Origin: an uncultured Pelagibacteraceae bacterium
GTDB lineage: Bacteria > Pseudomonadota > Alphaproteobacteria > Pelagibacterales > AG-422-B15
Direction: 5' to 3'
DNA: 64,000 bases
Assembly: GCA_902612095.1 (NCBI GenBank)
Contig: CACMBZ010000005.1
Location: 274 to 64,273 of the forward strand
Under the pieces are notes generated by a model. The model was not told the origin of the DNA, made no database searches, and was given only the letters and a program-made list of their open reading frames with translations. Positions 1 to 64,000 of the stretch are shown in pieces. Position numbers and translations under genes: made by a program. Position 1 is the stretch's first letter, and each line of letters begins with the position of its first letter.

Positions 1-16
1 TAAACGGAGGAATTGA

Positions 17-1306
17 ATGTTAGAAAATATCTTTAAATTAAAAGAGAACGGTACCAGTGTAAAAACTGAGTTACTGGCAGGTTTAGCCACGTTCTTAACA
101 ATGGCATATATTATTGTCGTTAATCCAGCCATTTTATCTACTGAGGGAACTGGTATGGATTTTGGCGGTGTATTTGTTGCCACAATCATAGCTGCTGTAG
201 TTGGCTGTTTAATAATGGGCCTATGGGCTAATTGGCCAATTGCCCTAGCGCCTGGTATGGGCTTAAACGCTTTCTTTGCTTTTGGAGTTGTATTTGGGAT
301 GGGTTATACTTACCAGCAGGCTCTTGCCGCAGTGTTTATTGCAGGGATAGTATTTTTAATTTTATCTGTAACACCAGCGCGTCAGTGGATAATAAATAGC
401 ATACCAAAAAGTATGAAGTTTGGCGTAGGGGCGGGCATAGGCTTGTTCTTAGCAATTATAGGATTAAAAAATGCTGGTGTGGTTGTTGATAATCCGGCAA
501 CTTTAGTTGGTTTAGGTGATGTAAGTTCAATGCCAGTAATATTAGCTGCCGTCGGTTTCGCAATTATGGCAATTTTAGATAAGCGTGGTGTTCCAGGATC
601 AATCATCATAGGTATACTTGCAGTAAGTATTATTGCTTGGGTAAGCGGTGTGAGTGTAATTGATGGAGTTGTTGGATCAGTCCCACCAGCTGTTCATGCG
701 TTCTCGATGGACTTTAGCCTTATAGCAACAGCAGGTTTTATTGGTGTTGCATTTGCTTTTCTTTTTGTAGACTTTTTCGATACCGCCGGAACTCTTACTT
801 CAGTTGCTAATTTAACTGGTAAAGTTGACCAAGACGGAAACGTTGATGGGATAGGTAGAGCAGTTTTAGCAGACTCCACCGCTACAACAATAGGTGCATT
901 AGTTGGAACGTCCAATACCACATCATACATTGAATCTGGAGCTGGTGTTAAAGAAGGTGGGCGAACAGGACTCACAGCTGTTGCTGTTGCAGTTCTTTTT
1001 GCAATCTGTTTATTTTTAGCACCATTAGCTCAAAGTATTCCTGCATTTGCAACTGCTCCAGCTCTAGTGTTTGTTGCAACATTCTTTTTGAAAAACCTAA
1101 GGGATATAGAATGGGATGACGTCAGTGAATATGCTCCAGCAGTGTTAGCGGCAGTTTTGATGCCTCTTACATTTAGCATTGCTCATGGAATTGCACTTGG
1201 CTTTATAGCATACGTTGTAATTAAAGCACTAAGTGGTAGACATGAGGACCTGAATGCTGGTTCGATAGTAATTGGAGTATTATCGGTACTATACTTTATC
1301 TTCTAG
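17..1306 (+). CDS. NCS2/AzgA-family purine (adenine/guanine/hypoxanthine) permease
   Basis: 429-aa polytopic membrane ORF. The N-terminus MLENIFKLKENGTSVKTELLAGLATFLTMAYIIVVNP is typical of AzgA/PurP-type permeases. GGAGG RBS just upstream. Convergent with gpt. Confidence 0.85.
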   Translation: MLENIFKLKENGTSVKTELLAGLATFLTMAYIIVVNPAILSTEGTGMDFGGVFVATIIAAVVGCLIMGLWANWPIALAPGMGLNAFFAFGVVFGMGYTYQQALAAVFIAGIVFLILSVTPARQWIINSIPKSMKFGVGAGIGLFLAIIGLKNAGVVVDNPATLVGLGDVSSMPVILAAVGFAIMAILDKRGVPGSIIIGILAVSIIAWVSGVSVIDGVVGSVPPAVHAFSMDFSLIATAGFIGVAFAFLFVDFFDTAGTLTSVANLTGKVDQDGNVDGIGRAVLADSTATTIGALVGTSNTTSYIESGAGVKEGGRTGLTAVAVAVLFAICLFLAPLAQSIPAFATAPALVFVATFFLKNLRDIEWDDVSEYAPAVLAAVLMPLTFSIAHGIALGFIAYVVIKALSGRHEDLNAGSIVIGVLSVLYFIF

Positions 1307-1311
1307 TTTAG

Positions 1312-1758
1312 TTAATGATTGGCTTTGTCTTCCTCATCCCAGGGGAAGACAGGCCAAGTTTCTTGTGTAATTTCCTCAACATATGTATCAGCTAGAGGTA
1401 GACCTCTTGGTTTCGCATATATTACAGCTAAGTGCATATTAGGCATGTATTCCTTTAGCGCTTTAGCGGTACCGCCCTTATCAACAATATCATCTATGAC
1501 GAGTACAACTTCATCAGTTTTCGGAGCTCTGTGAACAATTGCTTTTCCAGCCTCTCTATGGATATAACTTTGTATGGAAACAATATCTACGTCCTGGATT
1601 CCAAGAGTGTAAGCGACAACTGAAGCAGGTACAAATCCACCTCGAGAAACAACAACCATTTTATCAAATTTAATGTTTTTTTCTTTTATGAGATGCGCAA
1701 GCTTAACCGCTTTTTCGTGCATTTCTTCATATGAAGGAAATTCTAGTTTATGGTCCAT
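1312..1758 (-). CDS. gpt: xanthine-guanine phosphoribosyltransferase
   Basis: 148 aa. VVSRGGFVPASVVA and the PRPP-binding loop VLVIDDIVDKGGTA, plus the C-terminal ETWPVFPWD, align with my recollection of E. coli Gpt along its length. Confidence 0.85.
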   Translation of the reverse strand: MDHKLEFPSYEEMHEKAVKLAHLIKEKNIKFDKMVVVSRGGFVPASVVAYTLGIQDVDIVSIQSYIHREAGKAIVHRAPKTDEVVLVIDDIVDKGGTAKALKEYMPNMHLAVIYAKPRGLPLADTYVEEITQETWPVFPWDEEDKANH

Positions 1759-1760
1759 GA

Positions 1761-2849
1761 TTAATTTTTAAATAAAAAATGCATTACGTCACCATCTTGT
1801 ACTACATAATCCTTACCTTCGCTACGCATCTTTCCAAGTTCTTTCGCTTTTGACTCTCCTTCACAATCTAAATAGTCTGTATATGATATAGTTTCAGCTC
1901 TAATGAAGCCTTTCTCAAAGTCAGTGTGGATTTTTCCTGCAGCTTTTGGTGCAGTAGTGCCATTTTCAATTGTCCATGCCCTTGTTTCCTGTTCGCCAGC
2001 TGTGAAATAAGTAATTAAGTTAAGAGTCGAATATCCAGCTTTTATTACCTTATTCAAGCCTGACTCATCCAATCCAAGACTTTCAAGATAATCTTTTTGA
2101 TCCTCTTCATTTAAAGACGAGATTTGCGACTCAATTTCTGCTGAAATCTTAATTAATTTATTATTCAGGAAATTTTCAATTTTTAAAGTTAGTTCATTAC
2201 CATCAATTATTGAATTTTCATCAACATTACATACATAAATTGTTGGCTTTATTGTTATTAAGTTGAACTCTTTTATTTGTGCGAAGATTTCATTTAAATT
2301 CTTCATTAAAATAGCAGGTTGACCTAATTCCAAGTGTTTAAGAAGAAGGTTCAAAGCCTCTGTTTTTAATTTGGCTTCTTTATCACCTTTTTTTATAAGT
2401 TTTTCTAATCCTTTATTTATTTTTTCGAGTTGTTCGATGTCGGATAGAACTAATTCAGTATTTATCGTTTCAATATCATCAACCGGATCAATTTTATTGT
2501 TTACATGAGTAATATTAGTATCTTTAAAACAGCGAACTACATGGATAACTGCATCTACTTCTCTAATATGAGATAAAAATTTATTTCCTAGTCCCTCTCC
2601 TTTAGAAGCACCTTTAACTAAACCCGCTATATCGAAAAAACTAAGAGATGTTGGTATTGTTTTTTTTGATTTTGCTAAATTTGATAGAGTTTCTACTCTT
2701 GCATCAGGCACTATTACAGTACCCTCATTTGGTTCAATGGTACAAAAAGGGTAGTTTGCTGCTTCAGCGGCTATTTTCTTTGTTAATGCATTAAACAATG
2801 TTGATTTTCCAACATTTGGCAATCCAACAATTCCACACTTAAATCCCAT
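1761..2849 (-). CDS. ychF: redox-regulated ribosome-binding ATPase YchF
   Basis: 362 aa. MGFKCGIVGLPNVGKSTLFNALT P-loop, central coiled-coil insert and C-terminal TGS-like domain (YVVQDGDVMHFLF). Confidence 0.95.
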   Translation of the reverse strand: MGFKCGIVGLPNVGKSTLFNALTKKIAAEAANYPFCTIEPNEGTVIVPDARVETLSNLAKSKKTIPTSLSFFDIAGLVKGASKGEGLGNKFLSHIREVDAVIHVVRCFKDTNITHVNNKIDPVDDIETINTELVLSDIEQLEKINKGLEKLIKKGDKEAKLKTEALNLLLKHLELGQPAILMKNLNEIFAQIKEFNLITIKPTIYVCNVDENSIIDGNELTLKIENFLNNKLIKISAEIESQISSLNEEDQKDYLESLGLDESGLNKVIKAGYSTLNLITYFTAGEQETRAWTIENGTTAPKAAGKIHTDFEKGFIRAETISYTDYLDCEGESKAKELGKMRSEGKDYVVQDGDVMHFLFKN

Positions 2850-2855
2850 GATTGA

Positions 2856-3410
2856 TTATTTTAAATTGTTAATAAATTTGGATTTTTCTCCATCCAATAA
2901 TATTTTTATATTTTCAGACATTTTAATATTTAATTCATTAATAACTTCTAACTCACTTTTTTTAAAATTACTTAATACATGTTTATTAACCATTTCTTTA
3001 TTGCCCGGATGATTTATACCTATTCTTATTCTATTATAATTTTTTCCAATTTTACTATCTATTGATTTGAGCCCATTATGACCTGCGGAAGAACCCCCCA
3101 ACTTGATTTTTATTTTTCCTAAAGTGATATCTAGATCATCATGAATAACATAAGTAAAATTTGATTTAATTTTGAAAAAGTTTAAAAAAGTTGCAATACT
3201 TTTACCACACTCATTCATATAATCATTGGATTTATAGGTGTATATTTTTTTCTTTCCAATAAGAAACGATGCCAACTCCCCATCAAATTTCTTTTCTCTC
3301 ATTACATCATAATGAACTTGTAAAAGTTGATCGATAAATAAATAGCCCACATTATGTCTATTATTTTTATGCTTTGTGCCAGGATTCCCTAATCCGATTA
3401 ATGCAATCAT
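2856..3410 (-). CDS. pth: peptidyl-tRNA hydrolase
   Basis: 184 aa. LIGLGNPG...RHNVG N-terminus and GGSSAGHNGLKSI motif. Conserved pth-rplY-prs neighbourhood. Confidence 0.9.
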   Translation of the reverse strand: MIALIGLGNPGTKHKNNRHNVGYLFIDQLLQVHYDVMREKKFDGELASFLIGKKKIYTYKSNDYMNECGKSIATFLNFFKIKSNFTYVIHDDLDITLGKIKIKLGGSSAGHNGLKSIDSKIGKNYNRIRIGINHPGNKEMVNKHVLSNFKKSELEVINELNIKMSENIKILLDGEKSKFINNLK

Positions 3411-3455
3411 ATGATTGAAGATATATAAATATCAAAATAGGTAAAAGAAAAAGTG

Positions 3456-4154
3456 TTATTCTTTATCTTTGTTTTCTTCTTTGTTATCAGCCTCTGGAGC
3501 TGCATCTTTTTTATCTTCAGCAGCAGAACCCTCAGTAGCTTCACCTTCAGCAGCCTCACCTTCTGCAGGAGCTTCAGGTTCTTTTACAACAGTAGGTGCA
3601 GCAACAGATGCTACAGTGAAATCTCTATCACTAATTGTTGGAGAAATTCCGTCACCTAAATTTGCTGCTGAAATTCTGATTGTGTCACCTATTTCTAAAC
3701 CCTCTAGATCGAAAACTATCTCTTCAGGTATATTATTAGCAGGGCAACTTAGTTGAACAGTACGTCTATTAACATTTAGAACGCCACCTCGTTTTAATCC
3801 AGGTGATAACTCTTCATTTATAAACCTAGTAGGAATGTCCAAAGTAATTTTTGAGTCTGCAGCTAGTCTCAAAAAATCAATGTGTATAGGTTGATCAGAA
3901 AGTGGATCAAATTGAACCTCTCTTGGAATTGCTAAGCTTTTCTTTCCATCAATGTTAAGTGAAAATATTCTAGTTAGGAAACCACCAGAATTGATCTCTT
4001 TTTGAACTGTAATCTTATCTAATGAAATATTGACAGGGTTTTCACCTAAACCATACATAACTGAAGGAATCTTACCAGCAGCTAGTACTTTTTTTACAGC
4101 GGATTTACCAGATCCATCCCTGATTTCAGCGTTTAAATTACTTTCTTTGCTCAT
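3456..4154 (-). CDS. rplY: 50S ribosomal protein L25/general stress protein Ctc, with acidic low-complexity tail
   Basis: 232 aa. Long-form L25 with G(K)IP(S)V(M)YG motif. The C-terminal E/A/P/K-rich tail is common in alphaproteobacterial Ctc. Confidence 0.9.
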   Translation of the reverse strand: MSKESNLNAEIRDGSGKSAVKKVLAAGKIPSVMYGLGENPVNISLDKITVQKEINSGGFLTRIFSLNIDGKKSLAIPREVQFDPLSDQPIHIDFLRLAADSKITLDIPTRFINEELSPGLKRGGVLNVNRRTVQLSCPANNIPEEIVFDLEGLEIGDTIRISAANLGDGISPTISDRDFTVASVAAPTVVKEPEAPAEGEAAEGEATEGSAAEDKKDAAPEADNKEENKDKE

Positions 4155-4205
4155 AACGATGAGGTTGGTATTAAATTAAAATTACCTATATGGCAAGTAT
4201 ATAAA

Positions 4206-5141
4206 TCAAAATTCAAATAGACTTGATACTGAGCTCGCCTCGGATATCCTCTTAATAGCCTCGCCCAATAAATCTGAGATACTAATCGACCTAATTTTCT
4301 CACAAGCTTTTAATTTTTCCTCATTATTGATTGAATCTGTAATTACTAGTTCAGTCAATTTTGATGCGCTAATTTTCTCTAATGCTTTTCCTGTTAATAC
4401 TCCGTGCGTAACATATGAAGTGATACTGTTAGCTCCTAAATCTATAATTTTGTCAGCTGCATTACAAATTGTTCCCGCTGAATCAATGATATCATCTAGA
4501 ATAATACAATCTTTTCCTTTTACGTCTCCAATGATATTCATTACTTCACTTTCACCTGCTTTGGGTCTTCTTTTATCAACAATAGCAATTGAGGCACCGA
4601 TCTTATTTGCAATCGCTCTTGCCCTCACAACTCCACCAATATCAGGAGAAACTGCAACTAGATTACTAATTTCATATTTTTGTTTTATGTCTTTTGAAAA
4701 CACTGGACCTGCAAATAAATTATCTGTTGGTATGTCAAAAAATCCTTGTATCTGTTCAGCATGAAGATCTAAAGTAAGTACTCTGTCTGCTCCAGCAGTT
4801 GTTATTAAATTTGCAACTAATTTTGCTGAGATAGGAGTTCTTGGCCCTGGTTTTCTATCTTGACGTGCATATCCATAATAAGGGATCACAGCAGTAATCC
4901 TTTTTGCTGAAGCTCTTTTAAGTGCATCTATCATCACCAGTAGCTCCATTATATTGTCATTTGCTGGGTAAGATAGAGACTCCATTACGAATACATCCTC
5001 ACCACGAATGTTCTCTTTAATTTCTACATAAACTTCATCATCAGCAAATCTTGTAATAGAAGCATTTGTAAGGTTTTCGCCAAGATATTCTGCGACACTC
5101 TTAGATAAAGGTAAATTGCTGTTTCCTGCAATAATTCTCAT
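4206..5141 (-). CDS. prs: ribose-phosphate pyrophosphokinase
   Basis: 311 aa. [12 protein letters not shown] and [11 protein letters not shown] motifs, plus the PRPP loop [11 protein letters not shown]. Confidence 0.95.
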
Positions 5142-5143
5142 AT

Positions 5144-5899
5144 TTATCTGTCTTTTATAACAATTGTTGAAATCATTCTACCATAATCGGTTATATTTTT
5201 TTTATAATTTCTTCGATAGCTAAAACATAATGTTTCTTCGCTGAAAGTATCGACATCAACAATCTCGTGGTTAGTAATTTGCTCATCAGAAAGTATCTTG
5301 AGAATGAATTCAGTAAGCGAAAACAGATATCTATCATTATGATTTTTTTGAAAAAATCTTGCATTATCTTGATCTTGTCTAATAAAGTTTTTGTAAAAAG
5401 GTAGTCTTACCTCATAGGATTTTTGTCTTATACATGGGCCAATACTGCAGCGTATATTATCTCTCTTTCCGCCCAGCTTAGTTATTTGTAAAATTGTATT
5501 TTGAATTATGCCATTCAAGGCACCTTTCCAGCCTGCATGACAAGCTCCTATTATTTCATTTTTCACTTCATAAAATAATAATGGAGCACAATCAGCCGTT
5601 AATACTGATAAGATTTTATTATTTTCTTTAGTTACAATTCCGTCACATTTTAAAATTTCAGACTTATTGCTGCCATCTAAAACTATTGCATTAGAAGAGT
5701 GTGTTTGATGCATCGTAATAATATCAGACTTTTTTAAACCGTAATATCTAGAAATAGTGACTAAATTTTCTTCAATTGCACCATTCTCATCTTTTGATCC
5801 TTTTCCACAATTTAATGATTTATATCTTCCTTGCGAAACACCACCCAATCTTGAAAAGAAACAATGATCTATATTTGAGAGATTTTTTGTAAAAAACAT
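5144..5899 (-). CDS. pgeF: YfiH/PgeF-family (laccase-domain, DUF152) protein
   Basis: 251 aa. TADCAPLL and CHAGWKG motifs characteristic of the YfiH family. Confidence 0.8.
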
Positions 5900-6927
5900 T
5901 AAATATTAATTTCCAAAACTTTAAATAAATTTCCCATATATTCTCTTTTGGTAAGTATTGCCAACTGTTCGTTTATTTGCTTCTCTTTCTTTGGGTTTTT
6001 CTTAATTAAGATATTAGCTCGATCTAAAATTCCATTTTGCCGAAGGAAATTAGATTGAGTATTTATTATAAAGTCATCAATTTTATTTTCTTCTAAAATA
6101 TTTTGCAGGTTATTAAAGTCTACATGATACGTGATATCTTGATTACCTGGGTTATCAAGAAAATCAGTTTTTTTATTTGATTTAATTGACTGAAGTGTGC
6201 TTATCTTAGGTAGATTAATATATCCATAATCAATTAGTAAGAAAAAACCATTATTCATAAGCAAGAAATTGATCAATTCCTGAAAGATTAAATTAGTCTC
6301 AGGAGAAAATTCAATTACCTCAAGATGTTTAAGGTCTTGCATATTTTTTATAAATTTAGAAATATCTGGTCTCGGCTTAATAAAGTCAAATCTTAGACTA
6401 TCATTTTGATCCAATTTAATAACTGTTTCATAAATATTTCCGTTCCTACTCATTAATTGGCGCGTAGGTATCGCATCAAAAAACTCATTTGCAATTATTA
6501 CTGAAAATTCACTGGGATATGAATTAAAATTTTTATGTATTTTACAATTAGGATAGGTATTTTTTAGATTTTGAATGTAGAATTTATTAATTTCATTAAA
6601 GTGAATTGTATACTCGACTCCTTCATCTAATAAAGCATTGAGTACTCTAGTAATATCATTTATCAGAGCGCCTCTTCCTGGTCCTAGTTCAATTAAATTA
6701 AACTTTTTTATGTTTCTTGCATGAATGAGGTTTAATATTTTTACAGCAATTATTTCACCAAACATTTGAGATATTTCAGGTGCAGTTACAAAATCTCCAT
6801 CTTTGCCTATAGCTTTTTTAGACGTATAGTATCCATGCTCTTCATCTCTTAATGAAATATTCATAAAATCATCTAGATAGAGAAATGCACTTTCTTTTAA
6901 AGCATCGTAAATTTTATCTTGTATCAT
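5899..6927 (-). CDS. SAM-dependent methyltransferase, MidA/NDUFAF7 (DUF185) family
   Basis: 342 aa. GDFVTAPEISQMFGE and LIELGPGRGAL motifs typical of MidA. Confidence 0.75.
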   Translation of the reverse strand: MIQDKIYDALKESAFLYLDDFMNISLRDEEHGYYTSKKAIGKDGDFVTAPEISQMFGEIIAVKILNLIHARNIKKFNLIELGPGRGALINDITRVLNALLDEGVEYTIHFNEINKFYIQNLKNTYPNCKIHKNFNSYPSEFSVIIANEFFDAIPTRQLMSRNGNIYETVIKLDQNDSLRFDFIKPRPDISKFIKNMQDLKHLEVIEFSPETNLIFQELINFLLMNNGFFLLIDYGYINLPKISTLQSIKSNKKTDFLDNPGNQDITYHVDFNNLQNILEENKIDDFIINTQSNFLRQNGILDRANILIKKNPKKEKQINEQLAILTKREYMGNLFKVLEINI

Positions 6928-7726
6928 TTTTAATGCTTTTAATTACTAAAATTAAAATTCCAGCAAGAAACATTGGTAAAGATAATATCATGCCCATTGT
7001 AAGAAAATGATATACAAATCCTAATTGAATATCGGGCTCGCGTGTAAATTCAACAGTAAATCGAAATAATCCATAAAGCATCAAAAAGACACCTGAAATT
7101 ATTCCAGGGTTTTTAAGTTTTTTAAATTTAAAAATTAAAAAATTTAAAATTATAAATAATAAAAGTCCTTCTAAAAAAGCTTCATATAATTGACTTGGAT
7201 GACGATACTGGTTGTCAGCGTTTGGAAATTTCATTCCAATAAGAAAATTCGAAGGTCTACCAAATAATTCGCCATTAATAAAATTAGATATTCTGCCAAA
7301 AAATATTCCAACAGGAGCTGATACACATATCAAATCGCTTATTTCAAAAAAAGTAGTTTTATAGAACTTTGAAATTATTATGGCGGCTATAACAATACCA
7401 AGCAGACCTCCGTGAAAGGATAAACCCCCTTGCCAAAGATATAATATCTCAATTAGATTTTCAGAATAATAATCATAATTATAGAAAATCACATATCCCA
7501 ATCGTGCTCCTATAATTAATCCAATTATTGAATAAAAAATTAGATCATCTATTAGTTTTTCATTGATGCTATTACTATGAGAAACTGCTTTATTTGAAGC
7601 GAGATATTTAATATATCTCCAAGCAAATATAAATCCTACAATATACGCAAGTGAGTACCAACGGATATCAAGAGGACCAATCGAAAAAAAAACTGGACTA
7701 ATAGATGGAAAACTAAGATAAATCAC
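6914..7726 (-). CDS. lgt: prolipoprotein diacylglyceryl transferase
   Basis: 270 aa membrane protein. IRWYSLAYIVGF, GGLSFHGGLLG, GRISNFINGELFGRP and HPSQLYEA motifs. Confidence 0.92.
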   Translation of the reverse strand: MIYLSFPSISPVFFSIGPLDIRWYSLAYIVGFIFAWRYIKYLASNKAVSHSNSINEKLIDDLIFYSIIGLIIGARLGYVIFYNYDYYSENLIEILYLWQGGLSFHGGLLGIVIAAIIISKFYKTTFFEISDLICVSAPVGIFFGRISNFINGELFGRPSNFLIGMKFPNADNQYRHPSQLYEAFLEGLLLFIILNFLIFKFKKLKNPGIISGVFLMLYGLFRFTVEFTREPDIQLGFVYHFLTMGMILSLPMFLAGILILVIKSIKNDTR

Positions 7727-7888
7727 GTTAATTTTGAATAATATTTAAAATATATTTATCACTAATTATGATCACAAGGAAAGTTTTAATTAATAAATTT
7801 GTTAACTTTGTTACAAAAGGCTTTGAGCTTTCGCAGGCGATCAATGATGAATACAAAACGATAAAAAAGTTTAAAAAAGATAGAAATA

Positions 7889-8740
7889 ATGCCAAAGAAA
7901 AAAAACACTGCAAGTAGTTTAAATAAAGAAAAATTTTTAATAATTGGTGCTGGTAATATGGGAATTGCTGTGATCAAGTCATTATTTAACCACCGAATTT
8001 CCTCAAAAAAAATTGTGGTTATTGAAAAGAATCAGTCAAGCGAATTGAAAAAATTAAAAAGATCAAATAATTTTGAAATAAAAAATAGCATAGATAAAAT
8101 TAATTATCTTTATCAACCTACAATCACACTTATCGCTGTTAAGCCTAATCAATTAAAAACACTGAATGGATTAGATAAAGATAATAGACTTGGTAATTCA
8201 ATTATAGTTTCCGTTGTTGCTGGTAAAAAAATAAAAGATTTAAATAAAGTCTTCAAAAAAACATCAGGTATTGTAAGAGCTATGACTAATACTCCTGTAT
8301 CTGTTAATATGGGTACCACAATTGTATATTTTGAGAGAAAAATAAAAACAAAACAAAAAAAACCTATTCTTGATTTCATGTCCTTATTGGGGCAAGTCAG
8401 TGAAACCAAAAAAGAAGATTTAATTGATGATTTCACTGCAATTTTTGGAAGTGGTCCAGCATACATATATCTTTTTATAAATTCTCTCATTGAGATAGCT
8501 AATAAATCAGGGTTTAAAAATTCGGACAGTATGGTTTTACAGACTTTCCTGGGATCAATATTACTTTTATTAAGTGGTCAAAAAAAGCCTTCTGATTTAC
8601 AGAAAAAGGTGACAAGTAAGGGAGGCACCACTGAAGCAGCGCTGAGTATTCTTGCTTCCAATAAAGGATTAAAAAGTCTTCTTACAAGAGCTGTCATCAA
8701 AGCAACAAAAAGATCTAGAGAATTGAGTAAAATTTCTTAA
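7889..8740 (+). CDS. proC: pyrroline-5-carboxylate reductase
   Basis: 283 aa. Rossmann IIGAGNMG, RAMTNTP and KVTSKGGTTEAAL motifs. The N-terminal ~15 aa are uncertain. Confidence 0.85.
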   Translation: MPKKKNTASSLNKEKFLIIGAGNMGIAVIKSLFNHRISSKKIVVIEKNQSSELKKLKRSNNFEIKNSIDKINYLYQPTITLIAVKPNQLKTLNGLDKDNRLGNSIIVSVVAGKKIKDLNKVFKKTSGIVRAMTNTPVSVNMGTTIVYFERKIKTKQKKPILDFMSLLGQVSETKKEDLIDDFTAIFGSGPAYIYLFINSLIEIANKSGFKNSDSMVLQTFLGSILLLLSGQKKPSDLQKKVTSKGGTTEAALSILASNKGLKSLLTRAVIKATKRSRELSKIS

Positions 8741-10041
8741 TTTGGTATTTCAATCGCAACCTCTAAACCTCCTAAATAACTGTCGTGCAGTGATATTTTT
8801 CCATTTATTGAATTCAATAAGGATTTAGTAGTAGCTAGACCTAATCCAGAGTTTGAGACATTCTGATTTCTACTTTGGTCTACTCTATAGAAAGGTTTAA
8901 ATACATTATCTTTTTCACTATCAGGAATACCAATTCCATTGTCATGAATGTTTATTTTAATTAGGTTTTTGTTTATATCTGCTTTAATTATTATTTTGTC
9001 AGATTGTACAATCGCATTATTTAATATATTTGTAATTGAGCGAGAAAAAATATTCTCATTTACAAAAACTTCTTCATCATTAATGATTTCAAGGTTTATT
9101 TCATGTTTTGTAAAATGTATATCATTCTTAATATTTATTATTGCTTCAATAGGATTAATTGCGGATTTATCTTTTGACTCATTTATAGCTGCAAAATCTA
9201 AATATTCTACTAGCATCTCATTCATCTGATTTATTTCTAAATTAAGTTCATTTTTAATTTTATTATCTTTTATTGACTCAAGAAGTAACTTCATTCTCGT
9301 GAGAGGAGTTTTTAAGTCGTGACTCACTCCCGCCAACATAAGAGATCGTTGTTCAATTTGTCTTGATATTCGATTTTTCATTTTTAAAAATTCCAAACTT
9401 GCCTGTCTTACTTCGAGGGCACCTGATACTTTGAAATTATTTACTTCTTGTCCTTTACCAAATTGTTCTGCTGCCTTAGCCAAATTCGAAATTGGTTTAA
9501 CTTGATTTTTCAAAAATAAATACGCTATCAAAATAAGGATAAATGATGAAATAATCTGCCACCCTAAAAATATATGGTTTCTTGAGGTTGTAATGCGATG
9601 AATTGGAAAGTTAAAATGTATTACTTTTTCTGAAGTGCTTATCATAACATCGACTGTCTCGTTATCTTGTTCAATAACAAAAAATTCATGATCAATTCGT
9701 GTATCCAATTCATTTTTTAAACTGACAAGTACTTGATTATCGTTTTGTTTTGCTTTTAACTGTTCCAAATCATATTCACTCAATTCTTGGATATTCATTA
9801 GAAAGTAATCACCAAATTGACTTTTGGCTTGATACTGATCTAACCTGATTTCACTTGAGAGCATTCTGTCAGAAATTAATTCTATTTCCATAGCAACAGA
9901 TCTTGATAGGCGGTTGAGTGTGCGTTCCCACAAACTATTATAGTAATATGATAGAATTATTAATTGAAACATAACTATTGGGAACAAAACAATTAACACT
10001 GTTCTTCCTAAAAGACTAGTTGGTAGAATTTTTTTAATCAT
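8737..10041 (-). CDS. two-component sensor histidine kinase (EnvZ-like)
   Basis: 434 aa. Two TM segments, HAMP-like linker, H-box GVSHDLKTPLTRM, N-box ILNNAI, G-boxes DNGIGI and GLGLA. Confidence 0.85.
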   Translation of the reverse strand: MIKKILPTSLLGRTVLIVLFPIVMFQLIILSYYYNSLWERTLNRLSRSVAMEIELISDRMLSSEIRLDQYQAKSQFGDYFLMNIQELSEYDLEQLKAKQNDNQVLVSLKNELDTRIDHEFFVIEQDNETVDVMISTSEKVIHFNFPIHRITTSRNHIFLGWQIISSFILILIAYLFLKNQVKPISNLAKAAEQFGKGQEVNNFKVSGALEVRQASLEFLKMKNRISRQIEQRSLMLAGVSHDLKTPLTRMKLLLESIKDNKIKNELNLEINQMNEMLVEYLDFAAINESKDKSAINPIEAIINIKNDIHFTKHEINLEIINDEEVFVNENIFSRSITNILNNAIVQSDKIIIKADINKNLIKINIHDNGIGIPDSEKDNVFKPFYRVDQSRNQNVSNSGLGLATTKSLLNSINGKISLHDSYLGGLEVAIEIPN

Positions 10042-10722
10042 TTAGTCAATCCATAGCTCATAACCAGAACCTCTTTTAGTTTTAAGAAATTTTGGAATCT
10101 TGGGGTCTTTTTCAATTTTTTTTCTTAGTCTATTTATACATACATCCAATGTTCTTTCTTGATTAAAATTAAGTGATGTAATTAGCTCCTCTCTAGAAAA
10201 TGACTTACCAGGAAATTTTGATAATATTCGCAATATTTTTAATTCGTTTTCATTAAGAGATAGTTCAGTTGATTTTCCCTTGATCACTCCACTTTTTAAA
10301 TCAACTATAATATTATCAAGTTGAATTTGTTTAGTTTCTTTTTTTATTGAAGTTTTATTTAAGATATTATTTATGCGTAAAAGTAATTCTTTTGGTTCAA
10401 AAGGTTTTCCCAAATAATCATCTGCTCCAATTTCTAAACCATGGACCCTGTCTTCAGTCTCTCCCATTGCAGTTAGATGGATTATAGGTATTAGGGATTT
10501 TTCACGAATTTCTTTTGTTAATTCATAACCATTTTGTCCTGGCATCATTATGTCAATAACAAGTAAATCAAATGTAATATATTTTAGTACCTCTTTTGCT
10601 TCAGAGGCATTACTTGCTGTTGATACAAGGTACTTATTGTCTACTAAAAATGTCTTTAATAATTCTCTAATCTTATCATCGTCATCAACTAAAAGAATAT
10701 GTAGATTATTTTCACTCATCAA
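10042..10722 (-). CDS. OmpR-family DNA-binding response regulator
   Basis: 226 aa. Receiver domain (ILLVDDD, DLLVIDIMMP, KP) plus a winged-helix output domain ending RGSGYEL. Confidence 0.9.
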   Translation of the reverse strand: MMSENNLHILLVDDDDKIRELLKTFLVDNKYLVSTASNASEAKEVLKYITFDLLVIDIMMPGQNGYELTKEIREKSLIPIIHLTAMGETEDRVHGLEIGADDYLGKPFEPKELLLRINNILNKTSIKKETKQIQLDNIIVDLKSGVIKGKSTELSLNENELKILRILSKFPGKSFSREELITSLNFNQERTLDVCINRLRKKIEKDPKIPKFLKTKRGSGYELWID

Positions 10723-11225
10723 TGTTCCTCTATAAATGAATTTATTACTTGATTAAATCCTTGCACTGAACCAGCCCCAGACTTTACATAGGCTTTTGAA
10801 AGTGAATTGATAATTGGTTTTATTGCCTCGTTTAAAACCTTGTTAGCATTATCTGTCATAAATAAATTTTTTTTTCTTGCATCATCATTGTTTATTTTTT
10901 GAATAATTAAGTTTTCTTTGATTAGAACTCTGAGTACACGATTAAGGCTTTGTTTCCTTATATCCAATTTCTTCAGTAGTTCATTAAATGTTATTCCAGG
11001 CTTAATATTAATTATCAAAAGACATCTAATATCGGCTATGCCCAATTTTTTATCATCAAGGCTTGCTAAAATTTCTTTTTCCAGAATTTTTGCAACTTCA
11101 AAAAAACTATTTAATGAATTTTTGATTCTGTCTTCACGCAGATAAAGTAGAGATGCAGATTTATTTGATATTGTATTTAAGTCAGCCACTATGACATAAT
11201 AATCTGAAAAATATATGTTAATCAA
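10719..11225 (-). CDS. MarR-family transcriptional regulator
   Basis: 168 aa. Central winged-HTH region (ITFNELLKKLDIRKQSLNRVLRVLIKENLI..DDARKK). Overlaps the response-regulator start by 4 nt. Confidence 0.65.
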   Translation of the reverse strand: MINIYFSDYYVIVADLNTISNKSASLLYLREDRIKNSLNSFFEVAKILEKEILASLDDKKLGIADIRCLLIINIKPGITFNELLKKLDIRKQSLNRVLRVLIKENLIIQKINNDDARKKNLFMTDNANKVLNEAIKPIINSLSKAYVKSGAGSVQGFNQVINSFIEEH

Positions 11226-11270
11226 GCCATTTATCTGTTATTAAACTTTTAATTTATTAGAGTAATTTAT

Positions 11271-12152
11271 ATGGAAATAGCACCATTTGATAATCGAGAG
11301 GGTTTTATTTGGATGAACGGAGAGTTTATTAAGTGGAATGATGCAAAATGCCATGTTATTACTCAGGGTCTTCACTATGCTAGTGCTGTGTTTGAAGGTG
11401 AAAGAGCCTATAAAGGGAAGATTTTTAAATCTGAAGAACACACAAAAAGGCTATTTAGATCAGCGGAAATTGTAGGCATAAAAATTCCTTATAGTCAGTC
11501 CCAAATTAATGAGGCCAAAGATGAACTCATTAAAAAAATGAATTTTGAAGATTGTTATGTTAGGCCAATTGCATGGAGAGGGTCTCAGCAAATGGGAATT
11601 TCAACTGCTAAATCTGATATTAATGTTGCAATTGCAGTGTGGAATGATTGGGCATCATATTTTAAGATCGAAGATCGAAAAGCTGGCCTACGATTAATAA
11701 CTTCACCATGGAAACGGCCATCACCTGATACGGCACCGTGTGAAGCAAAAGCATCTGGTCCTTACGTTATTTGTACAATGTCAAAAGAATTTGCGGAGGA
11801 AAAAGGATACCATGATGCCCTAATGTTGGACTATAGGGGCTATGTTGCTGAAGGTACTGGAGCAAATATTTTCTTTATTAAAGGAAAAGAAATTCATACT
11901 CCAATTCCTGATTGTTTTCTTAATGGAATAACTAGGCAAACTGTTATTGAAATGGTTAAAGAACAAGGCTTTAATATTACTGAGCGTCATATAAAGCCAG
12001 AAGAAATTAGTAATTTTGATGAGGCCTTTCTAACAGGCACCGCTGCAGAGATTACTCCAATTCAGTCTATTGACGATATTAAATTCAATACTGGAGACAA
12101 TACCCAAAATTTTAAGTTTATGCAGGATTATCACGAAATCGTGAGATCTTAA
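11271..12152 (+). CDS. ilvE: branched-chain amino acid aminotransferase
   Basis: 293 aa fold-type IV PLP enzyme. LHYASAVFEGERAY, Y.RP and the GTG.NIF/TGTAAE.TP motifs. Confidence 0.9.
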   Translation: MEIAPFDNREGFIWMNGEFIKWNDAKCHVITQGLHYASAVFEGERAYKGKIFKSEEHTKRLFRSAEIVGIKIPYSQSQINEAKDELIKKMNFEDCYVRPIAWRGSQQMGISTAKSDINVAIAVWNDWASYFKIEDRKAGLRLITSPWKRPSPDTAPCEAKASGPYVICTMSKEFAEEKGYHDALMLDYRGYVAEGTGANIFFIKGKEIHTPIPDCFLNGITRQTVIEMVKEQGFNITERHIKPEEISNFDEAFLTGTAAEITPIQSIDDIKFNTGDNTQNFKFMQDYHEIVRS

Positions 12153-12153
12153 C

Positions 12154-12696
12154 TTAAAATATACTTTTGTAATATTGATAAGCGCTGATCAGCGTAATTA
12201 TAGTTGACAGCCAGAACAGATAAATACCTATGTTTAATAAAGGCTGCAAATCTATGTAGATGCTTCCTATTAAGATCAAAAATAAACTCAAAATTTGAAA
12301 AGCAGTTTTATATTTTCCTAATATAGAAACATCTATTTTTTTTACTTCTGGTAAATTAGATGCATACTCTCTTAGACCAGAGATAAAAATTTCTCTAAAT
12401 ATTATTAAGTAAGCTGGAATTAAATTTATCTCATTAATATAATCATTATAGATAAATGTAATTATTAACAGTACTACAAATAGCTTATCTGCAATAGGAT
12501 CTAACATTTTACCAAATTCAGATGTACTATTTGTTTTTCTTGCAATTACCCCATCAAAATAATCTGACAATGCAATAACAATAAACAAAATAAGAATTGC
12601 CAAATTAAATGAGCTATTACTATCTATGATTAAATATATTAATAATGGTAATAAAAAAATTCTAAGAAGAGTGAGAAAATTTGGTAACTTAGACAT
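12154..12696 (-). CDS. pgsA: CDP-diacylglycerol--glycerol-3-phosphate 3-phosphatidyltransferase
   Basis: 180 aa. CDP-alcohol phosphatidyltransferase motif DYFDGVIARK...GKMLDPIADK. Confidence 0.85.
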   Translation of the reverse strand: MSKLPNFLTLLRIFLLPLLIYLIIDSNSSFNLAILILFIVIALSDYFDGVIARKTNSTSEFGKMLDPIADKLFVVLLIITFIYNDYINEINLIPAYLIIFREIFISGLREYASNLPEVKKIDVSILGKYKTAFQILSLFLILIGSIYIDLQPLLNIGIYLFWLSTIITLISAYQYYKSIF

Positions 12697-14528
12697 TATC
12701 CATTAAAATATGCATATATTTTTTCTGAAAGCAACTTACTAATTCCTCTAACTTTCATCATATCCTGAGCTGAGGCATTTTTAATATTTTTAACTGATCC
12801 AAAATGATTTAAAAGTAATTTTCTTCTGCTTCGTCCTAAACCTTCTATTGGTTCTAATTCTGAGGCATGCATTTCCCTCTTTCTTTTCGCTTTATGTGCC
12901 CCGATTGCGTAGCGATGTGACTCATCTCTAATTCTCTGAATAAAGAAAAAGGAGGGAGTATTTTTGTCGATAAAGTTTTTTTTATTTTTATATATTATTT
13001 GATCTAATGACTCTTTTCTTCCCTCACCCTTAAATATTGATATTAGTTCCATTTCATTTAAACCTTTAGTTTCTAAGATTTCTCTAGCTAAATCGTAGTG
13101 GCCTTTACCTCCATCAATAACCAATAAATCAGGCAATTTTTCATATTTCTTAGAATTTTTGATTGCTTCTTTTGAAAATCTTCTTTCAAGGACGTGCCTC
13201 ATCATTCCATAATCATCACCGAGTTTTACTTTTGATGAGTCTATATTAAATTTTCTGTATGATTTTTTTTCAAACCCTTCTTCAGAGTAAACAATCATCG
13301 CACCAACTGCATTTTTGCCCGATAGATGACTGTTGTCATAGGCTTCAACTCTTTTTATTTTTTTTGTGATATTGAGTACTTTTGAAAGTTGGCTCAGATT
13401 CTCTTTGTCAGAGTGAGACTGTGCAATGTGATTTTTAAGTGCTAGTTCTGAGTTTCTACTCGCATAATTCACTATATCTAATTTTTTTCCTTTTTTAGGG
13501 ACAAAAAAAGATGTTTTGTAATTATAAATGGATTTAAGAGATGTTTCGATAAGAGATGAATTTTTTATAGGTAAGTTTAACAATACATTTTTTGGAGGGG
13601 AATATCTTGTATAGAAATCAACAATAAAACGCTCTAGGATCTCATAAGTTTCTACTTCATCGCTGTGTTTTGGAAAATAAGATCTATTTCCCCAATTTTG
13701 ACCTGATCTATAAATAAATACTTGAACACATGATTTATTACCTTTTCTTGAAATTGAAATCACGTCAGTATTTTTTACATCGTAAAGATTTATGTTTTGC
13801 TGACTTTGAATCTGGGTTAGTGCAACTATCTTATCTCTATAGCTAGCTGCTTTTTCATAATTAAGACTTTTACTTTCTTCATCCATTTTAGAAGATAACT
13901 CCTCTTGTAAATTGCTATGTTGACCTGAAAGAAAGTGCTCAGCATTCTTAACACTTTGTAAATACTCTTTTTTACTTAATGTATAATCAACGCAGGGACC
14001 ACTGCACCTTTCAATTTGATAAAGAAGACATGGTTTAGATCTATTTTGAAAAATAGTATCATCGCACGACCTTAGTAGAAAAACTTTCTGTAATATTTTC
14101 AGCGTATAATTTAGTGAATTAATTGTTGCGAACGGACCAAAATATTTTCCTTTATATTTTTGTTTTCCTCTATGTTTTGAAATTTGTGGAAATTCTTGTT
14201 CATGATTAATAAAAATATAAGGAAATGATTTATCATCTCGTAAAAGTATATTGAAAGGAGGTTTAAGTTTTTTTATTAAGTTTGCCTCAAGCAACAAAGC
14301 TTCTTTTTCTGTCTCAGTAATAATTACTTCAATATTTGATATTCTACTAACCATCCTTCTGATTCGATTTGAGAGATTGTTAGTGTTTAGATAGCTTTTA
14401 AGTCTATTTTGGAGATTTTTTGCTTTGCCAACATACATAATCTCTTCTTTTTCATTAAGCATTTTATAAATACCGGAGGAAGAGGGGGATTGGTCAATTA
14501 TTTCTTTAATATTCTCAAGATTATTCAT
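12696..14528 (-). CDS. uvrC: excinuclease ABC subunit C
   Basis: 610 aa. GIY-YIG N-terminus (GIYKMLNE..IMYVGKAKNL), UVR domain, RNase H-like endonuclease domain and C-terminal (HhH)2. Confidence 0.95.
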   Translation of the reverse strand: MNNLENIKEIIDQSPSSSGIYKMLNEKEEIMYVGKAKNLQNRLKSYLNTNNLSNRIRRMVSRISNIEVIITETEKEALLLEANLIKKLKPPFNILLRDDKSFPYIFINHEQEFPQISKHRGKQKYKGKYFGPFATINSLNYTLKILQKVFLLRSCDDTIFQNRSKPCLLYQIERCSGPCVDYTLSKKEYLQSVKNAEHFLSGQHSNLQEELSSKMDEESKSLNYEKAASYRDKIVALTQIQSQQNINLYDVKNTDVISISRKGNKSCVQVFIYRSGQNWGNRSYFPKHSDEVETYEILERFIVDFYTRYSPPKNVLLNLPIKNSSLIETSLKSIYNYKTSFFVPKKGKKLDIVNYASRNSELALKNHIAQSHSDKENLSQLSKVLNITKKIKRVEAYDNSHLSGKNAVGAMIVYSEEGFEKKSYRKFNIDSSKVKLGDDYGMMRHVLERRFSKEAIKNSKKYEKLPDLLVIDGGKGHYDLAREILETKGLNEMELISIFKGEGRKESLDQIIYKNKKNFIDKNTPSFFFIQRIRDESHRYAIGAHKAKRKREMHASELEPIEGLGRSRRKLLLNHFGSVKNIKNASAQDMMKVRGISKLLSEKIYAYFNG

Positions 14529-14956
14529 TATTCTGAACGAGAGCGTTCAACTTCGATGCCTGCGCTTTCAGCTTCTTGAATTGCATCAAGTTTTTCAAGT
14601 CTTATCTTCATAGTTTGAATTCTTTTGTTTTTAAAACACTCCTGAAATATTTTTTCAGCAAGTTTTTCTAGTAAAATTGTATGACCAGATTTAATAATTT
14701 TTTTAATTTTTTTTGAAATCTGATTATAACAAACAACACTGTACAATTTATCATCATTTATTTTTTTTGGATTTTTAACTTTAGCAATTATATTTATGCG
14801 GAGTGGTTGGCTCTTTATTTTCTCGTGTTTGTATACTCCAATGTTTGCATCGATCATAAAATCATTTAAAAAGATTAAATCGTATCCAGAATTTGGATTG
14901 ATCAAATCTGTTTCTGACCTTAATTCACTTAATTTAAGAATATTCTTTGCTGTCAT
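14528..14956 (-). CDS. folB: dihydroneopterin aldolase-like protein
   Basis: 142 aa. IGVYKHEK..QPLRINI, VVCYNQI and LLEKLAEKI follow the FolB tunnelling-fold pattern. Abuts an SDR gene upstream. Confidence 0.65.
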   Translation of the reverse strand: MTAKNILKLSELRSETDLINPNSGYDLIFLNDFMIDANIGVYKHEKIKSQPLRINIIAKVKNPKKINDDKLYSVVCYNQISKKIKKIIKSGHTILLEKLAEKIFQECFKNKRIQTMKIRLEKLDAIQEAESAGIEVERSRSE

Positions 14957-15675
14957 GATAAATGTTCCCCACCATCTACAGCTATAAATTGACCTGTAAT
15001 TGATTTTGATTCAAGAAGAAATTTAACTGTTTTGGCAATCTCCTCAGGCGGTGAACCTATTTTAAGTAAAGTATTTTTGATCGATTGATCAAAATGTTTT
15101 TTTGATTGATGAATATTTTTAAGTGTCGGACCTGGGCCAATCGCATTAACCCTAATGTTAGGAGCAAATGATTTTGCCATGATTGTAGTTGCAGATAGTA
15201 AAGCAGATTTTGAAATGGAGTAGGAAAAGAACGATGTATCTGGATTGACTACATTTTGATCCAATATATTTATGATATGCCCTAAGCTCTTTTTTGGAAG
15301 TTGTTTATTAAATTCTTTAGATATTATTAGAGGGGCGTATAAGTTTATATTCATATGATCATACCAAAGTTTATCATTTAAATTTTCTATATTATCATTG
15401 ATGAATAAGGAGGCATTATTAACAATTGCATGTATTGGTCCAAAGAATTTTTTACTTCTTTTAATTATATCTTTAACATCAGATATTTTAGACAAATCAG
15501 TTTTCACTATTTCGCAATCGCGCCCGTGACCATTAATAGTATTTTTCAACTCTCTGGCTGCTTTTGAAGACTTATTATAGTGTATTATAAAATTATAATT
15601 AGAGTCTTTGAGAAATAGTGCAATTGATCTACCAATTCTTTGGGAACCGCCTGTAATTAATATTGTTTTTTTCAT
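14953..15675 (-). CDS. short-chain dehydrogenase/reductase (pteridine-reductase/FolM-like by context)
   Basis: 240 aa. TGGSQRIG Rossmann motif, NNAS, and YSISK catalytic Tyr-x3-Lys. Confidence 0.75.
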   Translation of the reverse strand: MKKTILITGGSQRIGRSIALFLKDSNYNFIIHYNKSSKAARELKNTINGHGRDCEIVKTDLSKISDVKDIIKRSKKFFGPIHAIVNNASLFINDNIENLNDKLWYDHMNINLYAPLIISKEFNKQLPKKSLGHIINILDQNVVNPDTSFFSYSISKSALLSATTIMAKSFAPNIRVNAIGPGPTLKNIHQSKKHFDQSIKNTLLKIGSPPEEIAKTVKFLLESKSITGQFIAVDGGEHLS

Positions 15676-16607
15676 AATATAAAAGAATACCCAAGATATA
15701 AAAAATAACTAATCAAGAAAAAAGCAGAGTGTATTTTTCTCATTTGAATTCTTAAAATTGCCATAAGAGCTATCATCAAAGTTACTAATATTAAAATATA
15801 TATGTGAAATACATCTATATTTTTTAGAGAATATTCAAGCCCTCTAAGTTGAACAATTATAACCCCTGGTAGGAAAACAAACAGTATGTTCATAATGTTG
15901 CTACCAATAACATTACCAATACCTATAGAGCCCTTCTTTTTTAAGTAAGAAATAATAACAGTTATCAATTCAGGTAAGGATGTACCAATGGCCAGAACAA
16001 AAATACCTATTAGTACCTCGTTAACTCCTAACGTTTGAAAAATATTCAGTGAGCTGTCTAAAAAAATTTTCCCACCGATAAAAATGCCTATGAAGGCACT
16101 TAGTAAAATTAAATAAGTGTATCTTCCAAAAATTTTTTGTTCTTCATTTTGATCTGAGGATTTATAATTACGAAGAAAATTGATAAAGAACAAAGTTAAA
16201 ACTAAATAGCCGATTGTGTGAATGAGAGTGACTGTTTGGCTAATATAAAATAAGAGGGCGAAGTATAAAGATATTAAAAGTAAGAAAATAATATCCTTAG
16301 TGCCTAATTTATCTAGATTAATTTTGAAAAAAAATGCTGAAGTTCCTAAAATTAGTAAAATATTTGCAATATTAGATCCTATAATATTTCCGGTAATGGC
16401 ATCAGTAGCTGGAACGATCTTTGTTGCAGCAAATAGAGTTATAACTAGTTCAGGTGCTGATGTACCAAACGCTACAATTGTTAAACCTATTAATACTGGG
16501 GATAAATTGAACTTTTTAGCAATTGCGTCAGCCGACTCAATCATTTTATCTGCACTGTATAAAAGAAGAGATAATCCTATTAACAGTATGCAGAAATCTA
16601 TAAACAT
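15672..16607 (-). CDS. CaCA-family sodium/calcium exchanger membrane protein (YrbG-like)
   Basis: 311 aa. Duplicated alpha-repeats GTSAPELV..GNIIGSNIANILLILG and GTSLPEL..GNVIGSNIMNILFV. Confidence 0.85.
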   Translation of the reverse strand: MFIDFCILLIGLSLLLYSADKMIESADAIAKKFNLSPVLIGLTIVAFGTSAPELVITLFAATKIVPATDAITGNIIGSNIANILLILGTSAFFFKINLDKLGTKDIIFLLLISLYFALLFYISQTVTLIHTIGYLVLTLFFINFLRNYKSSDQNEEQKIFGRYTYLILLSAFIGIFIGGKIFLDSSLNIFQTLGVNEVLIGIFVLAIGTSLPELITVIISYLKKKGSIGIGNVIGSNIMNILFVFLPGVIIVQLRGLEYSLKNIDVFHIYILILVTLMIALMAILRIQMRKIHSAFFLISYFLYLGYSFIL

Positions 16608-18661
16608 TAAGTAAAGTACTTTCTTTTTTTCCTTTTATTTTTTTTATAAACTATATTGCTGTTGGATGGTAACTCTAATTCATTATTCTCAAGCCTTTTT
16701 ATCTCATCTCTTAACTTAGCAGCTTCTTCAAAATTGAGATCATCAGCAAAATCCATCATATTTTTCTTAAGTTCCTCAAGATGTTTTTTTAGATTATTTC
16801 CGACGAGATGTTTTTCTGTACTCTTCAAATCAACGTTTACACGATCATTTTCATAAATACTTTCAAGAATATCACTAATATCCCTCTTAATAGTTTGAGG
16901 TGTAATATTATTTTCTTTGTTGTATTTCTTTTGTATATCTCTTCTTCTGTCAGTCTCACTTATTGCTTTTTTTATACTTTCTGTTTCTTTATCGGCATAC
17001 AGTATTACTCTTCCATCTACATTCCTTGCTGCTCTACCGATTGTCTGTACCAATGACCTCTCTGATCTTAAGAAGCCTTCTTTATCAGCATCTAATATTG
17101 CGACTAAAGCACATTCAGGTATATCCAAACCTTCTCTAAGTAAATTGATACCCACTAACACGTCGAACAATCCCTTTCTAAGGTCGCGGATAATTTCAAT
17201 TCTCTCTAATGTATCAATATCTGAATGCATATATTTTACTTTTATTCCGTTTTCATGCATATACTCTGACAAGTCCTCAGCCATGCGTTTAGTAAGTGTT
17301 GTCACTAATACTCGGTATTTAAGATCAATAATTTTTTTACATTCTGATATTAAATCTTCAACTTGAGTTTTTGCAGGCCTTATTTCAACCTCTGGATCAA
17401 TCAACCCTGTTGGCCTTATTATTTGTTCAGTAAATACCCCTTGAGTTTTTTGCATTTCCCATGGTCCTGGAGTAGCAGAAATGAATAAACTTTGAGGGCG
17501 CATCATTTCCCATTCCTCAAACTTTAATGGTCTGTTATCTAAACAAGATGGCAATCTAAAGCCGTATTCTGACAGTGTTGTTTTTCTGCTTCGGTCACCT
17601 TTATACATGCCTTCTAATTGAGGTACTGTGACATGACTTTCATCAACAAAAAGGAGTGCATTGTCAGGCAAGTATTCAAAAAGTGTTGGAGGCGGTTCGC
17701 CTGGATTTCTTCCAGAGAGATATCTTGAATAATTCTCAATACCTGGACAACTACCCGTTGCCTCAATCATTTCTAAATCAAACCTTGTTCTTTCTTCTAT
17801 TCGTTGAGCCTCTATTAATTTATTTTCTTTTTTAAATTCAGGAATCCTTACTTCTAAATCTTTTCGTATTTGTTTTATGGCAGTATCAAGTGTTGGCCTT
17901 GGAGTGACGTAGTGACTGTTTGCATAAATTTTTATAGTTTCTAACTCAGCTGTCTTTTTTCCAGTCAATGGATCAAATTCACTTATCGACTCGAGATCAT
18001 CTCCGAATAATGATAATTTCCACGCGCGGTCTTCGTAATGGGATGGAAAAACCTCAATCAAGTCTCCACGCACTCTAAATGTGCCTCTATGAAAATCTGT
18101 GTCGTTTCGGTTATATTGTAGCGTGATGAGTTTTTGAATAATTTCATTTCGTCCAATCTTTTGATTTTTTTCTAACCGAATAGTCATTGATCTATACGTT
18201 TCAACAGAACCTATTCCATAAATACATGAAACACTTGCAACAATTACAACATCTTTTCTCTCAAGTAAGGATTGAGTTGCTGAGTGTCTCATTCGATCGA
18301 TTTGTTCATTTATCGATGCTTCTTTTTCTATGTAAGTATTTGACCTCGGTACGTATGCTTCAGGTATATAATAGTCATAATAAGATACAAAATATTCAAC
18401 AGCATTGTCTGGAAAGAATGACTTCATTTCACCATATAATTGTGCAGCTAAAGTTTTATTTGGAGCAAGTATTAGAGTTGGCCTTTGAAGTTTTTCTATA
18501 ATTTTAGCCATCGTGAAAGTTTTGCCTGATCCAGTTACTCCAAGCAAAACTTGTTCCATCTCATCGCCTTTAATGCTTTTAACAATTTCTTCAATTGCTT
18601 GAGGCTGATCTCCAGCAGGTTTGTATTCAGATGTGACTTTAAGAACTTCAGAATTTGGCAT
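16607..18661 (-). CDS. uvrB: excinuclease ABC subunit B
   Basis: 684 aa. [10 protein letters not shown] Walker A, DESH box, helicase C domain and C-terminal UVR domain ([11 protein letters not shown]). Confidence 0.97.
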
Positions 18662-18752
18662 TAATTTATTAATTAGTTAGAATATAAATTGTGTATTAAT
18701 CTAATTTAATATAATAGCTGATTGTATAAATAACAAATTCTGGGGATAAGCA

Positions 18753-19955
18753 GTGGTAGAACTATCACACAGTATAAAAAGAATTAAGCCATCGGCCACC
18801 ATGGCAGTGACCCAAAAAGCTCGTGAATTAAAGGCTGCGGGAAAGGATATTATAGGGCTAGGAGCGGGCGAACCTGATTTTGATACTCCAGAAAATATTA
18901 AAAAAGCTGCCATTCAAGCGATAAACGGTGGAGATACCAAATATACCCCCGTTGATGGAACTCCAGAACTGAAGAAAGCAATCAAAGCAAAATTTAAAAG
19001 AGAAAATAATTTAGATTACGAGCTTGATGAAATCTCTGTTGGTACAGGAGGTAAGCAAATTATTTTTAATGCATTTGCCGTCTCCTTAAATGAGTCAGAT
19101 GAAGTAATTATTCCAGCTCCTTATTGGGTAACTTACCCTGATGTCGTTAATTATTTCAATGGAAAACCTATTTTTGTTCAATGTGGTGAAGAGTCAGGAT
19201 TTAAAATAACCCCACAACAACTTGAAAACACAATCAATCAATCAACCAAATGGTTTATTCTTAATTCACCATCAAATCCTACAGGTTCCTGTTATACAAA
19301 GAATGAACTTTTAGAACTTGCAAATGTTTTGAAAAAATATCCACACGTGAACATAATGACAGACGATTTATATGAACATCTTATATACGATGATAATGAA
19401 TTTCATACTTTTGCAAGCATTGCTCCAGAACTTAAAGAAAGAATATTAACATTGAACGGAGTTAGTAAGGCATATGCTATGACAGGCTGGAGAATTGGTT
19501 ATGCGGGAGGAAATGCCAGCTTAATTAAAGCCATGGGCAAGCTTCAGTCTCAATCAACAAGCAATCCAACATCTATCAGTCAAGCTGCAGCTGTTGAAGC
19601 CTTAAATGGAGATAATTCATTCATTGCCGAAAGAGCCAAAGTATTTAAAGGTAGACGTGATTTTCTAATCAATGAATTTACTAGTATGAATGGAATTACT
19701 TGTAGAGTACCTGAAGGTGCATTTTATGTTTTTCCATCATGTAAAGGAGTAATTGGTAAGGTTGATGAGTCGAATAACAAAATTACAAATGATGAAGAAT
19801 TTACGACATCATTATTAGAGCATGCGGGAGTTGCTGTTGTTCAAGGTTCAGCTTTTGGTTTGGAGGGCTACTTTAGAATTTCTTATGCAACTTCAGACGA
19901 AAACTTAAAAAATGCATGCATTAGAATGAGAGATTTTCTAAATAAATTAAGATAA
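18753..19955 (+). CDS. aspartate aminotransferase (class I PLP aminotransferase)
   Basis: 400 aa. LGAGEPDFDTP, NSPSNPTG, the SKAYAMTGWRIGY PLP-lysine motif and YFRISYA. Confidence 0.9.
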   Translation: MVELSHSIKRIKPSATMAVTQKARELKAAGKDIIGLGAGEPDFDTPENIKKAAIQAINGGDTKYTPVDGTPELKKAIKAKFKRENNLDYELDEISVGTGGKQIIFNAFAVSLNESDEVIIPAPYWVTYPDVVNYFNGKPIFVQCGEESGFKITPQQLENTINQSTKWFILNSPSNPTGSCYTKNELLELANVLKKYPHVNIMTDDLYEHLIYDDNEFHTFASIAPELKERILTLNGVSKAYAMTGWRIGYAGGNASLIKAMGKLQSQSTSNPTSISQAAAVEALNGDNSFIAERAKVFKGRRDFLINEFTSMNGITCRVPEGAFYVFPSCKGVIGKVDESNNKITNDEEFTTSLLEHAGVAVVQGSAFGLEGYFRISYATSDENLKNACIRMRDFLNKLR

Positions 19956-20879
19956 TTCAGCTAGGTATTTTTCTGCCTCAAGCGCCGCCATACAACCCAT
20001 ACCAGCTGCAGTAACCGCCTGACGATAAATTTTATCCTTTACATCTCCTGCTGCATATACACCTTCAACGTTTGTAAGTGTTGAGTCAGGTTTTGTAATT
20101 ATATATCCATCTTCATCCATTTCGACTTGGTCCCTAAAAATTTGAGTAGCTGGATCATGCCCTATAGCAACAAAGACACCGTCTAGCTCGATACTGCTGG
20201 TTTCGTTAGTTTTTGTATTTTTAATGCTTATACTTTTTACATTTAGAGGATCTTCATCGCCAACTATTTCTTTTAGTTCGCTATCCCACACACACTCAAC
20301 TTTTTCATTTTTAAACAATCTATCTTGGAGAATTTTTTCAGCTCGAAGTTCATCACGCCTATGAACAAGGTACACTTTAGATGCAAAGTTGGTTAAATAT
20401 AAAGCTTCCTCAACAGCTGAATTACCACCGCCGATGACTGCTACCTTTTTTTCCTTAAAAAAGAAGCCATCACAAGTTGCACAAGCTGAAACGCCATATC
20501 CTTGAAATTTTTTTTCAGAATCTAATCCAAGCCATCTTGCTTGAGCTCCTGTTGAGATAATCACTGAGTCGGCAGTATATTCAGTTCCCGACTCGCTAAT
20601 AGCCTTAAATGGCTTACATTTAAAGTCTACACTTTTTATAATGTCATTTATAATATTTGTTCCAACATTTTTTGCTTGTTCTTGCATTTGTTCCATTAAC
20701 CATGGACCTTGTATTACATCCCCGTACCCAGGATAGTTTTCAACATCAGTTGTTATAGTAAGTTGCCCACCTGGCTGCAAACCTTGGACTAAAGTCGGCT
20801 CGAGCATTGCCCTTGCCGCATATATTGCAGCAGTATATCCTGCGGGACCTGAACCTATTATTAGAACTTTTGAATGCAT
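19947..20879 (-). CDS. trxB: thioredoxin-disulfide reductase
   Basis: 310 aa. GSGPAGYTAA FAD motif, redox CATCDG and GGGNSAVEEA NADPH motif. Confidence 0.95.
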   Translation of the reverse strand: MHSKVLIIGSGPAGYTAAIYAARAMLEPTLVQGLQPGGQLTITTDVENYPGYGDVIQGPWLMEQMQEQAKNVGTNIINDIIKSVDFKCKPFKAISESGTEYTADSVIISTGAQARWLGLDSEKKFQGYGVSACATCDGFFFKEKKVAVIGGGNSAVEEALYLTNFASKVYLVHRRDELRAEKILQDRLFKNEKVECVWDSELKEIVGDEDPLNVKSISIKNTKTNETSSIELDGVFVAIGHDPATQIFRDQVEMDEDGYIITKPDSTLTNVEGVYAAGDVKDKIYRQAVTAAGMGCMAALEAEKYLAELS

Positions 20880-20951
20880 TTAATTTTTATAATCTATATA
20901 TTATCTTCTAGTAATTAAAGAACTTTTGTATTCAACATAGATAGTTATTAA

Positions 20952-21926
20952 ATGACCAATTTCAAGAATTTGAGAGCGTGGTGCCTAACAGATGGATCAG
21001 CAGGAATGATCAGTCAGGTCAAAGGCCTTGCAGATGCTCTTAATTTAAATTTTGAGCAAAAGACAATAGATTTAAAATTTCCTTGGAATAAGCTCCCAGT
21101 GGGAATATTGCCACCATCTAAAATTATATTTAACAATTACAGACAAATAAGCTTAGAAAGTAATATTCCTCCAGATATTATCATATCATGTGGTAAGAGG
21201 TCTATTTATGCATCTTTGCATCTCAAAAAATCATTAAAAAGTAAAGTCTTTTCAATTCACATACAAAATCCAAAAATTAACCCAGCTCATTTTGATTTGG
21301 TTGTCGCTCCAGCACATGATGATTTAAAAGGTAAAAATGTGCTTCAAACTGATTTGGCACTTAATCATATAAACAAAAGGCTACTAAGCAAAGAGGCTGA
21401 GCTTTACACAGCTCAATTCTCAAAAATAGAAAAACCTATTTGTGCAATTTTCTTAGGAGGTCAAAACAGAAACTATCGCTTCGATATATCTGTTGTTAAG
21501 GTATTAGCTGACCAAATTGATAAAATTATTAAAATTAATGACATTCAGATATACATTTTATTCTCAAGAAGAACTGATCAATTTATTATTGAATACCTGA
21601 AAGAACGTTTTTTGAATCAGAATATTATTTGGAACGGCGAAGGTAATCCTTATTTGGCCTTAATGAAGTTTTCTAAATATCTTATTTGTACATCTGACTC
21701 TGTTTCAATAATTTCAGAATCTATATCTTCAACTAAACCAGTATATATTTTTAAACTTCCAAGCTTAAAAAAAAATAACAGAATAGAAAAATTTATTACA
21801 ACGCTCTTGCAAAAAAATTACGCAAGGCCTTTAGGAGAAAAACTCGAAGACTTTACAAATTCATATGAAAATGAGACCTTCCAAGTAGCCAGAATGATTG
21901 AAGAAAGGTATAATAAAAAAGCATGA
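20952..21926 (+). CDS. ELM1/DUF1022-family protein (mitochondrial-fission ELM1 homologue, glycosyltransferase-like fold)
   Basis: 324 aa. The N-terminus W.LTDGSAGMISQVKGLADAL is the pattern I associate with alphaproteobacterial DUF1022 proteins. Recalled family, not searched. Confidence 0.65.
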   Translation: MTNFKNLRAWCLTDGSAGMISQVKGLADALNLNFEQKTIDLKFPWNKLPVGILPPSKIIFNNYRQISLESNIPPDIIISCGKRSIYASLHLKKSLKSKVFSIHIQNPKINPAHFDLVVAPAHDDLKGKNVLQTDLALNHINKRLLSKEAELYTAQFSKIEKPICAIFLGGQNRNYRFDISVVKVLADQIDKIIKINDIQIYILFSRRTDQFIIEYLKERFLNQNIIWNGEGNPYLALMKFSKYLICTSDSVSIISESISSTKPVYIFKLPSLKKNNRIEKFITTLLQKNYARPLGEKLEDFTNSYENETFQVARMIEERYNKKA

Positions 21927-22549
21927 CATTAATCAATGCTTTGAAAAACAATTTATCACATTCCAATGTACCTTTTAATCATTGGATAATTAACAATCCT
22001 CTTTCAGAAAAAGCAATAGACGAAATTTATTCTATTAATTTTCCAGAAGGTAAAGTTATTTTCGATGGTACAAGAGCAGGAGATAAAACAGGGGATAATT
22101 TACTTAGTAAGTTAAGAATATTTATCGATAAAGATAATGCAGAGGAATATTCTGAATTATTTGGACTAGTAAAAGAAATGCAATCAAAAGAATGTACTGA
22201 CTTCATTTCTAATCTAATCAATAGAGATCTAAAAAATTCTTATGTTAGATTAGAAGTCATTGCCGATCGAGATGGATTTTGGCTTGAACCACACTGTGAC
22301 ATCAAGGAAAAATTGATGTCATCAATTCTGTTTGTAAATAGATACGGAGAAAATGAAAATTTGGGAACAGATTTTTATACTCCGGATCTGAAAGTTGCTA
22401 AAACTCTACCTTATAAAAATAATACAGGGTATATTTTTACTTCAGAAAAAAATTCATGGCACGGACTTGAAAAGAAAAAAATTAAAAAAGAAAGACGCTG
22501 CTTACAATTAAATTATGTTACTTTTGAAACAGAGTGGCCGGTAGACTAA
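21923..22549 (+). CDS. hypothetical protein, possible 2OG-Fe(II) oxygenase/cupin-like fold
   Basis: 208 aa. ATGA-coupled to the ELM1-like gene. Candidate H-x-D (PHCD) followed by a distal H (SWHG) and R (RRCLQLNY). Function not established. Confidence 0.5.
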   Translation: MTLINALKNNLSHSNVPFNHWIINNPLSEKAIDEIYSINFPEGKVIFDGTRAGDKTGDNLLSKLRIFIDKDNAEEYSELFGLVKEMQSKECTDFISNLINRDLKNSYVRLEVIADRDGFWLEPHCDIKEKLMSSILFVNRYGENENLGTDFYTPDLKVAKTLPYKNNTGYIFTSEKNSWHGLEKKKIKKERRCLQLNYVTFETEWPVD

Positions 22550-23019
22550 TGGTAAAAAAAGAAATTGATAGTGTTGATCTAAAAATACTTCGAATACTTC
22601 AAGATGAAGGAAGAATTTCAAATCTAGATTTGTCTAAGAAAATTGAAATGTCTCCACCGCCTACACTAAGAAGAGTAAGAGACTTAGAAGATAATGGGTA
22701 TATTGATGGTTTTCGTGCAAATCTAGATCCATCAAAGCTTGGATATGACTTAGTAGCATGGATATTTGTGAGTTTAAAAAATCAAAATGAAGAAAGTCTA
22801 GGGTCTTTTGAAAAGCTGGTCTGGGGTTTGGAACCTATTAGAGAATGTTTTATGCTAAACGGTGAAATAGATTTTATTCTTAAATGTGTGGTGAAAAATA
22901 TGAACGAATTTAATAATTTTTTAACAACACATGTGACTTCAAATGAAAATATTTTGAGTGTCAAAACAGCTTTTGTCATAAAAAATACAAAGAAACTCGG
23001 TACTGTTCCTATAGATTAG
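22549..23019 (+). CDS. Lrp/AsnC-family transcriptional regulator
   Basis: Track ORF starts at 22534. I prefer the ATG at 22549 ([25 protein letters not shown]), which gives a TAATG junction with the upstream ORF. HTH plus a RAM/ACT-like C-terminal domain. Confidence 0.85.
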
Positions 23020-26000
23020 TGAAATTTGGTTATAGGGTTAACTTCTAATTCATTATTTCTTAATTCTTTAATTGAATTAATAGCAGCTCTTGCACCAGAT
23101 ACCGTGAGAAAGTATGGCAAACTTTTCATGAGAGCAGTTCTTCTTATGCCAAAGGAGTCATTAATTGATTTTCTTCCTTCAGTTGTATTAATTATTATAT
23201 CAATTTTGTCATCAATTAACTCTTCAACAATATGAGGCGATCCTTGAGAAACCTTGTTAATTTTCTTAACCTTAACACCACCCTCAATCAAATAATCAGC
23301 TGTCCCCGCAGTTGCATTTACTTGAAATCCTAATTTTTGAAAGGATCTTATAATTGGAAGTATTTTTGGTTTATCAGAATCTTTTACAGATACGAATAAA
23401 GAACCTTTCCTAGGGAGAGGGTTAGAGGAAGCTAACTGACATTTGATAAAAGCTGACTCAAATGAATTATCGATAGCCATTACCTCCCCAGTAGATTTCA
23501 TTTCAGGGCCTAAGATGGTATCAACATTAGGAAAGCGTTTAAAAGGAAATACAGGTTCTTTAATTGAGATACAATTAGTTTTACCAATTTTAAATTTTTC
23601 TTTATTCAACGGTTTTCCCATTGCTGCACTGAGTGCTATTTTTACAATTGGATTACCTGTGGCTTTAGCTACAAACGGAACAGTTCGACTGCTTCTAGGG
23701 TTAACCTCAAGTAAAAATATATTATTATTTTGAATTGCAAATTGTATATTTAGTAAGCCTTTCACCTTCAGTGCAATAGCTAATTTTTTAGTCTGCTTTT
23801 CTATATCTTTAATTATTTTTTCCGACAATGAGTAAGGAGGTAACGTACATGTCGAGTCACCAGAATGGATTCCTGCCTCCTCAATATGTTCCATGATACC
23901 TGCAATAATGACTTTTTTTCCATCAGACACAGCATCGACATCTACTTCAATAGAGTCTTTCAAATAGTGATCAATTAGAACAGGGCTTTTACCACTAACT
24001 ACTACAGCTTCTTTGAAGTATTTTTTTAATTCATCTTCATTGTGAACAATTTCCATAGCTCTTCCGCCTAATACATATGATGGCCTTATCACTGCTGGAA
24101 AACCTATTTTCTTAATTACTGAGTTAGCTTCTTTTTCAGAATATGCAATACCATTTGCTGGTTGCAATAGATTTAGGTTTTCAGAAATCTTTTTAAATTT
24201 TTCTCTATCCTCAGCAGTGTCAATCGACTCAGTTGAAGTACCCAAAATTGGTATATTCATTTTATTTAAATATTCAGACAACTTAAGAGGCGTCTGACCG
24301 CCAAATTGAACAATAACCCCTAAAAGATTTCCTTTACTTTTTTCCTTTCTAATAATTTCATATACATTTTCATTCGTAAGGGGTTCAAAATAAAGTCTGT
24401 CACTTGTATCTGGGTCGGTAGATACTGTCTCAGGATTACAGTTGATCATGATTGTTTCATATTTTAATTCTTTTAGGGCAAATGAAGCATGACAGCAGCA
24501 ATAATCAAATTCAACACCTTGTCCAATTCGATTTGGACCACTTCCAAGAATAATTACCTTTTTTTTATTTGTTGGACTAGATTCGCATGTATCACTATTT
24601 AGAGAATTTTTAGCGTAAGTTGAGTACATGTATGGGGTCTTAGCTTCAAACTCAGCAGCACAGGTATCTATTCTTTTAAAGTCAGGAAAAATTTTGTTTT
24701 TGACACGCATATTAAAAACTTTCTCTTCCTTAGTATTACAGAGCTGTGATATTTTTTTGTCTGAAAATCCCAAAGATTTTATTCTAAGCAATTCTTTAGC
24801 GTTTCGTGGCAATCCTTTTTTTAGGGTTTTTTCCGTATCAACTATCCTTTTTATTTGACCAATAAACCAAGGATCGACTTTTGAGGACTTATGAATTTGA
24901 GCTATATCTAATCCAAAACGTAGTGCCTGAGCCACTAATAATAGTTTATCTGCAAGAGGTTTTTTAAGTTCAGATAAAATATTTTTCTTTGTGAGCTTTT
25001 TTTTATTCATACTTACAGTTACTTCGTCTAAGCCGTTTAAACTAGTTTCAAGCGACCTCATTGCTTTTTGTAATGACTCTGGAAATGACCTTCCAATAGC
25101 CATGACTTCACCAACAGATTTCATTGAACTTGATAGTAAAGGTTTCGTTAATTGAAATTTTTCAAAGGTAAATCTTGGAATTTTTGTAACCACATAGTCA
25201 ATTGTTGGCTCAAACGATGCAGGTGTAACTTTCGTAATTTCGTTAGTAAGTTCATCTAATGTGTACCCAACTGCTAATTTAGCGGCAACTTTGGCAATTG
25301 GAAACCCTGTCGCCTTAGAAGCTAAAGCAGAAGATCTGGAAACTCTTGGGTTCATTTCAATAATTACAAGCCTTCCATTTTCTGGATTGACAGCAAATTG
25401 AACATTAGAGCCTCCAGTCTCAACTCCAATTTCCCTAAGACATGCAATGGACGCGTTTCTCATAATTTGATATTCTTTATCAGTTAAAGTAAGTGCAGGA
25501 GCTATTGTTATTGAGTCACCCGTATGTACTCCCATAGGGTCTACATTTTCAATTGAGCATATGATTATACAATTATCATTTTTGTCTCTCACAACTTCCA
25601 TTTCAAATTCTTTCCATCCAGCCACGGACTCTTCAATTAAAATTTCATTTATCGGTGAATTATAAAGTCCAGAATTTGCGATTTCATCGAACTGCTTCTC
25701 GGTAGTTGCGATTCCTCCACCCGTACCTCCAAGTGTGAACGATGGTCTTATGATGACGGGTAATCCAATTTTCTTTAGAGCTTTTTTTGCGTCTTTAAAA
25801 TTTCTAGCAATTTCTGCTCTTGGGCATTCTAAGCCAATCTTAGTCATGGCTTTATAAAAACTTTCTCTTTCTTCCGCCTTTTTGATTGCTTTAAGATTTG
25901 CACCAATTAGTTCAACTTTATACTTTTTTAAAGTTCCATTTTTCGAAAGTTCAATTGCTATATTTAATGCTGTCTGACCTCCCATTGTAGGTAGAAGTAC

Positions 26001-26252
26001 ATCAGGTCTTTCTTTCTTTATTATTTTTGCAACAATTTCAGGTGTGATTGGTTCGATGTATACTACATCAGCAGTGTCAGGATCAGTCATTATAGTTGCA
26101 GGATTAGAATTAATTAGAATTACTCTATATCCCTCATCTCGTAATGCCTTACAAGCCTGTGTTCCTGAATAATCGAACTCGCATGCTTGTCCGATTATTA
26201 TTGGACCAGCTCCAACAATTAAAATAGATTTTATATCTTTTCTCTTAGGCAT
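23016..26252 (-). CDS. carB: carbamoyl-phosphate synthase large subunit
   Basis: 1078 aa. Duplicated ATP-grasp halves ([15 protein letters not shown] / [14 protein letters not shown]) and a C-terminal MGS-like domain. Confidence 0.97.
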
Positions 26253-27393
26253 TTTGTTTAATCATTTTTTTAAATTCTTGAAAAAGATAATGACTATCGT
26301 GTGGTCCAGGGCTTGCTTCTGGATGATATTGAACTGCAAATATATTTCTTCCTTTTCTTATACCTTCAACACTTCCATCGAATAATGATTTATGAGTTAT
26401 TTTTACATCTTTTGGAATAGATTTTTCAGTTACCTCAAAACCATGATTTTGAGATGTGATTTCTACTTTTTCTGTTTCAAGATTTTTTACGGGATGATTA
26501 GCCCCTCTGTGACCTTGAAACATTTTTTTTGTCTTTGCTCCTAATGCTAGAGAAATAAGTTGATGACCAAGACATATTCCAAATAATGGTATCCCTGATT
26601 TAATTAGTTTTTTTATAATTGGAATAGCGTATTTTCCTGTTGCCTTCGGATCACCTGGACCGTTCGAAAGAAAAATACCATTAGGACTATAAGAAAGAAT
26701 CTTATCTACGGAAGTTTTAGCTGGAACTAAAATAACCTCTAGATTTAGATCTAATAAGCAATTTAATATATTTTGCTTAATTCCATAATCTATTGCTACT
26801 ACTTTAAGTTTTGAACTTTTTTTAGTTTTATAAATTTTTATATTTTTGCGTGACACATCGATAGCCAGATCAAGTCCATTAAGCCCTCTCCATTTTTTTA
26901 TTTCCTTTAAACAGGATGCAGTTTTTTTATTGTTTATTGGACCTTCGATAATGCCACCTTTCGGCGCACCTTTAGAACGGATTCTATTTGTAATTAGTCT
27001 GGTATCAATATTACAAATACCTGGTACGTTATTTTTTTTAAGCCACGCATCTAGATGAAGGATAGATCTATAGTTTGATGGATCAGAAATATCACAATTA
27101 ATTATGATTCCTTTCGCATACGGTTTACTAGACTCGTTATCATCAAGATTTGTACCTACATTACCAATATGAGGAAAAGTAAAATTGATTATTTGTCCTG
27201 CATAAGAAGGGTCAGTTATTATTTCTTGATAACCTGTCATTGAGGTATTAAAACAAACTTCTCCTATTTCCATATTAGGAGAGCCAATTTTTAGTCCATT
27301 ATATCGGGAGCCATCTTCCAGAATAAGTTGACCTTCAATAGGTTTAGGTCGAGTTGTTGAGAGATCTTTTTTCAACCTATTCGCATTAACCAT
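26245..27393 (-). CDS. carA: carbamoyl-phosphate synthase small (glutaminase) subunit
   Basis: 382 aa. CPSase small-chain N-domain plus class I GATase ([20 protein letters not shown]). Confidence 0.95.
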
Positions 27394-27524
27394 ATGTAGT
27401 GATTCTAGATTTATAGAAATTTAGTGCAAATGGGGAATTCATGCAATAGTTAGATAAGATAATAAATATTAGATCTATTATTGCCACAATATATCTGATG
27501 ATGTAGATTTTATGTTTATCTCAA

Positions 27525-27983
27525 ATGAAAGAAAACATCACAATCGAATTATCTAATGCTCTCAAAAATGGCGATAAAGAGAGAATCCATACATTAAGAC
27601 TAGTACTGGCTGCTATTAAAGATAAAGAAATTGCAAGTCGATCCTCAGGGGAAGATTCTACCATTTCAGATGATACGGTTATTAGTCTTCTCAAAAAAAT
27701 GGTAAAGCAAAGAAATGATTCGATTGATATGTTTAAAAAAGCTGGACGAGATGAACTTGTTCAGAAAGAAAATAGCGAGATAGATATTATTAGTGAGTTT
27801 CTTCCAAAGCAACTTGGTGAGGAAGAGACTGTGATAGCTTGCGAAGAAGCGATTGGTGCAACTGAAGCAAAATCACTAAAGGAAATAGGAAAAGTGATAA
27901 AGTATTTGAAGGAAAATAGCTCACCAGCTCTTGATATTTCTTTAGCAAGTAAAATTATAAAGGAAAAACTTCAAAATTTATAG
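27525..27983 (+). CDS. GatB/YqeY domain-containing protein
   Basis: 152 aa. LRLVLAAIKDKEI and the SEID.I..FLPKQL pattern. Sits upstream of dnaG-rpoD as in many bacteria. Confidence 0.85.
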   Translation: MKENITIELSNALKNGDKERIHTLRLVLAAIKDKEIASRSSGEDSTISDDTVISLLKKMVKQRNDSIDMFKKAGRDELVQKENSEIDIISEFLPKQLGEEETVIACEEAIGATEAKSLKEIGKVIKYLKENSSPALDISLASKIIKEKLQNL

Positions 27984-28030
27984 ATACTTGGTAGTTATGT
28001 CTAACTATTTTCAAGTAATATATTTTATTT

Positions 28031-29836
28031 ATGCCTAGATATTCAAAAGAGTTTATTGGAGAAATTAAAACAAGATTACGTGTTTCAGATGTTGTTGGAA
28101 AGTTTGTAAAACTTACTCAAAGAGGAAACGAGTTTGTTGGGTTAAGTCCTTTCAAAAATGAAAAAACACCTTCATTCACTGTCAACGATGAAAAAGAATT
28201 CTTTCATTGTTTCAGTAGCGCTGAACATGGCGATATATTCTCTTTTTTAATGAAACATAAAAATATGTCTTATCCGGAGTCAATTGAATATTTAGCAAAT
28301 CAAGCAGGTTTGAATCCTGAAACTGGTATTATTCGAGATCCAAATTATGTAGAAAAAGATTTTTCAAGCTTAAAAAAAATAATTAACGAAGCCAACAATT
28401 ATTTTAAGGACCAACTAAAAGCTAGTTCAGAAGCTCAAAAGTATATTGATAAAAGATCAATTGATGCGAATATAATTCAAAAATTTGAATTAGGCTATTC
28501 TGGCAATGGTAATAATAATTTATATAACCATTTAAAAAAAATAGGATTGAATATTGATGACGCAATCTCTATTGGTCTAATTAAAAAATCAAATAAGAAA
28601 AAAGATGAATTTTACGATTTCTTTCGTAATCGATTTATGTTTCCAATCAAAGATTATAAATCAAACATTATTGCTTTTGGAGGAAGAGCTCTAGATAATT
28701 CCAACATAAAATATATAAATTCATCAGACAGTCCAATTTTCAAAAAAAGTTTTCAACTTTATAATTTAAATCTTGCAATTGAAGAAAATAGAAAACCAAG
28801 AAATTTAATTATTGTTGAAGGATATATGGATGTTATCACACTATATCAAAATAACTTTAAATCATCTGTAGCACCATTAGGTACAGCGCTTACAAGTTAC
28901 CAACTTGAACGAGCTTGGAAAGTTTGTCAAAATCCTATAATCATGTTCGATGGAGATGAAGCTGGACAAAAAGCAGCACAAAGAGTTGCATTACTTGCAT
29001 TGAGTAATTTATTACCTGATCATTCACTTCGATTTTGTATATTGCCTGAAGATTATGATCCAGATGATTATTTAAATAAGAATAGCCCATCAAGCTTGCA
29101 AGATGTTATTGATAATTCCCTATCATTATCTGAATTTATTTGGGATACAGAACTTGAAAAAGAAGATATTTCCATACCTGAGAAAAAAGCTGGTTTTGAA
29201 AAAAGGATAAGAATACTAACAAACAAAATAAATAACAAAACAGTACGTGAATACTATAACAAATTTTTTAATGATAAATTAAGCGAACTTAAATTTAATA
29301 GAAATATTTCCTACGAAGTAAATTATCAAAAGAAAAAAAATAGGATTTCTAATGAAATGCTTGCCAGTGACAGAGTTAAAAAGCATAGCCATGAGTCTAT
29401 TGTTCGTGAGAAAATCATGTTAATCTGCTTAATTGAGAATCCTTTCTTGATTGCGAAGTACTCAGAAGAACTAGGAAAAATTCGCTTTAATGATCTTAAT
29501 TTGTCATCATTGGTATCTGAAATCCTTGAATTCTCAGCTTCTAATGTTGATAAAGAGCTTGAAAACTTTGATTTAAAGTCTTATTTAACCGATAGGGGAT
29601 TAAATCAGGAGATCACATATATATTTCAACCAAAGCTACTAAGCACTTATAGTTCTATAATTAAGAATAAAAAGGTGGAGGTAGAACGAAGCTTTATCAG
29701 TCTTTTAGAATTACATAAAAATTTAGTTGAAGAAAATGACCTAGACATTGCTTTAAATGATTTAGAAGAAAAAATGGACGAAAAAAGCTTTGAAAATTTT
29801 ATGAGAATAAAAAAAGAAAGCATAAGCAAAAATTAA
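28031..29836 (+). CDS. dnaG: DNA primase
   Basis: 601 aa. Zinc-ribbon region ([36 protein letters not shown]) and TOPRIM ([22 protein letters not shown]). Confidence 0.95.
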
Positions 29837-29837
29837 A

Positions 29838-31853
29838 ATGAAAAAAAGAGGTAGAAAAAAAAAGCAGGTCAAAGCTGAAGCTGAAAGCTTACAGGCACAA
29901 GCAAATGATCAAGATGGTCCTGTCCTAGATTTAGAAAAATCAATAATAAAAAAGCTTATTAAGCAAGGTAAAAAAGACGGTTATCTAACCCACGAATTAA
30001 TTAAAAAATCTTTTCCAGAGGATAAATTTACCTCTGAACAGATTGAACAATATACAACGAAGCTATCTCAAGTTGGATTTGATATTATTGACTCTGACGA
30101 CTCCGATAATGATGATGATAAAGATGACGAGTCACCTTCAGCAAAATCAGGTACAGAAAAAACAGATGATCCAGTTAAATTATACCTCAGAGAAATGGGA
30201 ACAGTTGATCTACTATCTCGTGAGGGCGAAATTGCGATAGCTAAACGAATTGAAGCTGGCCAAGAAGCAATGATTTCTGGACTATGTGAAAGTCCACTCA
30301 CACTGCAGGCGATACTTGATTGGAGGGATGATATAATTGCTGAAAAAATAACGTTAAGAGAAGTTATTGATCTTGAATCATTGTTTGAGGAGTCTCCAAA
30401 TAAAAAAGAACTGAGCAAAAAAATAAAAGAAGCAAAAAAAAGAAAAGAACAAGAAGAAAAAGAAGAAATTAGAAAAAGAAAAGAGGCTGAAAAAAAATCC
30501 TCTACTTATGGTGATGAAACAGAGCCAATGATTGAAACTTCCTCAGATCAAGTAATTGAGGAATACGAAGATGCTGATGATGAATTAAACGTTTCAATTG
30601 CAATAATGGAAGAGGAGTTAAAGCCTCAGATCCTTGAAACATTTAAAAAATTAAATAAAAGTTTTAAAAAGCTACAAAAGCTACAAAAGGATAAAATTGC
30701 ATTCCAGGAAAAGGGCAAAGAATTTCCATCAAGATCTGAAAAAAACTATCAGACTTCTAAGGCTGTTGTTGTTGAATTGATTAAAGGCTTACAAATAAAC
30801 ACAAATAAAATTGAAGAGTTAATTAATAAGTTATACGTAATTAATAAAGGAATTGTATCTTTGGAAGGTAAATTATTAAGACTTGCAGTTCAATATAAGA
30901 TCTCAAGAGACGAATTCTTGGATAAATACATCGGAAATGAGAATAATCCCTATTGGTTAAGAAAAATTACTAGACTTTCTGGATGGGAAAAATTTGTCAA
31001 AGAGGAAAAAAATAATATTAAAAATATAATGAACGAGGTTAGAGCCGCTGCAAGTAATATAGGTTTAACACTTAATGAATTTAAGAGAATTGTCAGTAAT
31101 GTACAAAAAGGGGAGAGAGAATCAAGTATTGCTAAAAAAGAAATGATTGAAGCCAACCTGCGATTAGTAATTTCTATCGCAAAAAAATATACTAACAGAG
31201 GTTTACAATTTTTAGACTTAATACAAGAGGGTAATATTGGTTTAATGAAGGCGGTAGATAAATTTGAATATAGACGAGGTTATAAGTTTTCAACTTATGC
31301 AACTTGGTGGATCCGGCAGGCAATTACTAGATCTATAGCAGATCAAGCTAGAACTATTCGTATACCAGTGCATATGATAGAAACAATCAATAAGATTGTA
31401 AGAACACAAAGGTTGCTTTTAAATGAAATAGGAAGGGAACCAACACCTGAAGAAATATCTACAAAATTAAATATGCCTCTTGAGAAAGTTAGAAAAGTTT
31501 TAAAGATTGCAAAAGAGCCTGTAAGCCTTGAAACTCCAGTTGGTGATGAAGAAGACAGTCACTTAGGTGACTTTATACAAGATGAGAATGCTGTTATCCC
31601 AATTGACGCAGCTATTCACTCTAACTTGAGACAAACTACTACCAAAATATTATCGTCTTTAACCCCTCGTGAAGAAAGGGTGCTAAGAATGAGATTTGGT
31701 ATTGGCATGAATTCAGACCATACACTTGAGGAAGTTGGACAACAATTTTCAGTTACGAGGGAGAGAATTAGGCAGATTGAGGCAAAAGCGCTCAGAAAAC
31801 TGAAGCACCCAACTCGAGCAAAGCTTTTAAAAAGTTTTCTAGATAAAAACTAG
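29838..31853 (+). CDS. rpoD: RNA polymerase primary sigma factor
   Basis: 671 aa. Acidic region 1, region 2 ([56 protein letters not shown]) and region 4 ([20 protein letters not shown]). Confidence 0.97.
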
Positions 31854-31894
31854 TTTGTAAACCTTAAATTCTCTGTGTATAAAAGTTTTTATAA

Positions 31895-31971
31895 GGGCCC
31901 ATAGCTCAGTTGGTTAGAGCCCTCCGCTCATAACGGAGTTGTCCTAGGTTCGAGTCCTAGTGGGCCCACCA
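31895..31971 (+). tRNA. tRNA with CAU anticodon (elongator Met or lysidine-modified Ile2), CCA encoded
   Basis: Hand-folded 77-nt cloverleaf. Acceptor GGGCCCA/TGGGCCC, D-arm GCTC..GAGC, anticodon stem CTCCG/CGGAG with loop CTCATAA, T-arm CTAGG-TTCGAGT-CCTAG, then ACCA. Not an initiator: G1:C72 is paired and there is no GGG/CCC anticodon stem. Confidence 0.9.
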
Positions 31972-32086
31972 AATAATTCAATGACTTAGGTCATATATTC
32001 CCAACTTTTATCTTTCGAAACGAGATCAGATCGTCATCTGGTCGTCAATTATATTATAAATATCTCATTGCTATTAGGACTATAGA

Positions 32087-32413
32087 ATGTATTATTTAAA
32101 TGTGAAAAAAATAATTATTTATTTTGCAATGCTTCTATTTATTTACTCTTGCGCTAAACCCCATGTAGTAGAAACAAGACAATATGGTGATGCAGATAAA
32201 TCATGTTCTCAATTAGATGATGAAATTTACAGAACTGAACAAGTGATTAAAGATGCGAAAGAGGAAAGAGGGTTAACTGGAACAAATATAGCTTCTACGT
32301 TATTTTGGTTGCCTGGTTTAGCTGCAACATATATGAATGTAAATAAAGCTGTTGAAGCAGGTGAAGAAAGACTTGATGTTCTCTATAATTTAAAAGCAAA
32401 AAAGAACTGTTAG
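32087..32413 (+). CDS. small putative lipoprotein, unknown function
   Basis: 108 aa. Hydrophobic signal sequence ending in the lipobox-like FIYSC. The GTG at 32102 (VKKIII...) is an alternative start. It is the only ORF in cassette 1. Confidence 0.55.
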   Translation: MYYLNVKKIIIYFAMLLFIYSCAKPHVVETRQYGDADKSCSQLDDEIYRTEQVIKDAKEERGLTGTNIASTLFWLPGLAATYMNVNKAVEAGEERLDVLYNLKAKKNC

Positions 32414-32514
32414 AGAACTTTAAGTTTCGTCATTCAGTTGTCATTGACTCTAAAAACTTAATATTTACAGAACTAAATTTGTTACATAATCTAGCTTAAA
32501 TGTTAAAGCTCACA

Positions 32515-32560
32515 GCTCATAACGGAGTTGTCCTAGGTTCGAGTCCTAGTGGGCCCACCA
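32515..32560 (+). repeat. direct repeat R1: 46/46 copy of tRNA positions 31926-31971 (anticodon loop to CCA), att-like
   Basis: gctcataacggagttgtcctaggttcgagtcctagtgggcccacca is identical to the tRNA 3' portion. The upstream gttaaagctcaca resembles a mutated D-arm/anticodon stem that can no longer pair, so this is not a functional tRNA. Confidence 0.9.
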
Positions 32561-32578
32561 AGAAAATAGCCCAAAAAA

Positions 32579-34642
32579 ATGAATTCAAGATCATATAGAC
32601 CAGAAATTGATGGATTAAGAGCAATCGCAGTATTGATGGTTATTTTTTACCATGCTGAAATCTCAATCAATAACGAAGTTTTTCTTAAAAATGGATTTTT
32701 AGGTGTAGATATTTTTTTTGTTATATCTGGGTTTTTAATTACAAGGATTATTCTGAACGAATTGGTTATAACAAAACATTTTTCAATTATTAAATTTTAT
32801 TTAAGAAGAGTAAGAAGAATCATTCCCGTACTGCTTTTAGTTATAATAACAACGATCCCATTCTCTTGGATTTTATTTCTTCCTGACGCACTAACGGATT
32901 ATTCTAAGTCCTCCCTAGCTTCTTTGTTGTTTTCTTCAAATTTTTATTTTTACTTTACAGAACAAGAATATGGAGCACAATCAAGTCTGCTAAAACCACT
33001 ATTGCACACATGGTCACTAGCTGTAGAAGAGCAATTTTATATTTTCTTTCCTTTAATATTAATTTTTTTTACAAAGAATAACTATTTCAAAAATTTTATT
33101 TTTGCAGCATTATGCATTCTATTCTTTTCTAGTCTCTTTTATTCAGAATATAATTCCTCTAAGAATATTTCTTCAAACTTTTATCTAATATATTCAAGAG
33201 TATGGGAATTAATGTTTGGCTCTATTATAGCCTATGTAAGTTTAAAAGCTAATTATACAAATAATATTACATCAAAATATTTTAGTTCAATTGGAATAAT
33301 ACTTCTAATATCTTCAGTCTTTCTATTAGATAAGACTATTACACATCCTTCTTACTACACATTAATACCAGTGTTAGGTGTTGGAATGATAATATTATTC
33401 ACTAACAATAATTCCATTGATATTGTTAAATCCTTACTATCAAATAAATTTTTTGTAGGGATTGGATTATTATCTTATTCTATTTACTTATGGCATTACC
33501 CAATATTTGCCTTCGCTAGACTATATTTTAATGAACCAAGTAATTTAACTAAATTTTTCTTAATAATACTTACAATTGCAATATCAACTTTAAGTTATTT
33601 TTACGTTGAAAAACCAATGAGAGACTCAAATGTAATAAGAAATAAAATATTTTTTTTAATTATCTCATCTGGACTTATTATAATTATATCATTCAATTTG
33701 ATTACTATTTCAAACAACGGATTTGCATCAAGAATACCACCAATATTTAAAATTATGCAGTCTGATATTGACCATATAGAGCACGGACAAAGTATTTTGA
33801 ATAATTATGAGTCATTATCTTCAATAACAAACTCATCTCCTGAACTTAACGAAATATTAGTTTTAGGAGATTCAATGGCTGACTTAAAATTTAAAGACTT
33901 ATTTTCAGAAGAATTAAATAAAGTAGGATATAATGTTAAATTTAGTACTGAAAAATTGTGTATTTACATAAGGAATTTTGATCTAATAGACGGTCAGGGA
34001 TTAATTAGATCAAGCTGCAGCAAAGATTATCAAAATGAGAGAGATAAAATAATAGAGTCTTATTCAGAGCCAATTCTGATTCTTTTTGGTCGTTGGCCTT
34101 TATATTTAAATAAAACTGAATTTAATGATAAAGAGGGAAATATAGAATGGCCCCAGTATAATTGGGACTATGTTTATGATGAAAGTATTTCTATAGAGGA
34201 AGGGATAATTAATACAATAAGATACAATTTGGACAGAGGGGCAAGAATTATTTTTATTGGACCATATCCAGAATTCGCTGTCGATCCACTTATACATTTG
34301 TATAGAAATATTGAATTATTCCAAAAATTAGAAAAAAATGAAAGTTTTAGTCGTGATGAAATTAATAAAATATCAAAGAATGTTTTAACTACTTCTTATG
34401 ATGTTATTTTAAAAAGAATTAATTCAACAATAGAAATGATAGATATAATTGACCACCCTAATTTTTATGCCGTTTTACCTCATAAAATATTATGTGATAA
34501 TTTCGTTAAGTCACGCTGTATTGCTTATAATGAGAAAAATATTTTTTATAAAGACATGACTCACCCGTCACTTGCGGGTAGCAATATCATTTTAGATCTA
34601 GTTATTGATAAATTAAATGAAATACAAATTACGAATAAATAA
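32579..34642 (+). CDS. acyltransferase-3 family O-acyltransferase with C-terminal SGNH/OafA-like domain
   Basis: 687 aa. The N-terminus RPEIDGLRAIAVLMVIFYHA and about 10 TM helices are typical of OafA/OatA/YrhL acyltransferases. Soluble C-terminal domain of ~300 aa. Confidence 0.85.
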   Translation: MNSRSYRPEIDGLRAIAVLMVIFYHAEISINNEVFLKNGFLGVDIFFVISGFLITRIILNELVITKHFSIIKFYLRRVRRIIPVLLLVIITTIPFSWILFLPDALTDYSKSSLASLLFSSNFYFYFTEQEYGAQSSLLKPLLHTWSLAVEEQFYIFFPLILIFFTKNNYFKNFIFAALCILFFSSLFYSEYNSSKNISSNFYLIYSRVWELMFGSIIAYVSLKANYTNNITSKYFSSIGIILLISSVFLLDKTITHPSYYTLIPVLGVGMIILFTNNNSIDIVKSLLSNKFFVGIGLLSYSIYLWHYPIFAFARLYFNEPSNLTKFFLIILTIAISTLSYFYVEKPMRDSNVIRNKIFFLIISSGLIIIISFNLITISNNGFASRIPPIFKIMQSDIDHIEHGQSILNNYESLSSITNSSPELNEILVLGDSMADLKFKDLFSEELNKVGYNVKFSTEKLCIYIRNFDLIDGQGLIRSSCSKDYQNERDKIIESYSEPILILFGRWPLYLNKTEFNDKEGNIEWPQYNWDYVYDESISIEEGIINTIRYNLDRGARIIFIGPYPEFAVDPLIHLYRNIELFQKLEKNESFSRDEINKISKNVLTTSYDVILKRINSTIEMIDIIDHPNFYAVLPHKILCDNFVKSRCIAYNEKNIFYKDMTHPSLAGSNIILDLVIDKLNEIQITNK

Positions 34643-34667
34643 TTTGATAGTTATGTTAATCCTTAAT

Positions 34668-34713
34668 ATAACGGTAATTACGAAGTTGTTCTAAGTTCCT
34701 ACTGGGCCCACCA
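34668..34713 (+). repeat. direct repeat R2: degraded copy of the tRNA 3' portion
   Basis: attacgaagttgttctaagtt-cctactgggcccacca aligns by eye to the tRNA 3' part with ~5 substitutions and a 5-nt T-loop deletion. It is followed by agaaaatagcc, the same 11 nt that follow R1. Confidence 0.7.
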
Positions 34714-34791
34714 AGAAAATAGCCAAATATTTTCTCTACTACGGTATTACCTAAACTAAGTCATGATCTGGTCGTGAATAAAATTGAATTT

Positions 34792-35934
34792 TTAATTCAT
34801 TGCCAATATATTCAGAGCCTTAAGCTGTATATTTATTTCTGTAATTTGAGCTTTCAATAATTCGTTTTCTTGACGTATTGAGTCATTCTCTTCCTTTAAC
34901 TGAGCCTTTAATATTCTATTTTCTTGCATTACAGCATCAATCTTATTCTCCAACATATGATTTTGTTTTTCAGCTACTCTTGCTGGTTTAACACTTCCAA
35001 ACTTAAACGTTATACCTGCTTTGATGCTCATATCCCTTGCCTCACTGATATCAGGTTCCCCATTCATCAAAAATGACGATCCAATATTAAATGATGCTGT
35101 TTGAAAGATCTTTGGTAAGTTGTCTGTAAAAGTATAGTTTGAAAAATCAGATGCACAACCTGCTGACAATGCAGAACTGCTGTCATGAATTCCTGTTCCC
35201 AAACCACACGTATAGAAAGCATCGGGTGAAGAATTAGGTAGCGCTGCAAGAGCTGAACTCAATGCAACAGAGCCACTAATGTCACCACCAATAATATCCA
35301 TAATGTTGCGTCCACCGATTAAAAGATTCGTTCCACTTTTAATATTTAAATCAATTTGATTGCCCGCAGAGTTGGTTGCATACAATTGTTGAACCCCATT
35401 TACTTCTTGTGTGACTAATGAGTTCTCACCAATATGTGTTGCTCCATCTGTTGTTACTTTAATTACTGTATCACCATTTGCGTCTTGTATATCAAGTTCA
35501 TTTGATGTATTTGATATTTGAATGGCGGTTTCTCCTCCTTCTCCAATCTGAGTCTTATTTGCTTCACTATTTTCATAGATTAAGTTTTTACCTGCCCAAG
35601 GTGTTTGATATATAGCTTGAAAATCACTGTCAAATGTAGCTGTTTGAGACATCGTATCATTTACTACGTCATAAACCATAAATACATCTTGTGAATCTTT
35701 TAAATAATACTTTCCATTATATGAGTCCATGAATGACACTCCGGGCGTCCAATATCCAGAAGGGAATGCAAACTGCTGTTTAAGCGTTGTATCCCCTGTA
35801 GTTAAATTAATGCTGTAGATCTCATTTTTTTCAATTACCGCATTATACTTAACTCCATAAACTAGATCTTCACTACTTAGTACACTCTCAATCATAGTAA
35901 ATACAAAAAATATTGAAGCTATTATTTTTTTCAT
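34792..35934 (-). CDS. secreted YadA-like (trimeric autotransporter-type) protein with an extra C-terminal coiled coil
   Basis: 380 aa with a signal peptide (MKKIIASIFFVFTMIESVLS). SVALSSALAALPNSSP...GLGTG...SALSAG...SIKAGITFKFG resembles the YadA membrane-anchor pattern as I recall it. The last ~60 aa are heptad-like (ENKIDAVMQENRILKAQLKEEN...). Confidence 0.55.
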   Translation of the reverse strand: MKKIIASIFFVFTMIESVLSSEDLVYGVKYNAVIEKNEIYSINLTTGDTTLKQQFAFPSGYWTPGVSFMDSYNGKYYLKDSQDVFMVYDVVNDTMSQTATFDSDFQAIYQTPWAGKNLIYENSEANKTQIGEGGETAIQISNTSNELDIQDANGDTVIKVTTDGATHIGENSLVTQEVNGVQQLYATNSAGNQIDLNIKSGTNLLIGGRNIMDIIGGDISGSVALSSALAALPNSSPDAFYTCGLGTGIHDSSSALSAGCASDFSNYTFTDNLPKIFQTASFNIGSSFLMNGEPDISEARDMSIKAGITFKFGSVKPARVAEKQNHMLENKIDAVMQENRILKAQLKEENDSIRQENELLKAQITEINIQLKALNILAMN

Positions 35935-36091
35935 AATTGTCTCCTTTAGAATTAATTAATTGAGAGTAACAAATATTTTAAAAAAAAAAGATGTTTATTT
36001 TTTGTAGTGATAAGGTCGTACTTTCTGTCTAAAACTATATATTTACAGACTAAAATTTGTTACAAACCAAGCTTAAAGGTTAAAGCTCACT

Positions 36092-36137
36092 GCTCATAAC
36101 GAAGTTGTCCAAGGTTCGAGTCCTAGTGGGCTCACCA
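36092..36137 (+). repeat. direct repeat R3: 43/46 copy of the tRNA 3' portion
   Basis: gctcataacGAagttgtccAaggttcgagtcctagtgggcTcacca, three substitutions counted by eye. The ~65 nt upstream also resemble the sequence upstream of R1. Confidence 0.85.
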
Positions 36138-36194
36138 GAAAAAGCTAAATTTTAACACTTAAATTCTTTTTTACTTATTCTATAATTCAATAAT

Positions 36195-37043
36195 ATGTCA
36201 TTTAATGTTGTACCCTCTGGACAAGCTTGTGGTGCTGAAATAACTGGAATCGATTTAAAGAGAGATTTGGACAAAAGTAAAATATCTGAAATAAGAGATC
36301 TTTGGCTTGAACATCAAGTCTTAAATTTTCCAAACCAAGCATTGTCTGATGATGACCTAGAACGTTTCACTCAATATTTTGGATCTTTTGGAGATGACCC
36401 ATTTATCGCCTCAATACCAGGTAGAGAAAATATAATTGCTGTTAAAAGAACCGCAGATGAAAAGGTTCCAATTTTTGCAGACAATTGGCACACTGATTGG
36501 AGTTTTCAAAAAAATCCACCAGCAGGTACGTGTTTATTTGGAAAAATAATTCCAATAGAAGGCGGTGATACGTTGTTTGCGAACCAACATTTAGCACTAG
36601 AGCGCATGCCCTTAGAATTAAGAAAAAAGTTGGAGGGGAAAAAAGCAATCCACTCAGCCCTCGTGCCTTATTCTCCGGGGGGTGGTTACGGTGATAAGGA
36701 TAGAGAAATGGGAAGAAGCATGGATATAAGAGCTTCAGATGATGCTTTTGCTCAACAAATACATCCTATTATTAAGAATCATCCTGAAACAAATAAAGAG
36801 GGTATTTATGGCACAGTTGGTTACATCATTGGTATTGATGGTATGGATAATCAGGAAGCTATGAAATTACTCATGGAATTAAGTTCATGGCAGTGCAAAG
36901 ATGAATTTGTTTATCGCCATAAATGGAAAAAAGATATGTTAATTATGTGGGACAATAGAAGTGTTCTACACCGAGCAACTGGTGGTTATGAAGGGCAAGA
37001 GCGTCTTTTACATCGAACAACCATTGCAGCATATGGAATATAA
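36195..37043 (+). CDS. TauD/TfdA-family Fe(II)/2-oxoglutarate-dependent dioxygenase
   Basis: 282 aa. WHTDWSF (H-x-D facial-triad region), GGDTLFAN, MWDNRSVLHRA and a distal HRTT. Confidence 0.85.
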   Translation: MSFNVVPSGQACGAEITGIDLKRDLDKSKISEIRDLWLEHQVLNFPNQALSDDDLERFTQYFGSFGDDPFIASIPGRENIIAVKRTADEKVPIFADNWHTDWSFQKNPPAGTCLFGKIIPIEGGDTLFANQHLALERMPLELRKKLEGKKAIHSALVPYSPGGGYGDKDREMGRSMDIRASDDAFAQQIHPIIKNHPETNKEGIYGTVGYIIGIDGMDNQEAMKLLMELSSWQCKDEFVYRHKWKKDMLIMWDNRSVLHRATGGYEGQERLLHRTTIAAYGI

Positions 37044-37124
37044 ATGAAAATTGATTTAATATATTTCAAAATGAGGACTTAAGCTAAAGCACCACAATTA
37101 ACCATAATAGCAAAGATATAGTTT

Positions 37125-38192
37125 CTAATTTTTTCTTGCTTCGATAACCATATTACTTGCATTTTTCTTAACTACTTTGCAGTTCTTAAATCCCGCTTCG
37201 TTTAAAACACTAATTAACTTTGCTGGACCTGCTTGCGCCCCAAGAGCTAATCCTACTTCTTGAGATTTTGAAGTTGGTACACAACCAATTGTTGAAAAAC
37301 AATAGTACATTTGACCAAATAAATTGAAATTATCTTCAGGGTTATCATTTGCTGTTGGTTCGATCAAAATTACTGAACCATCATCTTCTAGATGGTTAAA
37401 AGCATATTTGGCTGCCCCAACTGGATCACCCATGTCATGTAAACAATCAAAAAAAGCAATATAATCATGTTTACCCTCATAACTTTTGGCATCAGCAGTT
37501 GAATACTCAATACGGTTTTCTAAACCTGCTTTCTTTGCCAATTTCTTAGCTTCATTAATAGAAGGACCGTGAATATCGTACCCACAGACCTTAGCGTTAG
37601 GAAATGTCTCAGCTATTATCATTGTAGATAAACCATAACCACAACCAATATCAGCAAAGCTTGCACCAGAATTCATTCGTTTCTCAAGGCTTTCTATTTT
37701 TGGTAACCAGCTTTTTACTAAATTTTTTTCATAAGATGGTTTGAAGAATCTCGCAGTACCTTGAAAGCAAATTGGACATGAGTCTTTATAATCAACACCT
37801 TCACCTGTTTTAAAGGCCTCTTTCACTTTTTCTTCATTATGAATGGCACCCGTTAGCATATCGTATGCCCCCATCATTGATGCAGGACTATCATCCTTCG
37901 CAAAAACAGCAATTTGTTCAGGTGAGAGAGAAAATTTTTTTTTATTAGAATCATAATTTGCAAAACCCGCAGCTGACATCGCATACAGCCACTCCCTAAG
38001 ATATCTTTCATCAAGGTTAGATACTTTTGCCAATTCTTCTGAATTTACTTCACCCAACTCTGATAAATGTTTGAAAATTCCAAGTTGATCTCCAATTCTC
38101 ATTAATGGTATTATGGCTGAGGCGGAAACATCCTGCATAACCTTTAGCTGTAATTCTTTTAACGCTTCAAGATTTAATCCTTGATCACTCAT
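37125..38192 (-). CDS. class I SAM-dependent methyltransferase with N-terminal winged-helix/dimerisation-like domain
   Basis: 355 aa. ADIGCGYG motif I, a downstream acidic loop (GYDIH), and DYIAFFDCLHDMGDP. Confidence 0.75.
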   Translation of the reverse strand: MSDQGLNLEALKELQLKVMQDVSASAIIPLMRIGDQLGIFKHLSELGEVNSEELAKVSNLDERYLREWLYAMSAAGFANYDSNKKKFSLSPEQIAVFAKDDSPASMMGAYDMLTGAIHNEEKVKEAFKTGEGVDYKDSCPICFQGTARFFKPSYEKNLVKSWLPKIESLEKRMNSGASFADIGCGYGLSTMIIAETFPNAKVCGYDIHGPSINEAKKLAKKAGLENRIEYSTADAKSYEGKHDYIAFFDCLHDMGDPVGAAKYAFNHLEDDGSVILIEPTANDNPEDNFNLFGQMYYCFSTIGCVPTSKSQEVGLALGAQAGPAKLISVLNEAGFKNCKVVKKNASNMVIEARKN

Positions 38193-38288
38193 TTTTTGCT
38201 CCTTAGATTTCTATATTGAATAATTAAATATTAGATTTACTTATTCTTAAATGTTAACTTTAAAATTATAAGTATATTTTAGACATAT

Positions 38289-39602
38289 ATGATAGACAAC
38301 AACCTATTCCTTCCTTGTGGTATTGAAATCAAGAACCGATTCCTAAAATCAGCAATGACAGAAGGCATTGCTCATAGCGATGGTATGGCCAATAAAAGGC
38401 ATAACAAATTATATGAGAGATGGGCCAATGGAGGAGTTGGTATCAATGTTACCGGAAATGTACAAGTTGACCACAGATATATTGAACGAGCTGGTAATGT
38501 TGTTATTGAGGGAAAACAAACTAATGAAAGTTTAGCGGCGTTGGCTGACTGGTCCAAATCTGGGACACAAAATAATACTCACCTATGGATGCAACTAAGT
38601 CATGCTGGCAGACAAACTCCTTTCAGCGTTAATAAAGAGAGCAGGGCTCCCTCAGTTCAACCTTTGCCAACTTTAGGCGGTATTCTTAAATTTGGTATTC
38701 CAAAAGAGCTAAGTCATTCGGAAATCTTAGATATAATTGATCAATTTGTGAATGCTGCCGATGTTGCTAAACAAACAGGGTTCACCGGTGTTCAATTACA
38801 TTCTGCCCACGGTTATCTTCTTTCAGAATTTTTGTCTCCAAATGTTAATCAAAGAACTGATGAGTGGGGAGGTAGTATTGAAAATAGAACAAGATTACTT
38901 GCTACTACAATTGAAGCTATCCGAGGAAAAGTAGGAAGTAATTTTCCTATTTCAGTAAAACTTAATTCAAGTGATTTTCAAAAAGGAGGATTTACACACG
39001 AAGAAAGTATTGAAGTTGCAAAGTTACTAAATAAAACCTCTCTTGATTTACTTGAAATTTCTGGTGGAACTTACGAAAATTTTACTGCATTAGAAATTGA
39101 TTCATTAAACCTTAAAAAAGTAAAGACAATCAAACCTCAGCGTAGCACCAAAGTAAGGGAAGCCTATTTCTTAAAATATGCTGAGGCAATAAAAGAAGTT
39201 ATATCAATCCCATTAGCCGTAACAGGGGGATTTCGTTCAGCTGAGGGCATGAATAATGCTCTTCAGAGCGGCGCTTGTGATGTAATTGGTTTGGGAAGGC
39301 CGCTTTGCTCAGAGCCAGATATTGTAAATGAATTAATAAGTGGTGAAAAAAAATCAGCAACTTTATATGAAAATATACTGGAATTTGGCCCGTGGATTCT
39401 TGGTTTAAACAGCCCAATATCACTTATGCGTTCTAATAATAAAGCTGCTCAAGTTTATTGGTGTTATCGACAAATATTAAAAATCGCTGATGGTAATGAA
39501 GTTGATACAAAGCTGGGACTTTTTAAAGCATTTCTTGATCACTTTAGAGAAGATTCTGCTAACAGCAAAAAGTATAAAGCCTTTTGGAAAGACTTAGATT
39601 GA
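38289..39602 (+). CDS. NADH:flavin oxidoreductase, Old Yellow Enzyme family
   Basis: 437 aa. QLSHAGRQ and GVQLHSAHGYLLSEFLSPNVNQRTDEWGGSIENRTRL, the TIM-barrel FMN-enzyme signature. Confidence 0.85.
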   Translation: MIDNNLFLPCGIEIKNRFLKSAMTEGIAHSDGMANKRHNKLYERWANGGVGINVTGNVQVDHRYIERAGNVVIEGKQTNESLAALADWSKSGTQNNTHLWMQLSHAGRQTPFSVNKESRAPSVQPLPTLGGILKFGIPKELSHSEILDIIDQFVNAADVAKQTGFTGVQLHSAHGYLLSEFLSPNVNQRTDEWGGSIENRTRLLATTIEAIRGKVGSNFPISVKLNSSDFQKGGFTHEESIEVAKLLNKTSLDLLEISGGTYENFTALEIDSLNLKKVKTIKPQRSTKVREAYFLKYAEAIKEVISIPLAVTGGFRSAEGMNNALQSGACDVIGLGRPLCSEPDIVNELISGEKKSATLYENILEFGPWILGLNSPISLMRSNNKAAQVYWCYRQILKIADGNEVDTKLGLFKAFLDHFREDSANSKKYKAFWKDLD

Positions 39603-40129
39603 AAAAAATTATTCTATTACTTGTACTTTTTTATTCATCTTTTGTATTTGCAGACCAAAGAGATAGTCGGTTAAACAGCTTATTTGATGAGTTATTTTTT
39701 AGTAATGACAATATGCAAGCCAGCACTATTTTAGCTGATATCTGGAATATATGGTCTATTGCAGAAAATATTGAAGTCCAAGAAATATTTGACAAGGGTA
39801 ACGACATGATGGATCGTGGAAGTTTAGAAGAAGCAATAACTTTATTTACGCAGGTAATTGATCTTAAACCTGATTTTGCGGAAGGTTGGAACAAAAGAGC
39901 TACTGTTCTCTTTTTAAAAGGTGAGTTAGAGGCTTCAATTTCTGATATCCAAAAAACTCTTGAACTAGAACCAAGACACTTTGGAGCGCTTGATGGACTT
40001 GCGGAAATCTATTTAATTCAAGATAATCTTTTGGGAGCTGCTGCAACGTATAAAAGGATTCTAGAAATTATTCCAACAAGTAAAAAATCTCAAGACCGGC
40101 TCAAATTAATTAATGAACTTATTGTTTAA
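39584..40129 (+). CDS. secreted TPR-repeat protein
   Basis: 181 aa with a signal-like N-terminus (ILLLVLFYSSFVFA). TPR units (EEAITLFTQVIDLKPDFAEGWNKRA..., ASISDIQKTLELEPRHFGAL...). Overlaps the OYE gene by 19 nt, so the start is uncertain. Confidence 0.65.
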   Translation: MERLRLKKIILLLVLFYSSFVFADQRDSRLNSLFDELFFSNDNMQASTILADIWNIWSIAENIEVQEIFDKGNDMMDRGSLEEAITLFTQVIDLKPDFAEGWNKRATVLFLKGELEASISDIQKTLELEPRHFGALDGLAEIYLIQDNLLGAAATYKRILEIIPTSKKSQDRLKLINELIV

Positions 40130-40131
40130 AG

Positions 40132-40692
40132 ATGTGTGGACGTTTCGTTCTCTCCGACAAAAAAGTTATTAAAGAAAAATTTAATCTTGAACTATCACCC
40201 TCATATAACATAGCTCCATCACAAGATGTGTTGGTTATAAATCCAGATCCCATTTTTATGAAATGGTCATATTCGCCAAAATGGAAAGATGATATGAACT
40301 TGATTAATTGTCGTCACGAAACTTTATTAGAAAAGCCTTCTTTTAAGGGATCACTTAGATGTGTTTTTCTTGCAAATGGGTGGTATGAATGGCAAAGGCA
40401 AAACGACTCTAAAACGCCTTTTTTCCATTATATTGAAAATGAATTGCTGTATTTTGCTGGTATTTATAATTTGAATAGTGGATGTGCAGTTGTAACTTGC
40501 CAGTCAAGTGAAACCGTCTCTCATGTGCATCATAGACAACCTTTGCTTTTAGATGAATCTCAAACAACTGAATGGATACAAGGAAAGCATGAAATTGAAA
40601 GACAAAAAGACTATCTAGTTAAAGTTTATAAAGTCTCAAAAAATGTTAATAGTCCTCGTAACAATAACCCTAAGTTGTTAGAAAAATCTTAA
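40132..40692 (+). CDS. SOS-response-associated peptidase (SRAP/YedK family, abasic-site DNA-protein crosslink)
   Basis: 186 aa. Starts MCGRF (catalytic Cys2). NIAPSQ, WYEW and HHRQP motifs. Shorter than the ~220 aa I recall for E. coli YedK. Confidence 0.85.
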   Translation: MCGRFVLSDKKVIKEKFNLELSPSYNIAPSQDVLVINPDPIFMKWSYSPKWKDDMNLINCRHETLLEKPSFKGSLRCVFLANGWYEWQRQNDSKTPFFHYIENELLYFAGIYNLNSGCAVVTCQSSETVSHVHHRQPLLLDESQTTEWIQGKHEIERQKDYLVKVYKVSKNVNSPRNNNPKLLEKS

Positions 40693-40708
40693 GCTATATA
40701 ATTATAAG

Positions 40709-42313
40709 ATGAGTAAATTTTATACGTTCATAGATAGCACTTTTATTGATTTAGGAAGGCAATTTAAATTAAGCTATCTACCGCCTTTAATGATATATGT
40801 TGCTGCTGGTGTTTCGGGTTTAACCGGAATCGTTGGAACCTTTTTTGTAAAAGATTATTTAAATCTTTCGGCTGCTTTTTTAGCAGGACTTGGTTTTTGG
40901 GCAGGAATTCCATGGGCATTAAAGATGCCACTTGGTCATTTAGTTGACCTTATCTGGGAAAGAAAAAATTATCTTGTTTATGTAGGCGCATCACTCATCA
41001 CTTTAAGTCTTGCTATCATGTTTGGCCTTATTATTCATACTGACTTTATGGTAAGGTACTTAAGTGTTGAAACTTGGTATGTTATTAGCGTTCTCTTAGC
41101 TCCGATAGGTTATGTGGTTCAAGACGTTGTTGCTGATGCAATGACGGTTGAAGCAGTCCCAAACATAGATCCCAAAGGAAACCAATACTCACCTGATGTA
41201 ATAAAAAATATGCATACCACCATGCAGACACTAGGTAGATTTGCCATTATTGCTGGTACAGTAATTGTTGCTTTAATTAATGTTGTTATTTTCAGTAGCG
41301 TTGAGGCTGAAACAGAACAAGAAAAAATAATTTTGTACGGGAATATTTACCTCTTCGCATTGATCATTCCGATCATATCAGTATTAGGGGTATTGCTCTC
41401 AATTTATTTAAAAAAGAAAAAAAACGATCAACTTTCAAAGTTGGGAATAGATCATCAAATCGAAATTAAAAAAACTAAGGTTGATTGGTGGATACTTGGA
41501 GGCTCTCTCGTTTTTGTAATTTTTACACTTAGCGTGGGAGGATTTAATCTTCCGTATGCACAAGAGATCGTATTCTTTGGATCAGTAAGTATTATATTTT
41601 TTCTGATGGCTAAACTAATGCGTGAACTTCCTGAGTCGATGCGACTCACAATTTTGGGAACTGCAATTATAATATTTATTTTCAGAGCCATGCCAGGCCC
41701 AGGACCAGGACTTACCTGGTTTGAGATTGATAATTTAGGATTTGATGAGCAGTTCTTTTCAGTGCTTTCTCTTCTTGCCTCCTGTCTAACTTTACTGGGT
41801 ATAATTATTTTAAGGCCTTTTATGGTCAATAACTCAATTGCAAAAATTATAGTGATATTATCAATTGCTGGAGCAATATTATTTTTGCCAAGTGTTGGCA
41901 TGTATTATGGATTTCATGATTGGACCTCGTCATTAACGAATGAAGTTGTGGATGCGCGATTTATTGCAATATTTAATACAGCTTTAGAGTCACCCTTGGG
42001 ACAAGTTTCAATGATTCCCCTTCTTGCGTGGATTGCAAGAAATGCTCCAGCTCATCTAAAGGCTACATTTTTTGCTGTATTTGCATCGTTTACCAATTTA
42101 GCCCTATCTGCAAGCGCATTGTTTACAAAATATCTCAATCAAATTTATGAAGTAACGAGGGAAGTCAAGGATAAGGTAACAAATGAGATACTCTCTATAG
42201 CTGATTATTCTGACCTTGGAGTTTTATTGATTGTTGTAACTCTGCTCACCCTTTTGGTACCTACAATTTCTGTTATAATCATTCAGAAAACTAGTCTAAA
42301 AACGGATGAATAA
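40709..42313 (+). CDS. MFS-like transporter, probable folate-biopterin transporter (BT1/FBT) family
   Basis: 534 aa with ~12 or more TM helices. The early loop IPWALKMPLGHLVD resembles the FBT-family motif. Family assignment is from memory only. Confidence 0.5.
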   Translation: MSKFYTFIDSTFIDLGRQFKLSYLPPLMIYVAAGVSGLTGIVGTFFVKDYLNLSAAFLAGLGFWAGIPWALKMPLGHLVDLIWERKNYLVYVGASLITLSLAIMFGLIIHTDFMVRYLSVETWYVISVLLAPIGYVVQDVVADAMTVEAVPNIDPKGNQYSPDVIKNMHTTMQTLGRFAIIAGTVIVALINVVIFSSVEAETEQEKIILYGNIYLFALIIPIISVLGVLLSIYLKKKKNDQLSKLGIDHQIEIKKTKVDWWILGGSLVFVIFTLSVGGFNLPYAQEIVFFGSVSIIFFLMAKLMRELPESMRLTILGTAIIIFIFRAMPGPGPGLTWFEIDNLGFDEQFFSVLSLLASCLTLLGIIILRPFMVNNSIAKIIVILSIAGAILFLPSVGMYYGFHDWTSSLTNEVVDARFIAIFNTALESPLGQVSMIPLLAWIARNAPAHLKATFFAVFASFTNLALSASALFTKYLNQIYEVTREVKDKVTNEILSIADYSDLGVLLIVVTLLTLLVPTISVIIIQKTSLKTDE

Positions 42314-42316
42314 TTA

Positions 42317-42484
42317 ATGAAAAATGTATTACAGATTCTAGGCGTTTTTTTTGTAGGCGCCCTAATAGGTTTAATTTTATTAAGCTTTGGTCTGTCGGTA
42401 GATATTTCAATGATGACAGGTACAGTTGTAATCCTTGTACTGGCTTACCTTGTTACTAAACAAAACAACAAGGAAAGAAAATAA
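42317..42484 (+). CDS. small hydrophobic protein (55 aa, two predicted TM segments)
   Basis: Not in the ORF track (below its size cutoff). Hand-translated as MKNVLQILGVFFVGALIGLILLSFGLSVDISMMTGTVVILVLAYLVTKQNNKERK. The stop overlaps the GST start as TAATG. Begins 3 nt after the transporter stop. Confidence 0.4.
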   Translation: MKNVLQILGVFFVGALIGLILLSFGLSVDISMMTGTVVILVLAYLVTKQNNKERK

Positions 42485-43338
42485 TGGTTCAAATTCCAAG
42501 CGATCAAATTAAATCTAGAGAAATACTTAATTGGAAGGGTTTACATTTATTTCATTTTAGAACTTCGTCATGTTCACAAAAACTTAGGATCTATTTAAAT
42601 CTAAAAAAAATTTCATGGACACCTCACAGCATTAATCTTGCTACAGGTAAAAACTATTCAGAATTCTTTCTAGGTATCAATCCTAAAGGCCTGGTTCCTG
42701 TTCTTGTGGATGATGGTCGTGTAGAAATTGAGAGTAATGATATTCTTATGTACCTTGAGAATAAATTTCCTGAAAACCCACTTGTTCCTGACTCCGATAC
42801 AACAGAAATTAGCACGTTGTTAAAAGAAGAAGATGATTTACATGAAGATATCAGAAATATTGCTTATCGATATATGTTTGGTGGACTTGGCAAAAAAGAC
42901 CCTAACGAATTAGAAGCCTTTGAGAAATATAAGTCCTCAAATAGTGAGCTGGACTATCTAAAATTAAAAGAAGTAAAGTTTTATAAGTCATTTCGTGAAA
43001 ATGGAATAACTGATGAAGCGGTAAGGAACTCACTTAGTAATTTTTGTAAATGTTATGATAAATATGAATCTCTATTAAATAAGCAAAAATACTTAATGGG
43101 CAGTAATCTTTCAATGCTTGATCTTGCCTGGTTTATTTATACATATAGGCTTTATGTCTCAGGGTTTCCATTTAAAGAACGTTATCCAAAAATATATACA
43201 TGGTTTTTTAATCTTTATTCTCGAAAAGAATTTTTTAAAGAGGTTAATGATCCGTTGCCGCTAAAGCTAATTAGGCTTTACGCTAAGACATCAACATCTT
43301 TAAGCGGAAAGTCAATTAGAGCTTTGCTTTCAAAATAA
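42484..43338 (+). CDS. glutathione S-transferase family protein
   Basis: 284 aa. Thioredoxin-like N-domain (LFHFRTSSCSQKLRIYL, GLVPVLVDDG..IESNDILMYL) plus a helical C-domain. Confidence 0.75.
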   Translation: MVQIPSDQIKSREILNWKGLHLFHFRTSSCSQKLRIYLNLKKISWTPHSINLATGKNYSEFFLGINPKGLVPVLVDDGRVEIESNDILMYLENKFPENPLVPDSDTTEISTLLKEEDDLHEDIRNIAYRYMFGGLGKKDPNELEAFEKYKSSNSELDYLKLKEVKFYKSFRENGITDEAVRNSLSNFCKCYDKYESLLNKQKYLMGSNLSMLDLAWFIYTYRLYVSGFPFKERYPKIYTWFFNLYSRKEFFKEVNDPLPLKLIRLYAKTSTSLSGKSIRALLSK

Positions 43339-44660
43339 TGACTGCCCAAGACAGATCATCCATACTTGAGGGATATTATAAATCTCATTGGCCTGTTGAA
43401 TGTGGTGGAAATCGTCGCCAAAAGGCAACCAAAGGATCAATAAACGCTCGTGAAAAAAAAGCTGTTGTACAAAGCATACGAAATGAACGCTGGAATGTTA
43501 TGACAATTTATCGCGATACTAATGAAATTTTTTTGGGCGGTACGATGCCTAGCTTTACTGGTCCAGGACCATTTGGATGGCTTCAAAAAATTGAACCTGA
43601 ATCTTTGGAAATATTAGGGGAAACACCAAAATTACCATGCGGTGATCACGTCTGGTGTGGCGCTATTGCAGCACATCAAAATGGCAATATCATCAAGGTT
43701 AATGGAAACTACATGCATAGTATCTCAAAAGATTGTGAAGTAGTTAAAGAATCAAAATTACCCATTGATCAGGCACATAACGGTTTACTAATATTATCAG
43801 ATGGAACAATTGTCACGAAAGATCTTCGGTTAGAAGGTCAAGGTTGTTCCACAATAACAAGATTAGATCAAAATCTAGATGTTTTACATGAACCCCTGCA
43901 GTTGCCCGAAGGATCTATGGGAAGAATTGCCTCAGATAAAACAGTAGATGGTGAATTCATTTTTATTCCAGGTATCGAAAAAATATGGAAAATAAAAGTT
44001 CTACCTAACGATCTAGAAGTCAATTCAGACTGGTCGCCTACTTATAGGAAATCTAACGATGATCAAGGGTTATCATGGGATGGCTGTATATCAGATGGAT
44101 CACTCTGGCTTATGAATAACGGAGATATCGATTCATTAAGAGCGATTTATTCAACTCATCCAAATGGTAGATTTAAAACTGCACCAAAAGAATTAAGTTG
44201 GAGACGGCCCGCTCCTTGGTCATGTAAGCAAAGGCTTTATAAATTTGATTTAATGTCAGAACAATTTGAATATATCGAACCATTTGAATATCATGGAGGA
44301 GGTATTATTGCACCACCCATAAATATTCCCGAATGTAATATCTGTGTATGCTGGGATAGTATAAATGGCGGCATAGCAGGTATTGATACATCAAATAACT
44401 TGTTAAAAATATCATGGAAGATTGATAGTCTTAGACCAACAATGCAACCGGTCGTGTTTCCTGAAAGCAAAGAGCTAGTAATTAATAGTTTCGAAAATAA
44501 TGACGATCACTTGGTGGTAATAGACCTATCAAGTGGAGAAATACTCTCAAAAGTTGCACTCAATTCACCTCTCGCCAATGGTATGTTTTTAACACCAGGC
44601 TTAAAGAATGATATTTTTTATTGCTCAACAAGAACCTTTGCACGAGTATCTTGGAAGTAA
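43338..44660 (+). CDS. hypothetical protein, beta-propeller-like, unknown function
   Basis: 440 aa. TAATG-coupled to the GST. Repeated strand-rich blades (NGNIIKVNG, LSDGTIVTKD, DGSLWLMNNGD, LVVIDLSSGEILSKV). I recognise no family. Confidence 0.6.
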   Translation: MTAQDRSSILEGYYKSHWPVECGGNRRQKATKGSINAREKKAVVQSIRNERWNVMTIYRDTNEIFLGGTMPSFTGPGPFGWLQKIEPESLEILGETPKLPCGDHVWCGAIAAHQNGNIIKVNGNYMHSISKDCEVVKESKLPIDQAHNGLLILSDGTIVTKDLRLEGQGCSTITRLDQNLDVLHEPLQLPEGSMGRIASDKTVDGEFIFIPGIEKIWKIKVLPNDLEVNSDWSPTYRKSNDDQGLSWDGCISDGSLWLMNNGDIDSLRAIYSTHPNGRFKTAPKELSWRRPAPWSCKQRLYKFDLMSEQFEYIEPFEYHGGGIIAPPINIPECNICVCWDSINGGIAGIDTSNNLLKISWKIDSLRPTMQPVVFPESKELVINSFENNDDHLVVIDLSSGEILSKVALNSPLANGMFLTPGLKNDIFYCSTRTFARVSWK

Positions 44661-44739
44661 ATTTGAATTAATATTTATTCTTTTTAAAGGTAAGTATTTT
44701 AATTAGAATTTGTAAAAAACAAAATATAGGAGATAAAAT

Positions 44740-45033
44740 ATGGAATTTTGTAACTCAGTTAGGTTTAAAGTTAAAGAAGGTTGTGAAGAAGAATACCTAG
44801 AAATAAACAAAAGTTTTAAAAATTTACCAGGTCAGAACATGAGTCGTCTTTTTAAAACAGGAGACCGTACATATTGTTTTATTGGTATTTGGGAATCCGA
44901 GGAGGCAATTGCTGCACAAAGAGAAAATATGATTGGAAATTTGGATAAAGTTAGACACTTACTTGAGGAATTATCTCCTGAATTAGGTGTAACTGATCCT
45001 GTTTCAGGAACAGTTGTTCTTGATTATAGTTGA
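44740..45033 (+). CDS. small ABM/ferredoxin-like-fold protein (tentative)
   Basis: 97 aa. AGGAG RBS. The pattern VRFKVKEG..E.Y...........FIGIWESEEA is reminiscent of antibiotic-biosynthesis-monooxygenase domains. Confidence 0.45.
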   Translation: MEFCNSVRFKVKEGCEEEYLEINKSFKNLPGQNMSRLFKTGDRTYCFIGIWESEEAIAAQRENMIGNLDKVRHLLEELSPELGVTDPVSGTVVLDYS

Positions 45034-45294
45034 TAAATCAGGTTAGAATATTTCTATGCATTTAGATCTACTGGAGCTGTTATTTGGCATACCTTTGCAC
45101 TTAACACTTTTGTGTATTTCTAAATTTTACGCAAATAGGTCATATGATGAAGCAGCAAGATATTTTAGTAAGGCGAGTAAAGTTTAAAAATTTACTTCCA
45201 CCTGTAATTAAGCTAGTCATCAAAAGAAAATGTAATTTAAGTTTAATTGACTTAAACAAAACAATTAGATCATCTAAAACATATCATTAATAAT

Positions 45295-46083
45295 ATGAGC
45301 TTAACCGATGAAGGACATTACGGCCCCAAACAACTAAATATGCTCAAAACTGTTTGGGGTGAAGGTTTTCTCTCACCTGGCGGGACAGAAGAAATTGATC
45401 AGATTTTAAAAGGATTAAATCTAAAAAATAAAAAAGTTCTGGATATTGGATGCGGAACGGGCGGTGCGGTTTTTCATATGATTGAAAAATATGGCGCGAA
45501 GGAAGTAATTGGAATAGATCCTGAACCGCTGGTAATTGAAACCGCAAATAATTTAGCGTTAAAGAAAAATTTATCTGATAATGCAAAATTTATTTGTACA
45601 GAGCCAGGTGAATATAAATTTGAAGATAAAAGTTTTGAGGCAGTATTTAGTAAAGAAGCATTTTTACATATTATTGATAAAAAAAACTTGCTCAAAGAGA
45701 TAAACGAGATTTTAGTTGATGATGGTATTCTTGCAGTTGGAGATTGGATGAGAAATGATGACAACGAACCATCGGAGCAGATGAAAGAATATATTGCTGC
45801 AGAAGGCCTCGATATGTTCATGTGCTCATTAGAAAAGTACGAAAGTCTTTTAAAAGAAACAGGATTTAAAGTTCTCTCATTAAATGATCGTAATAAATGG
45901 TATCTCGATAAAGTTAAGACAGAAATATCAGATATAAAAGGGCCACTTTATGATGACGTTGTAAGTTTAATAGGAAAAGAAGAGGCAGACGGTGCACTTG
46001 AAATTTGGGAAAAACTTCTTGGCGTTGTGGAAAAAGGGGAACATCGCCCTGGTAATTTTCAAGCTGTAAAAATTTCAACCTAA
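45295..46083 (+). CDS. SAM-dependent N-methyltransferase, phosphoethanolamine N-methyltransferase-like
   Basis: 262 aa. KTVWGEGFLSPGGTEE followed by VLDIGCGTGG resembles the PEAMT catalytic-domain pattern (ERVFGEGFVSTGG...VLDVGCGIGG) as I recall it. Confidence 0.7.
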   Translation: MSLTDEGHYGPKQLNMLKTVWGEGFLSPGGTEEIDQILKGLNLKNKKVLDIGCGTGGAVFHMIEKYGAKEVIGIDPEPLVIETANNLALKKNLSDNAKFICTEPGEYKFEDKSFEAVFSKEAFLHIIDKKNLLKEINEILVDDGILAVGDWMRNDDNEPSEQMKEYIAAEGLDMFMCSLEKYESLLKETGFKVLSLNDRNKWYLDKVKTEISDIKGPLYDDVVSLIGKEEADGALEIWEKLLGVVEKGEHRPGNFQAVKIST

Positions 46084-46084
46084 T

Positions 46085-46324
46085 ATGGACAATAACCTAT
46101 CGCAGTCAGACATCGATCGCGTTATTGAAATGGCCTGGGAAGATAGAACAACTTTTGCTGATATTCGGAAACAATTTGGAATACAAGAGAAAGAAGTTAT
46201 TAAAATAATGAAAGAGAATATGAAAAGATCCTCTTTTTTAATGTGGAGAAAGCGAGTAAGGGGAAGAAAAACTAAAATTAGTCCAATTTCAGATCGATTT
46301 AAATCATCTAATCAGAAATCATAG
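46085..46324 (+). CDS. DUF2805/TIGR03643-family small protein
   Basis: 79 aa. MAWEDRTTFADIRKQFG..EKEVIKIMK...SFLMWRKRVRGRKTK matches my recollection of this family's core. Confidence 0.65.
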   Translation: MDNNLSQSDIDRVIEMAWEDRTTFADIRKQFGIQEKEVIKIMKENMKRSSFLMWRKRVRGRKTKISPISDRFKSSNQKS

Positions 46325-46326
46325 TA

Positions 46327-46698
46327 ATGAGTAACATAAAAAATATATCTGCAGAAAACTGTTATAGCACAATTAAAGAAAATAAAGATGCATATTTAAT
46401 TGATGTGCGTACACCTTATGAATGGGAGACGCATGGAAGAGTCGATAATAAGTCTTTTGACGCTCGATACGTAGAATTAACACTTATTAATGAAGAAGGT
46501 GATGAAAACACTAATTTTTTGGATCAATTCAATTCTTATGGAATTTCAAAAAATTCAGAAATTTACTTTATTTGTAAGTCAGGGGCAAGGTCCATGCATG
46601 CTGCTTTAATATTGGAGTCAAATGGTTATCAAAATCTATACAATGTTGAGGACGGATTTGTTATTGGCTGGAAACCAAGTGGCTTGCCATCAAAATAA
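46327..46698 (+). CDS. rhodanese-domain sulfurtransferase
   Basis: 123 aa. YLIDVRTPYEW and the active-site loop CKSGARS. Confidence 0.8.
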   Translation: MSNIKNISAENCYSTIKENKDAYLIDVRTPYEWETHGRVDNKSFDARYVELTLINEEGDENTNFLDQFNSYGISKNSEIYFICKSGARSMHAALILESNGYQNLYNVEDGFVIGWKPSGLPSK

Positions 46699-46708
46699 TT
46701 TTAAAGAA

Positions 46709-47320
46709 TTAATTAGAAACAGTAATAATCTTATCGATTAATTTCTCTATATCATTATCGTTATTTGCTAGAAATGACTGAAACTCTTCTCTTTGTGCAA
46801 TTACAAGACTGATACCTTCAATATTCAGATCAATTATTTTTATATCACCGTCTCTATTAATCAGTCTCCACTTTAAATTTATTTTTAAAGTATCAGTTCC
46901 TTCTCGTACAATATTACTTTCAACAATTACGTATTTTCCTGCAGCTTCAGACCCAATAATTTGAACTTGCTCACCAGAGTACTGATCAAGCTTATTTGCA
47001 TAGGAGTTGATAAAATAATCTTTAAATGCAATCAAATATCTTTCTTTTTGTTCATCGGTTGAATTTTTCCAAGTTTTAGAGAGCACAAATTTTGAAATTA
47101 AATTTAGGTCAATTGCATTCAGTACAACATCGGTGAAACGAGACGTTTTATCATTTTCGCTAATATCCTCGTCACTTAAAATCTCTATCGCTTGGTCTGC
47201 AAAGTTTGAAACAAACTCCTCTTCTTGAGCGAACTCTGAGCTTTGGGCGTAAGCCGCGCAAGAAAGCAAAAAAATTAAAATCCAGCTATAATTTTTTATT
47301 TTAATCATAAATAATCTCAA
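46709..47320 (-). CDS. mlaC: MlaC/Ttg2D-family phospholipid-binding periplasmic protein
   Basis: 203 aa with a signal peptide. Toluene-tolerance Ttg2D-like pattern (FVLSKTWKNSTDEQKERYLIAFKDYF). Downstream of, and overlapping, mlaA. Confidence 0.7.
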   Translation of the reverse strand: MRLFMIKIKNYSWILIFLLSCAAYAQSSEFAQEEEFVSNFADQAIEILSDEDISENDKTSRFTDVVLNAIDLNLISKFVLSKTWKNSTDEQKERYLIAFKDYFINSYANKLDQYSGEQVQIIGSEAAGKYVIVESNIVREGTDTLKINLKWRLINRDGDIKIIDLNIEGISLVIAQREEFQSFLANNDNDIEKLIDKIITVSN

Positions 47321-48122
47321 TATCTGGTCCTACATAACTTTCATCAATATCAAAGTCATCAAAAATATCATTTTCTTGATCTTGAGTATTACTTTCTAAG
47401 TTATTTGAGGCCTGACTTTCTCTTCCTTGCGAATAAAAGCTTCTTACTGCTGCATAGTAATCAATTGAATTGTTTTGTAGATCATCAAGAATTTCTATGT
47501 TTTGGGATCTAAAGTCGACCGCACCTGTACCCATCCTGTAAATTCTTAGAGAGTCAGGAGCGGACCCACCTCCCACTTGATACATTGGATCTAGTAATGA
47601 GGTTGATAACATGCCTGCAAAGTCTCTTGGTGTGGAAGGTCCTAAGAAAGGTAAAACTAAGTATGGACCAGACTCAACACCCCATACACTTAAAGTTTGT
47701 CCAAAGTCTTCGTTTTCGGATACAAGACCCATGCTAGAAGCAGGATCAAAGAAACCGAGTATTCCAACAGTTGAGTTAATAATAAATCGAGATGTTGATA
47801 CTCCAGCCTTTCTTAATTCACCTTGCAATACATTATTTACAGCTGTAATTGGCATGCCTAAATTATTTAATGAATATGTAACCCTATTTCGAACAAACTC
47901 TGGAACAATGGCTTTATAGGTGACGGCAATTGGCCTTAAGATAAGTTTATCAAAAATAATATTAAATTGAAAAACCACACGATTTACTTTTTCAAGTGGG
48001 TCATTAACGCTAACTATTTCAGTTTCAGAATTGTTATAGTTCACCGAAGCTTCTTTTGAAGCACATCCTTGTAATACAAGAACAGAACTTAGAAATAAAA
48101 CTATAAATATTCTATATTTCAT
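47301..48122 (-). CDS. mlaA: MlaA/VacJ-family outer-membrane lipoprotein
   Basis: 273 aa. Lipobox LQGC and the DPLEKVNRVVFQFN signature of VacJ. Confidence 0.85.
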   Translation of the reverse strand: MKYRIFIVLFLSSVLVLQGCASKEASVNYNNSETEIVSVNDPLEKVNRVVFQFNIIFDKLILRPIAVTYKAIVPEFVRNRVTYSLNNLGMPITAVNNVLQGELRKAGVSTSRFIINSTVGILGFFDPASSMGLVSENEDFGQTLSVWGVESGPYLVLPFLGPSTPRDFAGMLSTSLLDPMYQVGGGSAPDSLRIYRMGTGAVDFRSQNIEILDDLQNNSIDYYAAVRSFYSQGRESQASNNLESNTQDQENDIFDDFDIDESYVGPDIEIIYD

Positions 48123-48216
48123 TGAAATAATGCTATTCTAAATGAATTTTCTAATCAAATTAATATTTTAGTGTAATCGTATTATAAATAGAAAATGATG
48201 CAGAAATGAGCCAGTA

Positions 48217-49116
48217 TTGAGAACAATAGACATATTAATTGTATTATCCATTAATCTAGCGTGGGGGCTGGCATTTATTTCTGCAAAAATAGGTGTAAAT
48301 GAATTTCCACCATTTTTATTTACGACAATGAGATTTCTAATCATTGCAGTTTTACTCATACCCTTTTTGAAAATTCACCGAGGCCAAATGACTAATATTT
48401 TAATTATTTCTATATTAGGAGGAGGCATTCATTTTGCATTTTTTTATCTTGCTCTTGATAATTCTCAATTTATTTCCTCTGTTGCTGTGGTTCTCCAATT
48501 AGGTGTACCATTTGCAACTATATTGTCCGTTATATTTTTAGGTGAGGTGATTAAGTGGAGACGTATTCTTGGAATAGCACTTGCATTTGGTGGAGTTATT
48601 ATTTTGATTTTTGAGCCTACAATATTTTCTGATCTCGGTGGCGTTTATTATGCATTATTGGCAGCTTTATCAATTGCTATCAGCCTTCTTTTTATGAAGA
48701 AGTTAAAAGATGTTAAAGTGTTTGATCTACAAGCTTGGATTGCTTTTATAAGCTTTTTATTCTTGGCAACGATTTCATTTCTAGTTGAGGAAAATCAATT
48801 AGACTTGATTTTAAATGCAACCATAATTGGTTGGGGAGCTATATTATTTACTGCGTTTGCCGCAACGGCTATAGGCCATGCAGGTTTTTATTACTTAATA
48901 ACAAAATATGAAATATCAAAAATTACACCTCTGACGCTCCTTGCTCCGGTACTTGCGATAATAAATGCATTGATTATTTCTTATTTTTCTCTGTATGAGG
49001 GATTTAATGAAGTGCTTACATTTAAAATTATCTTTGGTGCAACCATGTCATTCACGGGAGTTGCTATTGTAATGATGAGAGAACCAGAAGAGGAAAAGGT
49101 ATCAAGTTCACCATGA
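48217..49116 (+). CDS. EamA/DMT-family transporter
   Basis: 299 aa with 10 TM helices and two EamA-like halves. The start is a TTG as given by the track, and there is no in-frame upstream ATG. Confidence 0.8.
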   Translation: MRTIDILIVLSINLAWGLAFISAKIGVNEFPPFLFTTMRFLIIAVLLIPFLKIHRGQMTNILIISILGGGIHFAFFYLALDNSQFISSVAVVLQLGVPFATILSVIFLGEVIKWRRILGIALAFGGVIILIFEPTIFSDLGGVYYALLAALSIAISLLFMKKLKDVKVFDLQAWIAFISFLFLATISFLVEENQLDLILNATIIGWGAILFTAFAATAIGHAGFYYLITKYEISKITPLTLLAPVLAIINALIISYFSLYEGFNEVLTFKIIFGATMSFTGVAIVMMREPEEEKVSSSP

Positions 49117-49829
49117 AAATTGATTATCTAAAATCCCCAAATTTTGAACAAGTTAAAAGAAGAAATATTAAATATATAATCATACATTATACAGGAATGA
49201 AAACATCGCAGGAGTCAATTAAAAGACTTAGATCAAAAAAACATAAAGTGAGCTCACATTATTTTATTAATGAAAGAGGAAAAATTACCCAACTCGTAAA
49301 TGATAAAGATATTGCTTGGCATTCAGGCATATCTAATTGGAAAAAAGATAGAAATTTAAACTCAAAGTCTATAGGTATAGAGTTACAAAATAAAGGCCAA
49401 GAATTTGGATATCACAAATTCAAGTTATCTCAGATAAAATCACTTATATCATTAATCGAAAGTCTACAGAAAAAGTACAAAATAAAAAAAAGTAATGTTT
49501 TGGGTCACTCAGATGTTGCTCCGCTGCGTAAGATAGATCCAGGATATTTATTCCCATGGCATAAATTGGCTGCAAAAGGCTTAGTAATTTTGCCAAAGAA
49601 AAATAATTCAAAAATACCGCTTAGAGCTTCAGAGATTAAATCTTTACAACAGTTACTAAGAGATTTTGGCTATAAAATTACTTTATCGAGTTTAATGGAT
49701 AAAGAAACACTGCAAGTTATTTACGCTTTTGAAAGTCACTATTGCCCCGAAGAGTTAGAGGATTTTACAGTTAAGCGCAAATTGTTGGGATATCTGAGAG
49801 AGCTTATATCTCTTCAAAGAGAGGCTTGA
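49113..49829 (+). CDS. N-acetylmuramoyl-L-alanine amidase (Amidase_2/AmpD-like) with C-terminal peptidoglycan-binding-like domain
   Basis: 238 aa. IIIHYTGM, SSHYFI..GKITQLV, AWHSG, IGIELQN and GHSDVAP.RKIDPG.LFPW motifs. Confidence 0.85.
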   Translation: MKIDYLKSPNFEQVKRRNIKYIIIHYTGMKTSQESIKRLRSKKHKVSSHYFINERGKITQLVNDKDIAWHSGISNWKKDRNLNSKSIGIELQNKGQEFGYHKFKLSQIKSLISLIESLQKKYKIKKSNVLGHSDVAPLRKIDPGYLFPWHKLAAKGLVILPKKNNSKIPLRASEIKSLQQLLRDFGYKITLSSLMDKETLQVIYAFESHYCPEELEDFTVKRKLLGYLRELISLQREA

Positions 49830-49860
49830 CCAATATCTTTTAAGAGGATAAACCCATTTA

Positions 49861-50217
49861 GCCAGATAATTGGATAACTGCTTGGCTTGATCAAGAGGAA
49901 AGTCCGGGCTCCACAAGGCAACAGTGCCGGGTAATACCCGGCGGAGGCAACTCTAGGGAAAGTGCCGCAGAAAATAAACCGCCCTAATTGAAATTTTAAG
50001 GGTAAGGGTGAAAAGGTGAGGTAAGAGCTCACCGCTTTTTTGGTAACAAAAAAGGCATGGTAAACCCCACTGGGAGCAAGATCAAATAGGGTTACATTGG
50101 CTTGTCTTGGCTGTAACCGGGTTGATCGCACGACTCAATTGGTAACAATTGGGCTAGATGAATAGTTATCGGTTTTATTTAAAAAAATTACAGAACCCGG
50201 CTTATAAATTATCTGGC
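49861..50217 (+). ncRNA. rnpB: RNase P RNA, bacterial type A
   Basis: P1 pairing gccagataatt...aattatctggc. Universally conserved GAGGAAAGTCCGGGCTCCA and ACAGAACCCGGCTTA (P4 strands). GGTAAGGGTGAAA and GGTAAACCCCAC modules. Confidence 0.93.
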
Positions 50218-50320
50218 AAAATTTATCATTTATTTTCAATAATTTATAAATATAGGCTAATGTATAAAATTAGTTAAATAATTGATTATAAAAGAAATAT
50301 CATAAATAGGTATAGACATT

Positions 50321-50370
50321 ACCCATATAATCCCATAGTATCCCAAGTAATCCCAATTTAACCCAAATGA
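50321..50370. promoter_or_regulatory. five 10-bp-phased NCCCA boxes (TGGGN on the opposite strand): candidate MraZ operator
   Basis: aCCCAtataa tCCCAtagta tCCCAagtaa tCCCAattta aCCCAaatga. CCCA at 50322, 50332, 50342, 50352 and 50362, ~50 nt upstream of the mraZ ATG. Confidence 0.55.
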
Positions 50371-50413
50371 GGTAATTTTGTTGATTATTTTAATAACTAA
50401 CTTTTTTTTAAAA

Positions 50414-50866
50414 ATGGCATTGTTTCTATCTACATACATCAATCGCATTGACAAAAAAGGTCGTGTTTCTGTTCCATCTTCTTTTAGAAGTGTCTTAGAA
50501 CAAAACGGATTGAAGGGCATGATTTGTTATCCTTCACCTACTCTTAAATCAATTGAAGGATGTACTGCTAATAGAATGCAAAAGATCAGTGATGCGATAG
50601 AAGCATCCGGTCCCTTCAGTGAAGAAAGAAATACTTTTTCAACTTCTATTTTTGCTGACAGCCATCAAATTCATTTTGATCAAGAAGGCAGAGTCATCAT
50701 ACCTGATGGACTAATCTATATTGCAGGTATTATTGACCAAGTTTCTTTCGTTGGTATGGGTGAAACATTTCAAATGTGGAATCCTGATTATTATGATTCT
50801 TTCAAAAAAGAAAAAAGTGATAATGCAAAAAATAATTTAGCAAATCTCAAATGGAAAAATGAATAA
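50414..50866 (+). CDS. mraZ: division/cell-wall cluster transcriptional regulator MraZ
   Basis: Track ORF starts at TTG 50378. I prefer ATG 50414 (MALFLSTYINRIDKKGRVSVPSSFR). Two SpoVT-AbrB/MraZ repeats, the second being HFDQEGRVIIPDGL. Confidence 0.9.
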   Translation: MALFLSTYINRIDKKGRVSVPSSFRSVLEQNGLKGMICYPSPTLKSIEGCTANRMQKISDAIEASGPFSEERNTFSTSIFADSHQIHFDQEGRVIIPDGLIYIAGIIDQVSFVGMGETFQMWNPDYYDSFKKEKSDNAKNNLANLKWKNE

Positions 50867-50891
50867 CTAATGAAAATAGGAGGATAATTTC

Positions 50892-52463
50892 ATGGTTTTA
50901 AATTTAAGTGTTCCAGAACTAAAAGAGCTTAAGCCAAAGATAACAGTATTTGGAGTCGGTGGTGCAGGCGGTAATGCAATTAACAATATGATTCAATCCG
51001 GATTATCGGGAGTTGAATTTGTTGCAGCCAATACAGATGCACAAGCTCTGTCCAAATCATTAAGTGACTCAAAAATGCAACTGGGTGTTCAGGTTACTAA
51101 GGGATTGGGAGCTGGCTCTCATCCTGATATCGGTAAATCCTCAGCCGATGAAACTAAACACGAAATAATGGAAAGACTTGAAGGCACAAACATGCTTTTC
51201 ATTACTGCCGGTATGGGCGGTGGCACTGGTACAGGTGCTGCTCCAGTGATAGCGCGTGTTGCTAGAGAATTGGGTATACTTACTGTAGCAGTTGTTACGA
51301 AGCCATTTCAATTTGAAGGCGCTGGAAGAATGAGAATTGCTGAGCAAGGGTTGAAAGAGTTAGAACATTTAGTAGATACAACAATTGTTATTCCAAACCA
51401 AAATTTATTTAAAGTTGCTGATGAAAAAACAACATTTGCCGATGCATTCTCAATGGCGGATGATGTTTTGCATGCAGGAGTAAGAAGTATTACAGATCTG
51501 ATGGTCGTACCGGGATTAATCAACTTAGACTTTGCTGATGTTAAGACAATCATGAATAATATGGGACGCGCAATGATGGGCACAGGTGAAGCGTCTGGCG
51601 ACAATAGAGCAATAGAATGTGCCCACAATGCAGTTACAAATCCACTACTTGATGATTACTCTTTGGACGGAGCTAAGGGATTATTGATCAATATAACTGG
51701 TGGAACTGACTTAACATTGCATGAGGTTGATAAAATTACAAATGAGATAAGAGAACAAGTTCATCCAGATGCAGACGTAATTGTTGGATCAATCTTTGAT
51801 GAAAATCTCGAGGGTAAAGCTAGAGTTTCTGTTGTTGCGACTGGTTTAGAACCTCATGACAAGCCATCAAAGAGAATAATTGATTTACAAGTAAATAATA
51901 GTTCAACAGTTTCATCAATTCCAGCAGCTCAAGTGAATGGAACAGGATCTATTCATGCTTCAGCTAATCAAGAAAATGAAATCCACAAAAATTCTGATCC
52001 ATACATGTACATGGATGGCTCAGATGAAAAAGATTCAGGGCCAATGAATGATGAAACAACAATTGTTGAAGAGGAAACTTCTGAACCGGAAATGATTGCT
52101 GAGCCTGTAGTTGAACCAGAGCCAATCGAAGAGCCAGAAATGGAAGTTGCTGAAGAAGAGGTAATTGCTGAGCCAGAAATGGAGTCAGAGCCAGTTTCTG
52201 AAGCAGAAATGATTGCTGAGCCTGTAGTTGAACCAGAGCCAATCGAAGAGGTGGCAATGGAGCGGGCAGAGTCTTCTCAAAGCATTATGGATTTAATACA
52301 TGCAAATAGGGAAAATTCAGATAGCGATTCACCTGACTTATTTAGTGACCAAAACGTGCATCAACTGGATGAAACACATAATTCTATTGAAGCCGACGAA
52401 GAATTAGAAACTGATCAAGATTTACTTGAAATTCCATCTTTCTTGAGAAGACAGAGTAAATGA
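50892..52463 (+). CDS. ftsZ: cell division protein FtsZ with long acidic E/P-rich linker
   Basis: 523 aa. [13 protein letters not shown] and the tubulin signature [20 protein letters not shown], and a C-terminal peptide [21 protein letters not shown]. Confidence 0.97.
52089..52250 (+). repeat. perfect 45-bp direct repeat (52089-52133 and 52206-52250, offset 117 nt) inside the ftsZ linker
   Basis: gaaatgattgctgagcctgtagttgaaccagagccaatcgaagag occurs twice in frame, encoding [15 protein letters not shown]. Confidence 0.9.
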
Positions 52464-53380
52464 CAAATAAAGAACTTGGCCACAGGCCAGTTCTTATTGA
52501 AGAGGTTATTGAACAATTAGGGCCAAAAGATAATGAAACATACATCGATGCAACATTTGGATATGGAGGATACACAGAGAGAATCCTTCAAAGCTGTGAA
52601 TGCAAAGTCATTGCAATCGACAGAGATCCAACAGTCAAAAAACAAGCTGAAAGATTTAAAAAAAAATATGGCAGTCGGTTTTCTTTTGTACATTCTAAAT
52701 TTAGTCAGATTGATAAAATTTCCAAAGAAACAAAAGAAAAAGAAATTAACGGTTTCGTATTTGATATAGGAGTTTCATCAATGCAACTAGATGATGCAAA
52801 TAGAGGGTTTTCATTCATGCAAGATGGCCCCCTAGATATGAGAATGAGTCAGGATGGCCATACAGCTTCAGACTTAATAAATAAGAAGGACAAAGATGAG
52901 CTTGCTGATATCATCTATCATTACGGAGATGAGAGAAATTCAAGAAAAATTGCAAGAAATATAGAGAAGCACAGAACTCAAAAAAAAATTGAGAGTACGG
53001 TCGAGCTTGCAGAAATAATTAAAAAATCGTTTCCTTCAAAATATTACAAAAAACATCCTGCAACGAAAACATTCCAGGCTATTAGAATTTTTATTAATAA
53101 TGAAATACAAGAGCTTCATGCTGGTCTCAACCAAGCTTTTAATTTACTAAGAGCAAATGGAAAGATATGCGTGGTCACATTTCATTCAATTGAGGATAGG
53201 CTGGTAAAGAATTTTACAAATAAAGTTTGTTTAAGAAATAAAAAGACCAAATTAATAAAACCAACTTCCAAGGAAATACTTAGTAATCCAAGGTCTCGTT
53301 CAGCAAAGCTTAGAGTCATTAAGCGTGAGCGATTAAACTTTAATGATATTCCGATATCTGAGTTAGGATTTGAATTATGA
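52460..53380 (+). CDS. rsmH: 16S rRNA (cytosine1402-N4)-methyltransferase
   Basis: 306 aa. [25 protein letters not shown]-like [11 protein letters not shown], and SFHSLEDR-like TFHSIEDR. Confidence 0.95.
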
Positions 53381-53721
53381 TAAGTGCTTTCTTTAAAATA
53401 TTGTCGGTTGCTGTTTTGTTAACCGGATTAATTGCAATTATGGTTATAAAAAACATTTCAGCCGAAAAACAAAAGTATATTAATGAACTTGAATTAACAC
53501 TTCGAGAAGAACAAAAGATAAATGAGCTTTATAAAATTGAATGGGACCATTTGGTTTCGCCCATGAATATTAAAAAAATTTCAGAAATGATTATTACTAA
53601 TGATTACGAAAAGTATTTTGTTGTATTAGATAATGAAGATATTGAAGAAAATAATGAATTATTTAATGATGTCATTGAAGTTTATGATACATCAACAATT
53701 AATCAAAATTTGGCAAGGTAA
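53377..53721 (+). CDS. FtsL-like small bitopic cell-division protein
   Basis: 114 aa. One N-terminal TM helix then a coiled-coil segment. The position between rsmH and ftsI is the main evidence. Confidence 0.55.
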   Translation: MISAFFKILSVAVLLTGLIAIMVIKNISAEKQKYINELELTLREEQKINELYKIEWDHLVSPMNIKKISEMIITNDYEKYFVVLDNEDIEENNELFNDVIEVYDTSTINQNLAR

Positions 53722-53726
53722 ATTCC

Positions 53727-55502
53727 GTGAAAAAAAAGCGGAACACTGGCCGAAAGAAAATTGATATATATCAAAAAAGTTTTTCGTTTACACATAGATA
53801 CAATAAAGAAAAATTTGCTTTTGAAAGATTAAAATCTTTAAAGAATAATTTTGCCCTTAAAATAAATAATCGTTTAATATTGTCAGCGATTGTTTTTAGC
53901 AGTTTGTTTTTGGCAGTAACAATCAAGATGATAGAAATTAATTTACTTTACACTGAAAAGGGAAATTATTTTGTTGAGAATGTTGAGACAAAAAGGGGAA
54001 ATATTCTAGATAGAAATAATACCTCTCTTACAGCTAATTTATTAACATCCCATATATCTGTAAATCCAAAAGCTGTATACGATAAGAAAAAATTTATTAA
54101 TAAAGTCTCAGCAATAAATAATAGGTTTTCCGCAACTGATCTTGATAAATTGGTATCTGAAAAAAAATTCTTTTGGCTTGATCGCAATGTTGAACCCTTA
54201 GAATTACAAAAGTATATAGATTTAGGTGAAACTGGAATTGAATTCAGAGATGCTTATAAAAGAAAATATCTTCACAGTGAACTTTATAGTCATTTAGTTG
54301 GAAAAGTTGATATTGATAATACAGGCGTATCTGGACTAGAAAAATCTTTTAATAAGCTTCTTCAAAATGAAGAAAATAATGATTTGATATTATCTTTAGA
54401 TACAAGAATACAACACATTGTTCGTGATGAAATATTATCTGCTATGAAACTATATAAAGCAACTGGTGGTTCAGGGCTCATAATGAATGTCAATAATGGA
54501 GAAATCCTTGCCATGACATCGCTTCCAGATTTTGATCCCAATACTAAAAATGCGAATGACAATGATAAGTTCAACAAAAACACATTAGGCGTATATGAGT
54601 TTGGTTCAGTGATGAAAATATTTACTGCAGCAATGGGAATTGAGGAAAAAATCTTTCAGCCAAATACAAAGTACGAGATTGAAAATCACATTTATATTGG
54701 AAAGCACCGTGTAGAGGATGTTCACAGGCCTTGTGAGATAAAAATGTGTTCTGTTGAAGAAATATTTGTTGAGTCATCAAATATTGGAACGATTAAAATG
54801 ATTAGAGATATTGGTAAAGAATTACAGCAAGAATATTTGTCTCAACTTGGATTACTTCGTCAAGTAAATATTGGAATACCAGAAAAAGCAATTCCAATTG
54901 TTCCTGACCCATGGAGAACAGTTAATACAGAGTCAATCTCTTACGGTTATGGCCTTTCAGTATCACCATTGCATTTGGCTGTAGCTACATCAGCTGTAGT
55001 AAATGGAGGATATCTAATTAAGCCATCTCTTACAAAATTAGGAGATGATAAACGATATGAAAATCAGATTTTTTCAGAAGAGACCAGTGAAATTATGCGT
55101 TACCTATTAAGCCAAGTTGTCGCAAAAGGGACTGCCAAAGAAGCCTTTAACAAGGATGCTGATAAAGCATACACAGAAGATGGTAAGTTCAAATATTTAG
55201 TTGGTGGTAAGACAGGCACATCTCACAAGATAGACAAAAAATCCTACACAAGAGAAAAGCTAACTACTTTTATATCAGTACTACCCATACACAAGCCAAA
55301 GTATGTAGTTCTTATTTCATTAGACGACCCGAAAGGGATTAATAGAGAATATGGGGAACCATATAATACTTGGAATTGGAGTGATGCTGGGTGGAATGCG
55401 GCAAGAGTTTCAAGACAAATTATTGATAGAGTAAGTCCTATTTTGGACATAAAGGCAAGATACATACCTAATGAAAACATGCTCATTAATACCTCTCTTT
55501 AA
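53727..55502 (+). CDS. ftsI: penicillin-binding protein 3 / peptidoglycan D,D-transpeptidase FtsI
   Basis: 591 aa with a GTG start. TM anchor, PBP dimerisation domain, a transpeptidase S-x-x-K candidate (GSVMK), the SSN motif (ESSNIG) and KTG (GGKTGTS). Confidence 0.9.
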   Translation: MKKKRNTGRKKIDIYQKSFSFTHRYNKEKFAFERLKSLKNNFALKINNRLILSAIVFSSLFLAVTIKMIEINLLYTEKGNYFVENVETKRGNILDRNNTSLTANLLTSHISVNPKAVYDKKKFINKVSAINNRFSATDLDKLVSEKKFFWLDRNVEPLELQKYIDLGETGIEFRDAYKRKYLHSELYSHLVGKVDIDNTGVSGLEKSFNKLLQNEENNDLILSLDTRIQHIVRDEILSAMKLYKATGGSGLIMNVNNGEILAMTSLPDFDPNTKNANDNDKFNKNTLGVYEFGSVMKIFTAAMGIEEKIFQPNTKYEIENHIYIGKHRVEDVHRPCEIKMCSVEEIFVESSNIGTIKMIRDIGKELQQEYLSQLGLLRQVNIGIPEKAIPIVPDPWRTVNTESISYGYGLSVSPLHLAVATSAVVNGGYLIKPSLTKLGDDKRYENQIFSEETSEIMRYLLSQVVAKGTAKEAFNKDADKAYTEDGKFKYLVGGKTGTSHKIDKKSYTREKLTTFISVLPIHKPKYVVLISLDDPKGINREYGEPYNTWNWSDAGWNAARVSRQIIDRVSPILDIKARYIPNENMLINTSL

Positions 55503-55505
55503 TAA

Positions 55506-56939
55506 ATGCCAAATCACTCCCTTCTAGAAGAAATTAAATCAAAGAAGATAAAATTTAATGGAGTCTCATCAGACTCGAGAACGATAAAAAAAGGAAATAT
55601 TTTTTTTGCAATCCCAGGAAATGAAATAGATGGATCTAGGTTCATCAATCAAGCAATTAAAAAGGGTGCTGCAGCTATTGTTGTTCCATCATATAGTAAA
55701 AAAAGATATCCCAAGAATACGATAGTGATAAAGGCTAAAGATATTAGAAAATCACTATCGCTATTAGCATTTGAAATAAACAAAAACAATATTGAAACAA
55801 AAATTGCAATAACTGGAACTAACGGAAAAACATCTGTTGCATATTTTTTAAGTTACTTACTGAGAATTTCAGGAAAGAGTGTAGCTACTATAGGTACTTT
55901 AGGAAACTCTGTATTAAAGAGAAATAAATATAAACTTACTTCACCCGAACCGATTGATCTTTCAAATCAATTAAAAAAGATAGGTCAAAAAAAAATAAAA
56001 TATTTAGTTATGGAAGCATCAAGTCATGGCTTACATCAAAGCAGATTTTATGGAATGAATTTTGATGTTTGTGCATTAACAAATATATCACATGATCACC
56101 TTGATTATCATAAAACTATAAATAATTACATAAAAAGTAAAATGATCCTTTTCAAAGATTATATACATAAAGATAGTAAATTAATTATTAATTCAAAAAC
56201 GAAATACATTAAAAAAATAAGATCAATTTTAAAAAAAAATAAAACTGTTAAGCCATTATATTTTCAAGCAAATAGAAATTATAAAATTATAAAAATTCTC
56301 AAAAAAAATGATATTCAATATGTAAAAGCAATAGTGGGCAGCAAGCGAATTCTTTTAAAGTTTAAAAATTTTCCAAATTTTCAGATAGAAAATTTTATAT
56401 TTGCAGTTTCAATTTTGAATTTAATTGGATTTGATCCTGGAAAGCTATCAAAAAGCAGTCTTAATTGCCCTTCAGTATTAGGAAGAATGGAATATGTTGG
56501 AAGAACAAAAACAGGTGGAAAAGTTTATGTTGATTTTGCACACACGCCTGATGCTCTTAAAAATTCAATTGTAGAGTCAAAAAAGTTAGAGATATCAAAC
56601 GTACATGTTTTATTTGGTTGCGGTGGAAATAGAGATAGAAAAAAAAGACCCCTAATGGGTAAAATAGCTTCAAAATACGCTGATAAAGCAACAGTCACAG
56701 ATGATAATCCAAGATATGAAAATCCAGCAAGGATTAGAGAGGAAGTGATTGGAAATTTAAAAAACATATCTGAAGTTGGTAATAGAAAACTAGCCATAAA
56801 AAAAGCTATTAGCGAATTAAAAAGAGGCGATCTGCTTCTTATTGCCGGCAAAGGTCACGAAAAATTTCAATCCATCATGGGAAAAAATTTTCCTTTTGAT
56901 GATGTAAAAATTGCTGAAAAATATTTACAAAAAAAATGA
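55506..56939 (+). CDS. murE: UDP-N-acetylmuramoyl-L-alanyl-D-glutamate--2,6-diaminopimelate ligase
   Basis: 477 aa. GTNGKTS P-loop, the mur-ligase EASSHGL, and a DNPR motif (TDDNPRYENP) consistent with mDAP-type MurE. Confidence 0.92.
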   Translation: MPNHSLLEEIKSKKIKFNGVSSDSRTIKKGNIFFAIPGNEIDGSRFINQAIKKGAAAIVVPSYSKKRYPKNTIVIKAKDIRKSLSLLAFEINKNNIETKIAITGTNGKTSVAYFLSYLLRISGKSVATIGTLGNSVLKRNKYKLTSPEPIDLSNQLKKIGQKKIKYLVMEASSHGLHQSRFYGMNFDVCALTNISHDHLDYHKTINNYIKSKMILFKDYIHKDSKLIINSKTKYIKKIRSILKKNKTVKPLYFQANRNYKIIKILKKNDIQYVKAIVGSKRILLKFKNFPNFQIENFIFAVSILNLIGFDPGKLSKSSLNCPSVLGRMEYVGRTKTGGKVYVDFAHTPDALKNSIVESKKLEISNVHVLFGCGGNRDRKKRPLMGKIASKYADKATVTDDNPRYENPARIREEVIGNLKNISEVGNRKLAIKKAISELKRGDLLLIAGKGHEKFQSIMGKNFPFDDVKIAEKYLQKK

Positions 56940-58300
56940 AAAAATTCATTACAACTACTGAAATAAACGAATTATTTGGGACCAATATTGTTTGTAAAAG
57001 AATAACTGGCGCATCTATCGACACACGGTCATTAAGAAAAGGTAATATTTTTTTTGCAATTAAAGGCTTAAATACAGATGGCAATAAATATTTAGTAGAA
57101 GCAGAAAAAAAAGGTGCATCTATTGCTTTTGTTCATAAAAAAGTAGGAGGCATAAAAATACCTCAAATTAATGTTAAAGATACGTCTAAAGCACTCCTTA
57201 AGCTCGCAACAAAGTACAGAGCGCAGCTAAAAACACAAATTGTGGGTATTACAGGTAGTATTGGGAAGACTGGGACAAAGGATGCAATAAATTATTTGCT
57301 TAGAAATGAGGAAGATGTTTTCTGTTCGCGTAAATCATTTAACAATCAATATGGCCTGCCTCTCGAATTACTAAATATGCCACGGTATACGAAGTACGGA
57401 TTTTTTGAAATAGGCATGAATCATTCAGGAGAAATAAAAAGATTAGTAAAGGTATTGCAGCCACAAACAGCTATTATTTTAAATGTTGAAAATGTTCATC
57501 TTGGTAATTTTAAATCTTTAAAAGAAATTGCATTAGCAAAATCAGAAATATTCACTTCAACAAAAAGTATTGAAAACTTAATTATTAATAGAAATTCTAA
57601 TTTTTATAAATTGCTATATATGTTATTCAAAAAATCAAAGATCTGTACTTGCTTAGACATTGGAAAAGTTAAATCATCAAAAGTATATCTTAAAAAAGAG
57701 ACAAATATTACGAATATTATTAAATACCAAGTAATTATGCCTGATGCCAGTAAACTTGATTTTACTCTAAGAAAAAATCAAAAAAATCTTATTTTTAATG
57801 TATTAGCCATTATTACTTGCTTTTATATGCTAGGTTTAAATTTAAAACTAATCAATCAATTCAAAAATGTTCCTTTTACCGAAGGAAGAGGCAAAATACT
57901 AAAATCAAAATATAAGGGAAATAAATTAGAAGTACATGACCATTCTTATAATGCTAGCCCTGTTTCTATGAGAGACACAATCGATATTTTTAATAAGTTT
58001 AAAAATAAACATTTAGTTTATGTCATAGGTGATATGAATGAGCTTGGAAATAAATCTAAAAAATTTCATATGGATTTAATTAAATATCTAATACTGATTA
58101 AGGCTAAAAAAGTAATTTTTGTTGGATCAAAACTTTACTCGCTTAGAAAAAGATACAAAAGACTTCAGTTTGAATATTATGAGAATGTAGATAATGTTAT
58201 AAGTAATGCAGAAAAAATATTTAATAGGAATAGCAAGGTATTTCTAAAAGGTTCAAATTCAATCAATTTACGAAAGTTGTCAAATCATTTAATAAGTTAA
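56936..58300 (+). CDS. murF: UDP-N-acetylmuramoyl-tripeptide--D-alanyl-D-alanine ligase
   Basis: 454 aa. GITGSIGKTGTK P-loop, EIGMNHSGEI and DHSYNASP motifs. Position after murE. Confidence 0.9.
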   Translation: MKKFITTTEINELFGTNIVCKRITGASIDTRSLRKGNIFFAIKGLNTDGNKYLVEAEKKGASIAFVHKKVGGIKIPQINVKDTSKALLKLATKYRAQLKTQIVGITGSIGKTGTKDAINYLLRNEEDVFCSRKSFNNQYGLPLELLNMPRYTKYGFFEIGMNHSGEIKRLVKVLQPQTAIILNVENVHLGNFKSLKEIALAKSEIFTSTKSIENLIINRNSNFYKLLYMLFKKSKICTCLDIGKVKSSKVYLKKETNITNIIKYQVIMPDASKLDFTLRKNQKNLIFNVLAIITCFYMLGLNLKLINQFKNVPFTEGRGKILKSKYKGNKLEVHDHSYNASPVSMRDTIDIFNKFKNKHLVYVIGDMNELGNKSKKFHMDLIKYLILIKAKKVIFVGSKLYSLRKRYKRLQFEYYENVDNVISNAEKIFNRNSKVFLKGSNSINLRKLSNHLIS

Positions 58301-58302
58301 CT

Positions 58303-59385
58303 ATGATCTTATATTTAATTGAGTATTTAAATCTTGGTGCCCTAAATAATTTTTTAAATTATTTAACAGTTAGAACAGGTCTGGCGTTGTTTACTTCATT
58401 TTTTTTTATTCTCTTTTTTGGCCCATTTTTAATTAAAAGAATTGGATCATACCAATCAATTGGTCAGCCTATTAGAGAAGACGGCCCTGAGTCTCACTTA
58501 GTAGCTAAAAAAGGGACTCCAACAATGGGAGGAATTATAATTTTGATTTCTATAGTTGGATCAATGATTCTATGGGTCAATCCTGAAAGCTATATATCTT
58601 GGCCAATTATATTCCTTCTAATATCTTTTGGATTGGTTGGTTTTGCAGATGATTTTAGTAAAGTTAAGAAAAAATCAAGTAATGGAATTTCTGCAAAAAT
58701 AAGAATCTTTTTTCAAATAATAATATCGATGATATTTATTTATTGGATAACAACTTATAATGAAATTGATATTCAGTTATTATCCTTACCTTTTCTCAAG
58801 GATATATTTCTAAACTTAGGTTTATTTTCAATTCCATTCGTTATATTGGTAATTCTAGGATCAGCAAATGCGGTTAATCTTACAGACGGTCTTGATGGGC
58901 TAGCAATTGTTCCTATTATGATTGTCTCTGCGACTTTTGCTGTGATCTGCTACTTGGCAGGAAATATGATTTTTTCGAATTATCTTTACATTAATTATTT
59001 ACCTGGAGCAGGTGAATTAACCGTGCTTTGTGCAGCCATAATTGGATCCGCTCTTGGCTTTTTATGGTACAACGCGCCTCCTGCAATGGTCTTTATGGGC
59101 GATACAGGCTCTTTATCATTAGGTGCTGCATTGGGGGGTATAAGTGTTCTAACCAAGCAAGAAATTGTATTAGCAATAGTTGGAGGAATATTCGTCGCGG
59201 AAGCGGTTTCAGTAATTCTTCAGGTTGGATCATATAAGTTAACCGGCAAACGAATATTCAAAATGGCTCCCTTACACCATCATTTTGAGAAGAATGGTAT
59301 TGCAGAGTCAAAAATAGTAATTCGTTTTTGGATAATCGCTTTAATTCTTGCTTTGATTGGACTCGCAACACTTAAGATTAGGTAA
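58303..59385 (+). CDS. mraY: phospho-N-acetylmuramoyl-pentapeptide transferase
   Basis: 360 aa. KKGTPTMGG, NAVNLTDGLDGLA, FMGDTGSLSLG and APLHHHFE motifs. Confidence 0.97.
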   Translation: MILYLIEYLNLGALNNFLNYLTVRTGLALFTSFFFILFFGPFLIKRIGSYQSIGQPIREDGPESHLVAKKGTPTMGGIIILISIVGSMILWVNPESYISWPIIFLLISFGLVGFADDFSKVKKKSSNGISAKIRIFFQIIISMIFIYWITTYNEIDIQLLSLPFLKDIFLNLGLFSIPFVILVILGSANAVNLTDGLDGLAIVPIMIVSATFAVICYLAGNMIFSNYLYINYLPGAGELTVLCAAIIGSALGFLWYNAPPAMVFMGDTGSLSLGAALGGISVLTKQEIVLAIVGGIFVAEAVSVILQVGSYKLTGKRIFKMAPLHHHFEKNGIAESKIVIRFWIIALILALIGLATLKIR

Positions 59386-59389
59386 CTAA

Positions 59390-60706
59390 ATGTTGAAGTC
59401 AAAATGTTTTTCAAAGAAAAGCTATGTAGTCATTGGCATGGGAAAAACAGGATGTTCAATTTATAAATCTCTTATAAATAGTGGAGCCGCAGTATATTTT
59501 TGGGAAGATAATCCCAAACATTCAAAAAAAATATTAAATAAAGGATATAAAAAGTATTCTTCTAAAATAAGTCAAATAGACTATGTTATACCTAGTCCTG
59601 GAATTGCTACAAAAGGAAAGTCAGCACATAAACTGATAAAAAAATTAACTTCCAAAAATACTAAACTGATAAGTGAATTAGATTTATTTCAAATATACCT
59701 GGATAATTTAAATATAAGAAACCAGATTAAAATAATTGCTGTTACAGGCACAAATGGAAAATCAACAACAGTATCGCTTATTCATCATATTCTTAAAAAA
59801 AATAAATTTAACACAGAGCTTGCGGGAAATATAGGTAACCCGATCTTCGAAACAAAGATGATTAAAAAGGGTTTTTATGTTTTAGAATTATCATCTTATC
59901 AATTAGAAAGCTCCAAAATATTTCAACCTGATATTGCCTGTATACTTAATTTAACTCCAGATCATTTGGCGAGACATAATACAATGTCCAATTATGGTAA
60001 TGCTAAATTAAATATTTTTAAAAATATAAATAGCTCACAAAAAGGTTTTTTTAATAATGATTCAATTATAAAAAAATTAATAAAAAAGAATAATCATTTG
60101 AATAAAATGAAAAATTTAAAGCAGATTAATAAAAATAAAAAAAACTCCACTAAAAAATTAAATGTAAATCAATATAATTTACTGAGTAACGACCAAAACT
60201 ACCGCTTCTCATATGAAATTTTGAAAGAAGTGGGCCTAAGCAGCAATAAAATCTTCAATGCTTTTAAATCATTTAGAGGGCTTGAGTTTAGACAGCAAAT
60301 AATTTTTTCAGACAAAAGGAAACTTATTATAAATGATTCCAAGTCAACAAATTATCATTCTCTAATTGCTGCGCTAAAAAAATATAAAGATATCATCTTG
60401 ATTTGTGGCGGTCAGATAAAAAGCAATAATATCAATATATTAGATGACAGTCTTGGCAATATTAAAAAAGTAATAATTATTGGAAAGGAATCTAATACTT
60501 TTCACAAATACTTTCAGAGTAAAGTTACCACAGTTTATGTTCACAGCTTAGACAAAGCAGTGGTTGAAATGAGTAAATTTATGAAGACCAATACAGATTT
60601 CAATACTTTTTTATTTAGTCCAGGCGCCGCTTCATTTGACCAATATAATAACTTTGAAGAACGTGGAAGACATTTTAATAAACTTATAAGCAAACTTAGC
60701 AAATAA
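59390..60706 (+). CDS. murD: UDP-N-acetylmuramoylalanine--D-glutamate ligase
   Basis: 438 aa. GTNGKST P-loop, LELSSYQLE, and the INDSKSTN motif typical of MurD. Confidence 0.9.
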   Translation: MLKSKCFSKKSYVVIGMGKTGCSIYKSLINSGAAVYFWEDNPKHSKKILNKGYKKYSSKISQIDYVIPSPGIATKGKSAHKLIKKLTSKNTKLISELDLFQIYLDNLNIRNQIKIIAVTGTNGKSTTVSLIHHILKKNKFNTELAGNIGNPIFETKMIKKGFYVLELSSYQLESSKIFQPDIACILNLTPDHLARHNTMSNYGNAKLNIFKNINSSQKGFFNNDSIIKKLIKKNNHLNKMKNLKQINKNKKNSTKKLNVNQYNLLSNDQNYRFSYEILKEVGLSSNKIFNAFKSFRGLEFRQQIIFSDKRKLIINDSKSTNYHSLIAALKKYKDIILICGGQIKSNNINILDDSLGNIKKVIIIGKESNTFHKYFQSKVTTVYVHSLDKAVVEMSKFMKTNTDFNTFLFSPGAASFDQYNNFEERGRHFNKLISKLSK

Positions 60707-61818
60707 TGAATAAAAGAACTTATGAACAGTCAATAATTACAAACTGGATTACTGAAATAAATAAGCCAATTTTTTTTTGTATAACAGTATTAATAACTTT
60801 TGGTCTATTAATAAGTTTAACTATAAACCCTGGTACAAGTAGGTATCTCAATAACAATCTATTTGCATTTTTTAATATACAGGCTTTGTACCTAGCAATA
60901 GGTTTTTTAATATTTATTTCTATTTCACTGATTGAGACAAAATACATAAAATTATTTAGTGTGATATTATTTACAGTATTTTTTGCTTTACTAGCTCTTA
61001 CTCTATTATTTGGGGATGAAATCAAAGGTTCAAGAAGATGGATAAGTTTTGGATCTTTTTCTCTCATGCCAATAGAATTAGTAAAGCCAGTATTTTGCGT
61101 TGTACTAGCTCTGATATTAAATAATCAATACCAAGGCACAAAAATATCATCTCACTCACTAAGTGCTTTAATCTATATTTCAGTTGCAAGTATACTCGTT
61201 TTACAGCCTGATATTAGTCAATTTTTTTTATTATCAGCTATTTATTTTGGTTCAGTGCTTATGAGTGGTTTCAGTATTATAATACTCACTGTAATTGTGG
61301 TTTTTGGAATTCTAAGTTTTGTGATGATATATTTGCTCAACTTTAATGTTCAAAATAGAATAAATTCATTTTTATTTCCAAATGAATATGACGTAAGTCA
61401 AACTGAAATATCTCTTCAAGCAATTAAACAAGGAGGTATTATTGGTGTGGGACCGGGTAATGGTCTTTTAAAAAATAAAATTCCTGAAGCTAATTCAGAT
61501 TATATTTTTTCTGTGGTTGCAGAAGAGTATGGTCTCATAGGTTGTACACTTATATTATTAATCTTCTTTATAATATCATATCAAGGTTTCAAAAAAATTT
61601 ACGGAAACAATGATCACTTTATTCAAATCTGTTTATTTACTCTTATTTTATACGTATGCTTACAGGCCTTAATCCACATAGGGGTAAATATAAGGTTGAT
61701 ACCAACAACTGGAATTACCTTACCGTTTATCAGCTATGGAGGTTCATCGGTCCTTGGCATGTCAATTGCAGCGGGATTAATTTTATTATTTTCAAAGAAT
61801 CGACATATTCGTGAATAG
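60706..61818 (+). CDS. ftsW: SEDS-family peptidoglycan glycosyltransferase FtsW
   Basis: 370 aa, polytopic. SDYIFSVVAEEYGLIG and the GITLPFISYGGSS signature. Confidence 0.9.
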   Translation: MNKRTYEQSIITNWITEINKPIFFCITVLITFGLLISLTINPGTSRYLNNNLFAFFNIQALYLAIGFLIFISISLIETKYIKLFSVILFTVFFALLALTLLFGDEIKGSRRWISFGSFSLMPIELVKPVFCVVLALILNNQYQGTKISSHSLSALIYISVASILVLQPDISQFFLLSAIYFGSVLMSGFSIIILTVIVVFGILSFVMIYLLNFNVQNRINSFLFPNEYDVSQTEISLQAIKQGGIIGVGPGNGLLKNKIPEANSDYIFSVVAEEYGLIGCTLILLIFFIISYQGFKKIYGNNDHFIQICLFTLILYVCLQALIHIGVNIRLIPTTGITLPFISYGGSSVLGMSIAAGLILLFSKNRHIRE

Positions 61819-61827
61819 ACTAACTTT

Positions 61828-62886
61828 ATGAAAAAACTTTTTTTAGTAAGTGGAGGTACTGGCGGCCACTGTATACCAATAAATGTAGTTTATTCGGAGG
61901 CACCTAAAAATTTTAAATGCTTTATTTTAACCGATAACAGAGGCAAGAAATATTTCGATAATATAGACTCAAATAATGTAATTATACTTAGAAATCTTAT
62001 TTCTTCTCAATCAAGACTAGCAAATATTATAAATTCTCCGTTCTTATTTATTCAATCAATATTATACAATTTTAAAATCAATCCCGATTACACTATAGGT
62101 TTTGGTGGATTTTTCACAATACCTGTTCTTTTCGCTAGTTTAATAATGAGAAAAAAAATTTTTCTTCATGAGGGTAATGCATTTATTGGAAAAGCGAATA
62201 AATTATTATTTAAATTTGTAGGTAATATCTTTACAACTTTCAATGAAACGCATGGTGAAAAGCTAATTCAAAATAAAAATTCATTCAGAGTTGGTTTGCC
62301 AATTAGGAGTAGTAAAAACTTAGAAAACAAAGAAACTAATAAAAAAAATCAGCTTAAAATATGTATTCTTGGTGGTAGTCAAGGTGCAAAAAGCCTTTCA
62401 GATAATATCGCTCATTCGATCATAAAATCTAAGAATGAATGTAAGAAAGAATTTATTGTTTACCATCAATGTAGGAAAGAAGATGTAAACTTAGTAGAAA
62501 AACTTTATAGAGAAAATAGTATTGAGTGCTATGTAAATGTATACTTCAGCAATGTCACAGATATTTTAGAGAATACAAATTTAATTATTTCACGAGCTGG
62601 CTCATCGACTGTAAATGAAATTATTTGCTTTGGAATTCCCTCAATTTTGATTCCTTATCCATATGCTGCCGATAACCATCAATATTATAATGCATCAGTT
62701 CTTAAAAGCCTTAATTGTGCTGAAATAATTAAGGACAAAGACATGAATACTCACTTATTATCAAATCTGATAAATAAAATAATCAACAACCCGCAAAGAA
62801 GAGAGTCTATTAAAGAAACTTTAAAAAAAGAGTATATAAACAATCCTGTTGAAAGAATTTTTAAGCACATAGAAGCAAGTCGATGA
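61828..62886 (+). CDS. murG: UDP-N-acetylglucosamine--N-acetylmuramyl-(pentapeptide) pyrophosphoryl-undecaprenol GlcNAc transferase
   Basis: 352 aa. GGTGGH N-terminus, GGSQGA, and SRAGSSTVNEI...PY.YA.DNHQ..NA. Confidence 0.9.
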   Translation: MKKLFLVSGGTGGHCIPINVVYSEAPKNFKCFILTDNRGKKYFDNIDSNNVIILRNLISSQSRLANIINSPFLFIQSILYNFKINPDYTIGFGGFFTIPVLFASLIMRKKIFLHEGNAFIGKANKLLFKFVGNIFTTFNETHGEKLIQNKNSFRVGLPIRSSKNLENKETNKKNQLKICILGGSQGAKSLSDNIAHSIIKSKNECKKEFIVYHQCRKEDVNLVEKLYRENSIECYVNVYFSNVTDILENTNLIISRAGSSTVNEIICFGIPSILIPYPYAADNHQYYNASVLKSLNCAEIIKDKDMNTHLLSNLINKIINNPQRRESIKETLKKEYINNPVERIFKHIEASR

Positions 62887-64000
62887 AATTAAATAAAAAT
62901 AAATTAATACATATTGTAGGAGTTGGTGGAATTGGGATGAGTGGAATTGCAGAAATTTTATCAGAAATGGGATATCAAGTTCAAGGAAGTGACATAAAAA
63001 TTAACGCAAACATTGTTCGATTAAATAAAAAGAAAATAAAAACTTTCAATTCACATAAAAAATCAAATTTGAAAAATGTAAGTTTAGTTGTTTATTCATC
63101 TGCAATAAATAAAAACAATATTGAGCTTGAACATTCCAAAAAAATTAAAATTCCTTCAATTTCAAGAGCTGAAATATTATCTCAAATTGTAAAACTAAAA
63201 AAAACTATAGCTATATCTGGGTCTCATGGGAAAACTACTACGACATCTCTAATTTCAGCAGTTTTAAATGGGGCAAGAATGAAACCCACTGTAATCAATG
63301 GCGGGATAATAAATCAGTTTGGAACAAATACAAAATTAGGATCAGGTGATTGGTTAGTAGTTGAAGCTGATGAATCTGACGGTACTTTTGTGAAACTTCC
63401 AGCCTCAATTTCTGTGGTAACTAATATTGATAAAGAACATCTTGATTACTATTCAAATTTTCAAAATCTAAAAAACTATTTCAAAAGGTTTATCACACAA
63501 GTTCCTTTTTATGGTTTCGCAGTTATATGTATAGATGATAATGAGCTACGTAAGTTAGCTGCAAATATAAGTACTACAAAAATTATTAGAACCGGTTTTC
63601 ATAGAGAAAGTGATATCAAATGTATTAAATTAAGACATAAAGCCAATGAAACAATATTTGATGTTTTTGTAAAAGAGAAAAACCAAATTATTAAAAATAT
63701 TAAGTTACCACTTCATGGAGCGTATAATGTAAATAATGCATTAGCTGCTATAGCAGTTGGCCTTCAATTAAATGTAAAACCAGAAATAATTAAGAAGTCT
63801 CTAAATTCTTTTAAGGGTGTCCAAAGAAGACTTACTGAATTATGGAGTAATAATAGCATAAGAGTTGTTGATGATTATGCCCATCATCCGACCGAAATAA
63901 ATAATGTATTAAAAGGATTGGTTGATGCAGACAAAAAAAATAGAATAATAACTATTTTCCAGCCCCATAGATTCTCAAGGGTTTTAGATTTGAAAAGTAA
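62883..64000 (+). CDS. murC: UDP-N-acetylmuramate--L-alanine ligase (3'-truncated by the window end)
   Basis: Not in the track because there is no stop in the window. Hand-translated as MKLNKNKLIHIVGVGGIGMSGIAEIL..., GSHGKTTT P-loop, EADESDG, DYAHHP, and FQPHRFSR near the window end. The ATG overlaps the murG stop. Confidence 0.9.
   Translation, partial: MKLNKNKLIHIVGVGGIGMSGIAEILSEMGYQVQGSDIKINANIVRLNKKKIKTFNSHKKSNLKNVSLVVYSSAINKNNIELEHSKKIKIPSISRAEILSQIVKLKKTIAISGSHGKTTTTSLISAVLNGARMKPTVINGGIINQFGTNTKLGSGDWLVVEADESDGTFVKLPASISVVTNIDKEHLDYYSNFQNLKNYFKRFITQVPFYGFAVICIDDNELRKLAANISTTKIIRTGFHRESDIKCIKLRHKANETIFDVFVKEKNQIIKNIKLPLHGAYNVNNALAAIAVGLQLNVKPEIIKKSLNSFKGVQRRLTELWSNNSIRVVDDYAHHPTEINNVLKGLVDADKKNRIITIFQPHRFSRVLDLKS

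What the first reader, a model, noticed from the sequence alone, without database searches (positions are those of the whole stretch)
31895..36137. tRNA(CAU) followed by three direct repeats of its 3' 46 nt, delimiting three single-gene cassettes with no recombinase
The 46 nt from the anticodon loop to CCA (31926-31971) recur at 32515-32560 (46/46) and at 36092-36137 (43/46). A degraded copy lies at ~34677-34713, with ~5 substitutions and a 5-nt deletion. All copies are in the same orientation. This is the signature of site-specific integration into a tRNA 3' end, repeated or accreted three times. Yet no interval (about 0.6, 2.1 and 1.4 kb) contains an integrase, excisionase or any phage or plasmid gene. 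The layout resembles the tRNA-anchored, partial-tRNA-punctuated cargo islands described for tycheposons in Prochlorococcus (as I recall), here in a SAR11-like streamlined genome. Either the mobility modules were deleted, leaving cargo only, or the cassettes are mobilised in trans by an element encoded elsewhere. The second option would amount to a minimal gene-cassette system using a tRNA 3' end as its recombination site.
Basis: partly seen in the sequence, partly recalled or inferred. Interest (0 to 1): 0.75.

Follow-up and report, generated by a model that had tools for sequence, protein, structure and literature searches.

The report
Satellite-built tRNA cassette island in SAR11
A tRNA gene in a SAR11 (Pelagibacter) genome has collected three small gene cassettes left by integrating phage-satellite-like elements that later lost their own integrase, which is a known way for streamlined ocean bacteria to gain variable genes.

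Summary
One tRNA(CAU) gene lies at 31895-31971. Its last 46 nt recur at 32515-32560 (46/46), at 36092-36137 (43/46) and, degraded, at 34677-34713. No tyrosine recombinase was detected in the 64-kb window.

Related SAR11 genomes and metagenome contigs show the same rpoD-tRNA-TauD locus empty or holding 1-3 different cassettes. A circular ~6.9-kb metagenomic element (L144) carries the attP. It has three TCGTCAT repeats, the identical 46-nt core, an arm 99% identical to the start of window cassette 1, and then a lambda-type tyrosine integrase and a primase/helicase-like gene. Sister elements carry a small terminase subunit.

The island is therefore an accretion of integrase-less derivatives of satellite-like elements (like VEIMEs or tycheposons). 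Cassettes 1 and 3 keep both att arms. Each arm has a pair of 7-nt repeats exactly 11 nt apart. The repeat motif varies with the integrase N-terminus across six full-length integrase lineages, which marks the repeats as arm-type binding sites. These two cassettes could still be moved by an incoming cognate integrase, but this is not shown. Cassette 2 has lost its arms.

Partial-tRNA-delimited cassettes without mobile-element genes are already published for SAR11, Prochlorococcus and Methylopumilus. This is a new member of a known kind.

The parts
29838..31853 (+). rpoD (sigma-70), the conserved left flank of the island
   Evidence: 671-aa ORF. It is 79-95% identical in nucleotides and collinear in SAR11 SAG loci L007, L030, L039, L078, L104, L105 and L120.
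31895..31971 (+). Intact tRNA(CAU). This is the attL core and the live integration target. The identity block with all repeats starts at the anticodon loop (31926-31971).
   Evidence: ARAGORN and Rfam, 69 bits. All repeat copies and both tRNA-Met attP sequences become identical from G/CTCATAA onward.
31972..32055 (+). Left (P') arm of cassette 1, with two arm-type repeats: ATCGTCAT at 32030-32037 and GTCGTCAA at 32041-32048, 11 nt apart
   Evidence: Window 31925-32047 is 99.2% identical over 123 nt to L144 4686-4808. In L144 that stretch lies immediately upstream of the integrase gene.
32087..32413 (+). Cassette 1 cargo: a 108-aa lipoprotein-like protein
   Evidence: ORF. No Pfam or NCBIfam hit. 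Matches phrog_13472, E 5.5e-7. A homologue lies in the island of L130. The exact protein occurs on 15 metagenome contigs.
32425..32514 (+). Right (P) arm of cassette 1, 'type A'. It has repeats TCGTCAT (32427-32433) and TTGTCAT (32438-32444), then a conserved ~66-nt segment.
   Evidence: The type A arm is shared by 17 copies in 14 loci, with mean pairwise identity 0.78.
32515..32560 (+). R1: attR core of cassette 1, 46/46 identical to the tRNA 3' part
32561..34676 (+). Cassette 2: an O-antigen-acetylase-type acyltransferase (ORF 32579-34642). Its arms are eroded. Only about 12 nt (AGAAAATAGCCC) of a 'type C' left arm remain, and there is no right arm.
   Evidence: Pfam Acyl_transf_3 plus SGNH. 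phrog_6705, E 6e-138. Left-end comparison with L125, L128 and the sequence after window R2. No 11-nt repeat pairs.
34677..34713 (+). R2: degraded core copy with 5 substitutions and a 5-nt deletion
34714..34791 (+). Left arm of cassette 3 ('type C'), with repeats GTCATGA (34760-34766) and GTCGTGA (34771-34777)
   Evidence: Its start is homologous to the left arms in L125 and L128.
34792..35934 (-). Cassette 3 cargo: a 380-aa protein with an N-terminal signal-like segment and no family match
   Evidence: Diverged homologues lie in the islands of L078, L124 and L132.
36000..36091 (+). Right arm of cassette 3 (type A), with degenerate repeats GTAGTGA (36004-36010) and GTCGTAC (36015-36021)
   Evidence: (family D1/D6).
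36092..36137 (+). R3: the distal attR core (43/46), marking the original tRNA 3' end position
   Evidence: The sequence after it matches the sequence that follows the tRNA in the empty site of L104.
36138..37043 (+). Conserved right flank: promoter region and a TauD-family dioxygenase gene (36195-37043)
   Evidence: Pfam TauD, E 2.5e-55. It is 88% identical and contiguous with the tRNA in L104.

Best explanation
The region is an additive genomic island at the tRNA(CAU) gene downstream of rpoD in a SAR11 (Pelagibacteraceae) genome.

The donors are small circular integrative elements of about 6.5-7 kb. Each carries a lambda-type tyrosine integrase and a primase/helicase-like gene, and some carry a small terminase subunit, so they look like phage satellites. 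Their attP is laid out as follows: 2-3 arm-type repeats, a P arm, the 46-nt 3' part of the tRNA, a P' arm of about 60 nt, 2 arm-type repeats, and then the integrase gene.

Recombination crosses over in the 7-nt anticodon loop. The element's own copy of the tRNA 3' part rebuilds the gene, and the displaced host copy becomes a direct repeat at the far end. Each new integration uses the rebuilt tRNA and pushes older insertions away from it. This gives the order cassette 1 (newest, R1 46/46), then cassette 2, then cassette 3.

Deletions then removed the integrase and replication genes. What remains is single cargo genes that may alter the cell surface (an O-antigen-acetylase-type acyltransferase, a lipoprotein-like protein, a secreted-looking protein) between att remnants.

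Cassettes 1 and 3 keep both arms, each with a pair of 7-nt repeats 11 nt apart. They are therefore equivalent to cis-mobilizable elements (CIMEs): they cannot move themselves, but an incoming element with a matching integrase could excise them or carry them along. Cassette 2 has lost its arms and is fixed.

Shown here: the repeats, the empty site, the variable cassette content, the attP and integrase on a circular element, the 11-nt repeat pairs, and the co-variation of the repeat motif with the integrase N-terminus.

Inferred: the crossover point, the order of events, the deletions, the satellite lifestyle of the donors, and any present-day mobility.
For: 1. Empty site: in L104 (SAG AG-422-N09) the rpoD alignment (95%) and the TauD alignment (88%) meet at the tRNA with nothing between them.

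2. The same locus holds different cassette sets. L078 has one, L120 two, L125 and L129 three. All are separated by the same core.

3. L144 is circular, with a 99-nt terminal direct repeat. It has no full tRNA. It carries the core at 100% identity and then 122 nt that are 99% identical to window 31926-32047, running into a 336-aa Phage_integrase gene. It also has an AAA_25 primase/helicase-like gene.

4. The L144 P arm is 87% identical over 212 nt to the last repeat of L129.

5. A second attP for this tRNA lies in L156, with GTGCGGG repeats on both sides.

6. Sister elements L158-L161 are circularly permuted ~6.5-kb contigs with Prim-Pol/AAA_25 and Terminase_2.

7. 23 of 36 cassette arms have a 7-mer pair at a spacing of exactly 11 nt. 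Spacings of 7-20 nt otherwise give 0-2 arms. Shuffled arms give a mean of 0.68 and a maximum of 4.

8. Left- and right-arm motifs belong to the same class in 8 of 9 cassettes with pairs on both sides.

9. Six full-length integrase lineages with different first ~25 residues each have their own repeat motif. Two integrases with the same N-terminus (P0222, P0227) share TCGTCAT although they target different tRNAs. The truncated integrases (MATIRKLRGKWQ...) pair with a seventh motif, GATCACA.

10. The AlphaFold2 model of P0222 (pLDDT 85.8) has three strands plus a helix at residues 1-44. It aligns over its full length to lambda Int (1z1g_A, 344 columns).

11. Truncated integrase N-termini sit just after the left arm in sister islands L129, L134 and L138.

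12. Neighbour polymorphism: L171 has cassette 1 at 99.6% identity, followed by a different segment from the one in the window.
Against: No excised circle or junction read of any integrase-less cassette was seen.

No integrase-bearing element with the 'type A' right arm that flanks cassettes 1 and 3 was found. L144 has a different P arm, so cassette 1 is not a simple internal deletion of an L144-type element and must be composite.

All other contigs carrying cassette 1 are collinear with the window at 99.7-100%, so the arrangement is stable within this genotype.

R2 is more decayed than the supposedly older R3.

The satellite lifestyle of the donors rests on gene content only. L144 itself shows no terminase or capsid gene. 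None of these elements is present in IMG/VR or in cultured phage genomes.

The motif match between left and right arms is only weak statistical evidence, because few motif classes are involved.
Confidence: 0.85

Rival explanations
1. Active minimal cassette system. The integrase-less cassettes with complete arms are maintained as mobile units. Satellite-encoded (or other) integrases supplied in trans routinely excise, circularise and re-integrate them. The conserved type A arm is then their own recombination site rather than a relic.
For: Both arms of cassettes 1 and 3 keep paired repeats at 11-nt spacing. The type A arm is shared by 17 cassettes with unrelated cargo. It is 92-94% identical between genomes whose rpoD is only about 80% identical. 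So far it occurs only with integrase-less cassettes. Cassette 1 is found next to two different neighbours.
Against: No circular form, no empty-after-excision junction and no copy of a cassette at a second tRNA was seen. Integrase remnants show that decay takes place. Homologous recombination between the 46-nt cores and the ~70-120-nt arms could shuffle cassettes equally well. Only two integrase-bearing tRNA-Met attP sequences were sampled, so the absence of a type A attP with an integrase is weak evidence.
Confidence: 0.3
2. Remnants of full temperate pelagiphages (prophages) rather than of small satellite-like elements.
For: Pelagiphages of the HTVC019P type integrate into SAR11 tRNA genes with 11-46-bp cores (10.1101/410191). 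O-antigen acetylases are classical prophage morons.
Against: The known pelagiphage sites are tRNA-Cys, -Leu and -Arg, not CAU. Neither the attP nor a close integrase relative occurs in 50,697 phage records, where the best integrase match is 34% identity in Ralstonia phages. The only elements found with this attP are circles of 6.5-7 kb with no capsid genes detected.
Confidence: 0.08
3. Local tandem duplication of the tRNA gene followed by decay of the 5' halves, with unrelated genes inserted between the copies.
For: The type A arm shows a faint resemblance to the tRNA D-arm.
Against: That resemblance is not significant (176/2000 and 76/2000 shuffles reach the score for the tRNA 5' half; 829/2000 and 962/2000 with the upstream region included). 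The sequence following the tRNA is 99% identical to the attP arm of an extrachromosomal integrase-bearing circle. The identity block starts at or within one base of the anticodon loop in all copies, as expected for integrase crossover.
Confidence: 0.02

Closest known systems
Tycheposon-built genomic islands of Prochlorococcus (Hackl et al., bioRxiv 10.1101/2020.12.28.424599)
   Same: Both are tRNA-anchored islands in a streamlined marine bacterium. [quoted passage not shown] Newer elements push older ones further in. Degenerated remnants and extra partial tRNAs are present. The donor elements combine a tyrosine recombinase with a primase/helicase module, and some have terS.
   Different: The host is SAR11. 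The window island holds no recombinase or replication gene at all. Whether the P0222-family integrases fall in the tycheposon integrase clade was not tested. The donors seen here are smaller (6.5-7 kb) than the 10-20 kb quoted for tycheposons and PICIs.
VEIMEs, marine virion-encapsidated integrative mobile elements / phage satellites (Eppley et al. 2022, PMC9618062)
   Same: The paper reports satellites integrated in Pelagibacter genomes, with tyrosine integrases, primase/helicases and in some cases small terminase subunits. This matches the gene content of L144, L156 and L158-L161.
   Different: Encapsidation of the elements found here is unknown. No sequence comparison with the published VEIME set was possible. 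The window holds only their integrase-less derivatives.
CIMEs (cis-mobilizable elements) and tandem accretion, described for Streptococcus ICESt1-type islands (review PMC5704250)
   Same: [quoted passage not shown] It accretes in tandem with incoming elements at the 3' end of a tRNA gene. Cassettes 1 and 3 fit this description.
   Different: The parents are satellite-like elements, not ICEs or IMEs. Cassettes are single genes of 0.5-1.4 kb. Cis-mobilisation has not been demonstrated here.
Additive flexible genomic islands marked by partial tRNA repeats: SAR11 GI-20/30/50/58 (PMC11796062) and Methylopumilus fGI-2 with 20-bp tRNA-Lys repeats (PMC10872708)
   Same: Partial repeats of the flanking tRNA lie inside an island and delimit inserted gene cassettes. 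No canonical mobile-element genes are present.
   Different: Those passages give no attP, donor element or arm structure. Whether one of the four SAR11 islands is this rpoD-tRNA(CAU) locus could not be checked, because the supplement is not held.
Integron gene cassette arrays
   Same: Both are arrays of mostly single-gene, promoter-poor cassettes separated by a repeated recombination site, with the newest cassette nearest the insertion point.
   Different: The repeated site is a tRNA 3' part flanked by lambda-type arms, not an attC hairpin. There is no adjacent intI/attI/Pc platform. The recombinase is a heterobivalent lambda-Int-like enzyme carried by the incoming element.

Membership tests
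Site-specific integration island at a tRNA gene (attL/attR) | An intact tRNA at one end, with same-orientation direct repeats of its 3' part | tested here: met
   46/46, 43/46 and one degraded copy, with 0 matches expected by chance.
Site-specific integration island at a tRNA gene (attL/attR) | An unoccupied site in a related genome | tested here: met
   In L104 (AG-422-N09) the tRNA is followed directly by the TauD flank.
Site-specific integration island at a tRNA gene (attL/attR) | A matching attP next to an integrase on a separate, circular element | tested here: met
   L144 has the core at 100% identity, 122 nt of arm at 99%, a PF00589 integrase and a 99-nt terminal repeat. L156 provides a second attP.
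Lambda-type (heterobivalent) tyrosine integrase system with arm-type sites (applies to the donor elements) | An N-terminal arm-binding domain in addition to the core-binding and catalytic domains | tested here: met
   The AF2 model has three strands plus a helix at residues 1-44. It aligns over its full length to lambda Int 1z1g_A (344 columns, E 2e-11).
Lambda-type (heterobivalent) tyrosine integrase system with arm-type sites (applies to the donor elements) | Repeated arm-type sites on both sides of the core, specific to the integrase | tested here: met
   The 11-nt spacing statistic. Motif and N-terminus co-vary in six full-length integrase lineages, plus a seventh motif paired with the truncated integrases. 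Binding itself was not tested.
Tycheposon | The element encodes a site-specific tyrosine (or large serine) recombinase | tested here: not met
   None is present in the window island or anywhere else in the 64 kb. The donors L144 and L156 do encode one.
Tycheposon | A replication module (primase, helicase or polymerase) | tested here: not met
   Absent from the window cassettes. Present in the donor elements as AAA_25, Prim-Pol or DUF5906.
Tycheposon | The integrase belongs to the monophyletic tycheposon integrase clade | not testable with these tools
Tycheposon | Integration at an island-associated tRNA, leaving partial tRNA repeats | tested here: met
Phage satellite (PICI-like / VEIME) | A packaging or interference gene (terS or a capsid gene) together with integrase and replication genes | tested here: inconclusive
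   Terminase_2 is present in L158-L161. Nothing of the kind was detected in L144. None is present in the window.
Phage satellite (PICI-like / VEIME) | Helper-phage-dependent induction and encapsidation | not testable with these tools
   This needs experiments or virion-fraction sequencing.
CIME (cis-mobilizable element) | [quoted passage not shown] | tested here: met
CIME (cis-mobilizable element) | Retains attL and attR | tested here: met
   Cassettes 1 and 3 have cores plus both arms with repeat pairs. Cassette 2 does not meet this feature.
CIME (cis-mobilizable element) | Excised or transferred together with an accreted functional element | not testable with these tools
   No junction or circle data could be obtained.
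Integron | An intI gene with attI and Pc next to the array, and attC sites between cassettes | tested here: not met
   The window has no tyrosine recombinase. The repeat unit is the tRNA 3' part with lambda-type arms.

The most novel reading that the evidence does not exclude
The integrase-less cassettes are not just debris. They form a trans- or cis-mobilised gene-cassette pool in SAR11. Each cassette keeps a complete roughly 240-bp att structure, with matched arm-type repeat pairs and a cassette-specific 'type A' arm. Any incoming satellite whose integrase N-domain reads its repeat motif can move it. In sister islands, a widespread truncated integrase may act as a stand-alone arm-site binding protein that controls this traffic. 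It consists of the arm-binding domain plus one helix. It forms 71 clusters, is always cut at the same point, is flanked on both sides by GATCACA pairs, and has dN/dS of 0.08-0.34.
Probability: 0.25. Interest if true: 0.7.

Novelty: new member of a known kind. Interest (0 to 1): 0.4.

Why it matters
SAR11 is the most abundant bacterial group in the ocean, and canonical mobile elements are reported as almost absent from its genomic islands (PMC11796062). How it acquires its large flexible gene pool is still debated. This locus links a SAR11 tRNA-repeat cassette island to a concrete donor. The donor is a family of ~7-kb circular, satellite-like elements with a lambda-type integrase, a defined attP and arm-site motifs that can be read from sequence. 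That makes the proposed route testable: a satellite integrates, deposits a candidate surface-modifying gene, then loses its integrase. It also gives sequence signatures for finding such cassettes and their cognate integrases in other genomes (the core, the arms and the 11-nt repeat pairs). The general principle is already published for SAR11, Prochlorococcus and Methylophilaceae, so the gain is mechanistic detail rather than a new concept.

Tried and rejected
1. IMG/VR scans. The 46-nt core, the right-arm/core junction and the core/left-arm junction gave no match. A 25-nt T-arm pattern gave four contigs that carry unrelated tRNAs and no relevant integrase.

2. The single genome-contig scan used that same 25-nt pattern, which was too generic. 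It still yielded nine useful SAR11 SAG loci.

3. L033 (a core with no rpoD nearby) and L004 were examined and were uninformative.

4. The idea that the type A right arm is a decayed copy of the tRNA 5' half plus its promoter was rejected. The alignment scores are not significant: 176/2000 and 76/2000 shuffles reach them for the 5' half, and 829/2000 and 962/2000 with the upstream region included.

5. The promoter and terminator scan of the island found no more sites than in shuffles.

6. Cultured phage genomes have no attP match, and their integrases are at most 34% identical. IMG/VR searched with the integrase or with its family profile gave only relatives at 35% identity or less.

7. A PDB sequence search matched only the catalytic domain. 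The N-domain assignment therefore rests on the structure model and the fold search.

8. PADLOC gave no defence-system match for the three cargo proteins.

9. I looked for a full-length integrase with the N-terminus of the truncated family. None was found among word-sharing candidates. HMMER found full-length relatives only with different first ~25 residues.

10. The supplement of PMC11796062, needed to see whether this locus is one of its four tRNA-repeat islands, is not held.
Full report
**Observation**

The window contains a single tRNA gene, at 31895-31971 on the + strand, with anticodon CAT (ARAGORN; Rfam tRNA model at 69 bits). Its last 46 nt run from the base before the anticodon loop to CCA. 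They recur in the same orientation at 32515-32560 (46/46) and at 36092-36137 (43/46). None of 100 dinucleotide-preserving shuffles gave a match. A degraded copy lies at 34677-34713 with five substitutions and a 5-nt deletion. A low-stringency search found no further copy.

The three intervals are 543, 2116 and 1378 nt, and each holds one long ORF:
- a 108-aa lipoprotein-like protein;
- a 687-aa acyltransferase with AT3 and SGNH domains (Pfam), which is a full-length match to the PHROG 'O-antigen acetylase' family (E 6e-138);
- a 380-aa protein with no family match.

No recombinase was detected. tblastn with five integrases of the relevant family, and a profile of 30 tyrosine integrases searched against every ORF of at least 60 aa, found nothing in the whole 64 kb.

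**Context and population variation**

The island sits between rpoD (29838-31853) and a TauD-family dioxygenase gene (36195-37043). The flanks are 93-95% identical to single-cell genomes named Pelagibacteraceae, so the host is SAR11.

- In SAG AG-422-N09 (L104), the rpoD alignment and the TauD alignment meet at the tRNA. This is an unoccupied site. The sequence after its tRNA matches the sequence after R3 in the window.
- Other SAGs and ten metagenome contigs carry one (L078, L138), two (L120, L130) or three (L125, L129) cassettes at the same place. The cargo is mostly unrelated, and the cassettes are always separated by the same core.
- The exact cassette 1 protein occurs on 15 contigs from several metagenomes. 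Nine of the ten contigs retrieved are collinear with the window at 99.7-100%. In L171, cassette 1 (99.6%) is followed by a different segment, the one seen in L132.

The boundaries of the island and of its cassettes are therefore polymorphic in nature.

**Anatomy of the cassettes**

Aligning all copies with their flanks shows that the repeat is more than the 46-nt core.

- Many cassettes begin with a conserved left arm of about 60 nt. It is followed by two copies of a 7-nt motif spaced exactly 11 nt apart.
- They end with another such pair, followed by a conserved ~66-nt 'type A' right arm that abuts the core.
- The type A arm occurs in 17 copies from 14 loci, with mean pairwise identity 0.78. 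It is 92-94% identical between genomes whose rpoD is only about 80% identical.
- The 11-nt periodicity is not chance. 23 of 36 arms have a 7-mer pair (at most 1 mismatch) at spacing 11. Every other spacing from 7 to 20 gives 0-2 arms, and shuffled arms give a mean of 0.68 and a maximum of 4.
- The motif differs between cassettes: TCGTCAT, GTCGTGA, TGCAGT, GTGCGGG or GATCACA. It is of the same class in the left and right arm in 8 of the 9 cassettes that have detectable pairs on both sides.

In the window:
- Cassette 1 has ATCGTCAT/GTCGTCAA (32030, 32041) on the left and TCGTCAT/TTGTCAT (32427, 32438) on the right.
- Cassette 3 has GTCATGA/GTCGTGA (34760, 34771) on the left and GTAGTGA/GTCGTAC (36004, 36015) on the right.
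- Cassette 2 keeps only about 12 nt of a left arm and has no right arm.

**The donor elements**

In sister islands, an ORF beginning MATIRKLRGKW follows the left arm (L129, L134, L138). Database searches showed that it belongs to a family of short proteins of 122 aa or fewer. An exhaustive HMMER search then found full-length relatives of about 335 aa, and a further search found 57 tyrosine integrases carrying PF00589.

The contig encoding one of them, P0222, is decisive. L144 is 6998 nt long with a 99-nt terminal direct repeat, so it is circular. It has no complete tRNA. In order, it contains:
1. three ATCGTCAT repeats 11 nt apart;
2. a ~105-nt P arm;
3. the 46-nt core at 100% identity;
4. 122 nt that are 99% identical to window 31926-32047, including both TCGTCA repeats;
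5. the integrase start codon.

Its other recognisable gene is a 628-aa AAA_25 primase/helicase-like protein. The L144 P arm is 87% identical over 212 nt to the most distal repeat of L129.

A second attP for this tRNA occurs in L156. It has GTGCGGG pairs on both sides, an integrase and an AAA_25 gene. Related elements target tRNA-Lys (L143, L145, L154/155, L158-163) or another tRNA whose identity was not determined (L149-153). L158-L161 are circularly permuted ~6.5-kb contigs that also encode Prim-Pol/AAA_25 and a small terminase subunit. This gene content matches that described for marine phage satellites found integrated in Pelagibacter (VEIMEs, PMC9618062) and for PICI-like tycheposons (10.1101/2020.12.28.424599).

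**The repeats are arm-type integrase sites**

Three results support this.
- The first ~25 residues are the most variable part of the integrase family: mean pairwise identity is 0.50, against 0.60-0.76 elsewhere.
- Each N-terminal variant goes with its own repeat motif. P0222 and P0227 have the same N-terminus and the same TCGTCAT repeats, yet they carry different tRNA cores (Met and Lys). P0226 goes with GTGCGGG, P0235 with GGTCGCA, P0242 with CGTCACA, P0072 with GGCACAC and P0246 with TTGACAC. The truncated family goes with GATCACA.
- An AlphaFold2 model of P0222 (pLDDT 85.8) shows three beta strands and a helix in residues 1-44. The whole model aligns to full-length lambda integrase (1z1g_A, 344 columns, E 2e-11).

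DNA binding itself was not tested.

**Mechanism**

The best-supported account has five steps.
1. Satellite-like circles integrate by recombination between their attP and the tRNA. The identity block begins at or within one base of the anticodon loop in all copies and in both attP sequences. This fits a crossover in the 7-nt loop flanked by the symmetric anticodon stem, which is established knowledge for this class of tRNA sites; the crossover point itself is inferred.
2. The element's copy of the tRNA 3' part rebuilds the gene, and the host copy is displaced to the far end.
3. Further integrations at the rebuilt tRNA push earlier insertions outward. This would make cassette 1 the newest, consistent with R1 at 46/46 and a left arm 99% identical to a free element.
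4. Deletions remove the integrase and replication genes and leave the cargo.
5. Cassettes that keep both arms are equivalent to cis-mobilizable elements as defined for streptococcal islands (PMC5704250).

I put the origin by integration and accretion at about 0.85. I put continuing mobilisation of cassettes 1 and 3 by incoming cognate integrases at about 0.3, because no circle or excision junction was seen.

**Points that do not fit neatly**

- L144 has a different P arm from the type A arm of cassette 1, so cassette 1 must be composite. Its homology to L144 stops exactly after the second arm site.
- R2 is more decayed than R3.
- No integrase-bearing element with a type A arm was found, although only two tRNA-Met attP sequences were sampled.

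**Rivals**

- Local tandem duplication of the tRNA is excluded by the extrachromosomal attP. The faint similarity of the type A arm to the tRNA 5' half is also not significant.
- Full prophage remnants are unlikely. Known pelagiphage sites are tRNA-Cys, -Leu and -Arg. No phage record carries this attP or a close integrase.
- An integron-like platform is excluded by the absence of any recombinase in the window and by the nature of the repeat.

**Comparison with what is known, and novelty**

Several related findings are already published.
- Tandem elements separated by partial tRNAs, and degenerated remnants with extra partial tRNAs, are described for Prochlorococcus tycheposon islands.
- An additive island marked by recurring 20-bp tRNA-Lys repeats is described in Methylopumilus.
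- For SAR11 itself, a 2025 study reports partial tRNA repeats identifying inserted gene cassettes in four genomic islands that lack canonical mobile elements (PMC11796062).
- A 2026 preprint proposes that phages integrate at SAR11 tRNAs, deposit surface-modification cargo and then degrade.

The finding is therefore a new member of a known kind. What this analysis adds is the donor family, its attP, and the arm-site code that links cassettes to integrase variants.

The window island fails the tycheposon definition on two defining features: it has no recombinase and no replication module. It should be described as derived from tycheposon- or VEIME-like elements rather than as a tycheposon.

**Side observation with the most novelty**

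The truncated integrase family forms 71 clusters at 90% identity. It is always cut near ...RLKDECN, it is flanked on both sides by GATCACA pairs, and it occurs at two different tRNAs with different cargo. No full-length protein sharing its first 25 residues was found. Pairwise dN/dS is 0.08-0.34, with dS up to 1.7. It may be a functional stand-alone arm-binding protein, or the product of recurrent deletions that end at arm sites. It is not present in the window.

Noticed in passing
L134 1202-1441; L138 316-585; L142 8001-8252; L129 1353-1490 (not in the window): A widespread family of truncated integrase N-termini, consisting of the arm-binding domain plus one helix (45-122 aa, 71 clusters). 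All are cut at the same point and flanked on both sides by GATCACA pairs 11 nt apart. They occur at both tRNA-Met and tRNA-Lys with different cargo. dN/dS is 0.08-0.34. This may be a functional stand-alone arm-site binding protein.
   Followed up: partly
window 37125-38192 (-): The Rv2258c-like methyltransferase gene between TauD and the OYE-type flavin oxidoreductase is absent from metagenome contig L125, where TauD is joined directly to the oxidoreductase. It is present in L132. This is a second presence/absence polymorphism just outside the island, and no tRNA-core repeat lies there.
   Followed up: partly
window 32048 / L144 4808: Homology between window cassette 1 and the integrase-bearing circle L144 ends exactly after the second arm-type repeat. 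The truncated integrases in sister islands likewise end at a pair of arm repeats. Deletion end points seem to coincide with arm-site pairs, and this is unexplained.
   Followed up: no
window 31895-31971: The CAT-anticodon tRNA has a paired G1-C72 end, so by my own reading it is not an initiator. It also has C4-G69 and C5-G68, which from my own knowledge recalls lysidine-modified tRNA-Ile2. Whether it is elongator Met or Ile2 was not resolved. A 2026 preprint notes that tRNAscan-SE labels one SAR11 CAT tRNA 'Ile2'.
   Followed up: no
L142 7876-10607; L154 and L155: The same element family uses tRNA-Lys(TTT), next to the suf operon, as a second integration hot spot in SAR11. L154/L155 carry a full integrase there. 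L142 has a truncated integrase plus a 654-aa DUF4379 cargo gene flanked by a tRNA-Lys 3' repeat.
   Followed up: partly
window 34792-35934 (-) versus L078, L124, L132: Homologues of the cassette 3 protein in sister islands are only about 64-80% identical in nucleotides, although the flanking rpoD is 95% identical in L078. The cargo is either old or fast-evolving.
   Followed up: no
L129 1538-2539: One sister-island cassette carries a 333-aa protein with an HNH-like C-terminus and weak PADLOC matches (SduA DUF4263 at E 9e-4; type IV methyl-directed restriction enzyme at E 6e-3). Some cassettes at this locus may therefore carry defence genes.
   Followed up: no
window 49862-50220 (+): Bacterial class A RNase P RNA (Rfam, 322 bits). 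This is an ordinary housekeeping gene.
   Followed up: no

What the first reader, a model, noticed from the sequence alone, without database searches (positions are those of the whole stretch)
32087..35934. All three att-bounded cassettes encode cell-envelope proteins
Cassette 1 encodes a 108-aa lipoprotein. Cassette 2 encodes an acyltransferase-3/SGNH O-acyltransferase, the family that includes phage-borne O-antigen acetylases such as Oac/OafA. Cassette 3 encodes a signal-peptide-bearing YadA-like outer-membrane protein. A consistent surface-modifying cargo at an integration hotspot suggests selection for altering phage receptors or surface antigenicity. Small lipoproteins and O-acetylases are classic lysogenic-conversion and superinfection-exclusion functions. 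In a streamlined genome, any such retained accessory cargo is notable.
Basis: inference. Interest (0 to 1): 0.6.

Follow-up and report, generated by a model that had tools for sequence, protein, structure and literature searches.

The report
Envelope-gene cassettes at SAR11 tRNA hotspot
Three small swappable DNA modules behind a methionine-tRNA gene of a SAR11-type ocean bacterium each carry one cell-surface gene, and about four fifths of such modules in wild relatives do the same, so this site looks like a gene-swapping slot for remodelling the cell surface.

Summary
tRNA-Met(CAU) (31895-31971) is followed by three copies of its last 46 nt (R1 exact, R2 degenerate, R3 93%). They bound three one-gene modules with no recombinase. 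C1 is a lipoprotein of an uncharacterised family. C2 is an AT3+SGNH O-acyltransferase close to phage "O-antigen acetylases". C3 belongs to a new YadA-related family, but the window protein itself fails Pfam's anchor model.

None is a core gene. Ten or more congeners have the empty site (tRNA directly followed by TauD), and each cassette occurs elsewhere in other combinations. Across 46 congeners and 75 metagenome contigs I found 52 complete cassettes in 33 cargo families. By a crude signal-peptide/TM rule, 27 are envelope-like, against 32% of the genome's ORFs (p about 5e-9). Several others modify glycans.

The cassettes keep both arms of a lambda-type attP. They derive from rare 6-7 kb integrase/Xis/helicase elements (tycheposon- or VEIME-like), so they resemble CIMEs.

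The phage-evasion reading is plausible but untested, and there is no prophage here. This scan has already reported integrase-less tRNA/tmRNA cassette arrays in other SAR11 genomes. The new points are the measured envelope bias and the cassette-borne YadA-like family.

The parts
31895..31971 (+). tRNA-Met(CAU). Its positions 32-77 form the att core (attL side of the array).
   Evidence: ARAGORN. The same tRNA follows rpoD in all congeners searched.
31972..32514 (+). Cassette 1 (543 bp). The left arm carries CTTTCGAAA (32012-32020) and the paired repeat GATCGTCA-TCTG-GTCGTCA (32029-32047). The right arm carries the TTCGTCA...GTTGTCA pair (32426-32443) and a degenerate tRNA-5'-half-like stretch.
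   Evidence: The same 543-bp cassette is the only cassette at this site in G052 and G045.
32087..32413 (+). C1: a small lipoprotein of an uncharacterised family. The likely real start is GTG 32102. It has a lipobox Cys22 and a conserved Cys40/Cys108 pair.
   Evidence: No Pfam, NCBIfam or PDB match. AF2 gives a helical hairpin at pLDDT 66. Weak hit to phrog_13472.
32515..32560 (+). R1: an exact 46-nt copy of tRNA positions 32-77.
32561..34666 (+). Cassette 2. It begins with AGAAAATAGCC (32561-32571), which is repeated after R2 (34714-34724). It lacks the conserved arms.
   Evidence: A copy whose protein is 95% identical lies directly behind the full tRNA in metagenome contigs L064-L065 (upstream part cut off in L063 and L066). 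Downstream of it lie a degenerate att copy and another ORF, identified as an abhydrolase on L063.
32579..34642 (+). C2: an AT3 + SGNH membrane-bound O-acyltransferase (OafA/OatA-type architecture).
   Evidence: Pfam PF01757 1.3e-31 and PF19040 2.7e-20. GDS at 430-432 and DxxH at 659-662. phrog_6705 'O-antigen acetylase' 6e-138. Phage homologues.
34667..34713 (+). R2: a degenerate att copy with an insertion and a 5-nt deletion.
   Evidence: A more complete version is present in the metagenome copies.
34714..36091 (-). Cassette 3 (1378 bp). The left arm carries the pair GTCATGA-TCTG-GTCGTGA (34760-34777). The right arm carries the pair GTAGTGA...GGTCGTA (36004-36020) and AAAACT..ATTTACAGA.TAAAATTT.
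34792..35934 (-). C3: a signal-peptide protein with five parts. These are a variable head (21-160), an invariant HIGENSLVT neck (167-), a predicted helix plus four-strand anchor (219-313) and a C-terminal coiled coil (324-380). It is a YadA-related (trimeric-autotransporter-like) outer-membrane protein.
   Evidence: The family occurs only in this genus among 300 genomes of the order.
36092..36137 (+). R3: the distal att copy (43/46).
36195..37043 (+). TauD/TfdA dioxygenase: the conserved right flank of the hotspot.
   Evidence: Pfam 2.5e-55. It follows the tRNA directly in the empty-site genomes.

Best explanation
The three modules are integrase-less mini-elements that have kept their att sites (CIME-like cassettes).

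Origin. They derive from small tyrosine-integrase elements that insert into tRNA genes by recombining across the block from the anticodon loop to the 3' end. Each cassette keeps both arms of a lambda-type attP: a CTTTCGAAA box plus a pair of 7-8-nt direct repeats 11 bp apart. The integrase, Xis and helicase genes are gone and one accessory gene remains.

Stacking (inferred). Successive integrations at the regenerated tRNA end stacked the cassettes. Later shuffling probably uses rare integrases supplied in trans, homologous recombination between the 46-nt repeats and flanks, or both.

Cargo. Each gene acts at the cell envelope.
- C1 is a disulfide-pinned small lipoprotein.
- C2 is a membrane AT3-SGNH enzyme that most probably O-acylates a surface glycan.
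- C3 is a probably trimeric, YadA-related outer-membrane protein. Its exposed head is hypervariable. A coiled coil follows the anchor and would lie in the periplasm.

Selection (inferred). At the population level this hotspot, and a second one at tRNA-Lys, hold a pool of single genes dominated by exported, membrane and glycan-modifying proteins. I think diversifying selection on the cell surface, from phages and possibly grazers, most likely maintains the pool.

Shown versus inferred. Shown: the anatomy, accessory status, domain content, cargo bias and the parent elements. Inferred: present-day mobility, protein localisation, substrates and the selective agent.
For: Anatomy.

Accessory status and modularity:
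- The site is empty in G013, G015, G018, G022, G042, G049, G053, G058, G060 and G061.
- 15 of 37 congeners with the locus carry 1-3 or more cassettes.
- C1 stands alone in G052 and G045.
- C2 lies first behind the tRNA in metagenome contigs.
- C3-type genes occur in G005, G011 (three copies), G048 and G054. At tRNA-Lys(UUU), inside 45-46-nt repeats of that tRNA, they occur in G046 (two copies), G005 and G041.

Arms. They are conserved across unrelated cargo, and the repeat type covaries between the left and right arm of the same cassette.

Parent elements:
- TARA contig L125 reads arm, core, arm, then a tyrosine integrase (PF00589, 79.9 bits).
- G096 has a complete 6.6-kb element at tRNA-Lys with a 68%-identical integrase, HTH_17 (Xis/AlpA-like) and an AAA_25/DnaB-like protein. 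Both of its arms carry 11-bp-spaced repeats.
- 44 of 46 congeners have only the XerC/D-like pair.

Cargo:
- Pfam, PHROG and phage hits for C2.
- Lipobox and cysteine pair for C1.
- YadA_head and YadA_stalk in C3 homologues, an anchor-like model, and a head at 30% identity against 66-74% for the neck, anchor and coil.

Census:
- 27 of 33 cargo families are envelope-like, against 31.9% of 789 ORFs of the same genome; binomial p = 4.9e-9.
- Further cargo includes TylF and FkbM/RfbT-like methyltransferases, a SASA acetylesterase and an MrcB_N-HNH nuclease.
Against: - The cassettes may therefore be immobile scars.
- The envelope calls use a home-made hydrophobicity and lipobox rule, not SignalP or LipoP. 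The background comes from crude ORF calling in a 52%-complete MAG.
- Cargo families were counted once each, but contigs from related populations are not fully independent.
- C3 fails Pfam YadA_anchor. A profile of its anchor finds no solved TAA. Foldseek on the monomer model returns only weak beta-propeller matches.
- C2 and the FkbM cassette lack the conserved arms, so not every module has the same history.
- Nothing ties the cargo to phage resistance experimentally.
Confidence: 0.55

Rival explanations
1. The anatomy is the same, but the envelope bias is a by-product of what can survive as a one-gene transfer. Exported and membrane proteins need few partners, so decayed elements that keep such a gene are tolerated or mildly useful, for example for adhesion or nutrient binding. 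Surface variation against phages plays no specific part.
For: The cargo includes Sel1-repeat, solute-binding-plus-caspase, MORN, M48/PDZ and many ORFan secreted proteins with no link to phage receptors. A hotdog thioesterase cassette recurs in three or four genomes. The literature describes the flexible genes of SAR11 in general as rich in transporters and unknown proteins (PMC11796062).
Against: The glycan-modifying set is the classic serotype-switching toolkit: an O-acyltransferase, an O-acetylesterase-like protein and TylF and FkbM/RfbT-like methyltransferases. There is also a restriction-like MrcB_N-HNH gene. The C3 family has a hypervariable exposed head on a conserved anchor.
Confidence: 0.3
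2. The cassettes are remnants of lysogenic conversion (moron) genes left by prophages that integrated at tRNA-Met. They act in superinfection exclusion.
For: C2 matches the PHROG 'O-antigen acetylase' moron family (E 6e-138) and the acetylases of temperate phages. C1 has a weak hit to phrog_13472 (E 5.5e-7).
Against: There are no phage structural or lysis genes in this or any related array. The att core has no exact match in IMG/VR contigs and no near-identical match in 50,697 phage records. C3 has no phage homologue and C1 has no tblastn or fold match. The integrase-bearing relatives are 6-7 kb integrase/Xis/helicase elements, not phages.
Confidence: 0.08
3. The repeats are local duplications of the tRNA end made by replication slippage or unequal recombination. 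The genes between them are ordinary lineage-specific chromosomal genes, not mobile modules.
For: No recombinase lies in cis, and SAR11 is known for high homologous recombination.
Against: In G024 the resident tRNA has a different T-stem variant from its two downstream repeats, and in G048 the distal repeat differs. The repeats were therefore imported, not copied in place. Unrelated cargo shares the arms. The same architecture occurs with an integrase (L125, G096). The same cargo family sits at two different tRNAs with the matching cores.
Confidence: 0.03

Closest known systems
CIMEs (cis-mobilizable elements) and tandem accretion at tRNA genes, described for streptococcal ICEs/IMEs (definition read in PMC5704250)
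   Same: The elements have lost their integration and transfer genes but keep attL and attR. They are stacked in tandem at the 3' end of a tRNA gene by repeated site-specific integration.
   Different: Here each unit is cut down to one gene plus about 100-nt arms. The parents are 6-7 kb integrase/Xis/helicase elements of a streamlined marine alphaproteobacterium, not ICEs or IMEs. Cis-mobilisation has not been shown.
Tycheposons of Prochlorococcus (bioRxiv 10.1101/2020.12.28.424599) and VEIMEs, marine phage satellites found in Pelagibacter (PMC9618062)
   Same: Small elements with an inward-facing tyrosine integrase next to a tRNA, an excisionase/AlpA-like gene and a helicase/primase module. 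Partial tRNA copies and degraded remnants accumulate in islands. The G096 element and L125 fit this description.
   Different: The window holds only the stripped derivatives. No integrase of this family was found in 45 congeners. The cargo is dominated by envelope proteins, whereas tycheposon cargo is reported to be nutrient-uptake operons.
Partial-tRNA-repeat gene cassettes in SAR11 genomic islands (PMC11796062) and the additive island of 'Ca. Methylopumilus' marked by repeats of the last 20 bp of tRNA-Lys (PMC10872708)
   Same: Streamlined pelagic bacteria with flexible islands beside tRNAs. Repeats of the tRNA end mark inserted cassettes, and canonical mobile-element genes are lacking.
   Different: In the passages I read, those papers note the repeats. 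They do not describe attP arms, parent integrases, single-gene modularity or a quantified envelope bias.
Integron gene cassettes
   Same: Arrays of promoter-poor, mostly single-gene modules. Each carries its own recombination site, and the modules are exchanged within a population.
   Different: There is no IntI, attI or attC. The recombination site is a tRNA-derived core with lambda-type arms, and the recombinase is not resident at the array.
AT3-SGNH O-acyltransferases (OafA/OafB of Salmonella, OatA) and phage Oac-type O-antigen acetylases
   Same: C2 has the fused AT3 and SGNH domains and the GDS and DxxH motifs. It scores 6e-138 against the PHROG 'O-antigen acetylase' family.
   Different: It shares only about 40% identity with any homologue other than its own cassette copies. 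The substrate in this bacterium is unknown. It is carried by an att cassette, not by a phage.
Trimeric autotransporter adhesins (YadA, Hia, EibD; type Vc secretion)
   Same: Signal peptide, variable passenger, neck-like invariant motif, and a helix plus four beta-strands predicted for the anchor. Two family members carry bona fide YadA_head repeats and one of them also a YadA_stalk domain.
   Different: The anchor does not reach Pfam's threshold. It carries two conserved cysteines. About 65 residues of coiled coil follow it, so the beta-barrel is not C-terminal.

Membership tests
AT3-SGNH carbohydrate O-acyltransferase (OafA/OatA type) | N-terminal Acyl_transf_3 (10-11 TM) domain | tested here: met
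   PF01757, E 1.3e-31, 110 bits against a cut-off of 31, residues 8-339. The R-x-H N-terminal motif RPEIDGLR...FYH lies at residues 7-25.
AT3-SGNH carbohydrate O-acyltransferase (OafA/OatA type) | Fused C-terminal SGNH domain with catalytic Ser (GDS) and Asp/His (DxxH) | tested here: met
   PF19040, E 2.7e-20, 73.6 bits against a cut-off of 27, residues 424-674. GDS at 430-432 and DMTH at 659-662.
AT3-SGNH carbohydrate O-acyltransferase (OafA/OatA type) | Acylates a surface glycan (O-antigen, LOS, peptidoglycan) | not testable with these tools
   This rests only on homology: phrog_6705 and phage records annotated 'O-antigen acetylase'.
Bacterial lipoprotein | Signal peptide ending in a lipobox with an invariant Cys | tested here: met
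   The window protein has ...LLFIYS-C22. The family consensus is LLxGC, and the Cys is conserved in at least 90% of 31 diverse members.
Bacterial lipoprotein | Processing by Lgt/LspA and membrane attachment | not tested
   I did not search the genome for lgt or lspA. There are no proteomic data.
Trimeric autotransporter adhesin (type Vc) | Match to the YadA_anchor domain (PF03895) | tested here: not met
   The window protein has no hit at E <= 0.1. Homologues score only 15.6 and 12.4 bits against a cut-off of 22.7, though at the expected place. A profile of the anchor finds no PDB chain.
Trimeric autotransporter adhesin (type Vc) | Anchor topology: one helix followed by four beta-strands per chain | tested here: inconclusive
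   The AF2 monomer model shows helix 219-230 and strands 241-250, 253-263, 280-291 and 301-312, but pLDDT is only 53-67 there. No multimer prediction was possible.
Trimeric autotransporter adhesin (type Vc) | Passenger built from YadA head, neck and stalk modules | tested here: inconclusive
   The window protein has none by Pfam. Homologues P0074 and P0113 pass YadA_head (42.6 and 27 bits against a cut-off of 25), and P0113 passes YadA_stalk (33.4 against 28.4) on the same conserved anchor.
Trimeric autotransporter adhesin (type Vc) | The beta-barrel anchor forms the extreme C-terminus | tested here: not met
   About 65 residues of predicted coiled coil (324-380) follow the last strand. This feature is conserved in the family.
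CIME (cis-mobilizable element) | Flanked by attL and attR of a site-specific integrative element | tested here: met
   The 46-nt tRNA-derived repeats and the conserved P and P' type arms.
CIME (cis-mobilizable element) | Lacks its own integrase and transfer genes but derives from elements that have them | tested here: met
   There is no recombinase in any cassette. Only XerC/D-like genes occur in 44 of 46 congeners. Integrase-bearing forms with the same architecture exist in L125 and G096.
CIME (cis-mobilizable element) | Can be excised or transferred together with, or by, a functional element | not testable with these tools
   There is only indirect evidence: the same cassettes occur in different positions and combinations.
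Integron | IntI integrase with attI and attC-bounded cassettes | tested here: not met
   No integrase lies at the array. The repeats derive from the tRNA and are not attC hairpins.
Prophage / lysogenic-conversion module | Phage genes, or a phage carrying this attP or these genes | tested here: not met
   Searches gave no match for the att core, C1 or C3. Only C2's family has phage members.

The most novel reading that the evidence does not exclude
SAR11-type bacteria of this genus run an integron-like system without a resident integrase. It would be a population-wide pool of one-gene cassettes. Each would consist of a complete lambda-type attP (tRNA-derived core plus integrase-specific arm repeats) and one envelope gene. 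Rare satellite-type integrases would plug cassettes in trans into tRNA-Met and tRNA-Lys, and the pool would serve to diversify the cell surface. One pool member is a previously undescribed autotransporter variant whose barrel is followed by a periplasmic coiled coil and which exists only on such cassettes.
Probability: 0.3. Interest if true: 0.7.

Novelty: new variant of a known kind. Interest (0 to 1): 0.5.

Why it matters
SAR11 is the most abundant bacterial group in the ocean and has almost no classical mobile elements. How its populations keep a large, fast-changing set of surface genes is an open question, bound up with the 'constant diversity' and 'kill-the-winner' ideas about phage control.

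This locus gives a concrete, sequence-defined vehicle: single-gene cassettes that retain a full attP. It also gives a measurable property, about 80% envelope cargo. Both can be followed in metagenomic time series and tested with a plasmid-borne integrase.

In addition, the work defines two uncharacterised protein families: a small disulfide lipoprotein, and a YadA-related outer-membrane protein with a coiled coil after its anchor. Both are candidates for phage-receptor or adhesion studies in streamlined marine bacteria.

Tried and rejected
- Pfam and NCBIfam gave nothing usable for C1 and C3.
- PDB profile searches gave only coiled-coil noise or nothing. This applies to the C3 family, its anchor alone and the C1 family.
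- Foldseek of the C3 monomer model returned only weak beta-propeller matches to the N-terminal part (TM <= 0.2). I do not read them as homology.
- Foldseek of the low-confidence C1 model against viral structures gave no hit below E 0.8, so there is no link to known phage exclusion lipoproteins.
- The att region had no pelagiphage match among phage records. The exact 34-mer is absent from IMG/VR.
- Pattern-based searches for relatives of the L125 integrase in genome contigs and viral contigs found none. The six-frame search of the order did find them.
- G045's extra 415-aa integrase lies in a phage-like block away from any tRNA. G010's integrase belongs to a 5.9-kb element at tRNA-Gly that duplicates the other half of the tRNA. 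I link neither to these cassettes.
- The context of a 43%-identical AT3-SGNH homologue (next to pnp) did not show a glycan-synthesis island.
- The promoter and terminator scan found fewer sites than shuffled sequence and says nothing about expression.

Full report
**What is in the window**

The region lies in a low-GC (about 30%) genome of the SAR11 order. It is a 52%-complete MAG of 826 kb, and its relatives are 1.2-1.4 Mb.

After dnaG and rpoD comes tRNA-Met(CAU) at 31895-31971. Positions 32-77 of the tRNA, from the anticodon loop to the CCA end, recur three times downstream:
- R1 at 32515-32560 (46/46 identical);
- R2 at about 34667-34713 (degenerate);
- R3 at 36092-36137 (43/46).

The conserved TauD-family gene begins at 36195. 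The repeats delimit three modules of 543, about 2106 and 1378 bp. Each holds one long ORF, and none holds a recombinase.

**The three proteins**

*C1 (108 aa).* Homologues suggest a GTG start at 32102, which gives 103 aa.
- It has a basic and hydrophobic leader ending in a lipobox cysteine (Cys22).
- It has only seven close relatives. An exhaustive search finds 216 representative clusters of 100-150-aa proteins.
- In an alignment of 31 of them, the lipobox Cys is conserved in at least 90%, as are a second Cys (Cys40), an FWP motif and an Arg. The C-terminal Cys (Cys108) is invariant. The pattern fits an exported, disulfide-bonded lipoprotein.
- The family has no Pfam, NCBIfam or PDB relative.
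- The AlphaFold model is a helical hairpin of modest confidence, pLDDT 66.

*C2 (687 aa).*
- It is an Acyl_transf_3 plus SGNH fusion. Both domains score far above Pfam's cut-offs.
- The SGNH GDS and DxxH motifs are intact.
- It scores 6e-138 over the full length of the PHROG family 'O-antigen acetylase'.
- Its AT3 half is 36-44% identical to the acetylases of temperate Pseudomonas and Salmonella phages.

*C3 (380 aa).* It has no Pfam hit of its own but belongs to a family of at least 287 marine proteins.
- The family has a signal peptide and a head of variable length. Mean pairwise identity in the head is 30%.
- The rest is well conserved: an invariant HIGENSLVT..G.Q.LYAT neck (74%), an ALAALP..YTCGLGTG anchor region with two conserved cysteines (68%) and a C-terminal coiled coil (66%).
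- Two members carry YadA_head repeats, and one of them also a YadA_stalk domain, above Pfam's thresholds on this same anchor. YadA_anchor itself is hit only below threshold.
- The AlphaFold monomer model predicts the signature of a trimeric-autotransporter anchor, one helix followed by four strands (219-312). A long helix follows at 324-379.
- 'YadA-like' is thus a reasonable description of how the protein probably works. Formal membership fails on the Pfam anchor and on the rule that the barrel ends the protein.

**Are they core genes?**

No.
- Of the 46 genomes of the genus, 37 contain the tRNA locus.
- In at least ten of these, TauD follows the tRNA directly, after about 50 nt.
- Fifteen carry one to three or more att-bounded cassettes.
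- The rest have other insertions.

Each of the window's cassettes occurs elsewhere in a different setting.
- The 543-bp C1 cassette is the sole cassette in G052 and G045.
- A C2 cassette with a 95%-identical protein sits directly behind the complete tRNA in metagenome contigs L064 and L065, with the same junction. Downstream of the gene, on L063-L065, lie a degenerate att copy and another ORF; on L063 that ORF is an abhydrolase.
- C3-type genes occupy cassettes in G005, G011 (three in a row), G048 and G054.

The C3 family was found in 7 of the 46 genomes of the genus (G000 included), in none of the 13 other family-f1 genomes and in none of the 241 Pelagibacteraceae genomes sampled. Its remaining copies lie at a second hotspot, tRNA-Lys(UUU). 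There they are bounded by 45-46-nt repeats of that tRNA's anticodon-loop-to-3'-end block.

**What the cassettes are**

Alignments of the sequences just inside the repeats show conserved arms shared by cassettes with unrelated cargo.
- The left arm holds a CTTTCGAAA box and then a pair of 7-8-nt direct repeats spaced 11 bp.
- The right arm holds another pair of the same repeat, then an A/T-rich block and a degenerate copy of the tRNA's 5' half.
- The repeat motif differs between cassettes (TCGTCA, TGCGGGA, TGCAGTCA, GCAGGCC). It matches between the two arms of one cassette.

This is the layout of an attP with arm-type sites.

Two finds confirm the reading.
- A 1.3-kb TARA contig (L125) reads right arm, 45-nt core, left arm (GGGCGT repeats on both sides), then a tyrosine integrase (PF00589, 79.9 bits).
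- G096, a genome from another genus of the same family, has a complete 6.6-kb element at tRNA-Lys with exact 45-nt repeats. It encodes an integrase 68% identical to L125's, an HTH_17 (Xis/AlpA-like) protein and a 627-aa AAA_25/DnaB-like protein. TGACGTC repeats spaced 11 bp lie in both arms.

The cassettes' left arms even keep the ribosome-binding stretch that precedes the integrase in the full elements.

This integrase family occurs in 23 of 400 genomes of the order and in none of the 45 congeners. Forty-four of the 46 genomes have only the XerC/D-like pair.

The cassettes are therefore integrase-less, att-retaining derivatives of small integrase/Xis/helicase elements. Those elements are of the kind described as tycheposons and VEIMEs. 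The cassettes match the definition of CIMEs stacked by accretion.

C2 and the FkbM cassette lack the conserved arms. C2 is instead flanked by att plus the same 11 nt (AGAAAATAGCC), so its history differs in detail.

The repeats were imported rather than duplicated in place. Resident tRNAs and downstream repeats carry different compensatory T-stem variants in G024 and G048.

**Is the envelope theme real?**

Three of three in one window is weak evidence (p about 0.03). I therefore collected every complete att-bounded cassette from the genus loci and from 75 metagenome contigs that contain the att 34-mer. This gave 52 cassettes, 55 ORFs and 33 sequence families.

I applied one crude rule to all: an N-terminal hydrophobic 12-mer preceded by a basic residue, or at least one predicted TM segment.
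- 27 of the 33 families are envelope-like.
- The background is 31.9% of 789 ORFs of the window's own genome, scored by the same rule with liberal start choice.
- The binomial p is 4.9e-9.

The six remaining families are:
- a TylF-type methyltransferase;
- an FkbM/RfbT-like methyltransferase;
- a hotdog thioesterase;
- an MrcB_N-HNH nuclease;
- TauD itself, which is an artefact;
- a probably spurious ORF.

The exported cargo includes many lipoproteins, Sel1- and MORN-repeat proteins, a solute-binding/caspase fusion and a membrane-anchored SASA-type O-acetylesterase. A tRNA-Lys cassette in G054 carries three small secreted or membrane proteins.

The bias is thus strong. Its caveats are the home-made predictor, partial non-independence of the contigs, and the lack of a matched control of other flexible single genes.

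**What it means**

The evidence fits a hotspot where single envelope and glycan-modifying genes are gained, lost and reshuffled. Three observations point to surface diversification, for which phages are the usual suspect in this field:
- the hypervariable head on a conserved anchor in the C3 family;
- the serotype-type enzymes (O-acyltransferase, acetylesterase, sugar-type methyltransferases);
- a restriction-like nuclease.

The lysogenic-conversion version of the idea is not supported. There are no phage genes. The att core has no phage or IMG/VR match. C3 has no phage relative. C1 has only a weak PHROG hit of unknown function.

A neutral alternative remains open: one-gene transfers may simply favour proteins that work alone outside the cytoplasm.

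**Relation to what is known**

Partial tRNA repeats marking inserted cassettes have been noted in four SAR11 islands (PMC11796062) and in Methylophilaceae (PMC10872708). Earlier follow-ups in this scan described integrase-less cassette arrays at tRNA-Gly, tRNA(CAU) and tmRNA in other SAR11 genomes. The vehicle is therefore a known kind.

This report adds:
- the attP-arm architecture, with covarying repeats shared by two tRNA hotspots;
- the identification of integrase-bearing parent elements;
- a quantified envelope bias of the cargo;
- two uncharacterised cassette-borne protein families.

One of those families is a YadA-related protein whose barrel is followed by a coiled coil that should lie in the periplasm.

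Noticed in passing
window 32012-32047, 32426-32443, 34760-34777, 36004-36020; also L013-L040 and L068-L070: The cassette arms contain a CTTTCGAAA box and paired 7-8-nt direct repeats spaced 11 bp. The repeat motif differs between cassettes (TCGTCA, TGCGGGA, TGCAGTCA, GCAGGCC, GGGCGT, TGACGTC) but matches between the left and right arm of one cassette. These look like integrase-specific arm-type sites.
   Followed up: partly
L068 (G046:C10), L069 (G005:C10), L070 (G041:C3), L072 (G054:C20): There is a second cassette hotspot at tRNA-Lys(UUU), with 45-46-nt repeats of that tRNA's anticodon-loop-to-3'-end block and the same arm layout. It holds C3-type genes and, in G054, three small secreted or membrane proteins.
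   Followed up: partly
L125:1-1304 (TARA contig) and L158:6134-12826 (G096:C35): These are integrase-bearing forms of the same element type. L125 reads arm, core, arm, then integrase, which may be an attP of a circular form. G096 has a complete 6.6-kb element with integrase, HTH_17 and an AAA_25/DnaB-like protein. The integrase family occurs in 23 of 400 genomes of the order and in 0 of 45 congeners.
   Followed up: partly
window 34792-34989 (C3 residues about 314-380): About 65 residues of conserved coiled coil follow the predicted four-strand anchor. The barrel is therefore not C-terminal, and the extension should be periplasmic. This is unusual for trimeric autotransporters.
   Followed up: partly
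L015:758-1543, L018:1827-2276, L117:556-1863 (cargo families F10, Cys-rich 149 aa, F05): A cysteine-rich C-terminal module (..C.YSC.G..H.IT.GA..CP..VKR, sometimes doubled) recurs at the end of otherwise unrelated cassette-borne lipoproteins and MORN-repeat proteins.
   Followed up: no
G024:C5 and G048:C1 tRNA-Met arrays: The resident tRNA and the downstream repeats carry different compensatory T-stem variants (CCCAGG..CCTGG against CCTAGG..CCTAG). This shows the repeats were imported with the elements. It also gives a handle on where the crossover occurs.
   Followed up: no
L074 (G010:C14) 3195-9190: A 5.9-kb integrase-bearing element lies at tRNA-Gly(GCC). It is bounded by a 54-nt repeat that covers the 5' part of the tRNA, so the sublocation differs from the Met and Lys cassettes.
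   Followed up: no
L098:4257-5258 and L115:1538-2539 (metagenome cassettes): One recurrent cassette cargo is a 333-aa MrcB_N + HNH protein, a restriction-like nuclease. It is the only clearly defence-type cargo in the census.
   Followed up: no
window 32561-32578: C2's ATG lies 18 nt after R1, and the consensus scan found no promoter in between. C2 is probably transcribed by read-through from the tRNA or cassette 1. The same holds in the metagenome copies, where C2 directly follows the tRNA.
   Followed up: partly
L022, L023, L037, L038, L045 and others, between the last att and TauD: Many congeners carry a four-gene block between the hotspot and TauD that is not att-bounded. It comprises a 480-aa protein I guessed to be a photolyase (no domain search run), a 237-aa secreted protein, a 530-aa protein and a 100-aa protein I guessed to be ABM-like. 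The right flank of the hotspot is therefore itself variable.
   Followed up: no
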